From: Spirochaetia bacterium
GTDB lineage: Bacteria; Spirochaetota; Spirochaetia; WTKD01; G963693115
Assembly: GCA_965226055.1 (NCBI GenBank)
Contig: CBDDCA010000003.1
Span: 19,954-83,953 of the forward strand
Length of the DNA: 64,000 nt
Direction: 5' to 3'
Below the pieces are notes generated by a model. It was not told where the DNA came from and ran no database searches. It saw nothing but the letters and a program-made list of their open reading frames with translations. Shown piece after piece: positions 1 to 64,000 of the stretch. The position numbers and the translations under genes are program-made. Within the stretch, counting starts at the first letter, position 1. Every line of letters begins with the position of its first letter.

Positions 1-41
1 TGTACAGTTATGTATATAATAAAAATGAGGAAGAGAAGAAT

Positions 42-2888
42 ATGGCAATGCAATTTGAAAAACAACGGTATCAAGATCAATGTGTTGATAATATTATTAC
101 AGTATTAAAAGAGTGTGATGTATATCAAAATAATTTTGACAATATGTCTAAAGCAATAGATACCCGTTTTAAAAAAAGTATGAGAAACCGTTTAGATGTA
201 TTGATGGAAACAGGTACAGGCAAGACATTTACGTACTTAAAAGCTATTTTTGAAATACATAAACATTTTAATAAAAATAAGTTTGTTATTATTGTTCCTC
301 GAAGAGCTATTAAACTTGGTGTTATTCAAAATATTGAACTTACAAAATATTATTTCTTTCAAGAATATGGAAAGTACTTATCGTACATTAACTATCCAGA
401 AGAAGGACTGGGAAAGATTGAACATGATTTTTTGAAAACGGATGATCTCACTATTTTGATTACTACTCATAGTGCCTTTAACTCTGATAAAAATAAAATT
501 AATCAAAGCACTGAAAGACTGTTTGAACATGGTTCTGTATGGCAAGGCATTAGAGAAAAACAACCGATTATCATTATTGATGAGCCACATCTTCTGAAAG
601 GGAGCAAGACACAAAAAGGCTTGGAAACATTAAACGATTCTCTGCAAATTCGTTTTGGTGCTACATTTCCTAAAGATACAAAAGATGAAGAACAACACCT
701 AAGCAATGTGGTATATGCTTTGGATAGCATATCGGCTTTTAATCAATACTTAGTAAAAAGAATTGCAGTAGATACAATTATTTCTGATAGTGAGCAAAGT
801 GAATTAAAGGTTACTGATACCAATAAAAAATCTTTTACTGTAATGTATGCTAAAAACTCAATTATATTTAAGGAAACTATTTTTATTGGGGATGATATTG
901 GAGCAAAAACAGGGATAAAAAAATATAATACTATTTCTGCTACAAAGATTAACAAAGGGAAAGTGTTTTTAAGTGATAAGTCCACTTTAGATATGAGTAC
1001 AAGCTACGATGTAACTGATATAGAAATTCGTCATATGGTGAAAAAGACTATTGAAAATCATTTTGAAAAAGAAGAGAAATTTTTTGAGAAAGGAATAAAA
1101 ACACTCTCACTCTTTTTTATTCCCAAGATTAAAGATTTTAGAGACAGTGACAATAAAAGTCCAAGAATAAAAAAGATATTTGAGCAAGAGTACAGAAAGC
1201 AGAGGGAAGTTATTTTTCGAGATACAAAAAATAAAATGTATAAACAATATCTATCGAAAGATATTTCGGAAGATGGCATGCTACAGGTACATGAGGGCTA
1301 TTTTTCGGGAGATAAAGGAAAAACGAAGGAGGACAGGGAAGCTGATGGGGTGAATATGATATTAAATGAAAAAGAAAAATTGCTTTCATTTGATACTCCA
1401 TTACGTTTTATTTTTTCCGTATGGGCTTTGCAAGAAGGGTGGGATAATCCCAATATTTTTACTATTTGTAAATTATCTTCTACCAGCAAAGATACCAGTA
1501 GGAGACAGCAAGTGGGGAGAGGCTTACGCATTGCAGTCAATCAAAAAGGGCATCGTTTTACCCATTTGTTTCTAAATGAAGACAAAGATGCATTTCATGA
1601 AATAAATACGCTGGACATAGTGGTGTCAGGAAAAGAAAAAGATTTTATAGAAGGAATTCAAAACGAGATTCAAGAAGCAAGTTTTTCTTTGGTAGGTGAT
1701 ACCATTACTTTAGAAAAATTAGAACAGTTAGGCTTTAATGATACAGAACGATGCTTTTTGTTTACAATATTGCTACAGAATGGTGTTATTGATCCTCAAA
1801 GAAAGATACGATCATCGTTATATGAGTTTTTGAAACATAACAAAGATAATCTCAAAGATAAACTTGCCGTTCTAGGTATATCTGAAACACGCTATCAAGA
1901 AATGCTAGATAAGTTTACAGAAAACACCTATCCTGTCACTGATAAAAACAAACTTCCTCAAGCAGTAAACATTAAACCAAAACAATGGGAGAGCTTCAAA
2001 GTACTATGGGAAACAATCAATAAAAAAGCAACCATCGTGTACAAAGACATTGAAGAGGAAAGCATTATAGAGCAAGTAGCAGAGTTGTTTAATAAAGAGT
2101 CTATAGAACCCGTGTCAATAAAAATACATAAAGCAATATATAACACTCAAAAAGATAAAATTGAATCTATACAAGAAGAAAGGCTTGAAGAGGTGAGTTT
2201 TTTTAAAGTACAAACGTATAGCGATTTTATCTCCTATTTTATGAAAGATGAAAAACTACCACTGCATTTTTTACTAAAGCTGTTCAATAAAATTGATATA
2301 CAGAAAATAAAGTGTGATCCTCAAAAAGCAAAAGAACATCTTTTACGTATCTTAAAAGAAACTATTCATACAAGTATTATCAATCAGGTATCGTATAATT
2401 TTAATGAAACAACTATTTATCCTAATAAATTGCAAGATAAAAAAGGAAATGCAATACAAAACATTAACTCCACACTACTTGGAAAATATCATACTTTAGA
2501 AGCAGAGCCAGAACATTTATTATATGATACTATTTGCTATGATTCAGATATAGAAAAAGAGCTTCAAAAAGAACCTTCCAACGTAAATAAACAAACAATA
2601 ACAGTTTTTGCAAAACTGCCTCGTATTTCTATTCCAACTCCGTATAAAAACTATAATCCTGATTTTGCCTATTTGATAGAAACAAAAGATTGCAAAAAAT
2701 TATTTTTGGTAGTGGAAACAAAAGGATATAAAAGAGAGGGCGATATTCCTATAGAAGAGCAGAATAAAATAGCATATGCTAAGAAATTTTTTGAGATCTT
2801 ACAGCAACAATTACCTGATATTGACATACAATACAAAACTCGTATTAGCACACAAAGTTTAAGCGATATTATAGAAAATAAACAATGA
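42..2888 (+). CDS. res: Type III restriction-modification endonuclease/helicase subunit (Res)
   Basis: 948-aa ORF. SF2 helicase motifs are METGTGKT (motif I), IIIDEPH (DEAH-like motif II), QEGWDNPN and QQVGRGLR (motif VI). A C-terminal PD-(D/E)xK-like signature is present (NPDF...VVETKGYK). A Mod-type methyltransferase lies downstream on the same strand. Confidence 0.85.
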   Translation: MAMQFEKQRYQDQCVDNIITVLKECDVYQNNFDNMSKAIDTRFKKSMRNRLDVLMETGTGKTFTYLKAIFEIHKHFNKNKFVIIVPRRAIKLGVIQNIELTKYYFFQEYGKYLSYINYPEEGLGKIEHDFLKTDDLTILITTHSAFNSDKNKINQSTERLFEHGSVWQGIREKQPIIIIDEPHLLKGSKTQKGLETLNDSLQIRFGATFPKDTKDEEQHLSNVVYALDSISAFNQYLVKRIAVDTIISDSEQSELKVTDTNKKSFTVMYAKNSIIFKETIFIGDDIGAKTGIKKYNTISATKINKGKVFLSDKSTLDMSTSYDVTDIEIRHMVKKTIENHFEKEEKFFEKGIKTLSLFFIPKIKDFRDSDNKSPRIKKIFEQEYRKQREVIFRDTKNKMYKQYLSKDISEDGMLQVHEGYFSGDKGKTKEDREADGVNMILNEKEKLLSFDTPLRFIFSVWALQEGWDNPNIFTICKLSSTSKDTSRRQQVGRGLRIAVNQKGHRFTHLFLNEDKDAFHEINTLDIVVSGKEKDFIEGIQNEIQEASFSLVGDTITLEKLEQLGFNDTERCFLFTILLQNGVIDPQRKIRSSLYEFLKHNKDNLKDKLAVLGISETRYQEMLDKFTENTYPVTDKNKLPQAVNIKPKQWESFKVLWETINKKATIVYKDIEEESIIEQVAELFNKESIEPVSIKIHKAIYNTQKDKIESIQEERLEEVSFFKVQTYSDFISYFMKDEKLPLHFLLKLFNKIDIQKIKCDPQKAKEHLLRILKETIHTSIINQVSYNFNETTIYPNKLQDKKGNAIQNINSTLLGKYHTLEAEPEHLLYDTICYDSDIEKELQKEPSNVNKQTITVFAKLPRISIPTPYKNYNPDFAYLIETKDCKKLFLVVETKGYKREGDIPIEEQNKIAYAKKFFEILQQQLPDIDIQYKTRISTQSLSDIIENKQ

Positions 2889-3958
2889 GAGAGACTATCC
2901 CTTTTACACCACAGCCTTTACCTCCTGACAATGTAGAGACTATTACAGCCCTAAAGCAAGCAACTAAGGCTCACCAAGCCTTAGCCGAGCTGAAAGGAAC
3001 TGCACATATTATTCCCAATGAAACTATTTTAATTGAAACGCTGATATTAAGAGAAGCAAAAGAGAGCAGTGCTATTGAAAATATCATTACAACACAGGAT
3101 GATCTCTACAAAGCAAAGTTATTTGATGAGTATAAAAATTTCTCTACAAAAGAAGTAGAAAACTATGTGCAAGGGATATTATTTGGATTTAATGTTGTAC
3201 GAGAAAAAGAAGTGCTTACTAATGCTACTATTATGGATATTCAAGAAATATTATTACAGAATACTGCAGGATTTAGAACGCAAGTAGGCACAACACTTAA
3301 GGACAATAATGGAAAAGTAGTATATACTCCACCACAAGACAAAGATAGTATCTTACATTTAATGAATAATTTAGCAGAATTTATCAATAACAATAATTTT
3401 TCTAATATAGACCCTTTAATAAAAATGGCAATAATACATTATCAATTTGAAAGCATACATCCTTTTTATGATGGAAATGGGAGAGTAGGAAGAATTATCA
3501 ATATTTTATATCTTGTATTGCAAAGGTTGTTAGATGTTCCTATTTTGTATTTAAGTAATTACATCATTGAGAATAAAGTGCAGTATTACACGGTGTTACA
3601 AGGCGTAAGAGAGAAAAACGATTGGGAAAGTATGATTTTATACCTACTTACAGGCATTGAAGTTACTGCTATTGAAACTATTGGAGTGATTAAAGAAATA
3701 GACAGATTAATGAAAAAATATAAGCAAGAAATACGGGAAAAATTACCTAAAATGTACTCCCAAGATATGATAAATAGCTTATTCAAGCATCCGTATACAA
3801 AAATAGATTTTTTTGCAAATGATTTGAATATTAGTTATCAGACTGCTCGTAAATACTTAAATAAAATTGATACAATAGGCTTATTGATAAAATTAAAAAT
3901 GGGAAAAAGCAATTATTATTTTAACTCAGAATTGATTGAGGTTTTGCGATGGAAATGA
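2885..3958 (+). CDS. fic: Fic family protein (class II-like, putative AMPylase) with Fic_N-type N-terminus and C-terminal wHTH-like tail
   Basis: 357-aa ORF. The canonical Fic motif HPFYDGNGRVGR (HxFx[D/E]GNGRxxR) is intact. An N-terminal inhibitory-helix motif SSAIEN ([S/T]xxxE[G/N]) is present. The start ATG overlaps the res stop codon (ATGA at 2885-2888). Confidence 0.85.
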   Translation: MRETIPFTPQPLPPDNVETITALKQATKAHQALAELKGTAHIIPNETILIETLILREAKESSAIENIITTQDDLYKAKLFDEYKNFSTKEVENYVQGILFGFNVVREKEVLTNATIMDIQEILLQNTAGFRTQVGTTLKDNNGKVVYTPPQDKDSILHLMNNLAEFINNNNFSNIDPLIKMAIIHYQFESIHPFYDGNGRVGRIINILYLVLQRLLDVPILYLSNYIIENKVQYYTVLQGVREKNDWESMILYLLTGIEVTAIETIGVIKEIDRLMKKYKQEIREKLPKMYSQDMINSLFKHPYTKIDFFANDLNISYQTARKYLNKIDTIGLLIKLKMGKSNYYFNSELIEVLRWK

Positions 3959-3964
3959 TACTAT

Positions 3965-4046
3965 ATTATACGAAAAAGGCATTTTGTATAAACGAAAGGA
4001 ATAACATTATACGAAAACGGCATTTTGTATAAACGAAAGTGATAAT
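3965..4046. repeat. 41-bp tandem repeat array, 2 units (array 1)
   Basis: Units are 3965-4005 and 4006-4046, consensus ATTATAC(A/G)AAAACGGCATTTTGTATAAACGAAAGTGATAAC. The consensus core is TATACAAAA-N6-TTTTGTATA; in both units of this array the left arm reads TATACGAAA, so the inverted repeat is imperfect here. Confidence 0.9.
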
Positions 4047-4177
4047 ATGTATGTAAATAAAAGAGAGGATAGACAAGTTATAGCGTATCCTGTGAAGAAA
4101 CTGTCTTATAGTATTGTAAAGACATTTATTAAGCGGGAGGATCATATAAACATTTTTGCTGATATTAGAAGGAAAGC

Positions 4178-4564
4178 ATGAAAGATAAGATAATAGAACC
4201 AATAGAAAATAAACCTGATGAATTTGATACATTTATAGCAAAAGCTGTAAATAAACAAGAGATACATAACCCTATAGAAAAGATTGATAAATCATTAGAA
4301 ATAATAAGTAATTCTGAAAAAGACTTTATTGTTTATGCAAGTGATGATGGAAATATAAATGTAAGGGTATTGATAGATAAAGAAAATGAGACTATATGGC
4401 TTAATCAAAAACAATTAGCGACTTTATTCGATGTTACTCCTCAAAATATTACTACTCATTTAAGAAATATTTTTGAAACTCAAGAACTAGAGGAAATTTC
4501 AACTTGTAAAGAAATTTTACAAGTTCAAATAGAGGGTAAAAGTACAATTTTCATCCTGAATTGA
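4178..4564 (+). pseudogene. Truncated RhuM-family (virulence protein RhuM-like) N-terminal fragment
   Basis: 128-aa ORF. The segment NINVRVLIDKENETIWLNQKQLATLFDVTPQNITTHLRNIFETQELEE matches my recollection of the conserved RhuM N-terminal region. Full-length members are about 300+ aa. The ORF ends where a duplicated copy of the fic 3' end (from 4558) is joined out of frame. Confidence 0.55.
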
Positions 4565-4594
4565 TTGAGATTTTGCGATGGAAATGATACTATA

Positions 4595-4758
4595 ATTATA
4601 CAAAAACAGCATTTTGTATAAATGAAAGCAATAACATTATACGAAAACGGCATTTTGTATAAACGAAAGTGATAACATTATACAAAAACGGCATTTTGTA
4701 TAAACGAAAGTGATAACATTATACAAAAACGGCATTTTGTATAAACGAAAGTGATAAT
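4595..4758. repeat. 41-bp tandem repeat array, 4 units (array 2)
   Basis: Units are 4595-4635, 4636-4676, 4677-4717 and 4718-4758, the same consensus as array 1. The array lies immediately upstream of the mod start and its AGAGAGG ribosome-binding region. Confidence 0.9.
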
Positions 4759-4787
4759 ATGTATGTAAATAAAAGAGAGGATAAGCA

Positions 4788-6670
4788 ATGATAGATAAAA
4801 CACAAGCACAGCATCATGGAATAAACACCATAGACAGCACACATACAAAAAGTACACACAAAAACGAAACAATAGAGAAGCTAAAAAAACTCATTCCAGA
4901 GATAGTAAGTTCTGATGGACAGCTAAACACAGAAGCGCTGAAAGATGTTATAGATATTTCACATACTACTGCCAACAACAAAGGCTATGAGCTTACCTTT
5001 GCGGGCAAAGGCATTGCGAAAGCAAAAGCAAGCAGTGAGACGAAGTATGAGTTACAAGTAGAACATAAGCAAAGCAAACAATTTGATACTACAGGAAACG
5101 TGGTAATACGTGGTGATAATATAGAAGTGTTGAAAATACTCAAACAAAACTACTTTGGGAAAATAAAAATGATATATATTGATCCACCATATAATACAGG
5201 GAATGATGATTTTATTTATAACAATAATTTCAAAAAAAATGAAGAGGAACTGATTGAGAATTTTGGCTTAGATGAAAATACTACCAACTTTTTACACAAT
5301 GTATATGGAACAAAAAGCCATAGTGGATGGCTTGCCTTTATGTACCCACGCTTAAAACTTGCAAGAGAATTACTTACAGAGGATGGTGTTATTGTTATAG
5401 CAATAGATCATTATGAATTAAATAATCTCACTTGTATTGCAGATGAAATTTTTGGCGAAGAAAATAGGTTGGGATTAGTTAGTGTTGTACATAAAGCAGA
5501 AGGAAGAAATCAAGCAAAATTCTTTGCACCAAGTAATGAATTTATGCTTTTTTATGCTAAAAATGAAAAAAAATGTAATTTCAATACTGTAGCCATAGAT
5601 CATAAAGTAGTTGAAACTTTTGATAAAGAAGATAAGTATGGAAAATATAGACTAAATAATTATCTAAGAACGGGAGGTGGTGATACTGATTTGCGAATAA
5701 ATAAACCAGAGTTTTTTTATCCTATTTATGTAAGTGAGAATTTACAAATTATAAGTTTGGATAAAATAGAAGGATATTATGAGGTATTACCAGTTACAAA
5801 CGGAAAGCAAGAGAGAACATGGAAAACAAAAAAGAAACTTTTTACCAAAATATGTTAGCAGGAAACATTATAGTAAAAAAAGAAAATGATAAAATTCAAA
5901 TTTATGAAAAGTACAGAGAACAACAGATATTAAAAACATATTGGCATCAGACAAAATATCATGCTATCCATCACGGAACAAATAGAATACTCAAATTATT
6001 AGGCAAAAAATGTTTTGATTTTCCAAAATCAGTGTATTTAGTTCAAGATATCTTAAAAATTGTCACCAATTTTAACGATCTCATCCTAGATTTTTTCGCA
6101 GGCTCTGGTACTACAGGCGATGCGGTAATGCAACTTAATGCTGACGATGGCGGTAATAGAAAATTTATTTTAGTACAGTGGGATGAAAAGATAGACAAAA
6201 AGAAAAATAGCGAATCCTATACATTTTGTACGGAAAATAACTTTAAGCCTGTCATCTCCAGCATTACCATAGAACGCTTACATCGTGCAGGAGAAAAAAT
6301 AAAAGCAGAGAAAAAAGCAGATGCATTGGATATAGGCTATAGAGTGTTTTCTCTTACCCCTAAACCGCAGCTTATTGAAGATGAAAATACAGTATTCCAA
6401 TTAGAACATGCCCGTACAGGCACGATACATACACTTGTAAATATGCTATGTGCTACAGGTAAGCCTCTGCACAGTACTATCGAAGAGAAAGAAAAAGACA
6501 TCCTATATAGTGTCGATGATACGATATTTGTACTAGGTAATATAAGCACTAACATAGTAGAGGATATGAAAGATAAAATGATTTATATTGATGGATATAG
6601 TGACATATCTTTAGAGTATTGGCTAAACTTAAATATATCAAATAGAGATAATATAAAGATAGTGTATTAG
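4788..6670 (+). pseudogene. mod: Type III R-M DNA methyltransferase (Mod, beta-class N6-adenine/N4-cytosine MTase) interrupted by a frameshift
   Basis: Two overlapping ORFs, 4788..5858 and 5819..6670. Motif IV IYIDPPYNTG is in the first and motif I FFAGSGTTGDAV is in the second, which is the IV-TRD-I order typical of Mod. Adding one A to the A6 tract at 5828-5833 gives one continuous 627-aa reading frame (...ERTWKTKKETFYQNML...). Confidence 0.8.
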
Positions 6671-6689
6671 AATGTAACAAGGAGTTAGC

Positions 6690-8357
6690 GTGAAAATTTA
6701 TGTTGAAACAAGCAACAGACCTTTTAGTGAAATAATAGGTAATAGTAAGCGATACATTGTGCCAAAATATCAACGTAACTACTCTTGGGATTATGAACAA
6801 TTAGAAGATTTATGGGATGATTTAGAAGCTATATATAATAATGCTAATGACAAAGAGCGTGAGGAACACTATATGGGATACTTAGTGTTAAAAGAAATTC
6901 AAAAAAATAATAAATTTGAGATTATTGATGGTCAACAGCGAATTACAACACTAACACTATTAGTACTGGCTATATTACAAATTTTAAAAAAACAAAATGA
7001 ACAAAGCCGTTTAGATAATATCCGAGAAAATTTCATCATATATAAAAGAATGGACGATCTTGTTGAAGAATATAAACTTGAACTTAATAAAAATAACGAT
7101 AAATATTATAAAGATAAATTAGTCTCATTAACCGAGAATCCAAAAAACCGAAATTTAATAGCTTCAAATAACTTATTAAGAGAAGCCAAAAAATTTTTTC
7201 AAAAAAAATTAGAAGAAAAAAATTTATCTCCACAGCAATTAGGAGAGTTTTTAAGTGTTGTATTTAATGGGTTACTATTTACCGTTATGACTATTGATGA
7301 TGATGTAAATGCATATAAGATTTTTGAAACCTTAAATGCGAGAGGGGTAGAGTTATCTATACCAGACTTATTGAAAAATTATCTTTTTTCTGTAGCTGAT
7401 GAACATTCAGAAAATTTGATTGATGATTTTGAAGATAAATGGCATGATATTATCGTATCTTTAGGAGATTCTGATTTTACTAAGTTCATAAGAGTACAAT
7501 GGAATAGTTTATATAAATTTAGTACAAAAGCAGATCTTTTTAAAACTATAAGAAATGAAATTAAAGAACCAGAAGATGCAAAAAATTATATTATAGCCAT
7601 ACATAAAGATATGGATGTGTATGTATCATTACAGAATTATAAGGATGATATGTGGAAAGAATATACTGAGGAAGTGAAGGAATGTATACATATGCTCAAG
7701 ATATTTAGTATTGTGCAGCCTCTGGGGGCTTTGCTGAGAGCCTTTAAAATATATCCTAAAAAAGATTTTGAAAAATTTTGTAAATATGTATTAGCATTTT
7801 GTATGCGATATAATGTTATTTGTAATTTACCACCCAATCAGCTAGAGCCGTTTTATAGTAAGCTATCTCACAGCATATCAAAAAAGCCATCGCTAAACGA
7901 TATTAAAATGAAATTTAAAAAATCATATGTTGATGATGAGCGATTTAAAAAAAGTTTTGCTTATAAAAGTATGGTAGAACCCAAAAAAGCCATATATATC
8001 CTTTCTTCTTTAGAAAACCATATAAATAAAAGCAATAGAATACACTCTGAAGATTATACACTAGAGCATATATTACCAAAAAAAGAACCTACAGATGATA
8101 CTTATTGGAGTGAACAGTTTAGGAATTCAAAGCAACAAGATATTGAGAAATTAGGAAATTTTACTCTCTTACGAAAGAAAGACAATGAAAAAGCAAGCAA
8201 TGGTTCTTTTGATGAAAAAAAGGAAATTTATAAAAAAAATACATTAAAAATTTTACAAAAGATTTGTGAGTATAAAGATTGGAATCATAAGAGTATTTTA
8301 GACTATCAGCATTGGCTAGCAGACATAGCGGTAGAAAAATGGAATATTCAATTTTAG
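6690..8357 (+). CDS. DUF262/DUF1524 protein (GmrSD-like, putative Type IV restriction / defence nuclease)
   Basis: 555-aa ORF with a GTG start 6 nt after AAGGAG. The N-terminal DUF262 signatures are VPKYQRNYSW and IDGQQRITTL. The C-terminal His-Me/HNH-like DUF1524 signature is LEHILPK...GNFTLLRKKDNEKASN. It starts 19 nt downstream of mod. Confidence 0.8.
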   Translation: MKIYVETSNRPFSEIIGNSKRYIVPKYQRNYSWDYEQLEDLWDDLEAIYNNANDKEREEHYMGYLVLKEIQKNNKFEIIDGQQRITTLTLLVLAILQILKKQNEQSRLDNIRENFIIYKRMDDLVEEYKLELNKNNDKYYKDKLVSLTENPKNRNLIASNNLLREAKKFFQKKLEEKNLSPQQLGEFLSVVFNGLLFTVMTIDDDVNAYKIFETLNARGVELSIPDLLKNYLFSVADEHSENLIDDFEDKWHDIIVSLGDSDFTKFIRVQWNSLYKFSTKADLFKTIRNEIKEPEDAKNYIIAIHKDMDVYVSLQNYKDDMWKEYTEEVKECIHMLKIFSIVQPLGALLRAFKIYPKKDFEKFCKYVLAFCMRYNVICNLPPNQLEPFYSKLSHSISKKPSLNDIKMKFKKSYVDDERFKKSFAYKSMVEPKKAIYILSSLENHINKSNRIHSEDYTLEHILPKKEPTDDTYWSEQFRNSKQQDIEKLGNFTLLRKKDNEKASNGSFDEKKEIYKKNTLKILQKICEYKDWNHKSILDYQHWLADIAVEKWNIQF

Positions 8358-8526
8358 TGTAATTACAATACTACCTCTCTGTATTTCTCCTTTTGTACGC
8401 CTCTACATCCATAATAGTAATTGACTATTATACGAACAAAAAAGTATATATACATATATCATCTAAAAAACCATTGCAATTTCCATCTCAAATTGATTGA
8501 AATTTTGCTATGAAAGTGATATTATT

Positions 8527-8597
8527 ACTATGTAGAAATAGCATTTTGTATAAACGAAAGCAGTAACATGATACAAAAATGGCATTTTGTATAAATG
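8527..8597. repeat. 41-bp repeat array, about 1.7 degenerate units (array 3)
   Basis: ...GTAGAAATAGCATTTTGTATAAACGAAAGCAGTAAC followed by ATGATACAAAAATGGCATTTTGTATAAATG. The array is preceded (8491-8519) by a decayed copy of the fic 3' end. Confidence 0.7.
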
Positions 8598-8619
8598 TAC
8601 AGAGGAGTTGCTAGGAATT

Positions 8620-10803
8620 ATGATTAACAAAATAACGATAAATAATATAGCAAGCTATAAAGAAGAAACTTTTTTAGAGACTAAAAAGAAAGTAAATCTT
8701 ATTTATGGACTAAATGGTACAGGCAAAACAATTTTATCCAGTTATTTACAGGATATGGAAAATGATAAATATAAAGATTGTGGGATTGAAGGATTTGATG
8801 CAAACAAGCAAAAGATATTAGTATATAACCAAAAATTTGTAGATGATAAGTTTGATGGCAATGAAACACAAAGAGGAATTTTTACCTTAGATAAAGATAA
8901 TAAGGAAGCACTATCAAATATAGACAAAGCAACACAACAAAAGAAAATTTTGGAAAGCAAGTTACAGGAGGAAGGAAATGCTTTAAGTGATCAGAAAGCA
9001 CAAATAGACGAGAATCATAGTACAGCAATAGAAAATATTTGGGAAATAAAGAAAGAATATGAACATGGTGTATTTGATTTCTGTTTAGAAGGATATAAGA
9101 GGAAAGATAAATTATTTGAATATTTGCTGAGTAGGAATCTAGAAGAATCAACTAAAAGTATTAAAAGTATAGAAGAAGAGTTGTTAGAATTAGGAGAAGG
9201 AGCGAATCCAAGAGAAGAATTAAAAGAAATTACCTATGACAGTAATATAGAAAGTAATCAGATTTTTCAAGAAGGAATTATAGGTAATGAAAATAGTGCT
9301 GTTTCTAATCTAATAAAAGAATTAAAAAATGCTGATTGGGTTAGAAAAGGTTTGGGTTATGTCAATTTAAAAGAAAGGGAGAATTGCCCTTTTTGTCAAG
9401 AGAAGACTATGACTAAAGAATTGGTAAGTGAGATTGAAAGCTATTTTGATAAGACATATGAAGAAAAGATTACTCAAATAAAAAAATTAAAAACCGAATA
9501 CCAAAATTTTAGGGATAATCTAAATTTAGATAGTTATAAAAGAAATTTTTTCAAAGACTATCAGAATTTAGAAATTGAAAAATTATTTAATAGTGTAACT
9601 AAAATTTTAGATGATAATTTGGAAAAGATTAAGAAAAAAATAAGTCAGCCAAGCCAGATAGTAGAATTAGAATCAAGTAAAGAAGCAATACAGAAGGTAA
9701 ATCAAATAATCCAAAATAAAAATAAAGAGATTGAAGCATTTAATACGAAATTAACAAATAGAGAGCAGACAATTCAAGAATTAAAAGAAGATTTTTGGAA
9801 AATTCAAAGAAAAAAATACGACAGAGATATTTCTAACTATAATAATAAGAAACGAACATTACAAAAAGAGCAAGATAATATAAACAAAGAAATTGAAGAT
9901 ATAAGCAAACAAATTAAGGAACAAAATAGAATTATTAAGGAGAATCAAAGAAAAACAACCAGTATAGAAACTGTAATTGACAAAATTAATGTTCATTTAT
10001 CAGATTTTGGAATAAAAAATTTTAAGATTGTAAAGAATGATGAAAAAACTTATAAAATTGAAAGAACAGGAGAAGATGAAATTAATAAAATTGAGAGAAC
10101 GGGAGAAGATGAAAATAAATTTAAATCACTAAGTGAAGGAGAAAAAACCGTTATCAGCTTTTTGTATTTTGTAGAGTTATGTATTGGAAAAGAAAATACA
10201 GAAGACATTAAAGAAAAAATTGTTGTAATTGATGACCCTATGTCAAGTTTATCCCATATGTATGTCTTCAATGTAGCACAGCTTATTAAAACACATTTTA
10301 CAAAAAACAGTGACAAAAAGAGCGAGGTTAAACAATGTTTTATTTTGACGCATAGTCTATATTTTTTCTATGAACTAATGGATAAAAAAAAGAAGGAGGA
10401 AGAAGAAAAACAAGGGTTATTTAGAATTACCAAATCAGATAGCAGTAAGATTGAAGAAATGAAACGTAATGAAATCCAAAATGAATATGATTCTTACTGG
10501 GATATAGTGAAAACAGCAAATGAAGCAAATAGATTTATAGTAGCTAATGCTATGAGAAATATCATAGAGCATTTTTTTTGTTTCGTTGATAAAGAAGAAA
10601 GTATAAATAATATTTTTCAGAAAGAAGAATTTAAAGGCGATGAATATCAATCTTTTAGAAGATACATAGAGAGAGAATCACACTCCGATAGAACAAATTT
10701 TAGTGACAGCAAAGAAATTAATATAGAATTTTTTAAGAAAGCATTTAGGAAGGTTTTTGAAGAGGCAGATTATAAAGAACATTATGACAAATACATTAAA
10801 TGA
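8620..10803 (+). CDS. AAA_13-type ABC/Rad50-like ATPase, RloC/PrrC-like candidate anticodon nuclease
   Basis: Walker A is GLNGTGKT. A roughly 450-aa charged coiled-coil-like insert contains CPFC (CxxC). The ABC signature is LSEGEK and Walker B is IVVIDDPMSSLS. The C-terminal MRNIIEHFF...ESHSDR gives an R-x3-E...H arrangement. The track ORF starts at TTG 8587 inside repeat array 3. ATG 8620 (MINKITINN...) with upstream GAGGAG is the more plausible start. Confidence 0.7.
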   Translation: MINKITINNIASYKEETFLETKKKVNLIYGLNGTGKTILSSYLQDMENDKYKDCGIEGFDANKQKILVYNQKFVDDKFDGNETQRGIFTLDKDNKEALSNIDKATQQKKILESKLQEEGNALSDQKAQIDENHSTAIENIWEIKKEYEHGVFDFCLEGYKRKDKLFEYLLSRNLEESTKSIKSIEEELLELGEGANPREELKEITYDSNIESNQIFQEGIIGNENSAVSNLIKELKNADWVRKGLGYVNLKERENCPFCQEKTMTKELVSEIESYFDKTYEEKITQIKKLKTEYQNFRDNLNLDSYKRNFFKDYQNLEIEKLFNSVTKILDDNLEKIKKKISQPSQIVELESSKEAIQKVNQIIQNKNKEIEAFNTKLTNREQTIQELKEDFWKIQRKKYDRDISNYNNKKRTLQKEQDNINKEIEDISKQIKEQNRIIKENQRKTTSIETVIDKINVHLSDFGIKNFKIVKNDEKTYKIERTGEDEINKIERTGEDENKFKSLSEGEKTVISFLYFVELCIGKENTEDIKEKIVVIDDPMSSLSHMYVFNVAQLIKTHFTKNSDKKSEVKQCFILTHSLYFFYELMDKKKKEEEEKQGLFRITKSDSSKIEEMKRNEIQNEYDSYWDIVKTANEANRFIVANAMRNIIEHFFCFVDKEESINNIFQKEEFKGDEYQSFRRYIERESHSDRTNFSDSKEINIEFFKKAFRKVFEEADYKEHYDKYIK

Positions 10804-10887
10804 AAAAAATATTTCAATTAGAACATCCACCTCCTCCCCCCATAACTTCAATACATGATATAATAATAGTATATATATTTATGGAGG

Positions 10888-12207
10888 ATGTGTATGATTC
10901 AATATGTAAAAAAAGCATTGCAAGTAAGTGATATAGGGCATGTTGATACAAAAGTAAAAGAAACAGTAGAGTCTATCTTACGAGACATTACTCAACGAAA
11001 AGATAATGCAGTAAGAGAGCTTTCACAGAAATTTGACAACTTTAATCCGCCTCAGTTTAGACTGAGTGAGCAGGAAATACAACACTGTCTTTCACAGGTA
11101 ACGAAAGAGGATATGGAAGATATCACCTTTGCGTACAATCAGATTAAGTACTTTGCTGAACAACAAAAGGCTATGTTTAAGGACATAGAAGTAGAGCCTT
11201 ATCCTGGAGTTATTCTTGGTCATAAAAACATTCCTGTAAATTCTGTTGGATGTTATGTGCCAGGGGGAACACATCCATTTATAGCTTCTTGTTTTATGAG
11301 CATCCTCACAGCTAAAGTTGCTGGAGTAAAACGCATAGTAGCATGTGCGCCACCGCAAAACGGAAAGCCTCATCCTCTTGTTATTGCTGCTATGCATTTA
11401 TCAGGAGCAGACGAGATATATCTTCTTGGGGGAGTGCAGGCCGTTGCAGCTATGGCAATAGGCACAGAAGAAATAGCACCTGTAGACATGATTGTAGGTC
11501 CAGGAAATGCCTTTGTAGCAGAAGCAAAACGACAGCTCTTTGGAAGAGTTGGCATAGATTTGTTAGCAGGCCCCACCGAAACCTTAGTTATTGCAGATGA
11601 CACAGTTGATGCCGAGCTATGTGCTACTGACTTATTAGGACAAGCAGAGCATGGACCTACTTCTCCTGCAATATTATTGACAAACTCAAAAAAGCTAGCA
11701 GAAGAAACATTGAAAGAAATTGATCGCTTATTGACCATACTTCCTACTGCAGATGTCGCAAAAATATCTTGGCAAGACTATGGCGAAATTATTGTATGCG
11801 ATACATACGAGGAAATGCTTGCTGAATCTGAGCGTATTGCATCAGAACATGTACAAGTGATGACCAGCCGTGATGATTGGTTTTTGGAACACATGGTAAA
11901 CTATGGAGGCCTCTTTATTGGTGAGCGTACCAATGTTGCATACGGAGATAAGGTGATAGGCACCAACCATACCTTGCCTACCCGTAAAGCAGGACGCTAT
12001 ACAGGAGGACTCTGGGTAGGAAAATTCATTAAAACGCACAGTTATCAACGAGTGACAAGTGATGAAGCCACAGTACATATTGGAGAGTACTGTTCAAGAA
12101 TCTGCCATATGGAAGGCTTTGCAGGACATGCAGAGCAAGCGAATATACGACTTCGTAGATATGGCAAAAAAGATGTTCCGTATGGTACTCCTGCCACAAA
12201 GGAATAA
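10888..12207 (+). CDS. Histidinol dehydrogenase family (HisD-like) NAD-dependent dehydrogenase
   Basis: 439-aa ORF. HisD-type motifs are [39 protein letters not shown] and [13 protein letters not shown]. No other his genes are nearby, so it may be a paralog with another substrate. The alternative start ATG 10894 lies 6 nt after GGAGG. Confidence 0.75.
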
Positions 12208-12243
12208 TGCAAAAAATAATAGTAAGGAGCTATAGCTTACACT

Positions 12244-13083
12244 ATGATAGAACAAATATTTAGCTTAAAAGGAAAAAAAGCCATTGTAACAGGAGCAACA
12301 GGGTCTATCGGATATGCCTGTGTGCAAGCACTACTATCTTTTGGAGCTTCGGTGCTTATAGTAGGAAGAAAGAAAGAAAAACTTATTGAGATAGAACAGC
12401 GTCTACAAAAAGATATGCTACAAACATCTCATCATAATGCTACTCAGCATGCTCCTAATCATCAGACTGTTCATCAGAATAAGGTACAAGCACAATCTCA
12501 TCAGCTTGATTGTAACGATATAGCTGCAATGAAAAAATTTTTTTCCAATCACAATGATACAGACATCTTTGTCAATAGTGTAGGCACTAACATACCAAAG
12601 CCTTTGCTTGAAATGAGCGAACAAGACTATGACACGCTTATGGACACAAATGTAAAAAGTGCTTTTTTTCAAACACAGTGTTTTGTAGCAGCAAAGACAG
12701 AAAAAGAAAAAAGAACTACTCAGTCATCTCCTGCATCGATTATTCACATATCTTCACAGATGGGATTTGTAGGAGGCGATGAGCGTAGCATATATTGTGC
12801 AAGTAAACATGCCATGCAAGGTATGTGTAAAGCCATAGCCTTAGAAATAGGAAAGTGGAATATGCGTATCAATACTATTTGTCCTACTTTTATTGAGACA
12901 GAGCTTACACGTTCTACGCTTGTCGATGCAGAGAAACGAAAAAAAATAACCCAATCTATTGTCTTTGAACGTTTAGGTGAACTACAGGACATATACGGAG
13001 CGGTAGTATACTTAGCCTCTGATGCCTCTCGTTTAGTAACAGGCACTGCAATAACAGTAGATGGCGGATGGACAGCACGATAG
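12244..13083 (+). CDS. Short-chain dehydrogenase/reductase (SDR) family oxidoreductase
   Basis: 279-aa ORF. It has the TGxxxGxG-type motif GATGSIGYA, the catalytic YCASKHAMQG (YxxxK) and the C-terminal VTGTAITVDGGWTA. It contains a His/Gln-rich insertion. Confidence 0.8.
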   Translation: MIEQIFSLKGKKAIVTGATGSIGYACVQALLSFGASVLIVGRKKEKLIEIEQRLQKDMLQTSHHNATQHAPNHQTVHQNKVQAQSHQLDCNDIAAMKKFFSNHNDTDIFVNSVGTNIPKPLLEMSEQDYDTLMDTNVKSAFFQTQCFVAAKTEKEKRTTQSSPASIIHISSQMGFVGGDERSIYCASKHAMQGMCKAIALEIGKWNMRINTICPTFIETELTRSTLVDAEKRKKITQSIVFERLGELQDIYGAVVYLASDASRLVTGTAITVDGGWTAR

Positions 13084-13089
13084 GGGAGC

Positions 13090-13362
13090 TTAGTTATTTT
13101 TTCTCATAGATATTTCTTTCTCTATATCTCTGTCTACAGAGTTAGTAAGACTATCAATTTCAAGCCCCATACCTTCTATTATTCTTTGATTTTCAACTTT
13201 CAAGGTTTCTAAAAATTCTGACTTATTCCACAGCCTATTTTTATTACCAAATCCATCTTCAGTAACATCCTGCAATGTACTTAAGTAAGATATGTGCATG
13301 ACAATTAATACTATCAGGCTTACCTCTCTTACCTGTTCTGTTGGGTACATGTATGGCCACAT
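13090..13362 (-). CDS. Hypothetical 90-aa ORF, possibly a gene remnant
   Basis: ORF only. Its last codons (IEKEISMRK) and the underlying 27 nt are identical to the 3' end of the SnoaL-like gene ending at 14438. Confidence 0.25.
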   Translation of the reverse strand: MWPYMYPTEQVREVSLIVLIVMHISYLSTLQDVTEDGFGNKNRLWNKSEFLETLKVENQRIIEGMGLEIDSLTNSVDRDIEKEISMRKNN

Positions 13363-13750
13363 CGCAACACATACCTTGATCAGTTAAGAGTTTGGTAAAT
13401 TGCTCTACATAAGAAAGAAAAAAATAAGTCTGATAATTCTAAACTGCGACTGAAAGTATAAGTAGCTTTTTAATAATAGATAATCTCATTCGTATAGAGA
13501 GACTGAAAATAGATACTCCTATATAATGTATTATCCGATGTTTATTCCCAATTATTTATCAATGGCTGGCTACTATGTATATAGTTCCCAAATGATAGGA
13601 GTATAATCTATAGAAAAATAAAAACTATTTACTTATCAAAATCTCAGAAACCTACCGCGTTGTAAAAACAGGAAACACTATATAATTAAATATAAGGTTA
13701 AGCCCTAAAATCCTATCGCAAAATCATAGCCCCAAGCCTGGCCTAGATGT

Positions 13751-13969
13751 TTATTGGTTTATTGCATTATAGAGTAAAGCGAATCCAGAAAGCATGATTG
13801 CAAAGTTTATTCCAAATATCCAATAAATAGTTTTTATACTATTGCTCAAACTATTTATTTTTTCATTTAAGTTTGTATTCATACTATTCATTTTTTCTAC
13901 GAGTAAATCATACTGAGTTACTGGTGTGCCTAATGAACCATCATCTGTATTTTTCTTTATATCTTTCAT
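13751..13969 (-). CDS. Small tail-anchored membrane protein (hypothetical)
   Basis: 72-aa ORF with an N-terminal polar/coiled segment and one C-terminal hydrophobic helix (IYWIFGINFAIMLSGFALLY). The architecture resembles XhlA-like small proteins, but no motif proof is available. Confidence 0.35.
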   Translation of the reverse strand: MKDIKKNTDDGSLGTPVTQYDLLVEKMNSMNTNLNEKINSLSNSIKTIYWIFGINFAIMLSGFALLYNAINQ

Positions 13970-14079
13970 AATCCTATTATCGCATATTTTTATTTTTTTA
14001 GTTTAGAGACTTGGGCTCTTGTAGCTCTGATTTTGTTGCTGCTCCTGTTCATATTCTCTTTTTAATTCTTTTATTTTCT

Positions 14080-14334
14080 CTACGATTGTTTTTTTAAGGT
14101 AGGATATGATGTTATACTTGGTTTAATTTCTTCTTCTAACATTTTATTTTCTTTATCTGTAAAATTATTCTTTTTGTAAATAGTCTTCTTTTCATCATAC
14201 AACATATTGTCACATACTTTCTGAGCTACTCTTTTAATTTCTGCCTGTCTCTCCTGCTCGATATGTTGTCTTTCAAGTTGATACTGTTTTTCTTTCTGTT
14301 CCTGCTCGATAGATAGCTGTATACTTTTATTCAC
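14080..14334 (-). CDS. Hypothetical charged (E/Q/K-rich) small protein
   Basis: 84-aa ORF only. No recognisable motif. Confidence 0.25.
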   Translation of the reverse strand: MNKSIQLSIEQEQKEKQYQLERQHIEQERQAEIKRVAQKVCDNMLYDEKKTIYKKNNFTDKENKMLEEEIKPSITSYPTLKKQS

Positions 14335-14437
14335 ATCAATACTAAGTATAGGTTCGGGTGATAGTGGGTAATATTCTTTTTCATCTTGTTTATGTGCCTT
14401 ATCTATTTGGGGTTGGGATAACTCTCGTTTTTCCTCT

Positions 14438-15481
14438 CTAATATCCTCTTTTTTTTCTCATAGATATTTCTTTCTCTATGAGAGAAAAAATATCATAGCC
14501 AAACTGTTTTAGTATATCAAGTATATCTATCATCACCCAATTTTCTACAAGACGATTTTCTTCTCGTCTCCATATATCAACAACACGTAGAGTAATCTTT
14601 GTATTGCTTGCAGTCAACCCAAGCCATCCATCACCAGTATGAGACGCATACATAGAAGGAAACCCAAAGTCGCATACATAGTTTCCCTCTGCTAGCTGTG
14701 CTGTATACGGAGTCTCTGTTTTTGAGAGTATACCTCTATCAGGAAATGCAGTGAGAAATGGAATTTGATGATACTTTTGAAACCCTTTCAATCCGCGTGT
14801 AGTACCTATCCCAGAAGGGCCGTACCACATCATGTTTTTTGTATCCCAGAAACGTTCTTGTCCCATTGAATCAAGACTGTTTCCATCATAGGAAAGCAAT
14901 CCATCAAGCATAGCATTTACCAAATTAAGAGAAGCAATACTTTCTTCTTCGCTGGTATCATAGAGGATAATACCGTCCTGTGTCATTGGTGCTGCAGTTA
15001 CAATCTCAGCTCCTCGTTGTGGTAATAGTTGTAACCCTGCTTGTCTCATGATAGCAAGAGAGTCAATAAAATACCATGCCTTTTGTATACGCCCATTTTG
15101 TAATATATAATGAGCATGAAAGCGAATCCATGTTGCTTGTTGAGTAGCAGGAACAGTAAACCAATCTCGTGCAAATGTGCCTATCATGTTTCCTGCACAA
15201 CATACACATTCCATATCTTTGTATACATCACCAAACAAAAGATACGGCTGAATTTCTAGATCAGGAAATGAATAGCTGAGAGTATGCCAAAATTGAGTCA
15301 TATGCTCTTCTATGCCTTTTTGAGGAGCATGAGAAAAAGGCTCGGTAGCATAGCTTTCACTATCATGTGCCATATATGTTTGTAATGTTTCTGCGGTATA
15401 TGTGCCATTTTCTAAGGCACGGTTTATATCTTGTATACATGAATATACAACTTGTTTGTTGTGTAATATATGTTGTTTCAT
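14438..15481 (-). CDS. Tandem SnoaL-like / NTF2-fold (ester cyclase family) protein, paralog 3
   Basis: The C-terminal half has the SnoaL-like pattern WYGPSGIGTTRG...VVDIWRREENRLVENWVMIDILDILKQFG. The first half ends with a similar pattern (...WYFIDSLAIMRQAGLQLLP). The likely start is MKQHIL at 15481, 10 nt after the upstream stop, rather than the track start 15544. Confidence 0.6.
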   Translation of the reverse strand: MKQHILHNKQVVYSCIQDINRALENGTYTAETLQTYMAHDSESYATEPFSHAPQKGIEEHMTQFWHTLSYSFPDLEIQPYLLFGDVYKDMECVCCAGNMIGTFARDWFTVPATQQATWIRFHAHYILQNGRIQKAWYFIDSLAIMRQAGLQLLPQRGAEIVTAAPMTQDGIILYDTSEEESIASLNLVNAMLDGLLSYDGNSLDSMGQERFWDTKNMMWYGPSGIGTTRGLKGFQKYHQIPFLTAFPDRGILSKTETPYTAQLAEGNYVCDFGFPSMYASHTGDGWLGLTASNTKITLRVVDIWRREENRLVENWVMIDILDILKQFGYDIFSLIEKEISMRKKRGY

Positions 15482-15491
15482 AGTATTGTCC

Positions 15492-16544
15492 TTATGTTTT
15501 ATTTCGGTATAATTGACACAATGTATCAAATGCATCGTACACAAGCCATTCTTGAGTAATGCTATTGTTTACAATTTCTATATGATGAATCCCTAAAGTA
15601 TTGGCACTCATATCTGTTGCAGTGCCAAATACCTGTGAATCATGAGCATGTACGCCTTTTAGTCGCCATCGTATTGCTATTTCAGTTTTTTCTTCATAGA
15701 AAGTAGCGGTAATTTGGTATATACTCAAGGCTTTCTCTTCAAACGGGGAGAGCAATGTACTCCATAGAAACTTTCTTTGTTCGGGAGAACGATAGGAACT
15801 ATCGCATATGCCATTGCTTACAGCAGTATCATGATAAAAAGAATCGATTGATTGGTTGTTACTAATAGCTTTGTACAAGGACATAACAAAATCAATAGCT
15901 GCTTCGTCAGTATCGTGCGGTGTGTACTGGCTGTACTGTATAGGGGTACAGCCATCGTCATATGCAAGTACATCTATGGCATTGTAGCGGGTATCCTGTA
16001 TTGCCATATGTATGGGATCAAAGCCAAGTTGTCGTATAACAAACAAGTTATCACGTACAAGCCATTCTTCATAAATAATATTATTTTTTGCAAGGCAATC
16101 TGCTATAGTACGAAAATGAATATGCTTTCCTGTTGCTGCTCCATATACAGTAGCACCAGTATTTGTAGCAGTCGAGAAAATTCTATGGGACGAAAAAAAA
16201 CGCTGCTCGTCACTACTGATGAGAGATTCTTTGCTAGCACAAGTACTATCGTGATAATGGGCCCATATAACAGCTTCTGCTCCCATTGTTCTATCAGGAA
16301 AAGAATACAGTGTTTTTAATGTTCCTTCTATTACTTGATCTAATCCGTGTATAGTTCTTGCTCCACTATGTATAGCAATATCTTTATCATAAGTATCATA
16401 TAAAAGCCAAATAGCTCTCTTTTCCCAAATCTGTTCAGTAATATCAAGTATATAATGAGGAAAACTGGTATATATATCCTTAAAGCCCGGAGGAGTACTG
16501 TAAGAGCTTAGCCGCTTTTGATGTAAATATTCTCTTATAATCAT
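15492..16544 (-). CDS. Tandem SnoaL-like / NTF2-fold protein, paralog 2
   Basis: 350-aa ORF with two halves ending EEWLVRDNLFVIRQLGFDP and QEWLVYDAFDTLCQL. This is the same two-domain layout as its neighbours. Confidence 0.55.
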   Translation of the reverse strand: MIIREYLHQKRLSSYSTPPGFKDIYTSFPHYILDITEQIWEKRAIWLLYDTYDKDIAIHSGARTIHGLDQVIEGTLKTLYSFPDRTMGAEAVIWAHYHDSTCASKESLISSDEQRFFSSHRIFSTATNTGATVYGAATGKHIHFRTIADCLAKNNIIYEEWLVRDNLFVIRQLGFDPIHMAIQDTRYNAIDVLAYDDGCTPIQYSQYTPHDTDEAAIDFVMSLYKAISNNQSIDSFYHDTAVSNGICDSSYRSPEQRKFLWSTLLSPFEEKALSIYQITATFYEEKTEIAIRWRLKGVHAHDSQVFGTATDMSANTLGIHHIEIVNNSITQEWLVYDAFDTLCQLYRNKT

Positions 16545-16551
16545 ATATATA

Positions 16552-17553
16552 TTATACTAATTCTTTACAACGAGCAAATACATCAAGACCTTGTTGTAAT
16601 AGCCAGTAAGGAATATCAATAAACACCCAGTTTTCTGCAAGTTTATCATGTTCTCTGCGGTATATGTCCACAACACGCATATCAGCAGGCTTTGAAGCAG
16701 GAAGCCCTAGAAACCCACCAGTAGGAGTATTGGTTAAGTTAGGCCAGCCGAAGAAACCTGCGTACTGTCCTTCTGCAAAACGACATATGTGACCATTAAA
16801 TGTTTTGTCTTTTAGATTTTTACGAAAAGGGTATTGATGTTGTTTTTGAAACAGAGGAATAGTATAGGTTGCTCCAATGCCTGTCGGACCGTACCATATC
16901 ATATCTTTATGCCATGTTCTCTCTAAATATTTAGGATTGCATTCATCATTTCCTGTTTTATTGAGTGTATCTAAATCATCAATCATAGTGTTAAGAAGAT
17001 TGAGTGTTTTTTCTCCTTCTTCTGGAACTTGTGTCTTGTAAAGAAGTCCATCATGGGTACGGGGACCTGGATAGAGAAATGAGGCTCCCGTTTGCATAGG
17101 AAGAGGATATATGCCTGATTGTTGCATAACATCGATCATATCACAGAAAAATGCACTTTGGGTAATACTATCGTTTTCAACACAATGAAATTCAGCATAA
17201 CGAAGAAAGGTCATTGCATTGTTGGATGGAATACCTAGCCACTCTGCTTGTCGTATTCCTAAAAAATGCCCCATACTGATAGTCCATATTTTGTTATCGT
17301 ATATATTTTTTCCTGCAATAAAAATATCTTGTCGTCTTTGTACATGAGACCAAGAAGCATAAAACGGCTTCCAGAATATTTCTATTACCTGTTGTCTATC
17401 GTTTTGCTTGTTAAATGGATGTACTCCATACCATGTATATGCTTGTGATACATATTTTTGCACTATTGATGCCACCGTATCTTGTGTAGCTGTTTCTAAT
17501 TCTGTATAGTATGAAAGTACTAATTGTTTTGCATGCTCAATACTTACAGACAT
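16552..17553 (-). CDS. Tandem SnoaL-like / NTF2-fold protein, paralog 1
   Basis: 333-aa ORF. The halves end ...FFCDMIDVMQQSGIYPLP and ...VVDIYRREHDKLAENWVFIDIPYWLLQQGLDVF, and WYGPTGIGATY is present as in paralog 3. Confidence 0.6.
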   Translation of the reverse strand: MSVSIEHAKQLVLSYYTELETATQDTVASIVQKYVSQAYTWYGVHPFNKQNDRQQVIEIFWKPFYASWSHVQRRQDIFIAGKNIYDNKIWTISMGHFLGIRQAEWLGIPSNNAMTFLRYAEFHCVENDSITQSAFFCDMIDVMQQSGIYPLPMQTGASFLYPGPRTHDGLLYKTQVPEEGEKTLNLLNTMIDDLDTLNKTGNDECNPKYLERTWHKDMIWYGPTGIGATYTIPLFQKQHQYPFRKNLKDKTFNGHICRFAEGQYAGFFGWPNLTNTPTGGFLGLPASKPADMRVVDIYRREHDKLAENWVFIDIPYWLLQQGLDVFARCKELV

Positions 17554-17556
17554 ATA

Positions 17557-18537
17557 TTATCCTTTTACTGCCCCTGCAGAGAGGCCTTTTACAAGATATT
17601 TCTGAAAGAATATAATAATGAATATAATAGGAATGGTAATAGAAATTGATGCTGCTGCTGCAATAGTACGATATGCTGCATCTTCTCCGCTTGTATATGA
17701 TGCAATGGCCACAGGAAGAGTCCAGTTTGATTGAAGAAGCAAACGACCAAGTAAAAATTCATTATAGGCTAAAAGCAAGGTAAAGAGGCTAGTGGTAATA
17801 ATACCAGGCCACGATATAGGGAGAATAACCCTCCAAAAAGCAGTAAATCTACTCGCTCCATCAATTAACGCTGCTTGTTCAATTTCCTTTGGTATTTCCA
17901 TAAAAAAGCTACGAAGCATCCAAATAGTAAAAGGCTGATTTACCGCAACAAGCACGAGTATCATCAAAAGATGAGTGTCATAAAGTCCTGTAATCTGTCC
18001 TACATAATAGAAAGGAAGCCCAAAAGCAGTACGAGGTAACGCACGAAAGCTCAAGGCTACTATGAGTATAATAGTACTCATTATTCCTTTATAGCGAGAC
18101 AATGCGTATCCTCCAAAACATCCAATAGTAATGGATATACATAAAGTAAATACCGTGATAATAATACTGTTGATAAGGTATCCATAAAATTTTGATACAG
18201 TAACAAACAGAGGAGTAATAGCAATCATGATAATAATGATACTTGTAATGATAATCCCCATAGTTGTATTTGAAAGTATCTGTTTTTTGCGGTTATATCG
18301 ATATACTACAATACATGCTATCAGTAAGATAATACTTGTTATCCCAACAGGCATAAATTCGGCTACAGGCTCTTGATATGCAGAACCACGTACAAGAAGC
18401 CAGAGTTTTGCAAAATTATATGGGGTAGGCATAAAGCCCCATATACTTGGCACTATTTTATTTGCTTCTACTGGAAATTTAATTGCAGTGAGAAGTGCCC
18501 ATAAAAAAGGAAGCAAGCACAGTATAGATACTATCAC
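17557..18537 (-). CDS. Carbohydrate-type ABC transporter permease (MalG/UgpE-like)
   Basis: 326-aa polytopic ORF with the EAA loop EIEQAALIDGASRFTAFWRVILP. It uses a GTG start. It carries an extra hydrophobic insertion after the first periplasmic loop. Confidence 0.8.
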   Translation of the reverse strand: MIVSILCLLPFLWALLTAIKFPVEANKIVPSIWGFMPTPYNFAKLWLLVRGSAYQEPVAEFMPVGITSIILLIACIVVYRYNRKKQILSNTTMGIIITSIIIIMIAITPLFVTVSKFYGYLINSIIITVFTLCISITIGCFGGYALSRYKGIMSTIILIVALSFRALPRTAFGLPFYYVGQITGLYDTHLLMILVLVAVNQPFTIWMLRSFFMEIPKEIEQAALIDGASRFTAFWRVILPISWPGIITTSLFTLLLAYNEFLLGRLLLQSNWTLPVAIASYTSGEDAAYRTIAAAASISITIPIIFIIIFFQKYLVKGLSAGAVKG

Positions 18538-18588
18538 TAATATGAGATGAATAAGAATACGAAGATATATGTTTTTTACTTTATCGAT

Positions 18589-19446
18589 TTAGCGTTCCTC
18601 CTTTTGTTGTTTATAGGTAATAATAAGAAATGGTATAAGCACTACTAAAATTCCTATGACAGTAATAATAGACACAGCATTTGCTTTTCCTAATCGTTGT
18701 ACAGCAGTAGCTATCTTAAAATTATAGTACATAATAGTATCTACCTTAAAGGCGGGGTTACTCCGTGACATAACTATAATGCTATCAAATATACGATATG
18801 CGTCCATAATAGAGACTAATGATACAAATACAATAAGAGGACTAAGGTGAGGAATAACAACATGCTGTATTTTCTTAAAAATATTTGCTCCATCTATTTT
18901 TGCTGCTTCCATTGTTTCTCGTGGAAGCGTTTGTAATCCTGCAAAAAATGTTATCATTGCAAAGGGGGTAACATACCATATGCCATGCGTAATAATAAGA
19001 AAACGTACAGTGTTAGTAGTGAGAATAAAATCATAATTGAAGAAATCTAACAGAAAATAATATAACCCCCCTCTATCAAACATGTTTCTAAACATTAAAG
19101 TACCAACAACAGGAGTTATAATAAAAGGAATAAGAATAGCTGCTACATACAATCCACGCCCTTTCTTTATCTGATCTACTAATAAGGCAAGAAAAAACCC
19201 AAGTAATAATTCAAAAGGGATAGTAATACAAATAAAAAGGAGAGTAAATCGAAAAGAACTCCAAAAGTCTGGATCTTGTATTATTTCTATGTAGTTTCTT
19301 AGTCCTATAAACTGAGGCTGATCAAGTGTAGCATAGGTAAGGTAATGAAAGCTTAGCCATATAGCAGTGAACAATGGTATTATCATCATGAGAGTCATAA
19401 CAATAAGACTTGGTGATATAAATTTTAGGAAAGTTGCTCTTTTCAC
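18589..19446 (-). CDS. Carbohydrate-type ABC transporter permease (MalF/UgpA-like)
   Basis: 285-aa polytopic ORF with the EAA loop METMEAAKIDGANIFKKIQHVVIPHL. Confidence 0.85.
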   Translation of the reverse strand: MKRATFLKFISPSLIVMTLMMIIPLFTAIWLSFHYLTYATLDQPQFIGLRNYIEIIQDPDFWSSFRFTLLFICITIPFELLLGFFLALLVDQIKKGRGLYVAAILIPFIITPVVGTLMFRNMFDRGGLYYFLLDFFNYDFILTTNTVRFLIITHGIWYVTPFAMITFFAGLQTLPRETMEAAKIDGANIFKKIQHVVIPHLSPLIVFVSLVSIMDAYRIFDSIIVMSRSNPAFKVDTIMYYNFKIATAVQRLGKANAVSIITVIGILVVLIPFLIITYKQQKEER

Positions 19447-19554
19447 AATAATAGTTTATGGTAAGATATATATGGTATCTTTCATACAGTTAGCACTAAA
19501 GATATAAGTGTACTGTCAATTATGTACGGCAATACACTTATAATACAATATGTG

Positions 19555-20859
19555 TTACAGTACCCCTTGTTGGGTAGCTTCTTTTCTATACGCATCAGCC
19601 ATCTCATTGAGTAGCCCTTGAATATCATCTCTTCTGTTAATTGCCTGTGGAAGATAATTATCTGCTATTGCTATAGCAATAGGATTACCAGGATGAGTGC
19701 TTGTCACCGCACCTCCTTCACTAATTGATTGTAACGCTGCTTTAGTATAGCGTACATCTTGTCTTGCTTCTGATACTTTATTTCTTGTCATAAGAGAATA
19801 GTCTGCTCCACGTTTTTGTGATTCAAAATCTGTGGCTTCTGCAATAACACGAAAAATATATTCTGGATCTACCGTTGTATTTATAGGAATCATATAGTAA
19901 TCAGCAGTAGCAGGAGCAGCTCTTTTTTCTGAGGGGCTTACACGTGGTGCAGGGGCAAAGCCAATTCTCCCAACAAACTGAGATTTTGTAGGATCGTCCA
20001 TATTTGCAGCACGGGAGGTCCATGTTGTTGCAGATGCAAGGCGACCAGTCTCAAGCCCAATCTCTACATCGTCAATACTCCAGGAAAGGCCTTCTTTACC
20101 CATTGTGGCATCAGCAATGTCAAGTATCATTTCTAATGCAGCAACTCCTTCTTTGCTATTAAAAAGAGGTTCTCCCTCATCACTGAGCCATTGTCCTCCA
20201 AAAGCATTGAGAAAATTGATAAATTCAATACGCCATGCCCATCCAGCATGAAGATTAATTGCAAAAGGAAGATCAATATCTGCATCTTTTAGTTTTTTTG
20301 CAGACGCAATGACATCAGCATATGTTTCTGGCACACTGATATTATATTCTTCAAAAATATCCATATTATAGAAATAATGCATAGAATTAGCAGTAAAAGG
20401 AATACCATAAATCTTTCCGTCAGGAGAAGTAAGAGTATAGAGAGTATCACTAATATCACCAAAATCATATACATCTTTATATTTTTCAATATAATCATCA
20501 AGAGCAAGAATCTGTTTATTTATTGCTAACTCCGTGAGAAACGTTGCATCTCCTTGTACGATCTCATACGGAGATTTTCCTCCGCCTGCTAATGCCAAAC
20601 GTACTTGTTCTCGCACACTTTGGGAATCTAACAGCTGAGTGCTTACCGTTAATTTATCTACAGAGTTGAACGATTCAAGCTCTTCTGCAAAAAATTCGGT
20701 AACAGGAAAGCGCCACCCAATCATATTGATTGTTGTTGCTGTTTCTGGTACTAGTACTAATGTTTCAGTACTATCTGATGTATTCTCGTTGTTGCCTCCT
20801 GCAAATAATACAGTAGATACAAGAGAGAATAACATTACATAAAAAGTAATATTTTTCAT
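19555..20859 (-). CDS. ABC transporter extracellular solute-binding protein (family 1, sugar-type)
   Basis: 434-aa ORF with an N-terminal signal peptide (MKNITFYVMLFSLVSTVLFAGG). It is the first gene of the SBP-permease-permease operon. Confidence 0.75.
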   Translation of the reverse strand: MKNITFYVMLFSLVSTVLFAGGNNENTSDSTETLVLVPETATTINMIGWRFPVTEFFAEELESFNSVDKLTVSTQLLDSQSVREQVRLALAGGGKSPYEIVQGDATFLTELAINKQILALDDYIEKYKDVYDFGDISDTLYTLTSPDGKIYGIPFTANSMHYFYNMDIFEEYNISVPETYADVIASAKKLKDADIDLPFAINLHAGWAWRIEFINFLNAFGGQWLSDEGEPLFNSKEGVAALEMILDIADATMGKEGLSWSIDDVEIGLETGRLASATTWTSRAANMDDPTKSQFVGRIGFAPAPRVSPSEKRAAPATADYYMIPINTTVDPEYIFRVIAEATDFESQKRGADYSLMTRNKVSEARQDVRYTKAALQSISEGGAVTSTHPGNPIAIAIADNYLPQAINRRDDIQGLLNEMADAYRKEATQQGVL

Positions 20860-21003
20860 AATAACCCTCTTAATGTTTTTTATATAGTATACTATAATAT
20901 TAAAAAAAAGTTTTTAGTAAATACAATAGGTAAATTAATTATATACAATACTACTGTAATTCCATATAATGATATGATTACCACATAATAAAGGAATAAT
21001 GGT

Positions 21004-21453
21004 ATGAGAAACATTTTGTTGTTATGGTGTATGTTTGCACCGTTTTTATTTAGTTGTGTGTCTCTGTCTGAATCTGATATAGCTATTGATTATGGAGAAC
21101 AAAGATTGATAACGAAAGAAGGGGTATCAGTAAATGAACTGTACATACTTACTCATGAATTTTTACTGTTTCATATAAGTGATGCCGAAGTGAGCGTAGA
21201 GTTTTTTGATAAAGAAGATGGCAAAATAATAGGCAATTTCAATGTGAAAATAGTTAATGACAGTGCCTACACAGATTCTGTAGTGTACTATAACTATACT
21301 TATAATATTGATATAAGAGATGGCCAAGTACATGCTAGCATTAAAGGGATAGCAAGGCAGGTTGATGCTACGCTCATTCAGTTTTGTACTGATTTTCTCG
21401 ATGCTTTAGAGGAGTATATTCATAGTCATTCTATTATAGATAGGTTTGTATAG
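21004..21453 (+). CDS. Putative lipoprotein (hypothetical)
   Basis: 149-aa ORF with a signal peptide and lipobox-like FLFSC. Confidence 0.5.
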   Translation: MRNILLLWCMFAPFLFSCVSLSESDIAIDYGEQRLITKEGVSVNELYILTHEFLLFHISDAEVSVEFFDKEDGKIIGNFNVKIVNDSAYTDSVVYYNYTYNIDIRDGQVHASIKGIARQVDATLIQFCTDFLDALEEYIHSHSIIDRFV

Positions 21454-21561
21454 TTTTTTCTGTAAAATGTTGCACATGCAGATTAAAGTATTGTAAAGTG
21501 CATTAGTATGCGATACAGCAAAAAAGAGCAGAAAAACAAAAAGGTGGAATTTCACTATCTC

Positions 21562-21603
21562 ATGTATACCTTTGGTAGCACTCAATTCAGATATTTTATG
21601 TAA
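21562..21603 (+). promoter_or_regulatory. Conserved 13-codon upstream ORF (MYTFGSTQFRYFM*), copy 1
   Basis: ATG...TAA frame conserved in three copies of the family's 5' leader module. Confidence 0.3.
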
Positions 21604-21661
21604 TTAGTACTTAAAATTGAGGATAGCAGGCTATTTTTTAAAAAAAATAGGTGTTCTGCTA

Positions 21662-21690
21662 TTGCGGTTTTTTTTTTTTTATTGTATAAT
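21662..21690 (+). promoter_or_regulatory. Putative sigma70-type promoter TTGCGG-N17-TATAAT with T13 homopolymer spacer
   Basis: -35-like hexamer at 21662-21667, T13 at 21668-21680, -10 TATAAT at 21685-21690. It lies 53 nt upstream of the SD+ATG at 21743. Confidence 0.45.
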
Positions 21691-21742
21691 ATAGCTATAT
21701 TTATAAAAAATTCAAGTATTAAATTTGAAAAAGGAGCAAAAT

Positions 21743-21915
21743 ATGAAAAAAAATCGTATATGGTTTGTTATTTTATGTTTTCAGCGATGTTTTTTAATGC
21801 TACCGCTTTTAAGCAAGATTTAGAAGCATGGGGGAAACACATAGGCAAAAAAAGAGTATTTAAGGCAAATATGTTTTATGGGAGTGGAGTAAAAACACCA
21901 CCAACATGGCATTAA
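21743..21915 (+). pseudogene. Deletion remnant of a DUF285 (BspA-like) lipoprotein gene
   Basis: SD+ATG and the signal-peptide-like start MKKNRIWFVILCF match [11 protein letters not shown] of the 29379 gene. The 3' part, in another frame, encodes ...FFNATAFKQDLEAWGKHIG...GSGVKTPPTWH, matching the C-terminus of the 29379 gene. An A8 tract sits at 21746-21753. Confidence 0.6.
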
Positions 21916-21983
21916 AATATAGAGGTAGGGATGGTAGAACTTTCTTACACTTTGAAAAAGAATAATTTTAATAGGAGGCAAAA

Positions 21984-24900
21984 ATGAAATTATTGAATAT
22001 ATCATATATATTTTTTATCGTTTTTGTGTTTTCACTTTTCACTTGTGAAAATGACAATGTAGGAAGCGGAGGAAGTAACAACGCTATTGATTTAAGTAGT
22101 GTGGCATCTCCCCCGCTAGATGTAACGAATATTACTAACAGTATTGTGAATGGTAATATTGTGTTAAAGTGGCAAGTTCCAGCCCTTACTACTAATCTTA
22201 AAAGGAAAGATGGCAAAACACTCACAAAGGCAGATATATCTTACAAAGTGTATCGAGTAGTAAAGGGAGCAAAGAGCCGAACAATAGCCCAGATTAAAAC
22301 AGTGGATAAAAAACCGATAACAGTAGCAAAGGGAACAACAAGTACAACTATAAGTAATCTTACTGGAAATACAACATACGAGATAGTAGTGCAGGCAGTA
22401 AATTCTACAGATACCACAAAAGTCTCTACAGGAGTGAGAGCAGAAGTTACTACTTTATCCTCTGCAACTGCTCCCGCAGAAGTAAGCACTATTACTGCAG
22501 GCAGTACAACGGCTAGCAGTACAGTTATATCATGGACAGCCCCAACGCTTGATACTAGCCACAAGAAAGCAGACGGCACAGCACTGACAAAGGCAGATGT
22601 GTCTTACAAAGTGTATCGAGTAGCAAAGGGAAGCGATGAGCGAACAGTAGCACAAATAAAATCAGCAGACACAAGCCCGCTAGCAGTAGCAAAGGGAACA
22701 ACAAGTACAACTATAAGTAACCTTACAGGCAGTACAACATACGAGATAGTAGTGCAGGCAGTCAATTCTACTGATGCCACAAAAGCCTCTATAGGCAAGA
22801 GAATAGAAGTTACTACTACTGTTATAATAAATCAAGCCACCGCACCCGCAGAGGCAAGCACTATTACTGCAGGCAGTACAACAGCTAGCAGTACAGTTAT
22901 ATCATGGACAGCTCCAACGCTTGATACTAGCCACAAGAAAGCAGACGGCACAGCACTGATAAAGGCAGATGTATCTTACAAAGTGTATCGAGTAGCAAAA
23001 GGAAGCGATGAGCGAACAGTGGCACAGATTAAGACAGCAGATACAAGCCCGCTAGCAGTAGCAAAGGGAACAACAAGTACAACTATAAGTAACCTTACAG
23101 GGAATACAACATACGAGATAGTAGTGCAGGCAGTAAATTCTACTGATACCACAAAAGCCTCTATAGGCAAGAGAATAGAAGTTACTACCACGAACCCTGC
23201 AACTGCCCCCGCAGAAGTAAGTGCTATTACTGCAGGCAGTACAACGGCTAGCAGTACAACGCTATCATGGACAGCCCCCACGCTTGATACTAGTCACAAG
23301 AAGGCAGACGGCACAGCACTGACAAAGGCAGATGTGTCTTACAAAGTGTATCGAGTAGCAAAAGGAAGCGATGAGCGAACAGTAGCACAGATTAAGACAG
23401 CAGACACAAGCCCGCTAGCAGTAACAAAGGGAACTATAAGCAAAACTATAAATAACCTTACAGGCAGTACAACATACGAGATAGTAGTGCAGGCAGTCAA
23501 TTCTACCGATATCACAAAAGCCTCTACAGGCAAGAGAATAGAAGTTACTACTCTAAACCCCGCAAATGCCCCAACAGAAGTAAGCACTATTACTGCAAGC
23601 AGTACAACAGCTAGCAGTACAGTTATATCATGGACAGCTCCAACGCTTACTACTAGCCATAAGAAAGCGGACGGGGGAAGGCTTACAACGGCAGATGTAT
23701 CTTACAAAATATATCGAGTAGCAAAGGGAAGCAAAGCCCGAACAGTAGCAGAGATTAAGAGAGTAGACCCGACTCCACTAAAAGTAACAAAGGGAACAAC
23801 CCGTATAACTATAACAAACCTTAATTATAATACCGCCTATGAAATAGTAGTACAAGCAGTCAATTCTACTGATACTACAAAAGTCTCTACAGGAATACGA
23901 AAAGAAGTTACTACTAATCGTATACCTAATATAGCCACCGCCCCAACAGAAGTAACCAATATCACCGCAGGCAGTACAACGGCTAGCAGTACAGTTATAT
24001 CATGGACAGCCCCCACCCTAACAAACAGTCACAAGAAAGCAAACGGACAAAATCTTACAACGGCAGATGTATCTTACAAAATATATCGGGTAGCGAAGGG
24101 AAGCGATGAGCGAACAGTAGCCCAGATTAAAACAGCAGACACGACTCCGATCGCAGTAGCAAAGGGAACAACAAGAACAACTATAAGTAACCTTACAGGA
24201 AGTACAATATACGAGATAGTAGTGCAGGCAGTCAATTCTACCGATACCACAAAAGTCTCTACAGGAGTGAGAGCAGAAGTTACTACTCTAAACCCCGCAA
24301 ATGCTCCCGCAGAAGTAAGCAATGTTACTGCTGGAAGTACTACCGATAAAAGAATAGAAGTAACATGGCAAGCACCAACGCTTACTAATGATCACAAGAA
24401 GGCAAACGGAGAAACACTAACAACGGCAGATGTATTTTATAAAGTGTATCGAGTAGCAAAAGGAAGCGATGAGCGAACAGTAGCAGAGATTAAAACAGCA
24501 GACACAAGCCCGTTAGAAGTAGCACGGGGAATAACTACTGTATTTATACCCAACCTTACAGGCAGTACAACATACGAGATAGTAGTGCAGGCAGTCAATT
24601 CTACCGATACCACAAAAGCCTCTACAGGAGTGAGAGCAGAAGTTACTACTACTAACCCTGCAAATGCTCCCGCTGAAGTAAGCAATATTACTGTAGGCAG
24701 TACAACGGCTAGCAGTACAACGCTTTCATGGACAGCCCCCACGCTTGATAATAGCCACAAAAAAGCAAACGGAGAAACACTTACAACGGCAGATGTGTCT
24801 TATAAAGTGTATCGTGTTGCAAAAGGAAAGAATGCCCGAGATGTAGCAGAGATTAAGACAGCGGATAAAAGCCCGTTAGCAGTAGCAAAGGGAACTATAA

Positions 24901-27900
24901 GCAAAACTATAAATAACCTTGCAGGCAGTACAACTTATGAGATAGTAGTACAAGCAGTCAATTCTACTGATACCACAAAAGCCTCTACAGGAGTGAGAGC
25001 AGAAGTTACTACTTTATCCTCTGCAACAGCCCCCGCAGAAGTAAGCAATGTTAGTGCAGGAAGCACAACTGCTAGCAGTACAGTTATATCATGGACAGCC
25101 CCCACGCTTGATAATAGCCATAAAAAAGCAGACGGTACAGCACTGACAAAGGCAGATGTGTCTTACAAAGTGTATCGAGTAGCAAAGGGAAGCGATGAGC
25201 GAACAGTAGCAGAGATTAAGACAGCGGATAAAAGCCCGCTAGCAGTAACAAAAGGAACTATAAGCAAAACTATAAATAACCTTACAGGCAGTACAACATA
25301 CGAGATAGTAGTGCAGGCAGTCAATTCTACCGATACCACAAAAGTCTCTACAGGCAAGAGAATAGAAGTAACAACCTCAAACCCCGCAAATGCCCCCGCA
25401 GAAGTAAGCAATGTTAGTGCAGGAAGCACAACTGCTAGCAGTACAGTTATATCATGGACAGCCCCAACGCTTGATACTAGCCACAAGAAAGCAGATGGCA
25501 CAGCACTGACAAAGGCAGATGTGTCTTACAAAGTGTATCGAGTAGCAAAGGGAAGCGATGAGCGAACAGTAGCAGAGATTAAGACAGCGGATAAAAGCCC
25601 GCTAGCAGTAACAAAAGGAACTATAAGCAAAACTATAAGTAACCTTACAGGCAGTACAACATACGAGATAGTAGTGCAGGCAGTCAATTCCACCGATACC
25701 ACAAAAGTCTCTACAGGAGTGAGAGCAGAAGTTACTACTTTATCCTCTGCAACTGCTCCCGCAGAAGTAAGCAATGTTAGTGCAGGAAGCACAACTGCTA
25801 GCAGTACAGTTATATCATGGACAGCACCAACGCTTGATACTAGCCATAAGAAAGCAGACGGCACAGCACTAACAAAGGCAGATGTGTCTTACAAAGTGTA
25901 TCGAGTAGCAAAAGGAAAGAATGCCCGAGATGTAGCAGAAATTAAGACAGCGGATAAAAGCCCGTTAGCAGTAACAAAGGGAACTATAAGCAAAACTATA
26001 AGTAACCTTACAGGCAGTACAACATACGAGATAGTAGTGCAGGCAGTCAATTCTACCGATACCACAAAAGCCTCTACAGGCAAGAGAATAGAAGTTACTA
26101 CTCTAAACCCCGCAAATGCCCCCGCAGAAGTAAGCAATGTTAGTGCAGGAAGCACAACTGCTAGCAGTACAGTTATATCATGGACAGCCCCCACGCTTGA
26201 TAATAGCCATAAAAAAGCAGACGGTACAGCACTGACAAAGGCAGATGTGTCTTACAAAGTGTATCGAGTAGCAAAGGGAAGCGATGAGCGAACAGTAGCA
26301 GAGATTAAGACAGCGGATAAAAGCCCGCTAGCAGTAACAAAAGGAACTATAAGCAAAACTATAAATAACCTTACAGGCAGTACAACATACGAGATAGTAG
26401 TACAAGCAGTAAATTCTACTGATACCACAAAAGTCTCTACAGGAGTGAGAGCAGAAGTTACTACTTTATCCTCTGCAACTGCTCCCGCAGAAGTAAGCAA
26501 TGTTAGTGCAGGAAGCACAACTGCTAGCAGTACAACAATATCATGGACAGCCCCAACGCTTGATAATAGCCACAAGAAAGCAGACGGCACAGCACTAACA
26601 AAGGCAGATGTGTCTTACAAAGTGTATCGAGTAGCAAAAGGAAAGAATGCCCGAGATGTAGCAGAGATTAAGACAGCAGATAAAAGCCCGTTAGCAGTAA
26701 CAAAAGGAACTATAAGCAAAACTATAAGTAACCTTACAGGCAGTACAACATACGAGATAGTAGTACAGGCAGTCAATTCTACCGATACCACAAAAGCCTC
26801 TACAGGCAAGAGAATAGAAGTTACTACTACCAACCCCGCAAATGCTCCCGCAGAAGTAAGCAATATTACTGCAGGCAATCTTATTGCAGGCACTCCCTAC
26901 AGCACTGGTATTACTATATCATGGACAGCCCCAACGCTTGATAATAGCCACAAGAAAGCAGATGGCACAGCACTGACAACGGCAGATGTATCTTACAAAG
27001 TGTATCGAGTGGCAGAAAGATGGAATAACCCCCGAACAGTAGCACAGATTAAAACAGCAGACACAAGCCCGCTAGAAGTAACACAGAATACAACAAGTAT
27101 AAATATAACTAATCTTGTTTTGTACGAAACATACGAGATAGTAGTGCAGGCAGTCAATTCTACCGATACCACAAAAATCTCTACAGGAATAAAGAAAAAC
27201 ATTACTCTCAATAGTAACGCCACTGATCCCGCAGAAGTAAACAATGTTACAGGAACTCCCGCTGATAAATCTGCAAGAATATCGTGGGAAGCTCCAACAC
27301 TCAAAAGCAGTCACAAAAAATCAGACGGAACACAACTAACAACGGCAGAGGTATCGTATAAGGTATATGCAGCGAGAAGGAAAAGAGATGAGTACGGAGT
27401 TTATTACAAAGAACGCACAGTAGCACAAATTATAGCAGGTGGTCACCCAATTAGTTTACCCGCAGGAACTACAAGTACGAATATTAATACTATTGCAAAA
27501 GATATAGTTTTTATACCTAAAAATAAATACGAGATAGTAGTGCAAGCAGTAAATGTCACCGATACGTCAAAAGTCTCTACAGGAGTAAGAATAGAAATAA
27601 CTACCATTTCTACTAATCACGCCACCGCCCCGCCAGACCCCCGCAGTGTTTTAAGCTATGCAGCAAAGCCATCTAATAGAGCAGTAACAATATCATGGAT
27701 AACTTCAACGCTTACTAATAATCATAAGAAACCAGACGGCACGAAATTAGCGAAAACAGATATAGATTACTATGTATATCATTTAGAAAAGGCCAGCATT
27801 TCTAAAACAGTAGAACAAATTAAAAACAGAAAGCCAATCCCTATACTAGTACTCAATGGAGCTACAAATGTAGTTATTTCTAATCTTAAGCCCAATACTA

Positions 27901-28295
27901 CCTATGAGGTAGTAGTGCAGGCAGTCAACTCTATTGATACAAGAAAAAAATCTACAGGCATACGAATAGAAGTTACTACTTTAGTAACGCTTAATGAATT
28001 AGTATTTAAGGTAAAGGGAAATAAAGTTACTTATGAATGGGTACATTACCCTGAAACTGCAAATATTGAAATAGAACAAACGCCATACGCAACAGGTAAA
28101 TATTCAATAAGTCCCAACCTCACAGCAGACACTGGACTGTCCTTTGATACAAAAACAGGCAGGATATACGGACAACCCACGAAATCGCTTAAAACCTTCA
28201 ATGCTCGTAAATACTACACAGTAAAATTTACTGCAAACGATGGACGAATAGCACGGGGTACAATTCTCTTAAAAGTAACAAGAAATAACTACTAA
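21984..28295 (+). CDS. Giant surface lipoprotein with 16 tandem FN3-like domains and a C-terminal Ig-like (He_PIG-type) domain
   Basis: 2103-aa ORF. AGGAGG SD, signal peptide and lipobox (FSLFTC). The roughly 121-aa units have an FN3-like pattern (...SWTAP...Y.VYRV...L...[11 protein letters not shown]...). The C-terminal SPNLTADTGLSFDTKTGRIYGQP pattern is typical of putative Ig domains. Confidence 0.8.
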   Translation: MKLLNISYIFFIVFVFSLFTCENDNVGSGGSNNAIDLSSVASPPLDVTNITNSIVNGNIVLKWQVPALTTNLKRKDGKTLTKADISYKVYRVVKGAKSRTIAQIKTVDKKPITVAKGTTSTTISNLTGNTTYEIVVQAVNSTDTTKVSTGVRAEVTTLSSATAPAEVSTITAGSTTASSTVISWTAPTLDTSHKKADGTALTKADVSYKVYRVAKGSDERTVAQIKSADTSPLAVAKGTTSTTISNLTGSTTYEIVVQAVNSTDATKASIGKRIEVTTTVIINQATAPAEASTITAGSTTASSTVISWTAPTLDTSHKKADGTALIKADVSYKVYRVAKGSDERTVAQIKTADTSPLAVAKGTTSTTISNLTGNTTYEIVVQAVNSTDTTKASIGKRIEVTTTNPATAPAEVSAITAGSTTASSTTLSWTAPTLDTSHKKADGTALTKADVSYKVYRVAKGSDERTVAQIKTADTSPLAVTKGTISKTINNLTGSTTYEIVVQAVNSTDITKASTGKRIEVTTLNPANAPTEVSTITASSTTASSTVISWTAPTLTTSHKKADGGRLTTADVSYKIYRVAKGSKARTVAEIKRVDPTPLKVTKGTTRITITNLNYNTAYEIVVQAVNSTDTTKVSTGIRKEVTTNRIPNIATAPTEVTNITAGSTTASSTVISWTAPTLTNSHKKANGQNLTTADVSYKIYRVAKGSDERTVAQIKTADTTPIAVAKGTTRTTISNLTGSTIYEIVVQAVNSTDTTKVSTGVRAEVTTLNPANAPAEVSNVTAGSTTDKRIEVTWQAPTLTNDHKKANGETLTTADVFYKVYRVAKGSDERTVAEIKTADTSPLEVARGITTVFIPNLTGSTTYEIVVQAVNSTDTTKASTGVRAEVTTTNPANAPAEVSNITVGSTTASSTTLSWTAPTLDNSHKKANGETLTTADVSYKVYRVAKGKNARDVAEIKTADKSPLAVAKGTISKTINNLAGSTTYEIVVQAVNSTDTTKASTGVRAEVTTLSSATAPAEVSNVSAGSTTASSTVISWTAPTLDNSHKKADGTALTKADVSYKVYRVAKGSDERTVAEIKTADKSPLAVTKGTISKTINNLTGSTTYEIVVQAVNSTDTTKVSTGKRIEVTTSNPANAPAEVSNVSAGSTTASSTVISWTAPTLDTSHKKADGTALTKADVSYKVYRVAKGSDERTVAEIKTADKSPLAVTKGTISKTISNLTGSTTYEIVVQAVNSTDTTKVSTGVRAEVTTLSSATAPAEVSNVSAGSTTASSTVISWTAPTLDTSHKKADGTALTKADVSYKVYRVAKGKNARDVAEIKTADKSPLAVTKGTISKTISNLTGSTTYEIVVQAVNSTDTTKASTGKRIEVTTLNPANAPAEVSNVSAGSTTASSTVISWTAPTLDNSHKKADGTALTKADVSYKVYRVAKGSDERTVAEIKTADKSPLAVTKGTISKTINNLTGSTTYEIVVQAVNSTDTTKVSTGVRAEVTTLSSATAPAEVSNVSAGSTTASSTTISWTAPTLDNSHKKADGTALTKADVSYKVYRVAKGKNARDVAEIKTADKSPLAVTKGTISKTISNLTGSTTYEIVVQAVNSTDTTKASTGKRIEVTTTNPANAPAEVSNITAGNLIAGTPYSTGITISWTAPTLDNSHKKADGTALTTADVSYKVYRVAERWNNPRTVAQIKTADTSPLEVTQNTTSINITNLVLYETYEIVVQAVNSTDTTKISTGIKKNITLNSNATDPAEVNNVTGTPADKSARISWEAPTLKSSHKKSDGTQLTTAEVSYKVYAARRKRDEYGVYYKERTVAQIIAGGHPISLPAGTTSTNINTIAKDIVFIPKNKYEIVVQAVNVTDTSKVSTGVRIEITTISTNHATAPPDPRSVLSYAAKPSNRAVTISWITSTLTNNHKKPDGTKLAKTDIDYYVYHLEKASISKTVEQIKNRKPIPILVLNGATNVVISNLKPNTTYEVVVQAVNSIDTRKKSTGIRIEVTTLVTLNELVFKVKGNKVTYEWVHYPETANIEIEQTPYATGKYSISPNLTADTGLSFDTKTGRIYGQPTKSLKTFNARKYYTVKFTANDGRIARGTILLKVTRNNY
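22095..27985 (+). repeat. Tandem 363-bp coding repeats (16 units)
   Basis: The period is visible in both protein and DNA. The central units (about 24960-26830) share stretches of more than 200 nt of perfect identity, for example 25098-25315 versus 26187-26404. Confidence 0.9.
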
Positions 28296-28451
28296 TACAT
28301 ATATATTGTATATAATTAAGTAGTGTAATGATGGTAGAATTTGTATATTTTTCTCCTAATAAATGCAGATATTAGAGTATAATTTTTTCTATCATCTTTA
28401 CACTTTGAAAAAGAATAATTTTTGAATAGGAGGCTGCAATGAAATTATTGA

Positions 28452-29018
28452 ATGGTATCATATTATATTTTTATCGTTCTTGTGTTTTTACTGTTTACTT
28501 GCGAAGGCAACAAGGTAGGTAGCACTAAAGGTAACCCTGCCACCGCACCGCCAGAGGCAAGCAGTGTTACAGGAAGTCCCACCGATAACAGTGTAAGGGT
28601 ATCATGGACAGCTCCAACGCTTGATAATAATCATAAGACAGCAGACACAAGCCCGCTAGCAGTAGCAAAGGGAACAACAAGTATAAATATAACTAATCTT
28701 ACAACTACTACCACCTATGAAGTAGTAGTACAGGCAGTCAATGCAACAGATACCACAAAAGTCTCTACAGGAATAAAAACAGAAGTAACTACTCTTAGTT
28801 CTCTTAATTTAGTTTTGAAGAAAGGCAGTACTATAGAAACAGAAGTAAACATAAGGATAAATTCTGTTGGTGTTAATGTTCGTTCAATAGTAACACCGAA
28901 TGTAAGTGGTACATTTTTTATTTCTCCTAATTTAACGAAAAATACTGGAATTTTATTTAATACTAATACTGGCATACTATCGGGGTTAGTACATTTAAGT
29001 AGTATTTTACTATATTGA
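28452..29018 (+). pseudogene. Degraded mini-paralog of the FN3 lipoprotein family
   Basis: The 188-aa ORF retains a lipobox (LLFTC), one internally deleted FN3 unit and a truncated Ig-like tail. The SD-proximal ATG (28439) is out of frame because of a 1-nt indel relative to the 21984 gene. Confidence 0.55.
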
Positions 29019-29050
29019 TATGATTAAATATATGGTACTTTAGTATTACC

Positions 29051-29089
29051 TTTAGTAGACACAGCATTATTTATGCTGTGTCTACTAAA
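29051..29089 (+). terminator. 16-bp perfect stem hairpin downstream of an FN3-family gene (putative terminator)
   Basis: TTTAGTAGACACAGCA-TTATTTA-TGCTGTGTCTACTAAA. There is no clear U-tract. An identical copy is at 38195-38233. Confidence 0.45.
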
Positions 29090-29197
29090 TTACCGAAAGC
29101 AAAAGAGCTAATTTTTATAAAATCGGTAAGTATTTATTGCAGGTACATATAAAATAACTTCTACTAAGCATATTTGAGAAAGGAGTTTTGTTATCTC

Positions 29198-29239
29198 ATG
29201 TATACCTTTGGTAGCACTCAATTCAGATATTTTATGTAA
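29198..29239 (+). promoter_or_regulatory. Conserved 13-codon upstream ORF (MYTFGSTQFRYFM*), copy 2
   Basis: AAAGGAG lies 12 nt upstream of the ATG. Same frame and stop as copies 1 and 3. Confidence 0.3.
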
Positions 29240-29296
29240 TTAGTACTTAAAATTGAGAATAGAAGGCCATCTCTTTAAAAAAACAGGTGTTTTGGT

Positions 29297-29325
29297 ATTG
29301 CGTTTTTTTGTATTTCTTTGTATAT
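29297..29325 (+). promoter_or_regulatory. Putative promoter TTGCGT-N17-TATATT with interrupted T-tract (T7)
   Basis: Homologous position to the T13 and T15 promoters. Here the spacer reads TTTTTTGTATTTCTTTG. Confidence 0.4.
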
Positions 29326-29378
29326 TATATCTATCTTTATTCAAAATTCAAGCGTTAAGTTTGAAAAAGGAGAAAAAT

Positions 29379-31190
29379 ATGAAAACAAATCATATATATT
29401 TTATTATTTTTAGTGTTTTTATTATTTTGATAAGTGCTTGTGAAGCTGAGATTCCGACTATTGATAACAGTAGGAATGATGCTTCCTCTGCGACTGCACC
29501 AGCAGAGGCAAGCAATGTTACAGGAAGCCCAACCAATACAAGTGCAAGTATATCCTGGCAAGCCCCAACGCTTACAAGCAGTCATAAGAAAGCAGACGGA
29601 ACACAGCTGACAAAGGCAGATGTATCTTACAAAGTATACCGAGTAGCAAAAGGAGCAAAGAGCCGAACAATAGCACAGATTAAAGAAGCGGACACGAAAC
29701 CGATTGAAGTAGCAAAGGGAACAACAAGCACAAGTATAACTAATCTTACTAGAAGTACGACCTATGAAATAGTAGTACAAGCAGTCAATGCCACCGACCC
29801 CACAAAAGTCTCTACAGGTATACGAATAGAAGTAACTACACTTGCCACAAATCAAGCAACAGCACCAGCAGACGTCCGTGTTGTTACAGGAAGCCGCTCT
29901 ACTGATACCAGTACATTGATAAGATGGCTACCCCCAACGCTTGATACTAGCCACAAGAAAGCAGACGGCACAGCACTGACAAAGGCAGATGTATCTTACA
30001 AAGTGTATCGAGTAGCAAAGGGAAGTGATGAGCGAACAGTAGCAGAGATTAAGACAGCAGACACAAGCCCGTTAGCAGTAACAAAGGGAACAACAAGTAC
30101 AACTATAAGTAACCTTACAGGAAATACAACATACGAGATAGTAGTACAAGCAGTCAATTCCACTGCCCCCACAAAAGTCTCTACAGGCATACGAATAGAA
30201 ATAACTACCCTTGCCTCTATTAGCATGAGAGCAAAGCAACAAGGAAGCAGCAGTACATTTACTACTTTGTCAGCAACAGCACAAGGAAAAGACGGAACAA
30301 CAGAAATTACTCCTATTGTAATGGAAGTAACGCCCAGTAGTGTAGTAAGCAGTGGTACATTTTCAATCAGCCCCAGCCTAACAGAAAATACAGGCATTTC
30401 TTTCAATACCAGCAACGGCACAATATCAGGGGTAGCGAAATATATACAGAGTGAAACTACTTATACAATAACCTTTACAGCGACAGACCGCAGAACAGCA
30501 CAGACCACTATTGATATTACTGTAGTGGGAAAATATAGCCCGAAAAGTAGAGCCGATTTAATTACACTAATACAGGATATAATGGACACCGATGACAACG
30601 GGAAAATAGATGATATTGACCCCGACTTAAACATTATTGATACAAGTAATATTACAGATATGACCAAATTATTTAGCACGAGAACAAAATTACATGTATT
30701 TAATGGGGATATATCAAAATGGGATGTAAGTAATGTAACTACTATGTTTACCATGTTTGCCAGTAATAAGGTATTTAATGGGGATATATCAAACTGGAAT
30801 GTAAGTAAAGTAACCGATATGGACGGGATGTTTAATAATGCTATAAAGTTTAATGGGGATATATCAAACTGGAAAGTAGGGAAAGTAACGAATATGGACA
30901 GGATGTTTTTTAATGCAACAGCATTTAATGGTGACATATCAAAATGGGATGTAAGCAAAGTAACGGATATGAGCCTTATGTTTCATCAAGCCTCTGCATT
31001 TAATAAGGATATATCAGACTGGAATGTAGAGAGTGTAACCAATATGTTTGGAATGTTTAATCTAGCGACTTCATTTACTAAAGATTTAGAAGCATGGGGG
31101 GAACATATAGGGGATAGTGTAGATATGTCCTTAATGTTTGATGGCAGTGGAGTAAAGACAACGCCTTCATGGTATAAAAGTGGAAATTAA
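29379..31190 (+). CDS. Surface lipoprotein: 2 FN3-like units + Ig-like domain + C-terminal DUF285 (BspA-like) repeats
   Basis: AAGGAG SD plus ATG at 29379 ([21 protein letters not shown] lipobox); the track ORF start 29253 reads through the leader. Five to six repeats of about 25 aa, FNGDISxW(D/N)VSxVTxMxxMF, are typical of DUF285. Confidence 0.8.
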
Positions 31191-31368
31191 AGTATAGTAA
31201 ACTTGTGTAGGGATGAGAAATATAAAATCTTTATTATATTACTAATGCAGATGTTTGTTATTCTTATCTTTTCAATCATCCCTACACTTTAGTAAGTTTA
31301 TATAAGATGAGAAAACTGTTATTACTATTACAAATTGAGCATATTTGAGAAAGGAGTTTTGCTATCTC

Positions 31369-31410
31369 GTGTATACCTTTGGTAAAACTCCATTCAGATA
31401 TTTTATGTAA
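31369..31410 (+). promoter_or_regulatory. Conserved 13-codon upstream ORF (GTG start, (M)YTFGKTPFRYFM*), copy 3
   Basis: Same length, frame and stop as the other copies. Two codons differ, both nonsynonymous. Confidence 0.3.
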
Positions 31411-31467
31411 ATAGCACTTAAAATTGAGAATAAAAGGCTATTTTTTAAGAAAATAGGTGTTTTGCTA

Positions 31468-31498
31468 TTGCGGTTTTTTTTTTTTTTTGTTGTATAAT
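31468..31498 (+). promoter_or_regulatory. Putative promoter TTGCGG-N19-TATAAT with T15 homopolymer spacer
   Basis: -35-like hexamer at 31468-31473, T15 at 31474-31488, -10 TATAAT at 31493-31498. It lies upstream of the SD+ATG at 31550. Confidence 0.45.
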
Positions 31499-31549
31499 AA
31501 TATATCTGCATCTAAAATGCAAGTATTAAGTTTGAAAAAGGAGTAAAAT

Positions 31550-34500
31550 ATGAAAATAAACCATATATATTTTATTGTTTTTAGTGTTTTTATTATTTTG
31601 ATAAGTGCTTGTGAAGCTGATATCTCGACTAGCTCTAGTAGTGGGGGGAGTACACTATCTTCTGCAACTGCACCATTAGAGGTAAGCAATGTTACAGGAA
31701 ATCCTACCGACAGAAGTATTATATTGAAGTGGCAAGCCCCAACGCTTACAAGCAGTCATAAGAAAGCAGACGGAACACAGCTAACAAAGGCAGATGTATC
31801 GCATAAGGTTTTTATAGTAGAAAAAGGATCACAGAGCCGAACAGTAGAGAATATTATAGCTTTAGATAAATCGCCTATTGAGGTAAAAAAAGGAATAGTA
31901 ACAGTAAATATAAATGATCGAAAGCCCAATACCACCTATGAAATAGTAGTACAAGCGGTCAATTCTACCGATACCACAAAAGTCTCTAAAGGAATGAGAG
32001 TAGAAGTGACTACCCTTACCACTGATCACGCAACAGCACCTCCAGAAGCAAGCGATGTTACAGGAAGTCCTATCGATACAAGTGCAAGAATAACATGGCA
32101 AGCCCCAAATCTTACCGATAGCCATAAGAAAGCAGATGGCACAGCACTCACAACGGCAGATGTATCGTACAAAGTGTATCGGGTAGCAAAGGGAAGCGAT
32201 GAGCGAACAGTAGCAGAGATTAAGACAGCAGATAAGACTCCGCTTGAAGTAGCAAAAGGAACGACAAGTATAAATATAACTAACCTTAATAAAAATACTG
32301 CTTATGAAGTAGTAGTACAATCAGTCAATTCCACCGATACCACAAAAGTCTCTACAGGAGTAAGAATAGAAGTAACTACCCTTGCACAGAATCATGCAAC
32401 CGCACCAGCAGATGCAAGCAGTGTTGCAGGAAGCCCAGACAATGACAGTGTAGCGGTATCATGGCAAGCCCCAAATCTTACCGATAGCCATAAGAAAGCA
32501 GACGGCACACAACTCACAACGGCAGATGTATCTTACAAAGTATACCGAGTAGCAAAGGGAAGCGATGAGCGAACAGTAGCAGAGATTAAAACAGCAGACA
32601 CGACACCGATTGAAGTAGCAAAAGGAACAACAAGCACAACTATAAATAATCTTATTGGAAGTACTACCTATGAAATAGTAGTACAAGCAGTCAATTCCAC
32701 CGACTCTACAAAAGCCTCTACAGGCATACGAATAGAAGTAGCTACCACGAACCCCGCCACTGCACCAGCAGACGCCCGCAGTGTTGCAGGAAGCCCAGCC
32801 GATACCAGCGCAAGAATAACATGGCAAGCGCCAGCGCTTACAGGCAGTCATAAAAAAGCAAACGGACAAAGACTCACAGAGGCAGATGTATCTTACAAAG
32901 TATACCGAGTAGTAAAGGGAAACGGTGTCCGAACAGTAGCAGCGATTAAAACAGCAGATAATAACCCGCTAGCAGTAGCAAAGGGAACAACAAGTACAAA
33001 TATAACCAGTCTTACCCCTGCTACCACCTATGAAATAGTGGTACAAGCAGTCAATTCCACCGATACCACAAAAGTCTCTACAGGCAAACGAATAGAAGTA
33101 ACTACCCTTGCAAATAATCACGCAACAGCACCAGCAGACGCAAGCAGTGTTGTAGGAAGCCCAGCCGATGACAGTGTAGGGGTATCATGGCAAGCCCCAG
33201 CCTTTACAAGTAGTCATAAGAAAGCAGACGGAACACAACTCACAAAGGCAGATGTATATTACAAAGTATACCGAGTAGTAAAGGGAGCAAAGAGCAGAAC
33301 AATAGCAGAGATTAAAGAAGCAGACAAGACCCCGATGGAAGTAGCAAAGGGAACAACAAGCACAACTATAACTAATCTTACAGGAAGTACCACCTATGAA
33401 ATAGTAGTACAAGCAGTCAATTCCACCGACTCTACAAAAGCCTCTACAGGCATACGAATAGAAGTAGCTACCACGAACCCCGCCACTGCACCAGCAGACG
33501 CCCGCAGTGTTACCGCAGGAAGCACGACAGCCTCAAGTACAACTTTATCGTGGACAGATCCAACGCTTACTACTAGCCACAAGAAAGCAAATGGACAAAG
33601 ACTCACAACGGCAGATGTATCGTACAAAGTATATCGTGTAGCAAAAGGAAGGAATGCTCGAACAATAGCAGAGATTAAAACAGCAGATGGGACACCGCTA
33701 GCAGTAGCAAAGGGAACAAAAAGCACAACTATAACTAATCTTACAGGAAGTACTACCTATGAAATAGTAGTACAAGCAATCAACTCCACCGATACTACAA
33801 AAGTCTCTACAGGAGTGAGAATAGAAGTGACTACCACGAACCCTGCCACCGCGCCAGCAGATGCAAGCAGTGTTGCAGGAAATCCAACTGATGACAGTGT
33901 AGCGGTATCATGGACAGCCCCAGCTCTTACAAGCAGTCACAAGAAAGCAGATGGAACGAAACTCACAAAGGCAGATGTATCTTACAAAGTATATCGAGTA
34001 GCAAAGAATGGAGCAAACACTCGATCAATAGCACAGATTATAACAGCAGACAAGACCCCGCTTGAAGTAGTAAAAGGAACAACAAGTGCAACTATAACTA
34101 ATCTTACCCCTAGTACCACCTATGAAATAGTAGTACAAGCGATCAATTCTACCGATACCACAAAAACCTCTACAGGAGTAAGAATAGAAGTAACTACCGA
34201 TAACCTTGCCACCGCACCAGCAGAGGCAAGTAGTGTTACAGGAAGCCCAACCGATACTAGTGCAAGAATAACATGGCAAGCTCCAACGCTTACTACTAGC
34301 CATAAGAAAGCAGACGGACAAAGACTCACAACGGCAGATGTATCTTACAAAGTGTATCGAGTAGCAAAAGGAAGCGATGCCCGAACAATAGCAGAGATTA
34401 AAACAGCAGATAAGAACCCGCTAGCAGTAGCAAGGGGAACAACAAGCACAACTATAACCAGTCTTACCCCTAATACCACCTATGAAATAGTAGTACAAGC

Positions 34501-37500
34501 AGTCAATTTTACCGATACTACAAAAGTCTCTACAGGCAAACGAATAGAAGTAACTACCGTTGCACAGAATCATGCAACAGCACCAGCAGACGCAAGCAAT
34601 GTGAGAGGAATCCCAGACGATGACAGTATAGCGGTATCATGGCAAGCCCCAACGCTTACCGATAGCCACAAGAAACCAGACGGAACACAACTAACACAGG
34701 CAGATGTATACTACAAAGTATATCGTGCAGTAAAAGGAGCAAAGAGCCGAACAATAGCAGAGATTAAAACAGCAGATAAGACTCCGATAGCAGTAGCAAA
34801 AGGAATAACAAGTACAACTATAACTAATCTTACAGGAAGTACTACCTATGAAGTAGTGGTACAAGCAGTCAATTTCATCGATACTACAAAAGCCTCTACA
34901 GGCATACGAATAGAAGTAGTCACCACTAACCCCGCCACTGCACCAGCGGACGCAAGCAATGTGAGAGGAAGCTCTACCGATACAAGTGCAAGAATAACAT
35001 GGCAAGCCCCAGCACTTGATACTAGCCACAAAAAAGCAAACGGACAAAGCCTCACCACAGCAGATGTATCGTACAAAGTGTATCGGGTAGCAAAAGGAAA
35101 GAATGCTCGAACTATAGCAGCGATTAAAACAGCAGATAAGAACCCGATAGCAGTAGCAAAAGGAAAAACAAACACAAGTATAACTAATCTTACCCCTATT
35201 ACCACCTATGAAATAGTAGTGCAGGCAGTTAATACAACAGATATAACAAAAGCCTCTACAGGAGTGAGAATAGAAGTGACTACCAAGAACTCAGCAACCG
35301 CACCGTCAGAGGCAAGCAGTATTACAGGAAGCCTAAACGATGATGGGAGTGTAACGGTATCATGGACAGCCCCCACGCTTACAAGCAGTCACAAGAAAGC
35401 AAACGGACAAGCACTCACAAAAGCAGATGTATCGTACAAAGTGTATCGTGTAGAAAGGGGGGGGCGATTCAGAACAGTAGCAGCGATTAAAGCAGCAGAT
35501 CCGAACCCGCTAGCAGTAGGAAAAGGAACAACAAGTATAAATATAACTAATCTTAAGTCTAATGCTACCTATGAAGTAGTAGTGCAAGCAATCAATTCCA
35601 CCGATACCACAAAAGTCTCTACAGGAGTCAAAGAATTTGTATTTGTCACTAATCGTGCCACCGCACCGCCAGACATATCTAGTGTGGTGACAGGTAAAAC
35701 TGATAACAGCATAACACTAAACTGGTCAATTTTGCCTAGAGATAGTCATCAAAAGAGAAACGGACAAAGACTCACAGCGTCAGATATATCTTATAAAGTA
35801 TATCGTGTAGTAAAGGGAGCAAAGAGCCGAACAATAGCAGCGATTAAAGCAGCAGATAGGACCCCGCTAGCAGTAGCAAAGGGAACAACAAGTATAAATA
35901 TAACTAATCTTAATGAAAATACCACCTATGAAATAGTAGTACAAGCAGTCAATTCCACTGATACCACAAAAGTCTCTACAGGAGAAAAAGTAGAACTAAC
36001 TACCACTAATAATGCCACTGCACCGCCAGATGCTCGTAGTGTTACAGGAAGCCCAATCGATGACAGTATAACGGTATCATGGACAGCTCCAGATCTTACA
36101 AGCAGTCACAAAAAAACAGACGGACAAGCACTCACAGCGGCAGATGTATTGTATAAAGTATATCATATAGCAAAAGGAAAGGATGCCCGAACAATAGCAG
36201 AGATTAAAGCAGCAGATAAGAACCCGCTAGCAGTAGCAAAAGGAACAACAAGCACAACTATAACTAATCTTACTGGAAGTACTACCTATGAAATAGTAGT
36301 ACAAGCAGTCAATTCCACCGCTATTGCAAAAGTCTCTACAGGAGTAAGAATAGAAGTAACTACCACTAACTTAGCAACCGCACCAGCAGACGTCCGCGAT
36401 GTTACCGCAGAAAGTCTTATTGATACCAGTGCAACTATATCATGGAAAGATCCTGTTCTTACTAATAGTCACAAGAAATCAGACGGACAAACACTCACAA
36501 CGGCAGATGTATCGTATAAAGTGTATCGTGTGGTAAAGGGAGGCAGTGCCCGAACAATAGCAGCGATTAAAGCAGCAGATAATAACCCGCTAGCAGTAGC
36601 AAAGGGAATAACAAATACAAATATAACTAATCTTACCCATAATACTACCTATGAAGTAGTAGTACAAGCAGTCAATTCCACCGCTATTGCAAAAGTCTCT
36701 ACAGGAGTAAGAGTAGAAGTAACTACCACTAATAATGCCACCGCACCGCCAGATGCTCGCAGTGTTACAGTAGTAAGATCAACTGATGACAGTGTAGAGA
36801 TATCATGGCAAGCCCCAAATCTTACTGCTAGTCACAAGAAAACAAACGGGCAAAGGCTTACAGAGGCAGATGTATCGTACAAAGTATATCGTGTAACAAA
36901 GGGAAAGAATGCCCGATCAATAGCAGCGATTAAAACAGCAGATAATAACCCGATAGCAGTAGCAAAGGGAACAACAAGTACAACTATAACTAATCTTACA
37001 TTTAGTACCACCTATGAAATAGTAGTACAGGCAGTCAATGCAACATATACCACAAAAGTCTCTACAGGAATAAAAACAGAAGTAACTACTGTGTCCTATG
37101 CAACCGAACCAGCAGATGCCCGCAATGTTACCGCAGCAAGTATTACCAATAAAGCTGTAAAGGTATCATGGCAAGTCCCAGATATTACCGATAGTCACAA
37201 GAAACCAGACGGAACACAACTAACACAGGCAGATGTATCGTATAAGGTATATCATGTAGCAAAAAAGGGAACAAAGAAACGAACAGTAGCAGAGATTATA
37301 GCAGCAGATACTAGCCCGATAGAAGAAGCAGCAGTAGCAAAAGGAACGACAAGCACAAATGTAGATATAACTAATCTTACATTTAATACCACCTATGAAA
37401 TAGTAGTACAAGCAATCAATACAACAGATACTACAAAAGTTTCTACAGGGGTAAGAGTAGAAGTAATTGCTAACCCAGCAACAGCTCCCCCAGAGGTAAA

Positions 37501-38146
37501 TAATATTGTAAAAGACCCTACAGATATCAATATAGAACTAGAGTGGACAGCTCCCACGCTTACAAGCAGTCACAAAAAAACAGACGGACAAGCATTAACA
37601 AAGGCAGATCTATCCTACAAAATTTACGCTTTAGAAAAAGGAGCAAGAAGCCGATCAATAGCAGCAATTAAAGCAACAGGTTTTATTCACGAATTACTAA
37701 AAGGATTAACAGTTGCAAATATATCTTTACTTCTTAGTGCTGATAAAGACGTACCCTTGAAGCCTAACACTACCTATGAAATAGTAATACAGGCAGTCAA
37801 TTCCACCGATCCCACAAAAGTCTCTACAGGCAAACGAATAGAAGTAACTACTCTTAGTTCTCTTAATTTAGTTATGAAGAGAGGCAATACTATAGTAACA
37901 AACTTACACATAAAGGTAGATTCTGTTGGTGTTAATATTCGTTCAGTAGTAACACCGAGTGTAAGTGGTATATTTTTTATTACTCCTGATTTAACGCAAA
38001 ATACTGGAATTTTATTTAATACTAATACTGGCGTACTATCGGGGAAAGCAAAAAAACTTGCATCAAAGAAAACATATACAATAGTCTTTACTGCATCAGA
38101 TGGACGATTAGCACGTACTTCTTTTAGTGTTAGTACATTTAGGTAG
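31550..38146 (+). CDS. Giant surface lipoprotein with 17 tandem FN3-like domains and a C-terminal Ig-like (He_PIG-type) domain
   Basis: 2198-aa ORF with signal peptide and lipobox (ILISAC). Seventeen units of about 121 aa, more diverged from one another than in the 21984 gene. The C-terminal motif is TPDLTQNTGILFNTNTGVLSG. Confidence 0.8.
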   Translation: MKINHIYFIVFSVFIILISACEADISTSSSSGGSTLSSATAPLEVSNVTGNPTDRSIILKWQAPTLTSSHKKADGTQLTKADVSHKVFIVEKGSQSRTVENIIALDKSPIEVKKGIVTVNINDRKPNTTYEIVVQAVNSTDTTKVSKGMRVEVTTLTTDHATAPPEASDVTGSPIDTSARITWQAPNLTDSHKKADGTALTTADVSYKVYRVAKGSDERTVAEIKTADKTPLEVAKGTTSINITNLNKNTAYEVVVQSVNSTDTTKVSTGVRIEVTTLAQNHATAPADASSVAGSPDNDSVAVSWQAPNLTDSHKKADGTQLTTADVSYKVYRVAKGSDERTVAEIKTADTTPIEVAKGTTSTTINNLIGSTTYEIVVQAVNSTDSTKASTGIRIEVATTNPATAPADARSVAGSPADTSARITWQAPALTGSHKKANGQRLTEADVSYKVYRVVKGNGVRTVAAIKTADNNPLAVAKGTTSTNITSLTPATTYEIVVQAVNSTDTTKVSTGKRIEVTTLANNHATAPADASSVVGSPADDSVGVSWQAPAFTSSHKKADGTQLTKADVYYKVYRVVKGAKSRTIAEIKEADKTPMEVAKGTTSTTITNLTGSTTYEIVVQAVNSTDSTKASTGIRIEVATTNPATAPADARSVTAGSTTASSTTLSWTDPTLTTSHKKANGQRLTTADVSYKVYRVAKGRNARTIAEIKTADGTPLAVAKGTKSTTITNLTGSTTYEIVVQAINSTDTTKVSTGVRIEVTTTNPATAPADASSVAGNPTDDSVAVSWTAPALTSSHKKADGTKLTKADVSYKVYRVAKNGANTRSIAQIITADKTPLEVVKGTTSATITNLTPSTTYEIVVQAINSTDTTKTSTGVRIEVTTDNLATAPAEASSVTGSPTDTSARITWQAPTLTTSHKKADGQRLTTADVSYKVYRVAKGSDARTIAEIKTADKNPLAVARGTTSTTITSLTPNTTYEIVVQAVNFTDTTKVSTGKRIEVTTVAQNHATAPADASNVRGIPDDDSIAVSWQAPTLTDSHKKPDGTQLTQADVYYKVYRAVKGAKSRTIAEIKTADKTPIAVAKGITSTTITNLTGSTTYEVVVQAVNFIDTTKASTGIRIEVVTTNPATAPADASNVRGSSTDTSARITWQAPALDTSHKKANGQSLTTADVSYKVYRVAKGKNARTIAAIKTADKNPIAVAKGKTNTSITNLTPITTYEIVVQAVNTTDITKASTGVRIEVTTKNSATAPSEASSITGSLNDDGSVTVSWTAPTLTSSHKKANGQALTKADVSYKVYRVERGGRFRTVAAIKAADPNPLAVGKGTTSINITNLKSNATYEVVVQAINSTDTTKVSTGVKEFVFVTNRATAPPDISSVVTGKTDNSITLNWSILPRDSHQKRNGQRLTASDISYKVYRVVKGAKSRTIAAIKAADRTPLAVAKGTTSINITNLNENTTYEIVVQAVNSTDTTKVSTGEKVELTTTNNATAPPDARSVTGSPIDDSITVSWTAPDLTSSHKKTDGQALTAADVLYKVYHIAKGKDARTIAEIKAADKNPLAVAKGTTSTTITNLTGSTTYEIVVQAVNSTAIAKVSTGVRIEVTTTNLATAPADVRDVTAESLIDTSATISWKDPVLTNSHKKSDGQTLTTADVSYKVYRVVKGGSARTIAAIKAADNNPLAVAKGITNTNITNLTHNTTYEVVVQAVNSTAIAKVSTGVRVEVTTTNNATAPPDARSVTVVRSTDDSVEISWQAPNLTASHKKTNGQRLTEADVSYKVYRVTKGKNARSIAAIKTADNNPIAVAKGTTSTTITNLTFSTTYEIVVQAVNATYTTKVSTGIKTEVTTVSYATEPADARNVTAASITNKAVKVSWQVPDITDSHKKPDGTQLTQADVSYKVYHVAKKGTKKRTVAEIIAADTSPIEEAAVAKGTTSTNVDITNLTFNTTYEIVVQAINTTDTTKVSTGVRVEVIANPATAPPEVNNIVKDPTDINIELEWTAPTLTSSHKKTDGQALTKADLSYKIYALEKGARSRSIAAIKATGFIHELLKGLTVANISLLLSADKDVPLKPNTTYEIVIQAVNSTDPTKVSTGKRIEVTTLSSLNLVMKRGNTIVTNLHIKVDSVGVNIRSVVTPSVSGIFFITPDLTQNTGILFNTNTGVLSGKAKKLASKKTYTIVFTASDGRLARTSFSVSTFR
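31658..37855 (+). repeat. Tandem ~363-bp coding repeats (17 units)
   Basis: The recurring ATAP(A/P)(D/E)...SW(Q/T)AP...YKVYRV...[14 protein letters not shown]...EVTT pattern has a period of about 121 aa. Confidence 0.85.
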
Positions 38147-38194
38147 TATTTTACTATATTGATATGATTACATATATGGTACTTTAGTATTACC

Positions 38195-38233
38195 TTTAGT
38201 AGACACAGCATTATTTATGCTGTGTCTACTAAA
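38195..38233 (+). terminator. 16-bp perfect stem hairpin (second copy), putative terminator
   Basis: Identical sequence to 29051-29089. It is followed by the same 3' module, which breaks off near 38355. Confidence 0.45.
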
Positions 38234-38451
38234 TTACCGAAAGCAAAAGAGCTAACTTTTACAAAATCGGTAAGTATTTATTGTAGGTACATATAAAATA
38301 ACTCCTACTAAGCATATTTGAGAAAGGAGTTTTGCTATCTCGTGTATACCTTTGTTAAAAGTACAAAAATAAAAAGGAGAGTTATATATTGTGTAAGTCT
38401 ATGATATACTATGTATAGTATTATTGAAAAAATAAGGAGTGAGAAACAGGT

Positions 38452-39180
38452 ATGTCAGGACATAGTAAATGGTCAACTATTAAAAGAAAAAAAGGTGCAA
38501 ATGATGCTGCAAGAGGAAAAGTATTTAGTAAGATTTCTAAAGAAATTATGGTAGCAGTAAGAGAAGCAGGAGCAGATCCCAATACTAATCATCGTCTTCG
38601 TTCGGCAATTATAAAAGCAAGATCAGAAAATATGCCTAACGATAATGTTGAGCGAGCAATAAAAAAAGGGAGTGGAGGGCAAGATGGCACTCATTTTGAA
38701 GAAGTACAATATGAAGGGTATGGACCTGGCGGAGTTGCCATGCTTGTGTCTTGCTTGACAGATAATAAAAATAGAACTGGTTCTGAAGTACGTTCTACTT
38801 TTACAAAATCGGGAGGTAATCTTGGAGAAGCAGGCTCTGTTTCTTATTTATTTTCTCGTAAAGGTATTATCATAGTTGATGCAAATATAGTTGATGAAGA
38901 TACAATATTTTCTTTAGCACTGGAACACGGTGCTGAAGATGTATTTAATAACAATACAGAAATAGAAATTCTTACTCCACCAGAAAATTTTAATGCAGTA
39001 GTAGAGGCTTTGCGTACTATAGATATAGCACCTATGAATGCTGAAATTACACTGTTGCCATCAAATTATATTTCTCAATCAAATGAGATTCAAGAGAAAG
39101 CATTAAAACTTGTTGGTATATTAGAAGATTTAGACGATGTTCAAATGGTATCGCATAATTTAGAGATACAAGATAGTTAA
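38452..39180 (+). CDS. yebC: YebC/PmpR family DNA-binding transcriptional regulator
   Basis: 242 aa. The N-terminus MSGHSKWSTIKRKKG...RGKVFSK is characteristic of the family. It lies upstream of ruvC, a common arrangement. Confidence 0.9.
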   Translation: MSGHSKWSTIKRKKGANDAARGKVFSKISKEIMVAVREAGADPNTNHRLRSAIIKARSENMPNDNVERAIKKGSGGQDGTHFEEVQYEGYGPGGVAMLVSCLTDNKNRTGSEVRSTFTKSGGNLGEAGSVSYLFSRKGIIIVDANIVDEDTIFSLALEHGAEDVFNNNTEIEILTPPENFNAVVEALRTIDIAPMNAEITLLPSNYISQSNEIQEKALKLVGILEDLDDVQMVSHNLEIQDS

Positions 39181-39203
39181 TCAATGCTTGTAAGTAGGTT
39201 TTT

Positions 39204-39734
39204 TTGAAAACAGTTATCGGTATAGATCCAGGATTAGCATCATTAGGATGGGGAATTATACAATATAGCGATGTTTCGCATGCTTCTTCGTTTGAATATA
39301 TTGCACATGGGGTTATAGAAACTTCTTCTGATAGAGAGCTTCATCATAGGCTATATACATTGGATGTTGAGTTTGATAGAGTGATGAGACGCTATCAAGT
39401 GCAGGAGCTTGCATATGAGTATCAATTTTTTGTAAAAAATGTTACCAGTGCATTACCAGTTGCCCATGCACTTGGCATCATTTTATTATATGGAGCAAAG
39501 CATAATATATCAGTAACTCATTATACTCCAAAAGATGTAAAAAAGCAAATTACAGGAAATGCGAATGCTTCTAAAGATACCGTAAACACTTATGTACGAT
39601 TACCGTTGCGAGTACATAACATTACTCCTCATCATGCTGCTGATGCTCTTGCGGTGGCATTAACCCATATCTTTCGAACGCACAGTAATAATACGCTTAA
39701 AAAGGTAGTTCCTGCCTCTCATACAGGCAAATAG
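39204..39734 (+). CDS. ruvC: Crossover junction endodeoxyribonuclease RuvC
   Basis: 176 aa with a TTG start. VIGIDPGLASLGWGII and the C-terminal HHAADALAVALTH are present. It sits next to ruvA and ruvB. Confidence 0.85.
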   Translation: MKTVIGIDPGLASLGWGIIQYSDVSHASSFEYIAHGVIETSSDRELHHRLYTLDVEFDRVMRRYQVQELAYEYQFFVKNVTSALPVAHALGIILLYGAKHNISVTHYTPKDVKKQITGNANASKDTVNTYVRLPLRVHNITPHHAADALAVALTHIFRTHSNNTLKKVVPASHTGK

Positions 39735-39783
39735 AGAAGAAAGCAAAAAAGAATAGATATATAGTATACAATAAAATAGAGAT

Positions 39784-40413
39784 ATGATACATAGTATTAG
39801 GGGAATTATACAATCAGTGACTCAATCGTATGTTATTATAGATATGCATGGTCTTTCTTGGTTGATATACGCAACAACAACAACCTTAGAGTTACTAGCT
39901 CAAAAGGAATCAGAGGAAGCAAGTGTCTATACATGGCTACAAGTAACTGATAGTGCTATGATTCTGTATGGTTTTGCAGATATACGAGAGCGTGATGTAT
40001 TTCTTGCCTTAATTAGTGTAAATGGTATAGGAGCAAAAGGAGCAATAAAAATTCTATCAAATGGTCATTTTAGTAGTATTATTACTCACATTAAAGAGAA
40101 AGATATACCAATGCTCATGAAAACAGCAAAGGTAAGCCAAAAAAAAGCCCAAAGCATTCTTCTAAAGCTGGAAGGGATAAGCATTGCGTCTTATAGAGAC
40201 AGTGAAACCTCTACAGGTAGTGGGGATACAACGCATCAATTACGCGAGCAAGTCATTGAAGGGCTTATGGAAATGGGGTATACTAGAAAGCAGATTGAAG
40301 ATGCTTTAAGAAATACTATTGATACGCAAAAAATAGATTTACATTCCGAAAATCTTTCGGGTATCTTAAAAGCACTTATTGTCTATTTACAAAAAGGAGT
40401 GTTTACTCTTTAG
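39784..40413 (+). CDS. ruvA: Holliday junction DNA helicase subunit RuvA
   Basis: 209 aa. MIHSIRGII..., the HhH region LISVNGIGAKGAIKILS and the position before ruvB support the call. Confidence 0.85.
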   Translation: MIHSIRGIIQSVTQSYVIIDMHGLSWLIYATTTTLELLAQKESEEASVYTWLQVTDSAMILYGFADIRERDVFLALISVNGIGAKGAIKILSNGHFSSIITHIKEKDIPMLMKTAKVSQKKAQSILLKLEGISIASYRDSETSTGSGDTTHQLREQVIEGLMEMGYTRKQIEDALRNTIDTQKIDLHSENLSGILKALIVYLQKGVFTL

Positions 40414-40417
40414 TTTT

Positions 40418-41440
40418 ATGCACAACAGTTTTTGGAACACAGAAGAAAAAAAAATACAGGATACTCTTGATACAGAGCTACGACCACTCAATTTTGATGG
40501 CTTTGTAGGGCAAACACAGGTAAAGAAAAATCTTGCTCTATATATAAAAGCAGTAAAAGAGCGTAATGAAGTACTTGATCATGTGTTTCTCAGTGGGCCT
40601 CCTGGATTAGGAAAAACTACTATTGCAAATATACTTTCAAGCGAATTACAAGTGCCTTTATTTGTTACAAATGCTCCTGCCATTGAAAAACCAAAGGATC
40701 TTATTGGTATTTTATCGACTTTATCAGAAGGTTCAGTACTGTTTATTGATGAAATACATCGTCTAAAATCTAATATTGAAGAAGTGTTATATGTTGCTAT
40801 GGAAGAGTTTAAGGTAGATTGGATTATTGGTTCTGGGGTTGATGCACGTTCAGTTCGTATTCCCTTAAATAAATTTACCTTAGTGGGAGCTACAACACAG
40901 CCAGGAAAAGTAGCGTTGCCTTTACATAGTCGTTTTGGTATTTCTGAGCGTTTACAGTATTATTCTCCTTTAGATCTTTCAGAAATCATTTCTCGTTCTT
41001 CTCGTATTTTAAATATGCCTATTGAAAAAGAAGCTGCTGATTATTTAGGTAGAATAGGGCGTGGGACTCCCCGTTGGGCAAATAAACTGTTAAGGAGAAT
41101 GAGGGATTTTGCACAAGTAAAAGGAAATGGCGTAATAGATACAACAGTAGTAGAAACGGGGTGTCAGGAGCTAGGTATTGATGAATTTGGACTAGAAGAG
41201 ATTGATAGAAAAATTATTAAGGTATTGGTACAAGAATATGCAGGAAAGCCTGTGGGATTAAAAACACTTGCGTTATCAGTAAACGAAACTCCAGAAAGTC
41301 TGGAAGATTACTGGGAACAATACTTAGTGATACAGGGCTATGTTAAACGTACCGCACAAGGAAGACAAGCAACGCAAAAAGCAATAGATTTTTTACAAAA
41401 AATAGATACATCTCTCAATACAACACAGTTTCTATTGTAA
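40418..41440 (+). CDS. ruvB: Holliday junction DNA helicase RuvB
   Basis: Walker A is GPPGLGKTT and Walker B is LFIDEIHRL; GRGTPRWANKLLRR is present. ATG 40418 lies just after the ruvA stop and is preferred over the track start 40379. Confidence 0.9.
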   Translation: MHNSFWNTEEKKIQDTLDTELRPLNFDGFVGQTQVKKNLALYIKAVKERNEVLDHVFLSGPPGLGKTTIANILSSELQVPLFVTNAPAIEKPKDLIGILSTLSEGSVLFIDEIHRLKSNIEEVLYVAMEEFKVDWIIGSGVDARSVRIPLNKFTLVGATTQPGKVALPLHSRFGISERLQYYSPLDLSEIISRSSRILNMPIEKEAADYLGRIGRGTPRWANKLLRRMRDFAQVKGNGVIDTTVVETGCQELGIDEFGLEEIDRKIIKVLVQEYAGKPVGLKTLALSVNETPESLEDYWEQYLVIQGYVKRTAQGRQATQKAIDFLQKIDTSLNTTQFLL

Positions 41441-41490
41441 TATCCCTGTGTCTTCATACCAGTATATAGTACCATCTACAATATTGTCTA

Positions 41491-42129
41491 TTAGTATGTA
41501 GATTCATCCATTGCTTCAAATTCTGCGATAGCATTTTCTGCTTTTTGTAGTTCACGTTGTATAATGGCATGATAATCTAAAGTATTTAATTTTATTCTAA
41601 TATACTCATCTTCCCAGTACTGAATGGCTTCTAAGCTAAGAAATAACTCGTTCATATTATCAATTTGTTCTACATACTGTAAAGATTCTTGCCAATATAC
41701 ATTTGCATATTCAAATAAAGCTATGGCTTTTTTTAAGCTAGCTATATTTTCTTCTTTCCATGGAGCATTATAAAAATATACTTTTTCTCTTCCATATTTT
41801 TTGCCCCAGCTTAAATATAACTTGGTAAGCAACAGGTTTACATGTAAATTAAAGTGGTTTCGATACCATTCCCATTCTTTTTTTGTGTTTATTCTTGCGA
41901 GAGCATTGAGTGGGTTTGCAAAATCAGAACGTAATACTTGTTCTAGCCAATGGATATTTTCTGCGAATTGTTCAGGATACATAGTAAGATGTCTGTGATA
42001 GAGCTCATATAACTGTTCTTTATATCGTAATCGATATCCAGGCCAACTAAAGACAGTATAGGTAGCAGAGAACAGCAAAATGCACATAAATACTGGATAC
42101 AAGAAATATTTTTTCATACTATAATACAT
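41491..42129 (-). CDS. Hypothetical secreted/membrane-anchored protein
   Basis: 212-aa ORF with an N-terminal hydrophobic segment. No motif recognised. Confidence 0.5.
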   Translation of the reverse strand: MYYSMKKYFLYPVFMCILLFSATYTVFSWPGYRLRYKEQLYELYHRHLTMYPEQFAENIHWLEQVLRSDFANPLNALARINTKKEWEWYRNHFNLHVNLLLTKLYLSWGKKYGREKVYFYNAPWKEENIASLKKAIALFEYANVYWQESLQYVEQIDNMNELFLSLEAIQYWEDEYIRIKLNTLDYHAIIQRELQKAENAIAEFEAMDESTY

Positions 42130-42280
42130 GAGTATGGCATCTTTACAATAAAAAGATACTATTATTATAAGTTCGGATACTCATACATAGAATAAAGCAA
42201 AAAAAGAGGTATTGCTCTATACCTAATTCCCAGAATCTAACTCACAGAAGGAGAAAGTGCAGTAAAAAGGTCGTCTCCCT

Positions 42281-42940
42281 CTATATTCCTAAATGTTTCT
42301 CTAAATAATTCATACACTGTTCAGTGAGTTCTTTAATTGGTTTATTTGCATCTAAATTACAGTGTTGTACATTACTCTGCTGTAATAATTGGTGTATAAC
42401 GGTATGATATCGCTGATGCACTTTTTGTAAGGTAGTGATATTTTCAACAGTAGTATGTATTTCTTGTTGTGTGCTATGTTTTCTGTGTTCTAAACGTTTC
42501 ATTGATTCTTCTGGAGTAATATCAAGAAAGAATAGTATAGATGGTAAGGGAAAATCTTGGTTTAATTGCTCAACAAGTTTTTGTGTTTCTTCAGATACTC
42601 CCTGATATACATACGATGAAAACAAATATCTATCACACAATACTATACTATTATTGTCTAGATGGGTATAAATACCATTCTCTCCATACAAATGTTCATG
42701 TCTATCAGCTGCAAATAGGTAAGTATAAGAGTTGCTGTGGATAGGACGATTGCTATCATTTTTAGATAGCATATCATGGATAAACATGCCTATGGGCCCC
42801 GCACTTGGTTCATGAGTCTTAAATGCTGTATGATCTTTATTACTTAAAGACTGATGCACAGAATGAATCAAAGAGCTTTTTCCTGCTCCATCAATTCCTT
42901 CAAAAACAATGAATTTTTTTTCTATTTTTCCGTTAAACAT
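42281..42940 (-). CDS. tmk: Thymidylate kinase
   Basis: 219 aa. The P-loop FIVFEGIDGAGKSS and the DRY-type segment CDRYLFSSYVYQG are present. Confidence 0.85.
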   Translation of the reverse strand: MFNGKIEKKFIVFEGIDGAGKSSLIHSVHQSLSNKDHTAFKTHEPSAGPIGMFIHDMLSKNDSNRPIHSNSYTYLFAADRHEHLYGENGIYTHLDNNSIVLCDRYLFSSYVYQGVSEETQKLVEQLNQDFPLPSILFFLDITPEESMKRLEHRKHSTQQEIHTTVENITTLQKVHQRYHTVIHQLLQQSNVQHCNLDANKPIKELTEQCMNYLEKHLGI

Positions 42941-43053
42941 ATAAGTAGCTGTTATATAATGTATTATTTCTTATAATAATTATACTTCATTTTATATTAT
43001 TTATCGTCATATAATGTATAATATAGAGTATAATAGGTTACTTATAGAAAATT

Positions 43054-46000
43054 ATGAGATTATTTCATCCACATTATCACACACTAGGCAAGACTCACAA
43101 TAAAATTATCCCTCTTTTTATGTCACTTATTATATTAGTAGGCCTTGTATTGTGTTTGATTGTATTTAATATTACTTTGTTTTTTGTTAAAAATACAGTA
43201 AAAAATATTGAAAATACATTTGATATTACATTACAGTGGGATAAAATACTGTTTACTCCCGATGCATCGGTACATATATACGATCTTAGTGTTATTACAG
43301 AAAATTATGGATCAGAGCCTTTTTCTGCAGAACATATACAAATTCAGCTTAATGTAGCAACAATCATGAAAGTGATATTTAGTGCCTTTGATGATATTCC
43401 TATGCATCAGAGGCTAGATGTAGATAATAAATCGTTAGATTTTATTCTTATAAAATCAATACAACATATACAAGTTGATGATACAAAAGTAAACATAGCA
43501 ATTCAGGAAGATATTACTACTATCAATAACATTATAGACAGTATGTTTAGTGGGCGCTTTTATCCAAAAAATGCTTCCTTATATATAAATAATTCATCGC
43601 TTCTTTATAAGTTCAATAATGGAAAAACAGAATTAGCTTCAGATCAAATACATGTAAGATTGAATGAAGATACAGGAATAACAGTAGATAATTATCTTAT
43701 AAGAGCTCAATTACACTTTCTTGCAAATCAATATAAAACAATTATAAGTGGAAACTCTTATATGTATGATGTAGAGAAAGTGTTATTCAAGCACACATTT
43801 CAAACCTCTGATATTCAGCTTAATCGTTATCTTACACTTATGCCTTTAGGTATTGTTGTTGATACTTTTTCTCAAGGAATCTCTGTGGGAGTGCATCAAA
43901 AAGATACGCTTCTTTTTAATGTAAGCAGTTCTATTGAAAATACGCTCATGCAAATATCTTCCTCTATATCCTCAGTATCACTAAAGGATATCGTTCGTTT
44001 TCGTGTGCCTTCTCAATTTGATACTTTACTAAACACTACATTAAATGGATATTTTAGCGGTAATTTTGATACAAAAGCAAATAAGGCTGACTATGTGTTT
44101 ATATTAGAAAGTGAGCAAAATAAAAGTGATATGCATGTTAATATTAACCTTGAAGGCAATGAGCAAATATTAGATATAAACAGCTTTTTATTAACATATC
44201 GTCAGCAAATTATTGATTGGGATGGATACTTGAATGTACAAACTATGGTGCCTTATGGAACAATAAAGAGTTACATTGACTCTCCTTTTGTAAGTATACC
44301 TCTCCATATGTCTATTGATTTCTCTTTTGAAACTGTATCAAATACTTCTAAAGCATATATTCATGACTTTAAGTTACATAGTATTCCTCAATCAAACTTC
44401 ACTATAGCATTTAATTATACTACTGATGTTTTACAGGTGTACGAAGAAGGGAAAACAGCTCCTGTTATTCAGAGTAGGGTATATACTACACCAAGACAGC
44501 TTGTATCATCAATACGTGATGATTCTTATGTGCTACCGACAGAAAGAAATATATATTTAGAGATACATACATTAAACTTAAAAGTTATAGATGGATGGTT
44601 ATTTAATAATGATACTGTTCAGATATTTTCGAATGTTACCATTAATGGAAATGTCAACATTACTACACTGCACAGTAAATTACAAAAAATTGATTATACC
44701 ATAGATGTATACCATGAAACAAAAGATGACATCTCTTTTAAGAGTGAAGGAACATACACACTTAATGAAGGATTTCAAGCCAAAGGAGAGCTAGTACTCA
44801 ATACTTCTCTCAATGTACAGTTTGAAACTACTGATGATGAAAAAAGAGTATTTTCTAACAACAATTTTCATATTCTCACCCAAGTTCAATACACTCTTCC
44901 AGCATTTAATGATACAGTAGATATACGTGCTATCACAAACGAGAATGAAGTTAATCAGCTTGAAACAGAGAGTAATAAAAATATAGCGTTTACCACATTT
45001 CAAGATACTTTTGTACTGCATGGTACTGTTGCAAAAGAATCAATATCAGTATACCTTGATAATGTTTTTTCTACAGTCATTAATTTTGATACAACTGATA
45101 TTAGCAACATATTTATTAGTTTTGATAAATTTACTCTGTCAGGGTTTAAGAATACATTGGATGGAGATATGAGTATTGTATTTCATCAAAATACTGTTTC
45201 TTATATTGAATCACAAATAACAGTATCAAATGATAACTTTATTGTGTTCCAGACAGATGTGTTATATGAAAATCATACTGGCACAATACAAAATTTAATT
45301 CTTGCTTCCGAAGATGATATATTTCGGGGTACAGGAATATTTATTCATGATGATAATGGCAAAGGATTTAGCTTTGAGGTAACCGAAGCTAATCATAATG
45401 CCGCTCGTATAAATGATGATCTAAGAAAAGTATACGGCTCATTTAACTCATTGAGTAATACTGTACGTATTCATATACATAATCTCACTACCTCTCTTTT
45501 TACTAAAAGAGTAGATGGAGTAATCAATGCTACCTTAGACATTAATCTTGATCTATCGTATATATTTCTCAGTATTGAAAACATTGATGTAACGATGGTA
45601 GCTTCAAATGATAGGTATATAGTAAATGGTAAAGCAAGTATGAATAATAATGAGCTTCAATTACAACATATGCAAATTCAGAGGAATGATGTATTATACA
45701 AATTACACAGTGCATTATTTTCAAAGAAAACAGCCGAAATAGAGGCACTTATTTCATCTGTACAAGAATCTTCGAATATACCTACAGTACATACACGTAT
45801 TTCACTTTCAACACAAAATTCACTCATGGATCTACGATCGTTATTACAGAAAACCACGAGCTTACCAATAGCAGAAGGAAAAATCACTATAACTCCTTTT
45901 TTTGAGACAGAGAGAAAATTTTCTCAAGATTTTACGCATACACTATTCTTTAAATCAAGTAGATATGTATCTACTTTTACAGAACAACAAAACAAATTGT

Positions 46001-47574
46001 ATCTTACAAGAACTGTTGATGGAGCTATCAATGGAAAGATTGGAAATCGTACTCTAGCATGGAATATGCTTGTGTCAGGCTCACTATTTGAAGATGATGT
46101 AAGAATGCGTTTTGATATCACTGATATTGATCTTGCGAGGTTGGTATCTGAAGCATCAATACAAGAAATGTTACCTTTAACCGTATCTCAAGGGAAACTA
46201 CAAGGAACATTTTTTATGAGAGGTACATTGAATGTACCACAATTCTATGCCTCAGTAGAAGGGGCTGCTATTGAGTTATATTATCCACAATCAGAAGATA
46301 CATATTCTATTGATACCTTCCCTATTAATATTAACAATAATCATATAAGCATTTCAAATGCTCTATTGACTACTACTGATGCAGCGGTACTTATCAGTGG
46401 AACTGGGTATCTTAATAATTATTCTTTTGGAAATCTGACACTTAATTTTTTCAGTCTTAAAAATTATCTCAGAATCTCTGAATTACCTCTTGCAAATGTA
46501 ATGCTTACGGGGTTTGCAAAAGGTTCAGCTTCGTTGCATTTAGAACCACAAACGATAAAAATAACAGGAGACATTTATCTTAAAAATACTTCTTTTTATA
46601 TTATTGATGAAAGAGAAGAAGTAGCAGAGAGCAATATCACACATACAGATATAGATATTAATGTTCATTCTGAAAACAATGTTGTCTATTACTGGCCGAG
46701 CCCTACATTTCCTTTACTTAAAAGTAGTTTAGAAAAAGATCAAACATTGAACATTCTGTATAATAGCTCGTTAGAGCTTATTGATCTACAAGGTACTATA
46801 ACCTTACAAAGTGGGTTGATATATTATTTTAACAAAGGGTTTAAGATTGTAAAAGGAAAGGTAGTGTTTAATAAAAAAATACAGGCTGTCCCTATTATTG
46901 AAGATTTTGAAGCAACATATCAAACAAGATTGAATAATCAAAGTTATGTTATACAATTAAGCACACAAAGAAGTGCCTTTGATGACCTTGATTTTACTAT
47001 AACAAGTACTCCATTACTATCTAATTTTGACCTCAATATTGTGCTAGGAACTTCTAATTTTGAAGATAATAATAGTGTAAATCAATCTTTTGATGATCCT
47101 TTTGATAATGTAAATAAAACCTTAGCTAGTTTTGGAGATCAATTAAGTAATATAGGTATATCTCAATTTGAACAAACACTTACAACAGCATTGGATATTG
47201 ATTATCTTTCGTTTAAGACGAAAATTTTTAAGAATTTAGTAGAGTACTCAAGTACTTCTGATATACAAAATAATAGTACCTTGTTAGCAAATACTACATT
47301 GGCATCTTTAGTAGATGGATCATCTATTGAAATTGGAAAATACATAGATTTAGCGTATGTGAGTTTTATTCTTGAAATAAAAGAACGACAAGCGTTGTCT
47401 TTATCCGATCCTCTGTATGGTAGTTTTGCTTTTTCCCCTCAATTCAATGTTGAAATTCCTACTCCTATTGTCAATGTCGGTTGGTCATTCAATTTTGCTT
47501 CTTTTATCAACAATAATACTGTAACTCAATATCCTCTCAATACCATTACATTATCCTGGCAAAAAAGGTACTGA
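43054..47574 (+). CDS. tamB: TamB-like translocation and assembly module protein
   Basis: 1506-aa ORF with an N-terminal membrane anchor and a beta-rich, N/S/T-rich sequence. It lies directly upstream of bamA-skp. The assignment rests mainly on size and synteny. Confidence 0.6.
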   Translation: MRLFHPHYHTLGKTHNKIIPLFMSLIILVGLVLCLIVFNITLFFVKNTVKNIENTFDITLQWDKILFTPDASVHIYDLSVITENYGSEPFSAEHIQIQLNVATIMKVIFSAFDDIPMHQRLDVDNKSLDFILIKSIQHIQVDDTKVNIAIQEDITTINNIIDSMFSGRFYPKNASLYINNSSLLYKFNNGKTELASDQIHVRLNEDTGITVDNYLIRAQLHFLANQYKTIISGNSYMYDVEKVLFKHTFQTSDIQLNRYLTLMPLGIVVDTFSQGISVGVHQKDTLLFNVSSSIENTLMQISSSISSVSLKDIVRFRVPSQFDTLLNTTLNGYFSGNFDTKANKADYVFILESEQNKSDMHVNINLEGNEQILDINSFLLTYRQQIIDWDGYLNVQTMVPYGTIKSYIDSPFVSIPLHMSIDFSFETVSNTSKAYIHDFKLHSIPQSNFTIAFNYTTDVLQVYEEGKTAPVIQSRVYTTPRQLVSSIRDDSYVLPTERNIYLEIHTLNLKVIDGWLFNNDTVQIFSNVTINGNVNITTLHSKLQKIDYTIDVYHETKDDISFKSEGTYTLNEGFQAKGELVLNTSLNVQFETTDDEKRVFSNNNFHILTQVQYTLPAFNDTVDIRAITNENEVNQLETESNKNIAFTTFQDTFVLHGTVAKESISVYLDNVFSTVINFDTTDISNIFISFDKFTLSGFKNTLDGDMSIVFHQNTVSYIESQITVSNDNFIVFQTDVLYENHTGTIQNLILASEDDIFRGTGIFIHDDNGKGFSFEVTEANHNAARINDDLRKVYGSFNSLSNTVRIHIHNLTTSLFTKRVDGVINATLDINLDLSYIFLSIENIDVTMVASNDRYIVNGKASMNNNELQLQHMQIQRNDVLYKLHSALFSKKTAEIEALISSVQESSNIPTVHTRISLSTQNSLMDLRSLLQKTTSLPIAEGKITITPFFETERKFSQDFTHTLFFKSSRYVSTFTEQQNKLYLTRTVDGAINGKIGNRTLAWNMLVSGSLFEDDVRMRFDITDIDLARLVSEASIQEMLPLTVSQGKLQGTFFMRGTLNVPQFYASVEGAAIELYYPQSEDTYSIDTFPININNNHISISNALLTTTDAAVLISGTGYLNNYSFGNLTLNFFSLKNYLRISELPLANVMLTGFAKGSASLHLEPQTIKITGDIYLKNTSFYIIDEREEVAESNITHTDIDINVHSENNVVYYWPSPTFPLLKSSLEKDQTLNILYNSSLELIDLQGTITLQSGLIYYFNKGFKIVKGKVVFNKKIQAVPIIEDFEATYQTRLNNQSYVIQLSTQRSAFDDLDFTITSTPLLSNFDLNIVLGTSNFEDNNSVNQSFDDPFDNVNKTLASFGDQLSNIGISQFEQTLTTALDIDYLSFKTKIFKNLVEYSSTSDIQNNSTLLANTTLASLVDGSSIEIGKYIDLAYVSFILEIKERQALSLSDPLYGSFAFSPQFNVEIPTPIVNVGWSFNFASFINNNTVTQYPLNTITLSWQKRY

Positions 47575-47646
47575 CATTAAATTATTTGTTTGATATAGTT
47601 AGAATAAGGTAGTAAATCTTTATAAAAGTACAAGGAAGGAGTTAGT

Positions 47647-50313
47647 TTGATTCTTAAAAAAAATGCTATAATAACCTCAATATCTATTGGTATATTTTTA
47701 TTATACATACTAAATAATGCATATGCTCAGGACACTGGTACTACAAACTCAGAAGATCCTAATTGGTTTTTGGATAAAAAAATTAGCTCATTTCAATATC
47801 AAGGGCTAAAAATAATTAGTCGTTCGGCAATGAACAATGTTTTGTCTGATTATATAGGAAAGAAATTTACATATGAAATATTACAGGAAATTCAAGGTAT
47901 TTTATATGAACTTGATTTATTTCAGGAATTAACCCCTGAAGCAAGAAGAGGACCTAATGATGAGCTGGTGTTGTTTTTTTCTTTTGTTGAATATCCGAGT
48001 GTTTCCAGAATTAAATTTGTTGGCAATAAAAAAATAGGAGTAAGCTCGTTATTAGGAACTATTAGATTACGAAGAAATGAAATAGCCAATGAAAGAAAAA
48101 TCAAAGAAGATGTTGAAGCTTTGAAGAAGTACTATTACGGACAAGGCTATCCTAAAACAGAAGTTGAGTATGAGCTTACCCCAGATATAACAGTTCCTGA
48201 TCAAGTTGTTGTCACTTTTTATATAGCAGAAAATGAAAGAATATCTATTACATCAATAAAATTTATTGGAAATAAACTATTTTCTCAACAGAAACTTGAA
48301 GGTATTATTAGCTCAAAAAAGAAATCTATTTTTTCTAGAGGCACATACTCAGAAAGGCAAACAACAAATGATAGACGACTTATAGAAGAAGAATATGGAA
48401 AAAATGGATTTATTGATGCAAAGGTACTTGAGGTATTGATAGAGGAATATCCTGATCCAAAAGCCTCTGAAAACACGAGTGTAGAACTTCAATTTATCAT
48501 TCAAGAAGGGAAACGGTTTATGTTAGGCTCTATTGATTTTTCTGGCAATACAATCTATACTTCTGATGAATTACGCAAGCTATTTTCTGTGAAAGAAGGG
48601 GATGTTCTTGATACATCAAAAATACAAAGAGGCTATGACAGAGTACGATTGAAGTATTCTGATGAAGGATTTATGTTCAATCAGTACAGTATTCAAGAAA
48701 ATAGAGATGATGTAGAAAGTAAAATGAACTATGTATTGCAAATTTTCGAGGCAGGACAAAGCCACGTAGAAAATATTATTATTCGAGGCAACATTGATAC
48801 AAAAGATTTTGTTATTGAACGTGAACTAGGGTTTGAAGAAGGCGATCTTTTTACTGCACGTTTTGTCAATAATGCTCGTAATAATTTATTTAATACTCGT
48901 TATTTTCGTACTATTATTCCTGAAACAAAACCTGGTTCGGCTCCTGGCCTTATAGACTTAATTCTCAATTTAGAAGAAGATCGTACGCGTGATATCCGTC
49001 TCGGTATGACTTTTGGGGGAGCTTCTCAGTTTCCTATCAGTCTTTACTTTAGCTGGAATCAGAATAACCTGTTCGGAAGAGGGCTTATTTGGAATAACAG
49101 TATAACAGCCTCTTTTTACGAGCAATCTATTAGAAGCTCTTTTATTGAACCACGTTTTCTTAATACAAATTTTTTATTAAGTGCATCGTTGAGTTTTAGC
49201 CATGAGCTTGTTGATAAAGTACCGCAGGATATTCTTTCTCCGTACCTCAATGCAAGTGCAAGCACTGTTAATTACGATCCTTATACTGGAAAATATGTAT
49301 TTCCTGTTGATAAAACATACAAAGGAACGCAATACAAAGCAGGTGATCCTTTTAAGGGTACTCCTACTGATGATGAAGTAGAAGAATTAGGATTAATCAC
49401 TGATAGAAAGTATTTTTCTTCTTTTCTTAATTCAGTCAATAATAATTCTTTTATGAATTATGATATTTACCAAATTGGGGCTAGTGTTGGGTCAGGGTAT
49501 ACCTATAATACTCCTATTGGGGATGTAGGAGCAAGAGTAAGTGCAGGTCCTACTTTTTCGTATGTATATTATGATAAGTTTGCGTATAGAGCAGCAAATG
49601 TTCAAACAAGAAAGAATTTAGAAACATGGAAAGTATATAATAGCATAGGTATCAGCTTGTTCTTTGATAATCGAGATATATTTTTTATGCCAAGTAACGG
49701 ATTTAGAGTGCAGCAGGATGTTATCTTTGTAGGAGGTCTTCTGTTTGGAGATTCACATTACATAAAAACAAGTACTTCAGCAGAAGCTCATTTCACACTA
49801 TTTGATTGGCAAGTAGCAGAAAATTGGTCATGGAAGATGGTATTTGCTACTCAAACTACTTTTTCTACTATTTTGCCTCAATGGTATTATCCTCCAGGAA
49901 CCTCATACGAAACAGATGGGCCTACTTTCAATCAAAAACTAAGGCTTAATGGAATATCAAATGCAAGAGGATGGTATAGAATATATAATGGTGAAGCATT
50001 ATGGAATACTTGGTTTGAGCTTCGTATGCCACTCTATGAGACAGTTATTTGGTGGGACCAAATATTTGAAGTTGCATCATTATGGACAAAATTGAATGAC
50101 ATTTATAATCAGGAAGATACTAATTATTACTTTACTCTTGGTTCAGGGTTTCGGTTTGTGTTGCGCCAATTTCCTTTAAGGATATATATTGCAAAACGTT
50201 TTTTAATTCAAAATAATGAATTAAAATGGCAAAGAGGAAATCTTTCCTCTTCAAATAGTTCCTCTGATACAGGAGGATTAGATCTTATTTTTGCTATATC
50301 AATTTTTGATTAA
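47647..50313 (+). CDS. bamA: Outer membrane protein assembly factor BamA
   Basis: 888 aa with a TTG start and a signal peptide. Repeated POTRA-like segments are present (IKFVGNKKI, IKFIGNKLFS, IDFSGNTIYTSDEL, IIIRGNIDTKD), followed by a C-terminal beta-barrel region. Confidence 0.8.
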   Translation: MILKKNAIITSISIGIFLLYILNNAYAQDTGTTNSEDPNWFLDKKISSFQYQGLKIISRSAMNNVLSDYIGKKFTYEILQEIQGILYELDLFQELTPEARRGPNDELVLFFSFVEYPSVSRIKFVGNKKIGVSSLLGTIRLRRNEIANERKIKEDVEALKKYYYGQGYPKTEVEYELTPDITVPDQVVVTFYIAENERISITSIKFIGNKLFSQQKLEGIISSKKKSIFSRGTYSERQTTNDRRLIEEEYGKNGFIDAKVLEVLIEEYPDPKASENTSVELQFIIQEGKRFMLGSIDFSGNTIYTSDELRKLFSVKEGDVLDTSKIQRGYDRVRLKYSDEGFMFNQYSIQENRDDVESKMNYVLQIFEAGQSHVENIIIRGNIDTKDFVIERELGFEEGDLFTARFVNNARNNLFNTRYFRTIIPETKPGSAPGLIDLILNLEEDRTRDIRLGMTFGGASQFPISLYFSWNQNNLFGRGLIWNNSITASFYEQSIRSSFIEPRFLNTNFLLSASLSFSHELVDKVPQDILSPYLNASASTVNYDPYTGKYVFPVDKTYKGTQYKAGDPFKGTPTDDEVEELGLITDRKYFSSFLNSVNNNSFMNYDIYQIGASVGSGYTYNTPIGDVGARVSAGPTFSYVYYDKFAYRAANVQTRKNLETWKVYNSIGISLFFDNRDIFFMPSNGFRVQQDVIFVGGLLFGDSHYIKTSTSAEAHFTLFDWQVAENWSWKMVFATQTTFSTILPQWYYPPGTSYETDGPTFNQKLRLNGISNARGWYRIYNGEALWNTWFELRMPLYETVIWWDQIFEVASLWTKLNDIYNQEDTNYYFTLGSGFRFVLRQFPLRIYIAKRFLIQNNELKWQRGNLSSSNSSSDTGGLDLIFAISIFD

Positions 50314-50354
50314 ATTGATTGTAAATAGATAATAAATTACAGTATAATCTAACC

Positions 50355-50894
50355 ATGATGAAATATAATATATTATTTGGCATTCTTTTTTGTCTTATAT
50401 CTGTGTACTCACTCTCATCTCAAGAGCAAACAAATAATACTTCAATATCCATTACAACGGTAGCTGTTATTGATATAAAAGTAATCTATGCTGCGTTTCC
50501 TAGTGAAGCCAGAGGATATAATAGCCTTATTGTCTTAAAAGAACAATATCAACAGGAGATTGACGATCAAATCGAAAGATTAAATATCATTAAACAAAGA
50601 AGAAAAAATGCTTTAGAGAATGGACTGTATGATGAAGCAGCAGACTATGAAACTCAAATTACTAATCTGAGTAATTATATAAATGTACTCAGTGATAGAA
50701 GACAAGATGAGCTTATTAGATTAAGTAAATTACCTATATCTAAAAATTTTCTGGACAGATTACAGAAAGCTATTGAGTTTGTTGCACAAGAAAATGGTTT
50801 TACTGTTGTCTTAAATACTGGAACAGAAGGGCTTCAATGGTGGGCTCCTGTTGTAGATATATCAGAAAAAGTGATAGAAAAACTAAAATCATAA
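50355..50894 (+). CDS. skp: OmpH/Skp family periplasmic chaperone
   Basis: 179 aa with a signal peptide and a charged coiled-coil core. It lies immediately after bamA. Confidence 0.7.
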   Translation: MMKYNILFGILFCLISVYSLSSQEQTNNTSISITTVAVIDIKVIYAAFPSEARGYNSLIVLKEQYQQEIDDQIERLNIIKQRRKNALENGLYDEAADYETQITNLSNYINVLSDRRQDELIRLSKLPISKNFLDRLQKAIEFVAQENGFTVVLNTGTEGLQWWAPVVDISEKVIEKLKS

Positions 50895-50934
50895 GAAACT
50901 ATGTATTTGTGCAATAGAAAGGATAATTATAATA

Positions 50935-53592
50935 ATGTCTGTAAATTATAATCCAATGCATTCAAGCGATAAAAAATCTCATAAAAAATTGACTCCTATG
51001 TTACAGCAATATCATAAAGAAAAAATTCGATATAAAGATCATCTTTTATTTTTTCGAGTAGGAGATTTTTTTGAATTATTTTTTGATGATGCAATTAGAG
51101 GATCAAAATTACTTGATATTACCCTTACTAAAAGAAATAATGTAGTTATGTGTGGGGTTCCTGCACATGCTATTGATGCATACGTAAAACGCTTACTCAA
51201 ACAAGGAGAAAAGGTAGCACTATGTGATCAAACAAGTCCTGCTCAAAAAGGAAATCTTGTCAAAAGAGAAGTAGTAGAAAAAATTACTCCAGGGACCATC
51301 AGTAATAGTGAATATTTAGAAAAAGCAGAGCATAATTATCTTTTAGCTATATATCTTGTATCAAACACATATCTTTGTGCTTGGATTGATGTATCTACTG
51401 GAGATTTTACTGTAAAGCATATGAGCCAAAGTTATGAGCAACTGTACTCTTTAGTAGTACAAATTCAACCAAAAGAAATACTTGTTGCTGAATCTCAATT
51501 ACAGGATAAAAGTATACTACGATTACAACAGGAACAAAACTCATTGTGCATTACTTCTGTACAAGATTGGTTTTTTTCTGAAGATGAAGGAGAACGCTAT
51601 CTACGTGATGCATTAAAACTAGCAACACTGAAATCATTATCTTTTGAAGGAGAAAATAAGAAGCTATTATTAGTAATTTCTGCTATTATGCAGTATATCC
51701 ATGTAAACAACAGCTATGTTATGAAAAGAATTCATAGTATCATTATCCATAATGATCAAGAATATATGCAACTGGATTCTGATGCTATCTATAACCTTGA
51801 ACTCTTTTATTCAATGAGAGAACGAAAAACAGAGCATTCCCTCTTACATATTTTAGATTCTACTATCACTAAAATAGGGCATCGTTGTTTAGTGCAATGG
51901 CTTGCTCATCCATTACTTGATGAAACATATATCAATCATCGTCATAACACTATTGCTTTTTTTCTTGAACACTCATCATTGCTTGCACAAATACAACAGA
52001 AATTATCCCAAATACATGATATCCCTCGCTTACTTACCCGTATAGCTACTTACAAAGCACATGCAAGAAATGTAGCTTCATTATTACACAGTACTAAACA
52101 TGCTTTAGAAATAGTACAATTATTAAAAGAATATGATTATAAATGGATTATTGAACATGATATACATAAGGCCATTGATGAGGAAAAAATAGCACAGTTT
52201 ATATCATATGTGGATAATTTTCTCAGTGATGATCCTCCGGTACATTTTGGTACAGAATATATTATTCGTAAAGGTATTGATGCTACTTTAGATGATTTAC
52301 GTCATACCTATGAAAACGCAACAGATATCTTGAATGAATATGTTATGAGAGAAAACAGAACTACCTTACAGAATTTACGTTTGAAATTTAATAAGGTAGT
52401 AGGGTACTTTTTTGAAATTTCACCGAGCTTAAGAGGAAAGCTCCCAGATTATTTCATACTTCGGCAAACACTTACAAATGCAGATAGATATAAAACTATT
52501 GAATTATCAGAGCTTGAATCAAGGATATTACAGGCAGAACAGCAGCGACTTGAGAGAGAACAACTACTCTTTCGAAAAATGCTTGATGCTATTACGAGAA
52601 TCATTCCTGATATTCAAAAGCTAGTTGCATATATTGCTGAAATTGATGTGTTATGTAATTTTGCATCTAATGCTCGTAATTATCATTATACACGCCCAAA
52701 AATGTGTAAAGACAATACATTATACATTAAGCAAGGAAGACATCCTGTTATTGAGTATTATGCACATACTACTCAGTTTATCCCTAATAATCTTAAATTA
52801 GATGAGCAAGCACATACATTTGCTATATTGACTGCCCCTAATATGGCAGGAAAATCTACTTTTTTACGACAAAATGCACTTATTGTTCTTATGGCACAGA
52901 TAGGATCATATGTTCCTGCAGAATATGCTGAAATTGGTATCAGAGATAAAATCTTTTGTAGGGTAGGAGCGTCAGATAATCTTATTAAAGGAGATTCAAC
53001 ATTTTTATTAGAAATGAGTGAGACAGCCTATATCATTAAAAATGCTACATCAAAAAGCTTAGTGATAATGGATGAAATAGGCAGAGGGACAAGCATCAAT
53101 GATGGAAAAGCACTTGCACAAGCAATAGCTGAATATTTTATCGATAAAAAAATTTTTACCATATTTGCTACACATTATCACTCTTTAACACAATTAAAGC
53201 ATACTAACATACAATATCTCACATTGAGCATTAGTATTCATAGTGAACAAATAATCTTTACAAGGAAACTGAAAGAAGGTATAGCAAAAAGCTCCTATGG
53301 GATAGAAGTTGCTCAGCTTGCTGGAGTTGATACAAATATTATACAAAGAGCAAAAAAGTTGCTTATGAACAAACAGGATACAAATGAAAATAATACTCAA
53401 AGAGAAACAGTACAAGAATCGCAATTATTTCAAACATCTCAACAAAATAATCAAATGGAATCGTATCTGAAACAGCTGGATGCATTAAAAGAGATAAACT
53501 TGCATGATATCACTCCCTTAGAAGCTATGACTCATTTACAAACTGTTCTTTCGGTGCTAAACAATACTTCTGAACATACTGTGCAAAATTAA
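50935..53592 (+). CDS. mutS: DNA mismatch repair protein MutS
   Basis: 885 aa. TPMLQQYHKEK...FFRVGDFFELFFDDA, Walker A TAPNMAGKSTFLRQ and MDEIGRGTS are present. Confidence 0.92.
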   Translation: MSVNYNPMHSSDKKSHKKLTPMLQQYHKEKIRYKDHLLFFRVGDFFELFFDDAIRGSKLLDITLTKRNNVVMCGVPAHAIDAYVKRLLKQGEKVALCDQTSPAQKGNLVKREVVEKITPGTISNSEYLEKAEHNYLLAIYLVSNTYLCAWIDVSTGDFTVKHMSQSYEQLYSLVVQIQPKEILVAESQLQDKSILRLQQEQNSLCITSVQDWFFSEDEGERYLRDALKLATLKSLSFEGENKKLLLVISAIMQYIHVNNSYVMKRIHSIIIHNDQEYMQLDSDAIYNLELFYSMRERKTEHSLLHILDSTITKIGHRCLVQWLAHPLLDETYINHRHNTIAFFLEHSSLLAQIQQKLSQIHDIPRLLTRIATYKAHARNVASLLHSTKHALEIVQLLKEYDYKWIIEHDIHKAIDEEKIAQFISYVDNFLSDDPPVHFGTEYIIRKGIDATLDDLRHTYENATDILNEYVMRENRTTLQNLRLKFNKVVGYFFEISPSLRGKLPDYFILRQTLTNADRYKTIELSELESRILQAEQQRLEREQLLFRKMLDAITRIIPDIQKLVAYIAEIDVLCNFASNARNYHYTRPKMCKDNTLYIKQGRHPVIEYYAHTTQFIPNNLKLDEQAHTFAILTAPNMAGKSTFLRQNALIVLMAQIGSYVPAEYAEIGIRDKIFCRVGASDNLIKGDSTFLLEMSETAYIIKNATSKSLVIMDEIGRGTSINDGKALAQAIAEYFIDKKIFTIFATHYHSLTQLKHTNIQYLTLSISIHSEQIIFTRKLKEGIAKSSYGIEVAQLAGVDTNIIQRAKKLLMNKQDTNENNTQRETVQESQLFQTSQQNNQMESYLKQLDALKEINLHDITPLEAMTHLQTVLSVLNNTSEHTVQN

Positions 53593-54698
53593 AATAATTG
53601 ATATGATAGTTGAGATAAATAGCGATCTATATCAAACTTATCAAAGAAAGGAGAAAAGCTTTTCCCTTCGTGCAATCTCATAACAATTTGAGCAGACATT
53701 CTTTGTGAAGGTACCACTTTAATAAAAGGGTACTCCTTTTCAAGATTAGCTCGTGGAATAGTATCAAGCGTTACTATGTCTTCAAATAAACCTTCTTCAT
53801 ATAATGTTTGAAATCTTTCTAATGCAGGATGTGAAAACACTGGATGTATTACCGCAACATGCACTGATTTTACTTTCTTTTTTGCAAGTGATCGTAAAAT
53901 TGCCTCAACAGATCCTCCTGTATCTATCATGTCATCGACTATCCATATTTCTTTTTCACCAAGATCAGTAGAACTTAAAATATTGACTGATTCAATAGTA
54001 TTTACACGCGTATAATCTCTTTGTTTGTAGCTATTTATAAAATCGGTATGAAACGCAAGAGCAAAATCACGTGCCATAGATTCTCCACTTGAATCTACTG
54101 AACAAAAAAGCCAGTTATTCTTTACTTCTTCGTCTAACTTTTGTTTTGTTTTTACATAATTGCTTGCTATAAACTCCATAAGTTGTAATGTGGCAGGTAT
54201 ATCCTCTATTGAGCAAGTAGTAGGATCTACAATCGATTTACTTTTATTTGAATGTAATTGATACGTGAGAATATAGTTTACTCCTAAATTGGCAAGAATC
54301 TTAAAATGAACCCATAAAGCAACACTGCTTCTTCCCATAGCTCTATCAGAGCGTGCAGGGGAACAATACGGCTCAAACAAAATAACACGCCCAGGATCAC
54401 ATCTACGAATAGCATCTACTGTATTGTAGAGTTGAATTTTAGCTTTTGCTGGATCATGATCAATCATGCTCCTCCCAGAATTGGCAAATAAGAATATATC
54501 TTTTCCTCGAATAGTTAAGTCAAGGACAGCCTCTATTTCTCCGTCAGCAAATGTTGTAATGCCAACACTATGCGGTTTATGATTAGAATATCCTCTTGCA
54601 TAAAACTCTGGAAAAAGACATAATTCTTCAAATACTGCATTAGCGTAGTTTTCCATAGATTTTGTAGATAAAATTTGAAGTGAATTCATGCTAAACAT
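53589..54698 (-). CDS. prs: Ribose-phosphate pyrophosphokinase (PRPP synthetase) family
   Basis: The PRPP-binding loop IWIVDDMIDTGGS and FADGEIEAVLDLTIRGKDIF are present. The start was trimmed to MFSMNS/MNSLQ (54698 or 54689) so that it does not overlap divergent recA. Confidence 0.75.
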   Translation of the reverse strand: MFSMNSLQILSTKSMENYANAVFEELCLFPEFYARGYSNHKPHSVGITTFADGEIEAVLDLTIRGKDIFLFANSGRSMIDHDPAKAKIQLYNTVDAIRRCDPGRVILFEPYCSPARSDRAMGRSSVALWVHFKILANLGVNYILTYQLHSNKSKSIVDPTTCSIEDIPATLQLMEFIASNYVKTKQKLDEEVKNNWLFCSVDSSGESMARDFALAFHTDFINSYKQRDYTRVNTIESVNILSSTDLGEKEIWIVDDMIDTGGSVEAILRSLAKKKVKSVHVAVIHPVFSHPALERFQTLYEEGLFEDIVTLDTIPRANLEKEYPFIKVVPSQRMSAQIVMRLHEGKSFSPFFDKFDIDRYLSQLSYQLF

Positions 54699-54744
54699 AG
54701 TATAATATGTATAAGAAAAAAAATAAATAACTAAGGAAGGGTTT

Positions 54745-56070
54745 ATGGACAAAAAATTGAAATTGAATGCAAATACGAAAATAGAGGATAGCAATGAACG
54801 CAAAAAAGCGTTTGAGGCAGCTCGTCAGATGATAGAAAAGCAATTTGGGAAAGGAGCTATTATTCAACTTGGTGATTCTAGTGTTTCTCAAGATATTCAA
54901 TGTATTCCTTCGGGTTCACTTATCCTCGATAGAGTGTTAGGGGTAGGGGGATACCCTCGAGGCAGAATTATTGAGATATACGGACCTGAATCGTCAGGAA
55001 AGACTACATTAGCTTTGCATGCTATTGCAGAAGCACAAAAAGGAGGGGGAACTGCAGCATTTATTGATGCAGAGCATGCGTTAGATCCAAATTATGCAAA
55101 AAATCTCGGTGTTGATATTGATTCACTATGGGTGTCTCAGCCCGATAATGGAGAACAAGCCTTAGAGATAGCCGAACAACTGGTACGTTCTGGTGCTACT
55201 GATATCATTGTTATTGATTCTGTTGCTGCACTTACGCCAAAGGCAGAAATAGCAGGACTTATGGGAGATTCCATAGTAGGCGCACAAGCACGCCTTATGA
55301 GTCAGGCTTTACGAAAACTTACTGGTATTATAAACAAAAGCTCTTGTTGTTTAATTTTTATCAATCAAATACGTATGAAAATTGGGGTTATGTTTGGAAG
55401 TCCTGAAACTACAAGCGGAGGAAATGCTCTTAAGTTTTATGCCTCTATGCGTCTTGACATACGTAGAATTGATAAAATATCCGAAGGAGCAGAAAATTAT
55501 ATAGGAAACAAAGTAAAAGTAAAGGTAGCGAAAAATAAAGTGGCTCCTCCTTTTAAGGTAGCTACCTTTGCCATTTATTATGGAAAAGGCATGTCTCGTG
55601 AAGAAAATATATTAGAGCTTGCCATTGAAATGGACTTTGCTAAAAAAACAGGAAGCTGGTACTCTTTAGGAGAGGAAAAGATGGGGCAAGGAAAAGAAAA
55701 CGCTATTCAGTACTTAAAAGATCATGAAGATATTGCACAAAATTTAGAAAATAAAATAAAAGAACAATTATTTCCTGCAAAAACAAAAGATACCAGCAGT
55801 GCTGATACAGCAGCCAACGAAGATACCAGTAAAGATGAGCAAGAACAAACACCTACAAAAGCAAAAGATGCCAACAATGTTGATACAGCAGACAATGAGG
55901 ATACCCAAAAAGATACCAGTAAAGATGAGCAAGAACAAACACCTACAAAAGCAACGGATGTCAGTAATGTTGATACAGCAGACAATGAGGATGCCAAAAA
56001 AGATATCAGTAAAGATGCACAAGAACAAACAAACGAAGTAACTGTTGATAATACAGCTGAATCGCAGTAA
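54745..56070 (+). CDS. recA: Recombinase RecA with repeat-extended acidic C-terminal tail
   Basis: 441 aa. Walker A is GPESSGKTT and Walker B is [10 protein letters not shown]; [30 protein letters not shown] is present. The tail has about 2.7 copies of a 30-aa unit. Confidence 0.92.
55798..56040 (+). repeat. 90-bp tandem coding repeat (~2.7 units) in the recA 3' region
   Basis: Units start at 55822, 55912 and 56002 (GATACCAGTAAAGATGAGCAAGAACAAACACCTACAAAAGCAA...). Confidence 0.85.
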
Positions 56071-56109
56071 GATACTGAAATGACATCATAGGAAGAAATA
56101 ATAAGTAAT

Positions 56110-56901
56110 ATGGAACATACACATTTAGAACATACAGATGATCAGAAACATATTTCTGATAAAGAGCGTTCGGTACAGAGCCATATACATGTCTCTGTAG
56201 AACATTTTGACGGACCTTTAGATATATTGCTTTTATTAGTACAAAAAAATAAAATTGATATTTATGATATTCCTATAGCTGAAATAACAGAGCAGTATCT
56301 TGTTTTTTTACGTGAGTTAGTAGAAAAGGATCTTGAAAATCTCACTGAATTTTATAAAATGGCAACATTGTTGTTATACATAAAATCTCGTATGTTACTT
56401 CCTCTTCAACACGTTGATGATTTAGAAGAAATGGAAGATCCACGCACAGAACTTGTAGATAAACTCATAGAATATCAAAAATTTAAGAAACTCTCAGGCT
56501 TATTACAAAAACAATTATATGAATCTCCACCATTGCTTTTACGAAAAGAACCTGATACACTGCCACTTACTGCTCCAACTGAGTTAGAGTGGAAAGAGAT
56601 GACTCCATTAAGTCTGCTCCAATCTTTCTTAAAGATAGTTGATTCTAATAAGGAAGTAGAAAGAATAATAGACTTACATGAAGAAGTAACAATAAAACAA
56701 AAAATTACTGTTATATATGAACTTATGGAAAAGCACAAACAATTTACTTTTAGTGATATCGTTGGTACAAAAAGTATACTCTCATTAGTATGTAGCTTGC
56801 TTGCTGTATTAGAACTGTTAAAACAACAAGTTATACGTGCAATACAAAAACAATCGTATGGTATTATATACTTACAAAAGAAAGAAACAGTACTACCATA
56901 A
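56110..56901 (+). CDS. scpA: Segregation and condensation protein A
   Basis: 263 aa. FDGPLDILLLLVQKNKIDIYDIPIAEITEQYL is characteristic of the family. scpB is downstream. Confidence 0.85.
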   Translation: MEHTHLEHTDDQKHISDKERSVQSHIHVSVEHFDGPLDILLLLVQKNKIDIYDIPIAEITEQYLVFLRELVEKDLENLTEFYKMATLLLYIKSRMLLPLQHVDDLEEMEDPRTELVDKLIEYQKFKKLSGLLQKQLYESPPLLLRKEPDTLPLTAPTELEWKEMTPLSLLQSFLKIVDSNKEVERIIDLHEEVTIKQKITVIYELMEKHKQFTFSDIVGTKSILSLVCSLLAVLELLKQQVIRAIQKQSYGIIYLQKKETVLP

Positions 56902-56927
56902 AAAAACAGAGAAAAAGAGAAAAGAAC

Positions 56928-57524
56928 ATGAATCCTCAAGAACAAAAGAAGAAAAAAGAAAGAACAACTAAGAAAGGTACTACGGTACTCATAAAAAAGC
57001 TGGAAGCTATTTTATTTTTAGAAGGCAAATACAGTCATAAAAAAGAGCTTGCAGAAAAACTTTCTTGCAGTATAGAAGAGCTTGATCACGCAGTATTGGT
57101 ACTTACTGATATATACAAAAAAAATGGGCATGCATTTTGTATAGAACAGAATAAAAATAGTTTGATGCTCATGATCAATCGTAATGGCATTGAAGATGTT
57201 ATAGCTCCCTATGAAGGAATAAAAAAAGAAGGGTTGTCGCGTACAGTATTAGAAACATTGGCAATTATCGCCTACTCTCAGCCTATTACAAAATCGGAAA
57301 TAAATTCAATTCGCGGAGTAAACTCTAGTAATGCCATATCATATTTATTAGAGAAAAATATCATTGTCGTAGCAGGAAAACGTGCTATTCCAGGACAACC
57401 GAACGAGTATATTACTACTCCTGAATTTCTTACTATTTTTAAGCTCAGCAGTATTACCGAATTGCCTGCGTTAGAAGAAAAAGACAGAGCGTTGTTTGTG
57501 AAAACACATACAGAAGGAGAATAA
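56928..57524 (+). CDS. scpB: Segregation and condensation protein B
   Basis: 198 aa. LEAILFLEGK, YSQPITKSEINSIRGV and GQPNEYITTPEFL are present. Confidence 0.85.
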   Translation: MNPQEQKKKKERTTKKGTTVLIKKLEAILFLEGKYSHKKELAEKLSCSIEELDHAVLVLTDIYKKNGHAFCIEQNKNSLMLMINRNGIEDVIAPYEGIKKEGLSRTVLETLAIIAYSQPITKSEINSIRGVNSSNAISYLLEKNIIVVAGKRAIPGQPNEYITTPEFLTIFKLSSITELPALEEKDRALFVKTHTEGE

Positions 57525-57536
57525 TGTATATCCTAT

Positions 57537-58289
57537 ATGCATACAAATGAAGCAGAAACTACATCTACATATTCTCTGCGTTTAGATAGTTTTCTCTCTA
57601 AAGCAGGGCTTTGTTCACGAAGAAAAGCCAAGATATATATTGAACAAGGCAGTATTACGGTAAACAATACTGTTTGCAACGATGCATCGTATAGGGTATT
57701 TCCTCAGAGAGATCGTGTATTGCATAATAAACAAGTATATACGCTTGCAGAAAAAAAAGTATACTTTGTTTTTCATAAGCCACTAAAAGTAGAATCTACA
57801 AATCAAGTCCAGCGAGAACATTCACAGAGAAAGACAAGCCGTTCTTTTTTGCAGCATATATGCAATGGGCATCTTTTTTCAATAGGAAGGCTTGATTATC
57901 TTAGTACAGGATTACTTTTGTTTACCAATGATGGGGAGTTATGCTATAAGCTCACACATCCTAAATTTCAGGTAAAAAAAATATATCTTGTAAAAACAGC
58001 TACTCCTGTTTCAAAGTCTATTCTTGATACATGGAAACGAGGAATACGTATCAACAACATACTCTATACACTGCATTCGTATCATGAGCATCACAATAAT
58101 ACAGTCAAACTTACGTTATGTGAAGGGAAAAAAAGAGAAATACGTCAAGTGTTAGAGTATTTCTCATTAAAGGTACTGATGTTACATAGAACACAGTTTG
58201 CTAATATTACGTTGAATAATCTCGCTGTTGGTGATTATAGAGCCTTGACTTCTAAAGAACTACATATGCTAAAAAAAATGGTATCATAG
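57537..58289 (+). CDS. RsuA/RluB-family pseudouridine synthase
   Basis: 250 aa with an S4-like N-terminus (RLDSFLSKAGLCSRRKAK) and the catalytic GRLDYLSTGLLLFTNDG. Confidence 0.8.
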   Translation: MHTNEAETTSTYSLRLDSFLSKAGLCSRRKAKIYIEQGSITVNNTVCNDASYRVFPQRDRVLHNKQVYTLAEKKVYFVFHKPLKVESTNQVQREHSQRKTSRSFLQHICNGHLFSIGRLDYLSTGLLLFTNDGELCYKLTHPKFQVKKIYLVKTATPVSKSILDTWKRGIRINNILYTLHSYHEHHNNTVKLTLCEGKKREIRQVLEYFSLKVLMLHRTQFANITLNNLAVGDYRALTSKELHMLKKMVS

Positions 58290-58367
58290 CTTTTTTACAC
58301 TATACAACATATATCATATCTTGCTATACTGTATGTATAAAATGGATATACAAAATAGGTATACAAA

Positions 58368-60824
58368 ATGGTGAACGATATAGTCATAACTATTGATGGT
58401 CCAGCAGGGTCAGGAAAAAGTAGTATTGCTCGGTTATTTGAAGAGCGTCTTTCATTTAACAGCATTAATTCTGGTGCTTTTTATCGTTGCACTGCGTTCT
58501 TATTTTGTCATTTTGTGTCTGATACGGATCTTGATATACTATCTCAAACAAAAGATATACAAGTACATCTTTCTCATCTTCATACAATTATCAATATGTA
58601 TGTTCCCGCTATGCAATGGAAAAATCATACGATGCAATTTTTACATCCAATACAAATAAAAGAAAAAACATACACATCGGTATCTCATGATGAGCTTTTT
58701 TCTCAAAAGATAGATACATACGCATCGTTGCTCTCAACATACACAGCACTAAGACAAGCAATCAATACTCACATTCGTTATTATCTCAAAGCTGGAAAAT
58801 GGATTATTGAAGGACGTGATGCAGGCACACATATTTTTCCTGACACTAAATGGAAATTTTATCTTGATGCAGATATCAATACACGTATTCAAAGAAGGGT
58901 ACATCAATATTCTGGTGCAACAAAAACACAAAATAATGACACTGTTGCTCAAGCATTAGTAAAAAGAGATGCTTTAGATAAAAATAAGGGAGAATATAGC
59001 CTAAAAAGTAATAATAGTGAACTTTTTTATATAGATTCAACTGACAAAACACTTGAACAAATTTATGAAATAATGTATACTAACATAGTATTAAGTATGA
59101 GTGAACAAAAAATAAATAATACTACTAACCCTGTCGAAGTTGATGTCCCTGCCAACTTTGATCAAATGATTGATAATAGCTTTCAACGATTGCATGATGT
59201 ACAAAATATTCATCATGGAGATATAGTGAATGGTGAAATAATTAAGGTCACAGATAGTGATGTATTTCTTGATCTTGGCTTAAAAACCGAAGGAAGAATT
59301 TCAATTACTGAGTTTGAAAATGCTCATGTTGTCCCTACAGTAGGGGATAGCATTCAAGTATTTGTAATGAAGAATAACACTGATAATTTAAATGTTTCTT
59401 TTGCAAAGGCACAGGAATTACAGTCCATCAATGAATTACGCGAATCGTATCAGAATAACAAAATGGTGAAAGCTACAGTGAAGAGTGTTCATGCGCATGG
59501 CTTTATTGCTCAGATAGCAAGTTCAGTACAGGCATTTGTTCCAATTTCACAGATGGATACATTTCATATTTCTGAACAGCATGCACATAAATATGTTAAT
59601 AATGAATATGAATTTCTTATTCTTGAACTGTATAGAAATAAAAAATTGCAGCCTATTCTTTCCCGTAAAAAATTGCTTGTAGAAAGATATGAAAATGCAA
59701 AGAATGAGTTTATTTCACAGCATAAGGAAGGAGATGTAGTAAAAGGCACTGTAAAAACATTTACCTCTTTTGGCGTTTTTATAGACCTAGGAGGGTTTGA
59801 TGCTTTATTACATATATCTGACATTAGTTGGAAACATAGCGTACGTCCCACTGAAGCACTTAAAAAGAATGAGGAACATGAGTTTAAGCTGATTTCTATC
59901 AATGCTGAAACTAAAAAAATAGGCTTATCATTGAAGGCGTTACAGCCTGATCCTTGGGATAGTATTCAAACAAACTATCCTGTTGGGACCATAGTTCCAG
60001 GAAAAGTTATGAAAGTACTCAGTTATGGAGCTTTTATCTCAATAGATCAAGAAATTGAAGGCTTTATTCATATATCCGAAATGTCATGGTTAAAGCACAT
60101 AAAACATCCTAGCGAATTGTTAAAGCAAGGAAGTATTGTAAAATGTAAAGTTCTTCATATAGATAATGAAAAGAAACGTATCTCTTTAGGTCTTAAGCAG
60201 GCAGAGCGTAATCCATGGGAAACAGTTGATTCTTTGTATCCTGTAGGGTACAAATTACAGTTGCCTATTAAACGAGTAACGCCACAGGGAATTGTAGTGG
60301 AATTTGAAGAAGGGTATAGAGGTGTTATTGACAGTGAAAATATATCATGGAGTAAGCAACGACATAATTATAAACAAGGACAAAAAGTTGAATGTATAGT
60401 GCTTTCTCATGATAAAGAAAATTGTCATATCAATCTTGGCATTAAGCAACTAAGTGAAAATCCTTGGGAAAGCGACTTTTTAGGAGTAGGGAGATCTGTA
60501 GAAGGAGTTATTTCTTCTGTTACTGATTTTGGGGTATTTGTGCGGTTTCCTAATGGGGTAGAAGGGCTTATTCCAAAAAATAAAACTTTTGATACGAAGG
60601 AGCATAGTTCTTATGAGGATGTAAGGCCAAAGTTTAAGGTAGGAAAGCCAATTCAAGCAGTGATTGTATCTATTCAAAAAAATGAACAAAGATTATTACT
60701 GTCTGTACAAGCATTAAAAGAAATGATAGATCAACAAGAGTTAGAAAAGCATATGGTAAATGATGTAGAATCAGAACGTGCAATGAGTCTTGGTGATATA
60801 ATTGTAAGTGATAAAAATAGCTAG
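58368..60824 (+). CDS. Bifunctional cytidylate kinase / 30S ribosomal protein S1 fusion
   Basis: 818 aa. The N-terminal Cmk part has ITIDGPAGSGKSS and EGRDAGTHIFPD. Multiple S1 domains follow (G.VVKGTVKTFTSFGVFIDLGG.DALLHISD and similar). Confidence 0.85.
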   Translation: MVNDIVITIDGPAGSGKSSIARLFEERLSFNSINSGAFYRCTAFLFCHFVSDTDLDILSQTKDIQVHLSHLHTIINMYVPAMQWKNHTMQFLHPIQIKEKTYTSVSHDELFSQKIDTYASLLSTYTALRQAINTHIRYYLKAGKWIIEGRDAGTHIFPDTKWKFYLDADINTRIQRRVHQYSGATKTQNNDTVAQALVKRDALDKNKGEYSLKSNNSELFYIDSTDKTLEQIYEIMYTNIVLSMSEQKINNTTNPVEVDVPANFDQMIDNSFQRLHDVQNIHHGDIVNGEIIKVTDSDVFLDLGLKTEGRISITEFENAHVVPTVGDSIQVFVMKNNTDNLNVSFAKAQELQSINELRESYQNNKMVKATVKSVHAHGFIAQIASSVQAFVPISQMDTFHISEQHAHKYVNNEYEFLILELYRNKKLQPILSRKKLLVERYENAKNEFISQHKEGDVVKGTVKTFTSFGVFIDLGGFDALLHISDISWKHSVRPTEALKKNEEHEFKLISINAETKKIGLSLKALQPDPWDSIQTNYPVGTIVPGKVMKVLSYGAFISIDQEIEGFIHISEMSWLKHIKHPSELLKQGSIVKCKVLHIDNEKKRISLGLKQAERNPWETVDSLYPVGYKLQLPIKRVTPQGIVVEFEEGYRGVIDSENISWSKQRHNYKQGQKVECIVLSHDKENCHINLGIKQLSENPWESDFLGVGRSVEGVISSVTDFGVFVRFPNGVEGLIPKNKTFDTKEHSSYEDVRPKFKVGKPIQAVIVSIQKNEQRLLLSVQALKEMIDQQELEKHMVNDVESERAMSLGDIIVSDKNS

Positions 60825-60838
60825 TTTTTTTTTGTAAT

Positions 60839-62389
60839 ATGAGTAAATTCCAAAATTTAAATCTTGATAGATTACATCAGCTTATCAATGTAAATCTTAC
60901 CGTTACTGAAAATTACGATAATTTTGAAGTTGTCCTTCAACGGTTACTTCATGCCATTGAGATGATTACAAATTGTGAAGTAACATCTTTTTTATTGTAT
61001 GATAATGAAACAAAAAATCTTACCTTTAGATTAGCGAGTGGTAAAAATACTCATGAGCTTCTTGGACTTGTTGTTCCTAATGGAAGAGGAATAGCTCATA
61101 CTGCTATTCGTGATAAAAAAGGGATGATAATCAATGATATGGATGAGGTAAAGGATAAGCATTATACAGAGATAGATAAAATATTAAATTTTAAGACAAT
61201 AAATCTTATGGCTTTTCCTATGTTAGATCATAATGGGGAAGTAATAGGGGTAGTAGAAGCATGTAATAAGAAAAATAATGAAAATTTTACTAATGAGGAT
61301 TATCAAATTTTACTCATTTTTTGTCAAACAGCTGAACGGGCGCTGAGGCATACTATTAAAATAGCAAATCTTAGAAAAAAATTAGATTTTGCTAATAGAA
61401 AATTGACTGATTTATCGCATCCTTCGTTTGTGTATGGAAGCAAAGAGTCAGAAACAAAGTTGACTTTTGCAAAGAAGATTGCAGACTCACAGTCTCGAGT
61501 ACTCATCTATGGTGAAAGAGGTACAGGGAAAACAAACTTAGCAACACAGATTCATCGATTTAGTAACAGAAATGATAAGCCTATTGAGTATATTAACTGT
61601 GTAGATCTATCGTTATTAAAAAATGAACAAGAACAGTACATACATATTTTTGGTGCAAAGAAAAATACTAAACTAGGAATACGAAATGATATACAAGGGA
61701 TTTTTGAATTAGCTACAGGAGGCACTGTAATATTGCAAGAGATTGGCTATCTTCCATTGTTTATTCAAGAAAAAGTTATGCTCCTTATAAAATTTGGTCA
61801 TATAACTCCCTATGGATCAGATAGCAATAAGTCAGTCAATGTTCGAGTTCTTGTTACTACTTCTCAAAAACTTGAAGAGCTTGTTGAATTGCATAAATTT
61901 CAAGAAGATTTATTTTATTTACTGAACTCTGTTAATATTTCAATTTCACCATTAAGTGCTCGAAGAGAAGACATAGTACCAATAACAGAGTATTTTTTTA
62001 AGAAATGTGTGAGTGAAAGTAGAAAGGTTATTACCAGTATTGAACCAAAAGTATTGTATATTCTAAAAAGTTATTCATGGCCTAATAATGTAGCTGAATT
62101 GTATAATGTTATACAAAGAGCTGTGTGGAATTGTGATGAAACTACTTTACGGATTCATCATATTGCTCTCCATAATTTTGGTTCTAATGATGCTGATGGA
62201 ATAAAAAAGAAAGAGCCTTTTGTTACCTTACAAGACGGAATAAATGAATTTAAGAAGAGGTATATTTATCAAGTATTACTCCATAATGGTTGGAGTTATA
62301 CAAAATCAGCGAAAGTTCTTAAGATTCAACGTTCATATCTTTCTAAGTTAGTGAAAATGTATAACTTAAAATCAGGGGATGAAAAATAG
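60839..62389 (+). CDS. GAF-domain, bEBP-like (NtrC-family AAA+) transcriptional regulator with degenerate sigma54-contact and Walker B motifs
   Basis: 516 aa. Walker A is GERGTGKT. FQEDLFYLLN, PLSARREDI and a C-terminal Fis-type HTH (SYTKSAKVLKIQRSYLSKLV) are present. The GAFTGA position reads NTKLGI, and Walker B reads VILQEIG. Confidence 0.7.
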   Translation: MSKFQNLNLDRLHQLINVNLTVTENYDNFEVVLQRLLHAIEMITNCEVTSFLLYDNETKNLTFRLASGKNTHELLGLVVPNGRGIAHTAIRDKKGMIINDMDEVKDKHYTEIDKILNFKTINLMAFPMLDHNGEVIGVVEACNKKNNENFTNEDYQILLIFCQTAERALRHTIKIANLRKKLDFANRKLTDLSHPSFVYGSKESETKLTFAKKIADSQSRVLIYGERGTGKTNLATQIHRFSNRNDKPIEYINCVDLSLLKNEQEQYIHIFGAKKNTKLGIRNDIQGIFELATGGTVILQEIGYLPLFIQEKVMLLIKFGHITPYGSDSNKSVNVRVLVTTSQKLEELVELHKFQEDLFYLLNSVNISISPLSARREDIVPITEYFFKKCVSESRKVITSIEPKVLYILKSYSWPNNVAELYNVIQRAVWNCDETTLRIHHIALHNFGSNDADGIKKKEPFVTLQDGINEFKKRYIYQVLLHNGWSYTKSAKVLKIQRSYLSKLVKMYNLKSGDEK

Positions 62390-62467
62390 TATAGCAACGG
62401 ACGAAGAATGATGGCAATAGTATATGACATATAATTAAATTTTTGAAGGAATGGAGAAACACAAAGC

Positions 62468-63274
62468 ATGGCAATGAATTACGAATCGCATAATACACTT
62501 GAATTTTTTATCTCAAAGTATAAGTGGGTGTTTATTATTGCGTTTATAGTGCTTATTATTATAGGAATAAGCGTGCTATTTATTACACAACAAAGCAATA
62601 CAAAGAGTATAGAGGCTACTATAGCATTTGAAGCTCTTGAGGAAGATTACGAAAATTTTACTCAAGATTATAGTTTGTATGAAGATCACAGTGATACTAT
62701 TGATACGGAAAAAATGGATACATTGATACAAAGCTATAAAGAGATAACGCAAAAATATCCTAGGGAAACTGTGGCGCAAAAATCATTTCTTAATATAGGT
62801 ACTATCTATGCTATAGATAAGAAAAATGAGGAAGCGCTTCAATATTTTTCTCTTGCGGTACAAAATGGGTCTATTGCGTATCGTACCTATCTGACTCCTC
62901 GTGCTTTGTTTAATGTTGCTGCTATGCAGGAAAATGCAGATGCCCCTATGGAAGCGATTGCTACATATCAACGTATTATCAATGAATATCCAACTGATTT
63001 GATTGCTCCTCATGCTATGTTTAATATAGCAAGAATAAATGAACAAATAAATGAGACTTCAATAGAAGCTATTGGCTATTACCAACTAATAATAGAGAAC
63101 GAAGATTGGAAAGATTCGGAATGGGTAAGCATTGCTAAAAGTCGCTTAGCTCTTTTACAAAAACTTGTAGATGAAGATACAGATGAAACTATAGACGATG
63201 CAAAGAATGAAGAAAGCACAGACGAAGCCACTGATGAAACTATGGATGAAGACAGCACAAACGAAAATCAATAA
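62468..63274 (+). CDS. Membrane-anchored TPR-like protein with acidic C-terminal tail
   Basis: 268 aa with an N-terminal TM helix (WVFIIAFIVLIIIGISVLFI), TPR-like helical repeats (AQKSFLNIGTIY...ALQYF) and a D/E/T-rich tail. Confidence 0.55.
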   Translation: MAMNYESHNTLEFFISKYKWVFIIAFIVLIIIGISVLFITQQSNTKSIEATIAFEALEEDYENFTQDYSLYEDHSDTIDTEKMDTLIQSYKEITQKYPRETVAQKSFLNIGTIYAIDKKNEEALQYFSLAVQNGSIAYRTYLTPRALFNVAAMQENADAPMEAIATYQRIINEYPTDLIAPHAMFNIARINEQINETSIEAIGYYQLIIENEDWKDSEWVSIAKSRLALLQKLVDEDTDETIDDAKNEESTDEATDETMDEDSTNENQ

Positions 63275-63293
63275 ATATGGTAATATAATAGAG

Positions 63294-64000
63294 ATGAAAA
63301 GAAAGTATTCTTTGTTTCCTTTTAGAGCTCAAAATATACCGTTACTGTTAGTACTCTTTTTTCTGATTATTTCTTCTTGCGGTGTTCCTACCATTATCTT
63401 ATTTAATGCTGCAGAAGTTATAACAGACGCAGGGGCTAAAACGATAACTATTGTTCATAATAGCAGTAATGATGCATTACCATCTGTAAAATTTATAGGA
63501 TATGAAGTATACTATAAAATATATAAATCTAGTGATATTGACAAGAGAGCAGAGGATAAAAATTATATTACAGATACTTCTGCGAGAGTCCCTTCCACTT
63601 CTGTCTTAACTTCAAAAAATTTTCTTAAACTGAAAGTCGTAAACTTTAGTGCAGATGAAAATAAGTTTAATGATACTACTGATACCCCTAATGTTGCTAT
63701 AAACAGCTCTAATCAACGAGTAATCTTAGATTTTGGTGTATCTAATCCAAGTGAGTATTCATACACTGCTGGAACAACAGGGGAATTTTATGGCTATCAG
63801 GCCCTCCTTATTAACCAAAACAACAGCACAGAAGTATTACATAGAAACCTCAATACTACCACTAAACCATTTTTTGATACACAGACTAACACATCTTTCA
63901 GTAGTTCCGATTACGATGTAAGAAAGATGATATCTTCTTTTAATAACGATACATTAGAACTTGTTATTGCAGTTATTCCTTATGGCATAAACCTTGCTAA
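63294..64000 (+). CDS. Putative lipoprotein (partial, runs off window end)
   Basis: I read an open frame from ATG 63294 to the end of the window (not in the ORF track because it has no stop). The N-terminus MKRKYSLFPFRAQNIPLLLVLFFLIISSC has a lipobox. Confidence 0.55.
   Translation, partial: MKRKYSLFPFRAQNIPLLLVLFFLIISSCGVPTIILFNAAEVITDAGAKTITIVHNSSNDALPSVKFIGYEVYYKIYKSSDIDKRAEDKNYITDTSARVPSTSVLTSKNFLKLKVVNFSADENKFNDTTDTPNVAINSSNQRVILDFGVSNPSEYSYTAGTTGEFYGYQALLINQNNSTEVLHRNLNTTTKPFFDTQTNTSFSSSDYDVRKMISSFNNDTLELVIAVIPYGINLA

Follow-up and report, generated by a model that had tools for sequence, protein, structure and literature searches.

The window, that is, the whole stretch of DNA analysed (64,000 nucleotides), comes from the genome of a Spirochaetia bacterium (G000; 2.25 Mb, 6 contigs, 34.9% GC). 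It includes two giant lipoprotein genes, another lipoprotein gene between them, and three putative promoters of one family. The features discussed below are the following, in window coordinates.

21662..21690, + strand: sibling promoter TTGCGG-T13ATTG-TATAAT, 17-nt spacer (TTGCGG 21662-21667; T13 21668-80; ATTG; TATAAT 21685-90)
21744..21915, + strand: collapsed gene behind the 21662 promoter, a signal-peptide stub (21744-21823) plus a DUF285 C-terminal remnant to 21915
21984-28295, + strand: giant gene 1, starting 300 nt downstream of the 21662 promoter and preceded by an SD of its own
29298..29326, + strand: third family promoter TTGCGT-ttttttgtatttctttg-TATATT, interrupted T-run, spacer fixed at 17 nt
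29379-31190, + strand: FN3 and DUF285 lipoprotein gene between both giants, behind the 29298 promoter
31198..31298, + strand: stem-loop GTGTAGGGATGA...TCATCCCTACAC, located after the DUF285 gene (stop at 31190) and before the promoter cassette
31369..31410, + strand: 13-codon ORF-like block, (M)YTFGKTPFRYFM and stop, with AAAGGAG; other copies at 29198-29239 and 21562-21603
31439..31457, strand not applicable: AT palindrome CTATTTTTT-AAG-AAAATAG, near-perfect (CTATTTTTT-AAAAAATAG); further copies at 21633-21652 and 29267-29286
31468..31473, + strand: -35-like hexamer TTGCGG, of which TTG alone fits the consensus (3/6)
31474..31488, + strand: uninterrupted poly-T (T15) by direct reading, the hypermutable part of the spacer
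31489..31492, + strand: GTTG, the remaining spacer (19 nt in total)
31493..31498, + strand: -10 hexamer TATAAT, with the TAnnnT pattern across 17 copies
31499..31549, + strand: predicted 5' leader, with SD AAGGAG at 31538-31543 and a putative start near 31505
31550..38146, + strand: the gene that the 31468 promoter would control, a 2198-aa lipoprotein with ~16 FN3 domains and the signal ...ILISAC

An earlier note on this DNA had described TTGCGG, T15 and TATAAT at 31468-31498 with a 19-nt spacer, and direct reading and a script re-count both gave exactly these positions and this length. The same script counted 17 nt at 21662, in agreement with the claim that the same hexamers flank a tract 2 nt shorter (T13) at that site. 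The core promoter is separated from the ATG (31550) of the giant gene by 52 nt. TTGCGG followed by T10 was found at only two places in the 2.25-Mb genome, the 31468 and 21662 sites, and the ~200 bp around them, from a CTATCTC[A/G]TGTATACC block as far as the start codon, are 85% identical. The proteins encoded at 31550 and 21984 share 61% identity, and a Pfam comparison identified 14-16 FN3 stretches in each, with FN3-type domains only. The 31550 product is a predicted surface lipoprotein, its exposure being part of the prediction.

The surroundings of the three promoters differ. The proposal that both giant genes stand behind homologous promoters needs amending at 21662, where the remnant at 21744-21915 lies between the promoter and the gene at 21984. 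The sister species, which is the sole congener in the species collection (G001, OZ244590.1, 'MAG: Spirochaetia bacterium', uncultured, 2.36 Mb), has an intact ortholog of this gene, 657 aa long. No terminator-like site was found on the + strand between the 21662 promoter and 21984, which makes read-through into giant gene 1 plausible. The decayed gene stands behind a promoter that is apparently in an ON state (17 nt). The description of the 29298-29326 promoter as a third family member holds, including its interrupted tract and its spacer fixed at 17 nt. Upstream of the 31468 promoter, the stem-loop at 31198-31298 folds with -27 kcal/mol (z = -4.9), a value that none of 200 shuffles equalled, and is kept in the sister species. 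It is probably a terminator or insulator that shields the cassette from the upstream gene, in which case the giant gene at 31550 needs its own promoter.

All three promoters belong to a cassette of ~200 bp that begins with a palindrome, continues with a -35, a T-rich spacer and a -10, and ends with the leader, the SD and a signal peptide of the lipoprotein type. Besides 31468 and 21662, matches in G000 consist of a full copy at 29169-29389, three copies on contig C5 and one short fragment, and matches in G001 were found in 15 places. Seventeen copies (6 from G000 and 11 from G001) were aligned using BLAST plus MAFFT. All except one of them precede long lipoprotein frames with the signal MKxNxIYF...ILISAC, the exception being the stub at 21744; the frames are 412-2198 aa long where the fetched DNA includes a stop, and seven of them extend past its end. 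The -10 columns (T16 A17 T16 A16 A11 T17 over the 17 copies) show the classical TAnnnT signature, the TATTG columns of the -35 region are conserved in 16-17 of the 17 copies, and every copy has kept the leader and the SD. The upstream part, above the palindrome or the -35, has been lost in the G001 copies at 947k, 944k, 664k and 1315k and in the G000 copy at C5:92k. These shortened copies keep the TTG/T-rich/TATAAT part and still precede long open lipoprotein frames, which points to the retained part as the place of the promoter. At the level of sequence, the view that the hexamers at 31468 act as a real sigma70-type promoter is supported. So far the cassette family has been seen in this genus and in Logan runs only, and a scan of JGI metagenomes with the cassette pattern produced 12 chance matches and no cassette.

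The palindrome at 31439-31457 is centred ~57 nt upstream of the predicted start, and few columns of the cassette are as well conserved (15-17 of the 17 copies per column). It (CTATTTTTTAAAAAATAG) is a candidate operator for a common regulator or a candidate UP-like element. Folding of the palindrome together with the T-run as RNA gave no significant structure. Two other promoter types were considered at this site and rejected. An extended -10 (TGnTATAAT) does not fit at 31493 because the G at -13 directly adjoins TATAAT. A sigma54 promoter (GG-N10-GC; TGGCAC-N5-TTGC) does not fit either, since the GG-to-GC distance in AGGTGTTTTGCTATTGC is 8 or 14 nt, not 12; the GG of this sigma54-like sequence is missing in other cassette copies.

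Spacer lengths were compared across the family after dividing the promoters into those with interrupted tracts (longest T-run of 8 or less) and those with pure tracts (runs of 13-19 T). All six interrupted-tract promoters that could be read unambiguously have a script-computed spacer of 17 nt (G000 29298, C5:431k and C5:92k; G001 1119k, 1125k and 664k); two further interrupted copies are divergent and their spacers are ambiguous. The pure-tract promoters have spacers of 17 (five), 18 (two), 19 (two) and 20 nt (one), counts that include an independent second promoter before a 590-aa DUF285 lipoprotein gene. A Fisher test by hand calculation (17 vs. non-17, interrupted vs. pure) gave a one-sided p of ~0.06, which is suggestive only. 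The second promoter of this spacer class, TTGCTT-T17GG(19)-TATAAT at C5:621165-621183 (L044 2166-2184), is located 72 nt before the DUF285 gene. Its G001 ortholog, TTGCAT-T14ATG-TATAAT, has a 17-nt spacer. The G001 ortholog of the 31468 promoter, TTGCAT-ttttcttttttttattg-TACAAT, is interrupted with a spacer of 17 nt (89% identity over 500 bp), and that of the 21662 promoter, TTGATT-T13AATTA-TATAAT, has 18 nt (92% identity, gene intact).

The preference of the organism as a whole was estimated by counting TTGnnn-N-TATAAT arrangements, with at least 5 of 6 matches to TATAAT, in the stretches of at most 150 nt that precede crudely called ORFs. Dereplicated upstream regions yielded 72 cases with N = 17, 44 with N = 18 and 21 with N = 19 (raw counts 121, 70 and 36), against ~16 in shuffles and 15-30 on the antisense strand across spacers. 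Judged by these counts, the promoters of this organism appear to be E. coli-like, with 17 nt preferred over 18 and 19 nt at background. This agrees with the description of the 19-nt spacer as supra-optimal, and it is the reason why T15 is called the low state. A perfect TTGACA-17-TATAAT also precedes other lipoprotein genes in this genome.

Tract lengths in other populations were taken from Logan contigs of metagenome-like runs with a depth of 2.5-5x, i.e., from contigs rather than raw reads. The contigs compared at 31474 have no other differences from the window over 185-321 nt. The tract is T15 in run X1 (sample S1), T13 in run X2, T14 in run X3 and T14 in run X5, the last three from sample S2; T13-T15 correspond exactly to spacers of 17-19 nt. 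The control tracts were constant. The sibling tract at 21668 is T13 in X1, X2, X5 and X16, the T19 at C5:621165 has the same length in X1, X2 and X5, and the T16 at C4:167442 has the same length in X2, with contigs breaking at the tract in X1. Runs X4 and X6, which have a higher depth, contain a related strain together with many paralogs; the assembly graph fragments at the tract there, and lengths are unassignable to loci. Since the T13, T16 and T19 controls do not change, the variation is peculiar to 31474 and is not an artefact that affects homopolymers in general, on evidence that at 2.5-5x depth is good but not conclusive. These data agree with the earlier note in calling the tract slippage-prone, and they lend no support to its suggestion that the two giant genes are expressed alternately or in a mutually exclusive manner: the tracts are independent, and run X2 has T13 at both loci, hence 17 nt at both, which argues against strict mutual exclusivity.

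The arrangement at 31468-31498 is not a product of chance. Runs of A or T in G000 follow a bimodal length distribution (765 of 8 nt, 98 of 9, 4 of 10, none of 11-12 and 29 of 13-30 nt), and the T15 at 31474-31488 is in its long mode. All but one of the 29 long runs are intergenic; most have the poly-T orientation and precede a lipoprotein gene by ~100 nt. There are also 31 runs of G or C of 11-20 nt. The two species of the genus have 28 and 24 runs of at least 14 T, against 0-3 in each of 24 other Spirochaetia genomes; among the genomes sampled, long homopolymers have expanded in this genus alone. Loss of mismatch repair was considered as the cause of the tracts and rejected, since MutS and MutL are intact in G000; therefore, slippage is not boosted in that way.

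The reading that we favor, with moderate confidence, is that T15 is a slipped-strand switch or rheostat in the promoter spacer of the 31550 gene, caught in its low state in the assembly. In this view, a sigma70-type promoter, TTGCGG-N19-TATAAT, would drive 31550, and the tract would make its spacer prone to slippage. Mispairing of slipped strands in the course of replication would add or remove T's at 31474 and shift the distance between -35 and -10, so that T13 would give 17 nt, T14 18 nt and T15 19 nt. Because RNA polymerase would prefer 17 nt and tolerate 18, T15 would be low or OFF and T13 ON. The outcome would be a heritable, reversible and stochastic amount of one surface lipoprotein, set independently of its paralogs. 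In this mechanism, the start near 31505, the effect of length on transcription and the reversibility of the switch are what we infer from the sequences. A start further upstream keeps a formal place, since ~130 nt upstream of the -35, including the ORF-like block, are also conserved.

A first alternative, which we consider unlikely though deserving of attention, is that the 31474 tract is hypermutable and has no regulatory effect. It would then be a tolerated low-complexity spacer of drifting length, and transcription would be similar from 17 to 19 nt; the promoter might, for instance, depend on the -10 and the AT palindrome, or another start might be used. The weak -35 (3/6) agrees with this alternative: a -10-reliant promoter could respond less to spacing, and the 31468 promoter is missing from the promoter-scan listing because its -35 fits the consensus only in TTG. 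It is also in keeping with the pure-tract promoters found at 17-20 nt without obvious gene decay and with the vpma precedent, in which a T-tract is present without switching (PMC2268961). However, interrupted copies stay at exactly 17 nt, promoters of the organism peak at 17 with 19 nt at background, and the tract at 31474 varies while the T13, T16 and T19 controls are uniform, a pattern that looks like selection on state, not drift.

A second alternative, that the length differences at 31474 are technical (polymerase stutter, low-depth k-mer assembly) and T15 is fixed in the strain, is in our judgment very unlikely. Long homopolymers are error-prone, the depth is only 2.5-5x, and T13, T14 and T14 all come from runs of one sample, S2. 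Against this, the T19, the T16 and the sibling T13 have the same length in every run with spanning contigs, and orthologs and paralogs differ in tract length too. A third alternative, in which transcription starts above the 13-codon ORF and the cassette is a 5' leader or attenuator whose U15 acts in the RNA, e.g., as the U-tract of a terminator, is highly unlikely: although the ORF-like block with its AAAGGAG at 31369-31410 is conserved and the conservation of the cassette reaches well past the core promoter, no hairpin adjoins the T-run (31400-31495 fold, -12.2 kcal/mol, z = +0.31), there is no Rfam match, no promoter-like site lies upstream of the 31369 block on the + strand, copies without the block still precede long open lipoprotein frames, the ORF (consensus MYTFG..F[RK]YF[MT] and stop) is kept in ~9 of 13 copies but disrupted in the others, and conservation of the TAnnnT type is what a -10 box would show. 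An intrinsic terminator or attenuator at the T-run was rejected on the same hairpin and Rfam results.

The mechanism that the spacer-switch reading invokes, slippage within a promoter spacer, is well known and no new mechanism is proposed. Spacer repeats modulate porA, opc and fetA in Neisseria meningitidis and hif in Haemophilus influenzae (reviewed in PMC11868660). There, as proposed here, the number of repeats in the spacer translates into graded ON, intermediate and OFF transcription of surface proteins; unlike here, the repeats are poly-G, poly-C or TA, the organisms belong to other phyla, and single loci are concerned rather than a cassette family. The closest likeness within the spirochetes that we compared is T. 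pallidum tp0126, an OmpW homolog with a poly-G between -35 and -10 that is optimal at 17 nt, according to the account in PMC7864442, which cites PMC4432754 (Giacani et al. 2015). That account places the tp0126 homopolymer in the sigma70 spacer of an envelope or surface protein gene of a spirochete, and the 31468 tract lies in the predicted sigma70 spacer of a gene of this kind. Transcription of tp0126 is described there as best at 17 nt with lengths varying within isolates; in the family of the 31468 promoter, 17 nt is the preferred spacer, and at 31468 itself lengths differ between runs. The tp0126 tract is poly-G in a pathogen of 53% GC and, by the same account, was validated by transcription-start mapping and reporters. 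The 31468 tract is a poly-T (13-16 nt) in an uncultured organism of 35% GC, belongs to a multi-copy cassette of a lipoprotein family, and is known from sequence alone.

Mycoplasmas provide a second set of comparisons. Spacer indels switch vlp in M. hyorhinis (poly-A; Citti & Wise 1995), maa2 in M. arthritidis and vmm in M. mycoides, as described in PMC2268961. The Vlp system and the one described here share a repeat-rich family of surface lipoproteins with a conserved 5' region (promoter, leader and signal peptide), and each vlp gene is described as independently switched by promoter-spacer slippage, as we propose for this family. The proteins are apparently not homologous, those encountered here being FN3/DUF285 giants of 400-2200 aa. 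The present family belongs to a spirochete whose MutS and MutL are intact, and some of its members have interrupted tracts, seemingly locked at 17 nt. The likeness to Vlp is one of system architecture, not of ancestry. A cautionary counter-example is vpma of M. agalactiae, where a T-tract directly upstream of the -10 was shown not to switch and switching is by Xer1 inversion (PMC2268961). Both vpma and 31468 have T-tracts upstream of the -10 in promoters of lipoprotein families; at 31468, length polymorphism was observed.

Other long homopolymers of the genome occupy other positions. About 22 poly-T tracts (T14-T27 in the orientation of the gene) on contigs C2, C5 and C6 are located directly 5' of the -35 of genes of the ~1550-aa and ~2560-aa lipoprotein families. 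Examples of this UP-position class are C5:246055, C5:660788 and C5:123187, with arrangements such as T14-atctata-TTGACA-17-TATAAT. The ~2560-aa genes have poly-G in the 5' part of the coding region, where the printed sequence reaches it. The T16 at C4:167442-167457 (L045 143-158) has a TTGATT...TAAAAT context and lies 51 nt upstream of a gene for a dynamin-family GTPase, a non-lipoprotein. The spacer class consists only of the cassette family, C5:621165 and perhaps C4:167442, and most of the others are in the UP position.

A wider reading, offered tentatively and with more doubt than confidence, is that the 31474 tract might belong to a repeat code, specific to the genus and built in several tiers, by which the cell surface is set; the ~70 long homopolymers of the 2.25-Mb genome would make up this code in three positional classes. 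Its tiers might be spacer poly-T tracts (the cassette family and a DUF285 gene) acting as three-state rheostats of 17, 18 and 19 nt, poly-T above the -35 of the large lipoprotein families, and poly-G in the 5' part of the coding regions of these families. As part of the same tentative reading, point mutations might repeatedly purify an ancestral interrupted 17-nt spacer into a switchable one, such that locked and switchable paralogs coexist.

The spirochete cases that we found described are poly-G tracts in T. pallidum. If confirmed, the present case would add an uncultured Spirochaetia lineage to the organisms with promoter-spacer phase variation. The locus would offer a natural experiment, in which locked promoters, with an interrupted tract and 17 nt, and switchable ones, with a pure tract of T13-T16, are found next to each other and in two sister species. 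If the spacer-switch reading is true, giant FN3/DUF285 lipoproteins would be dialled up or down individually, which bears on how the surface of this organism may vary in its habitat.
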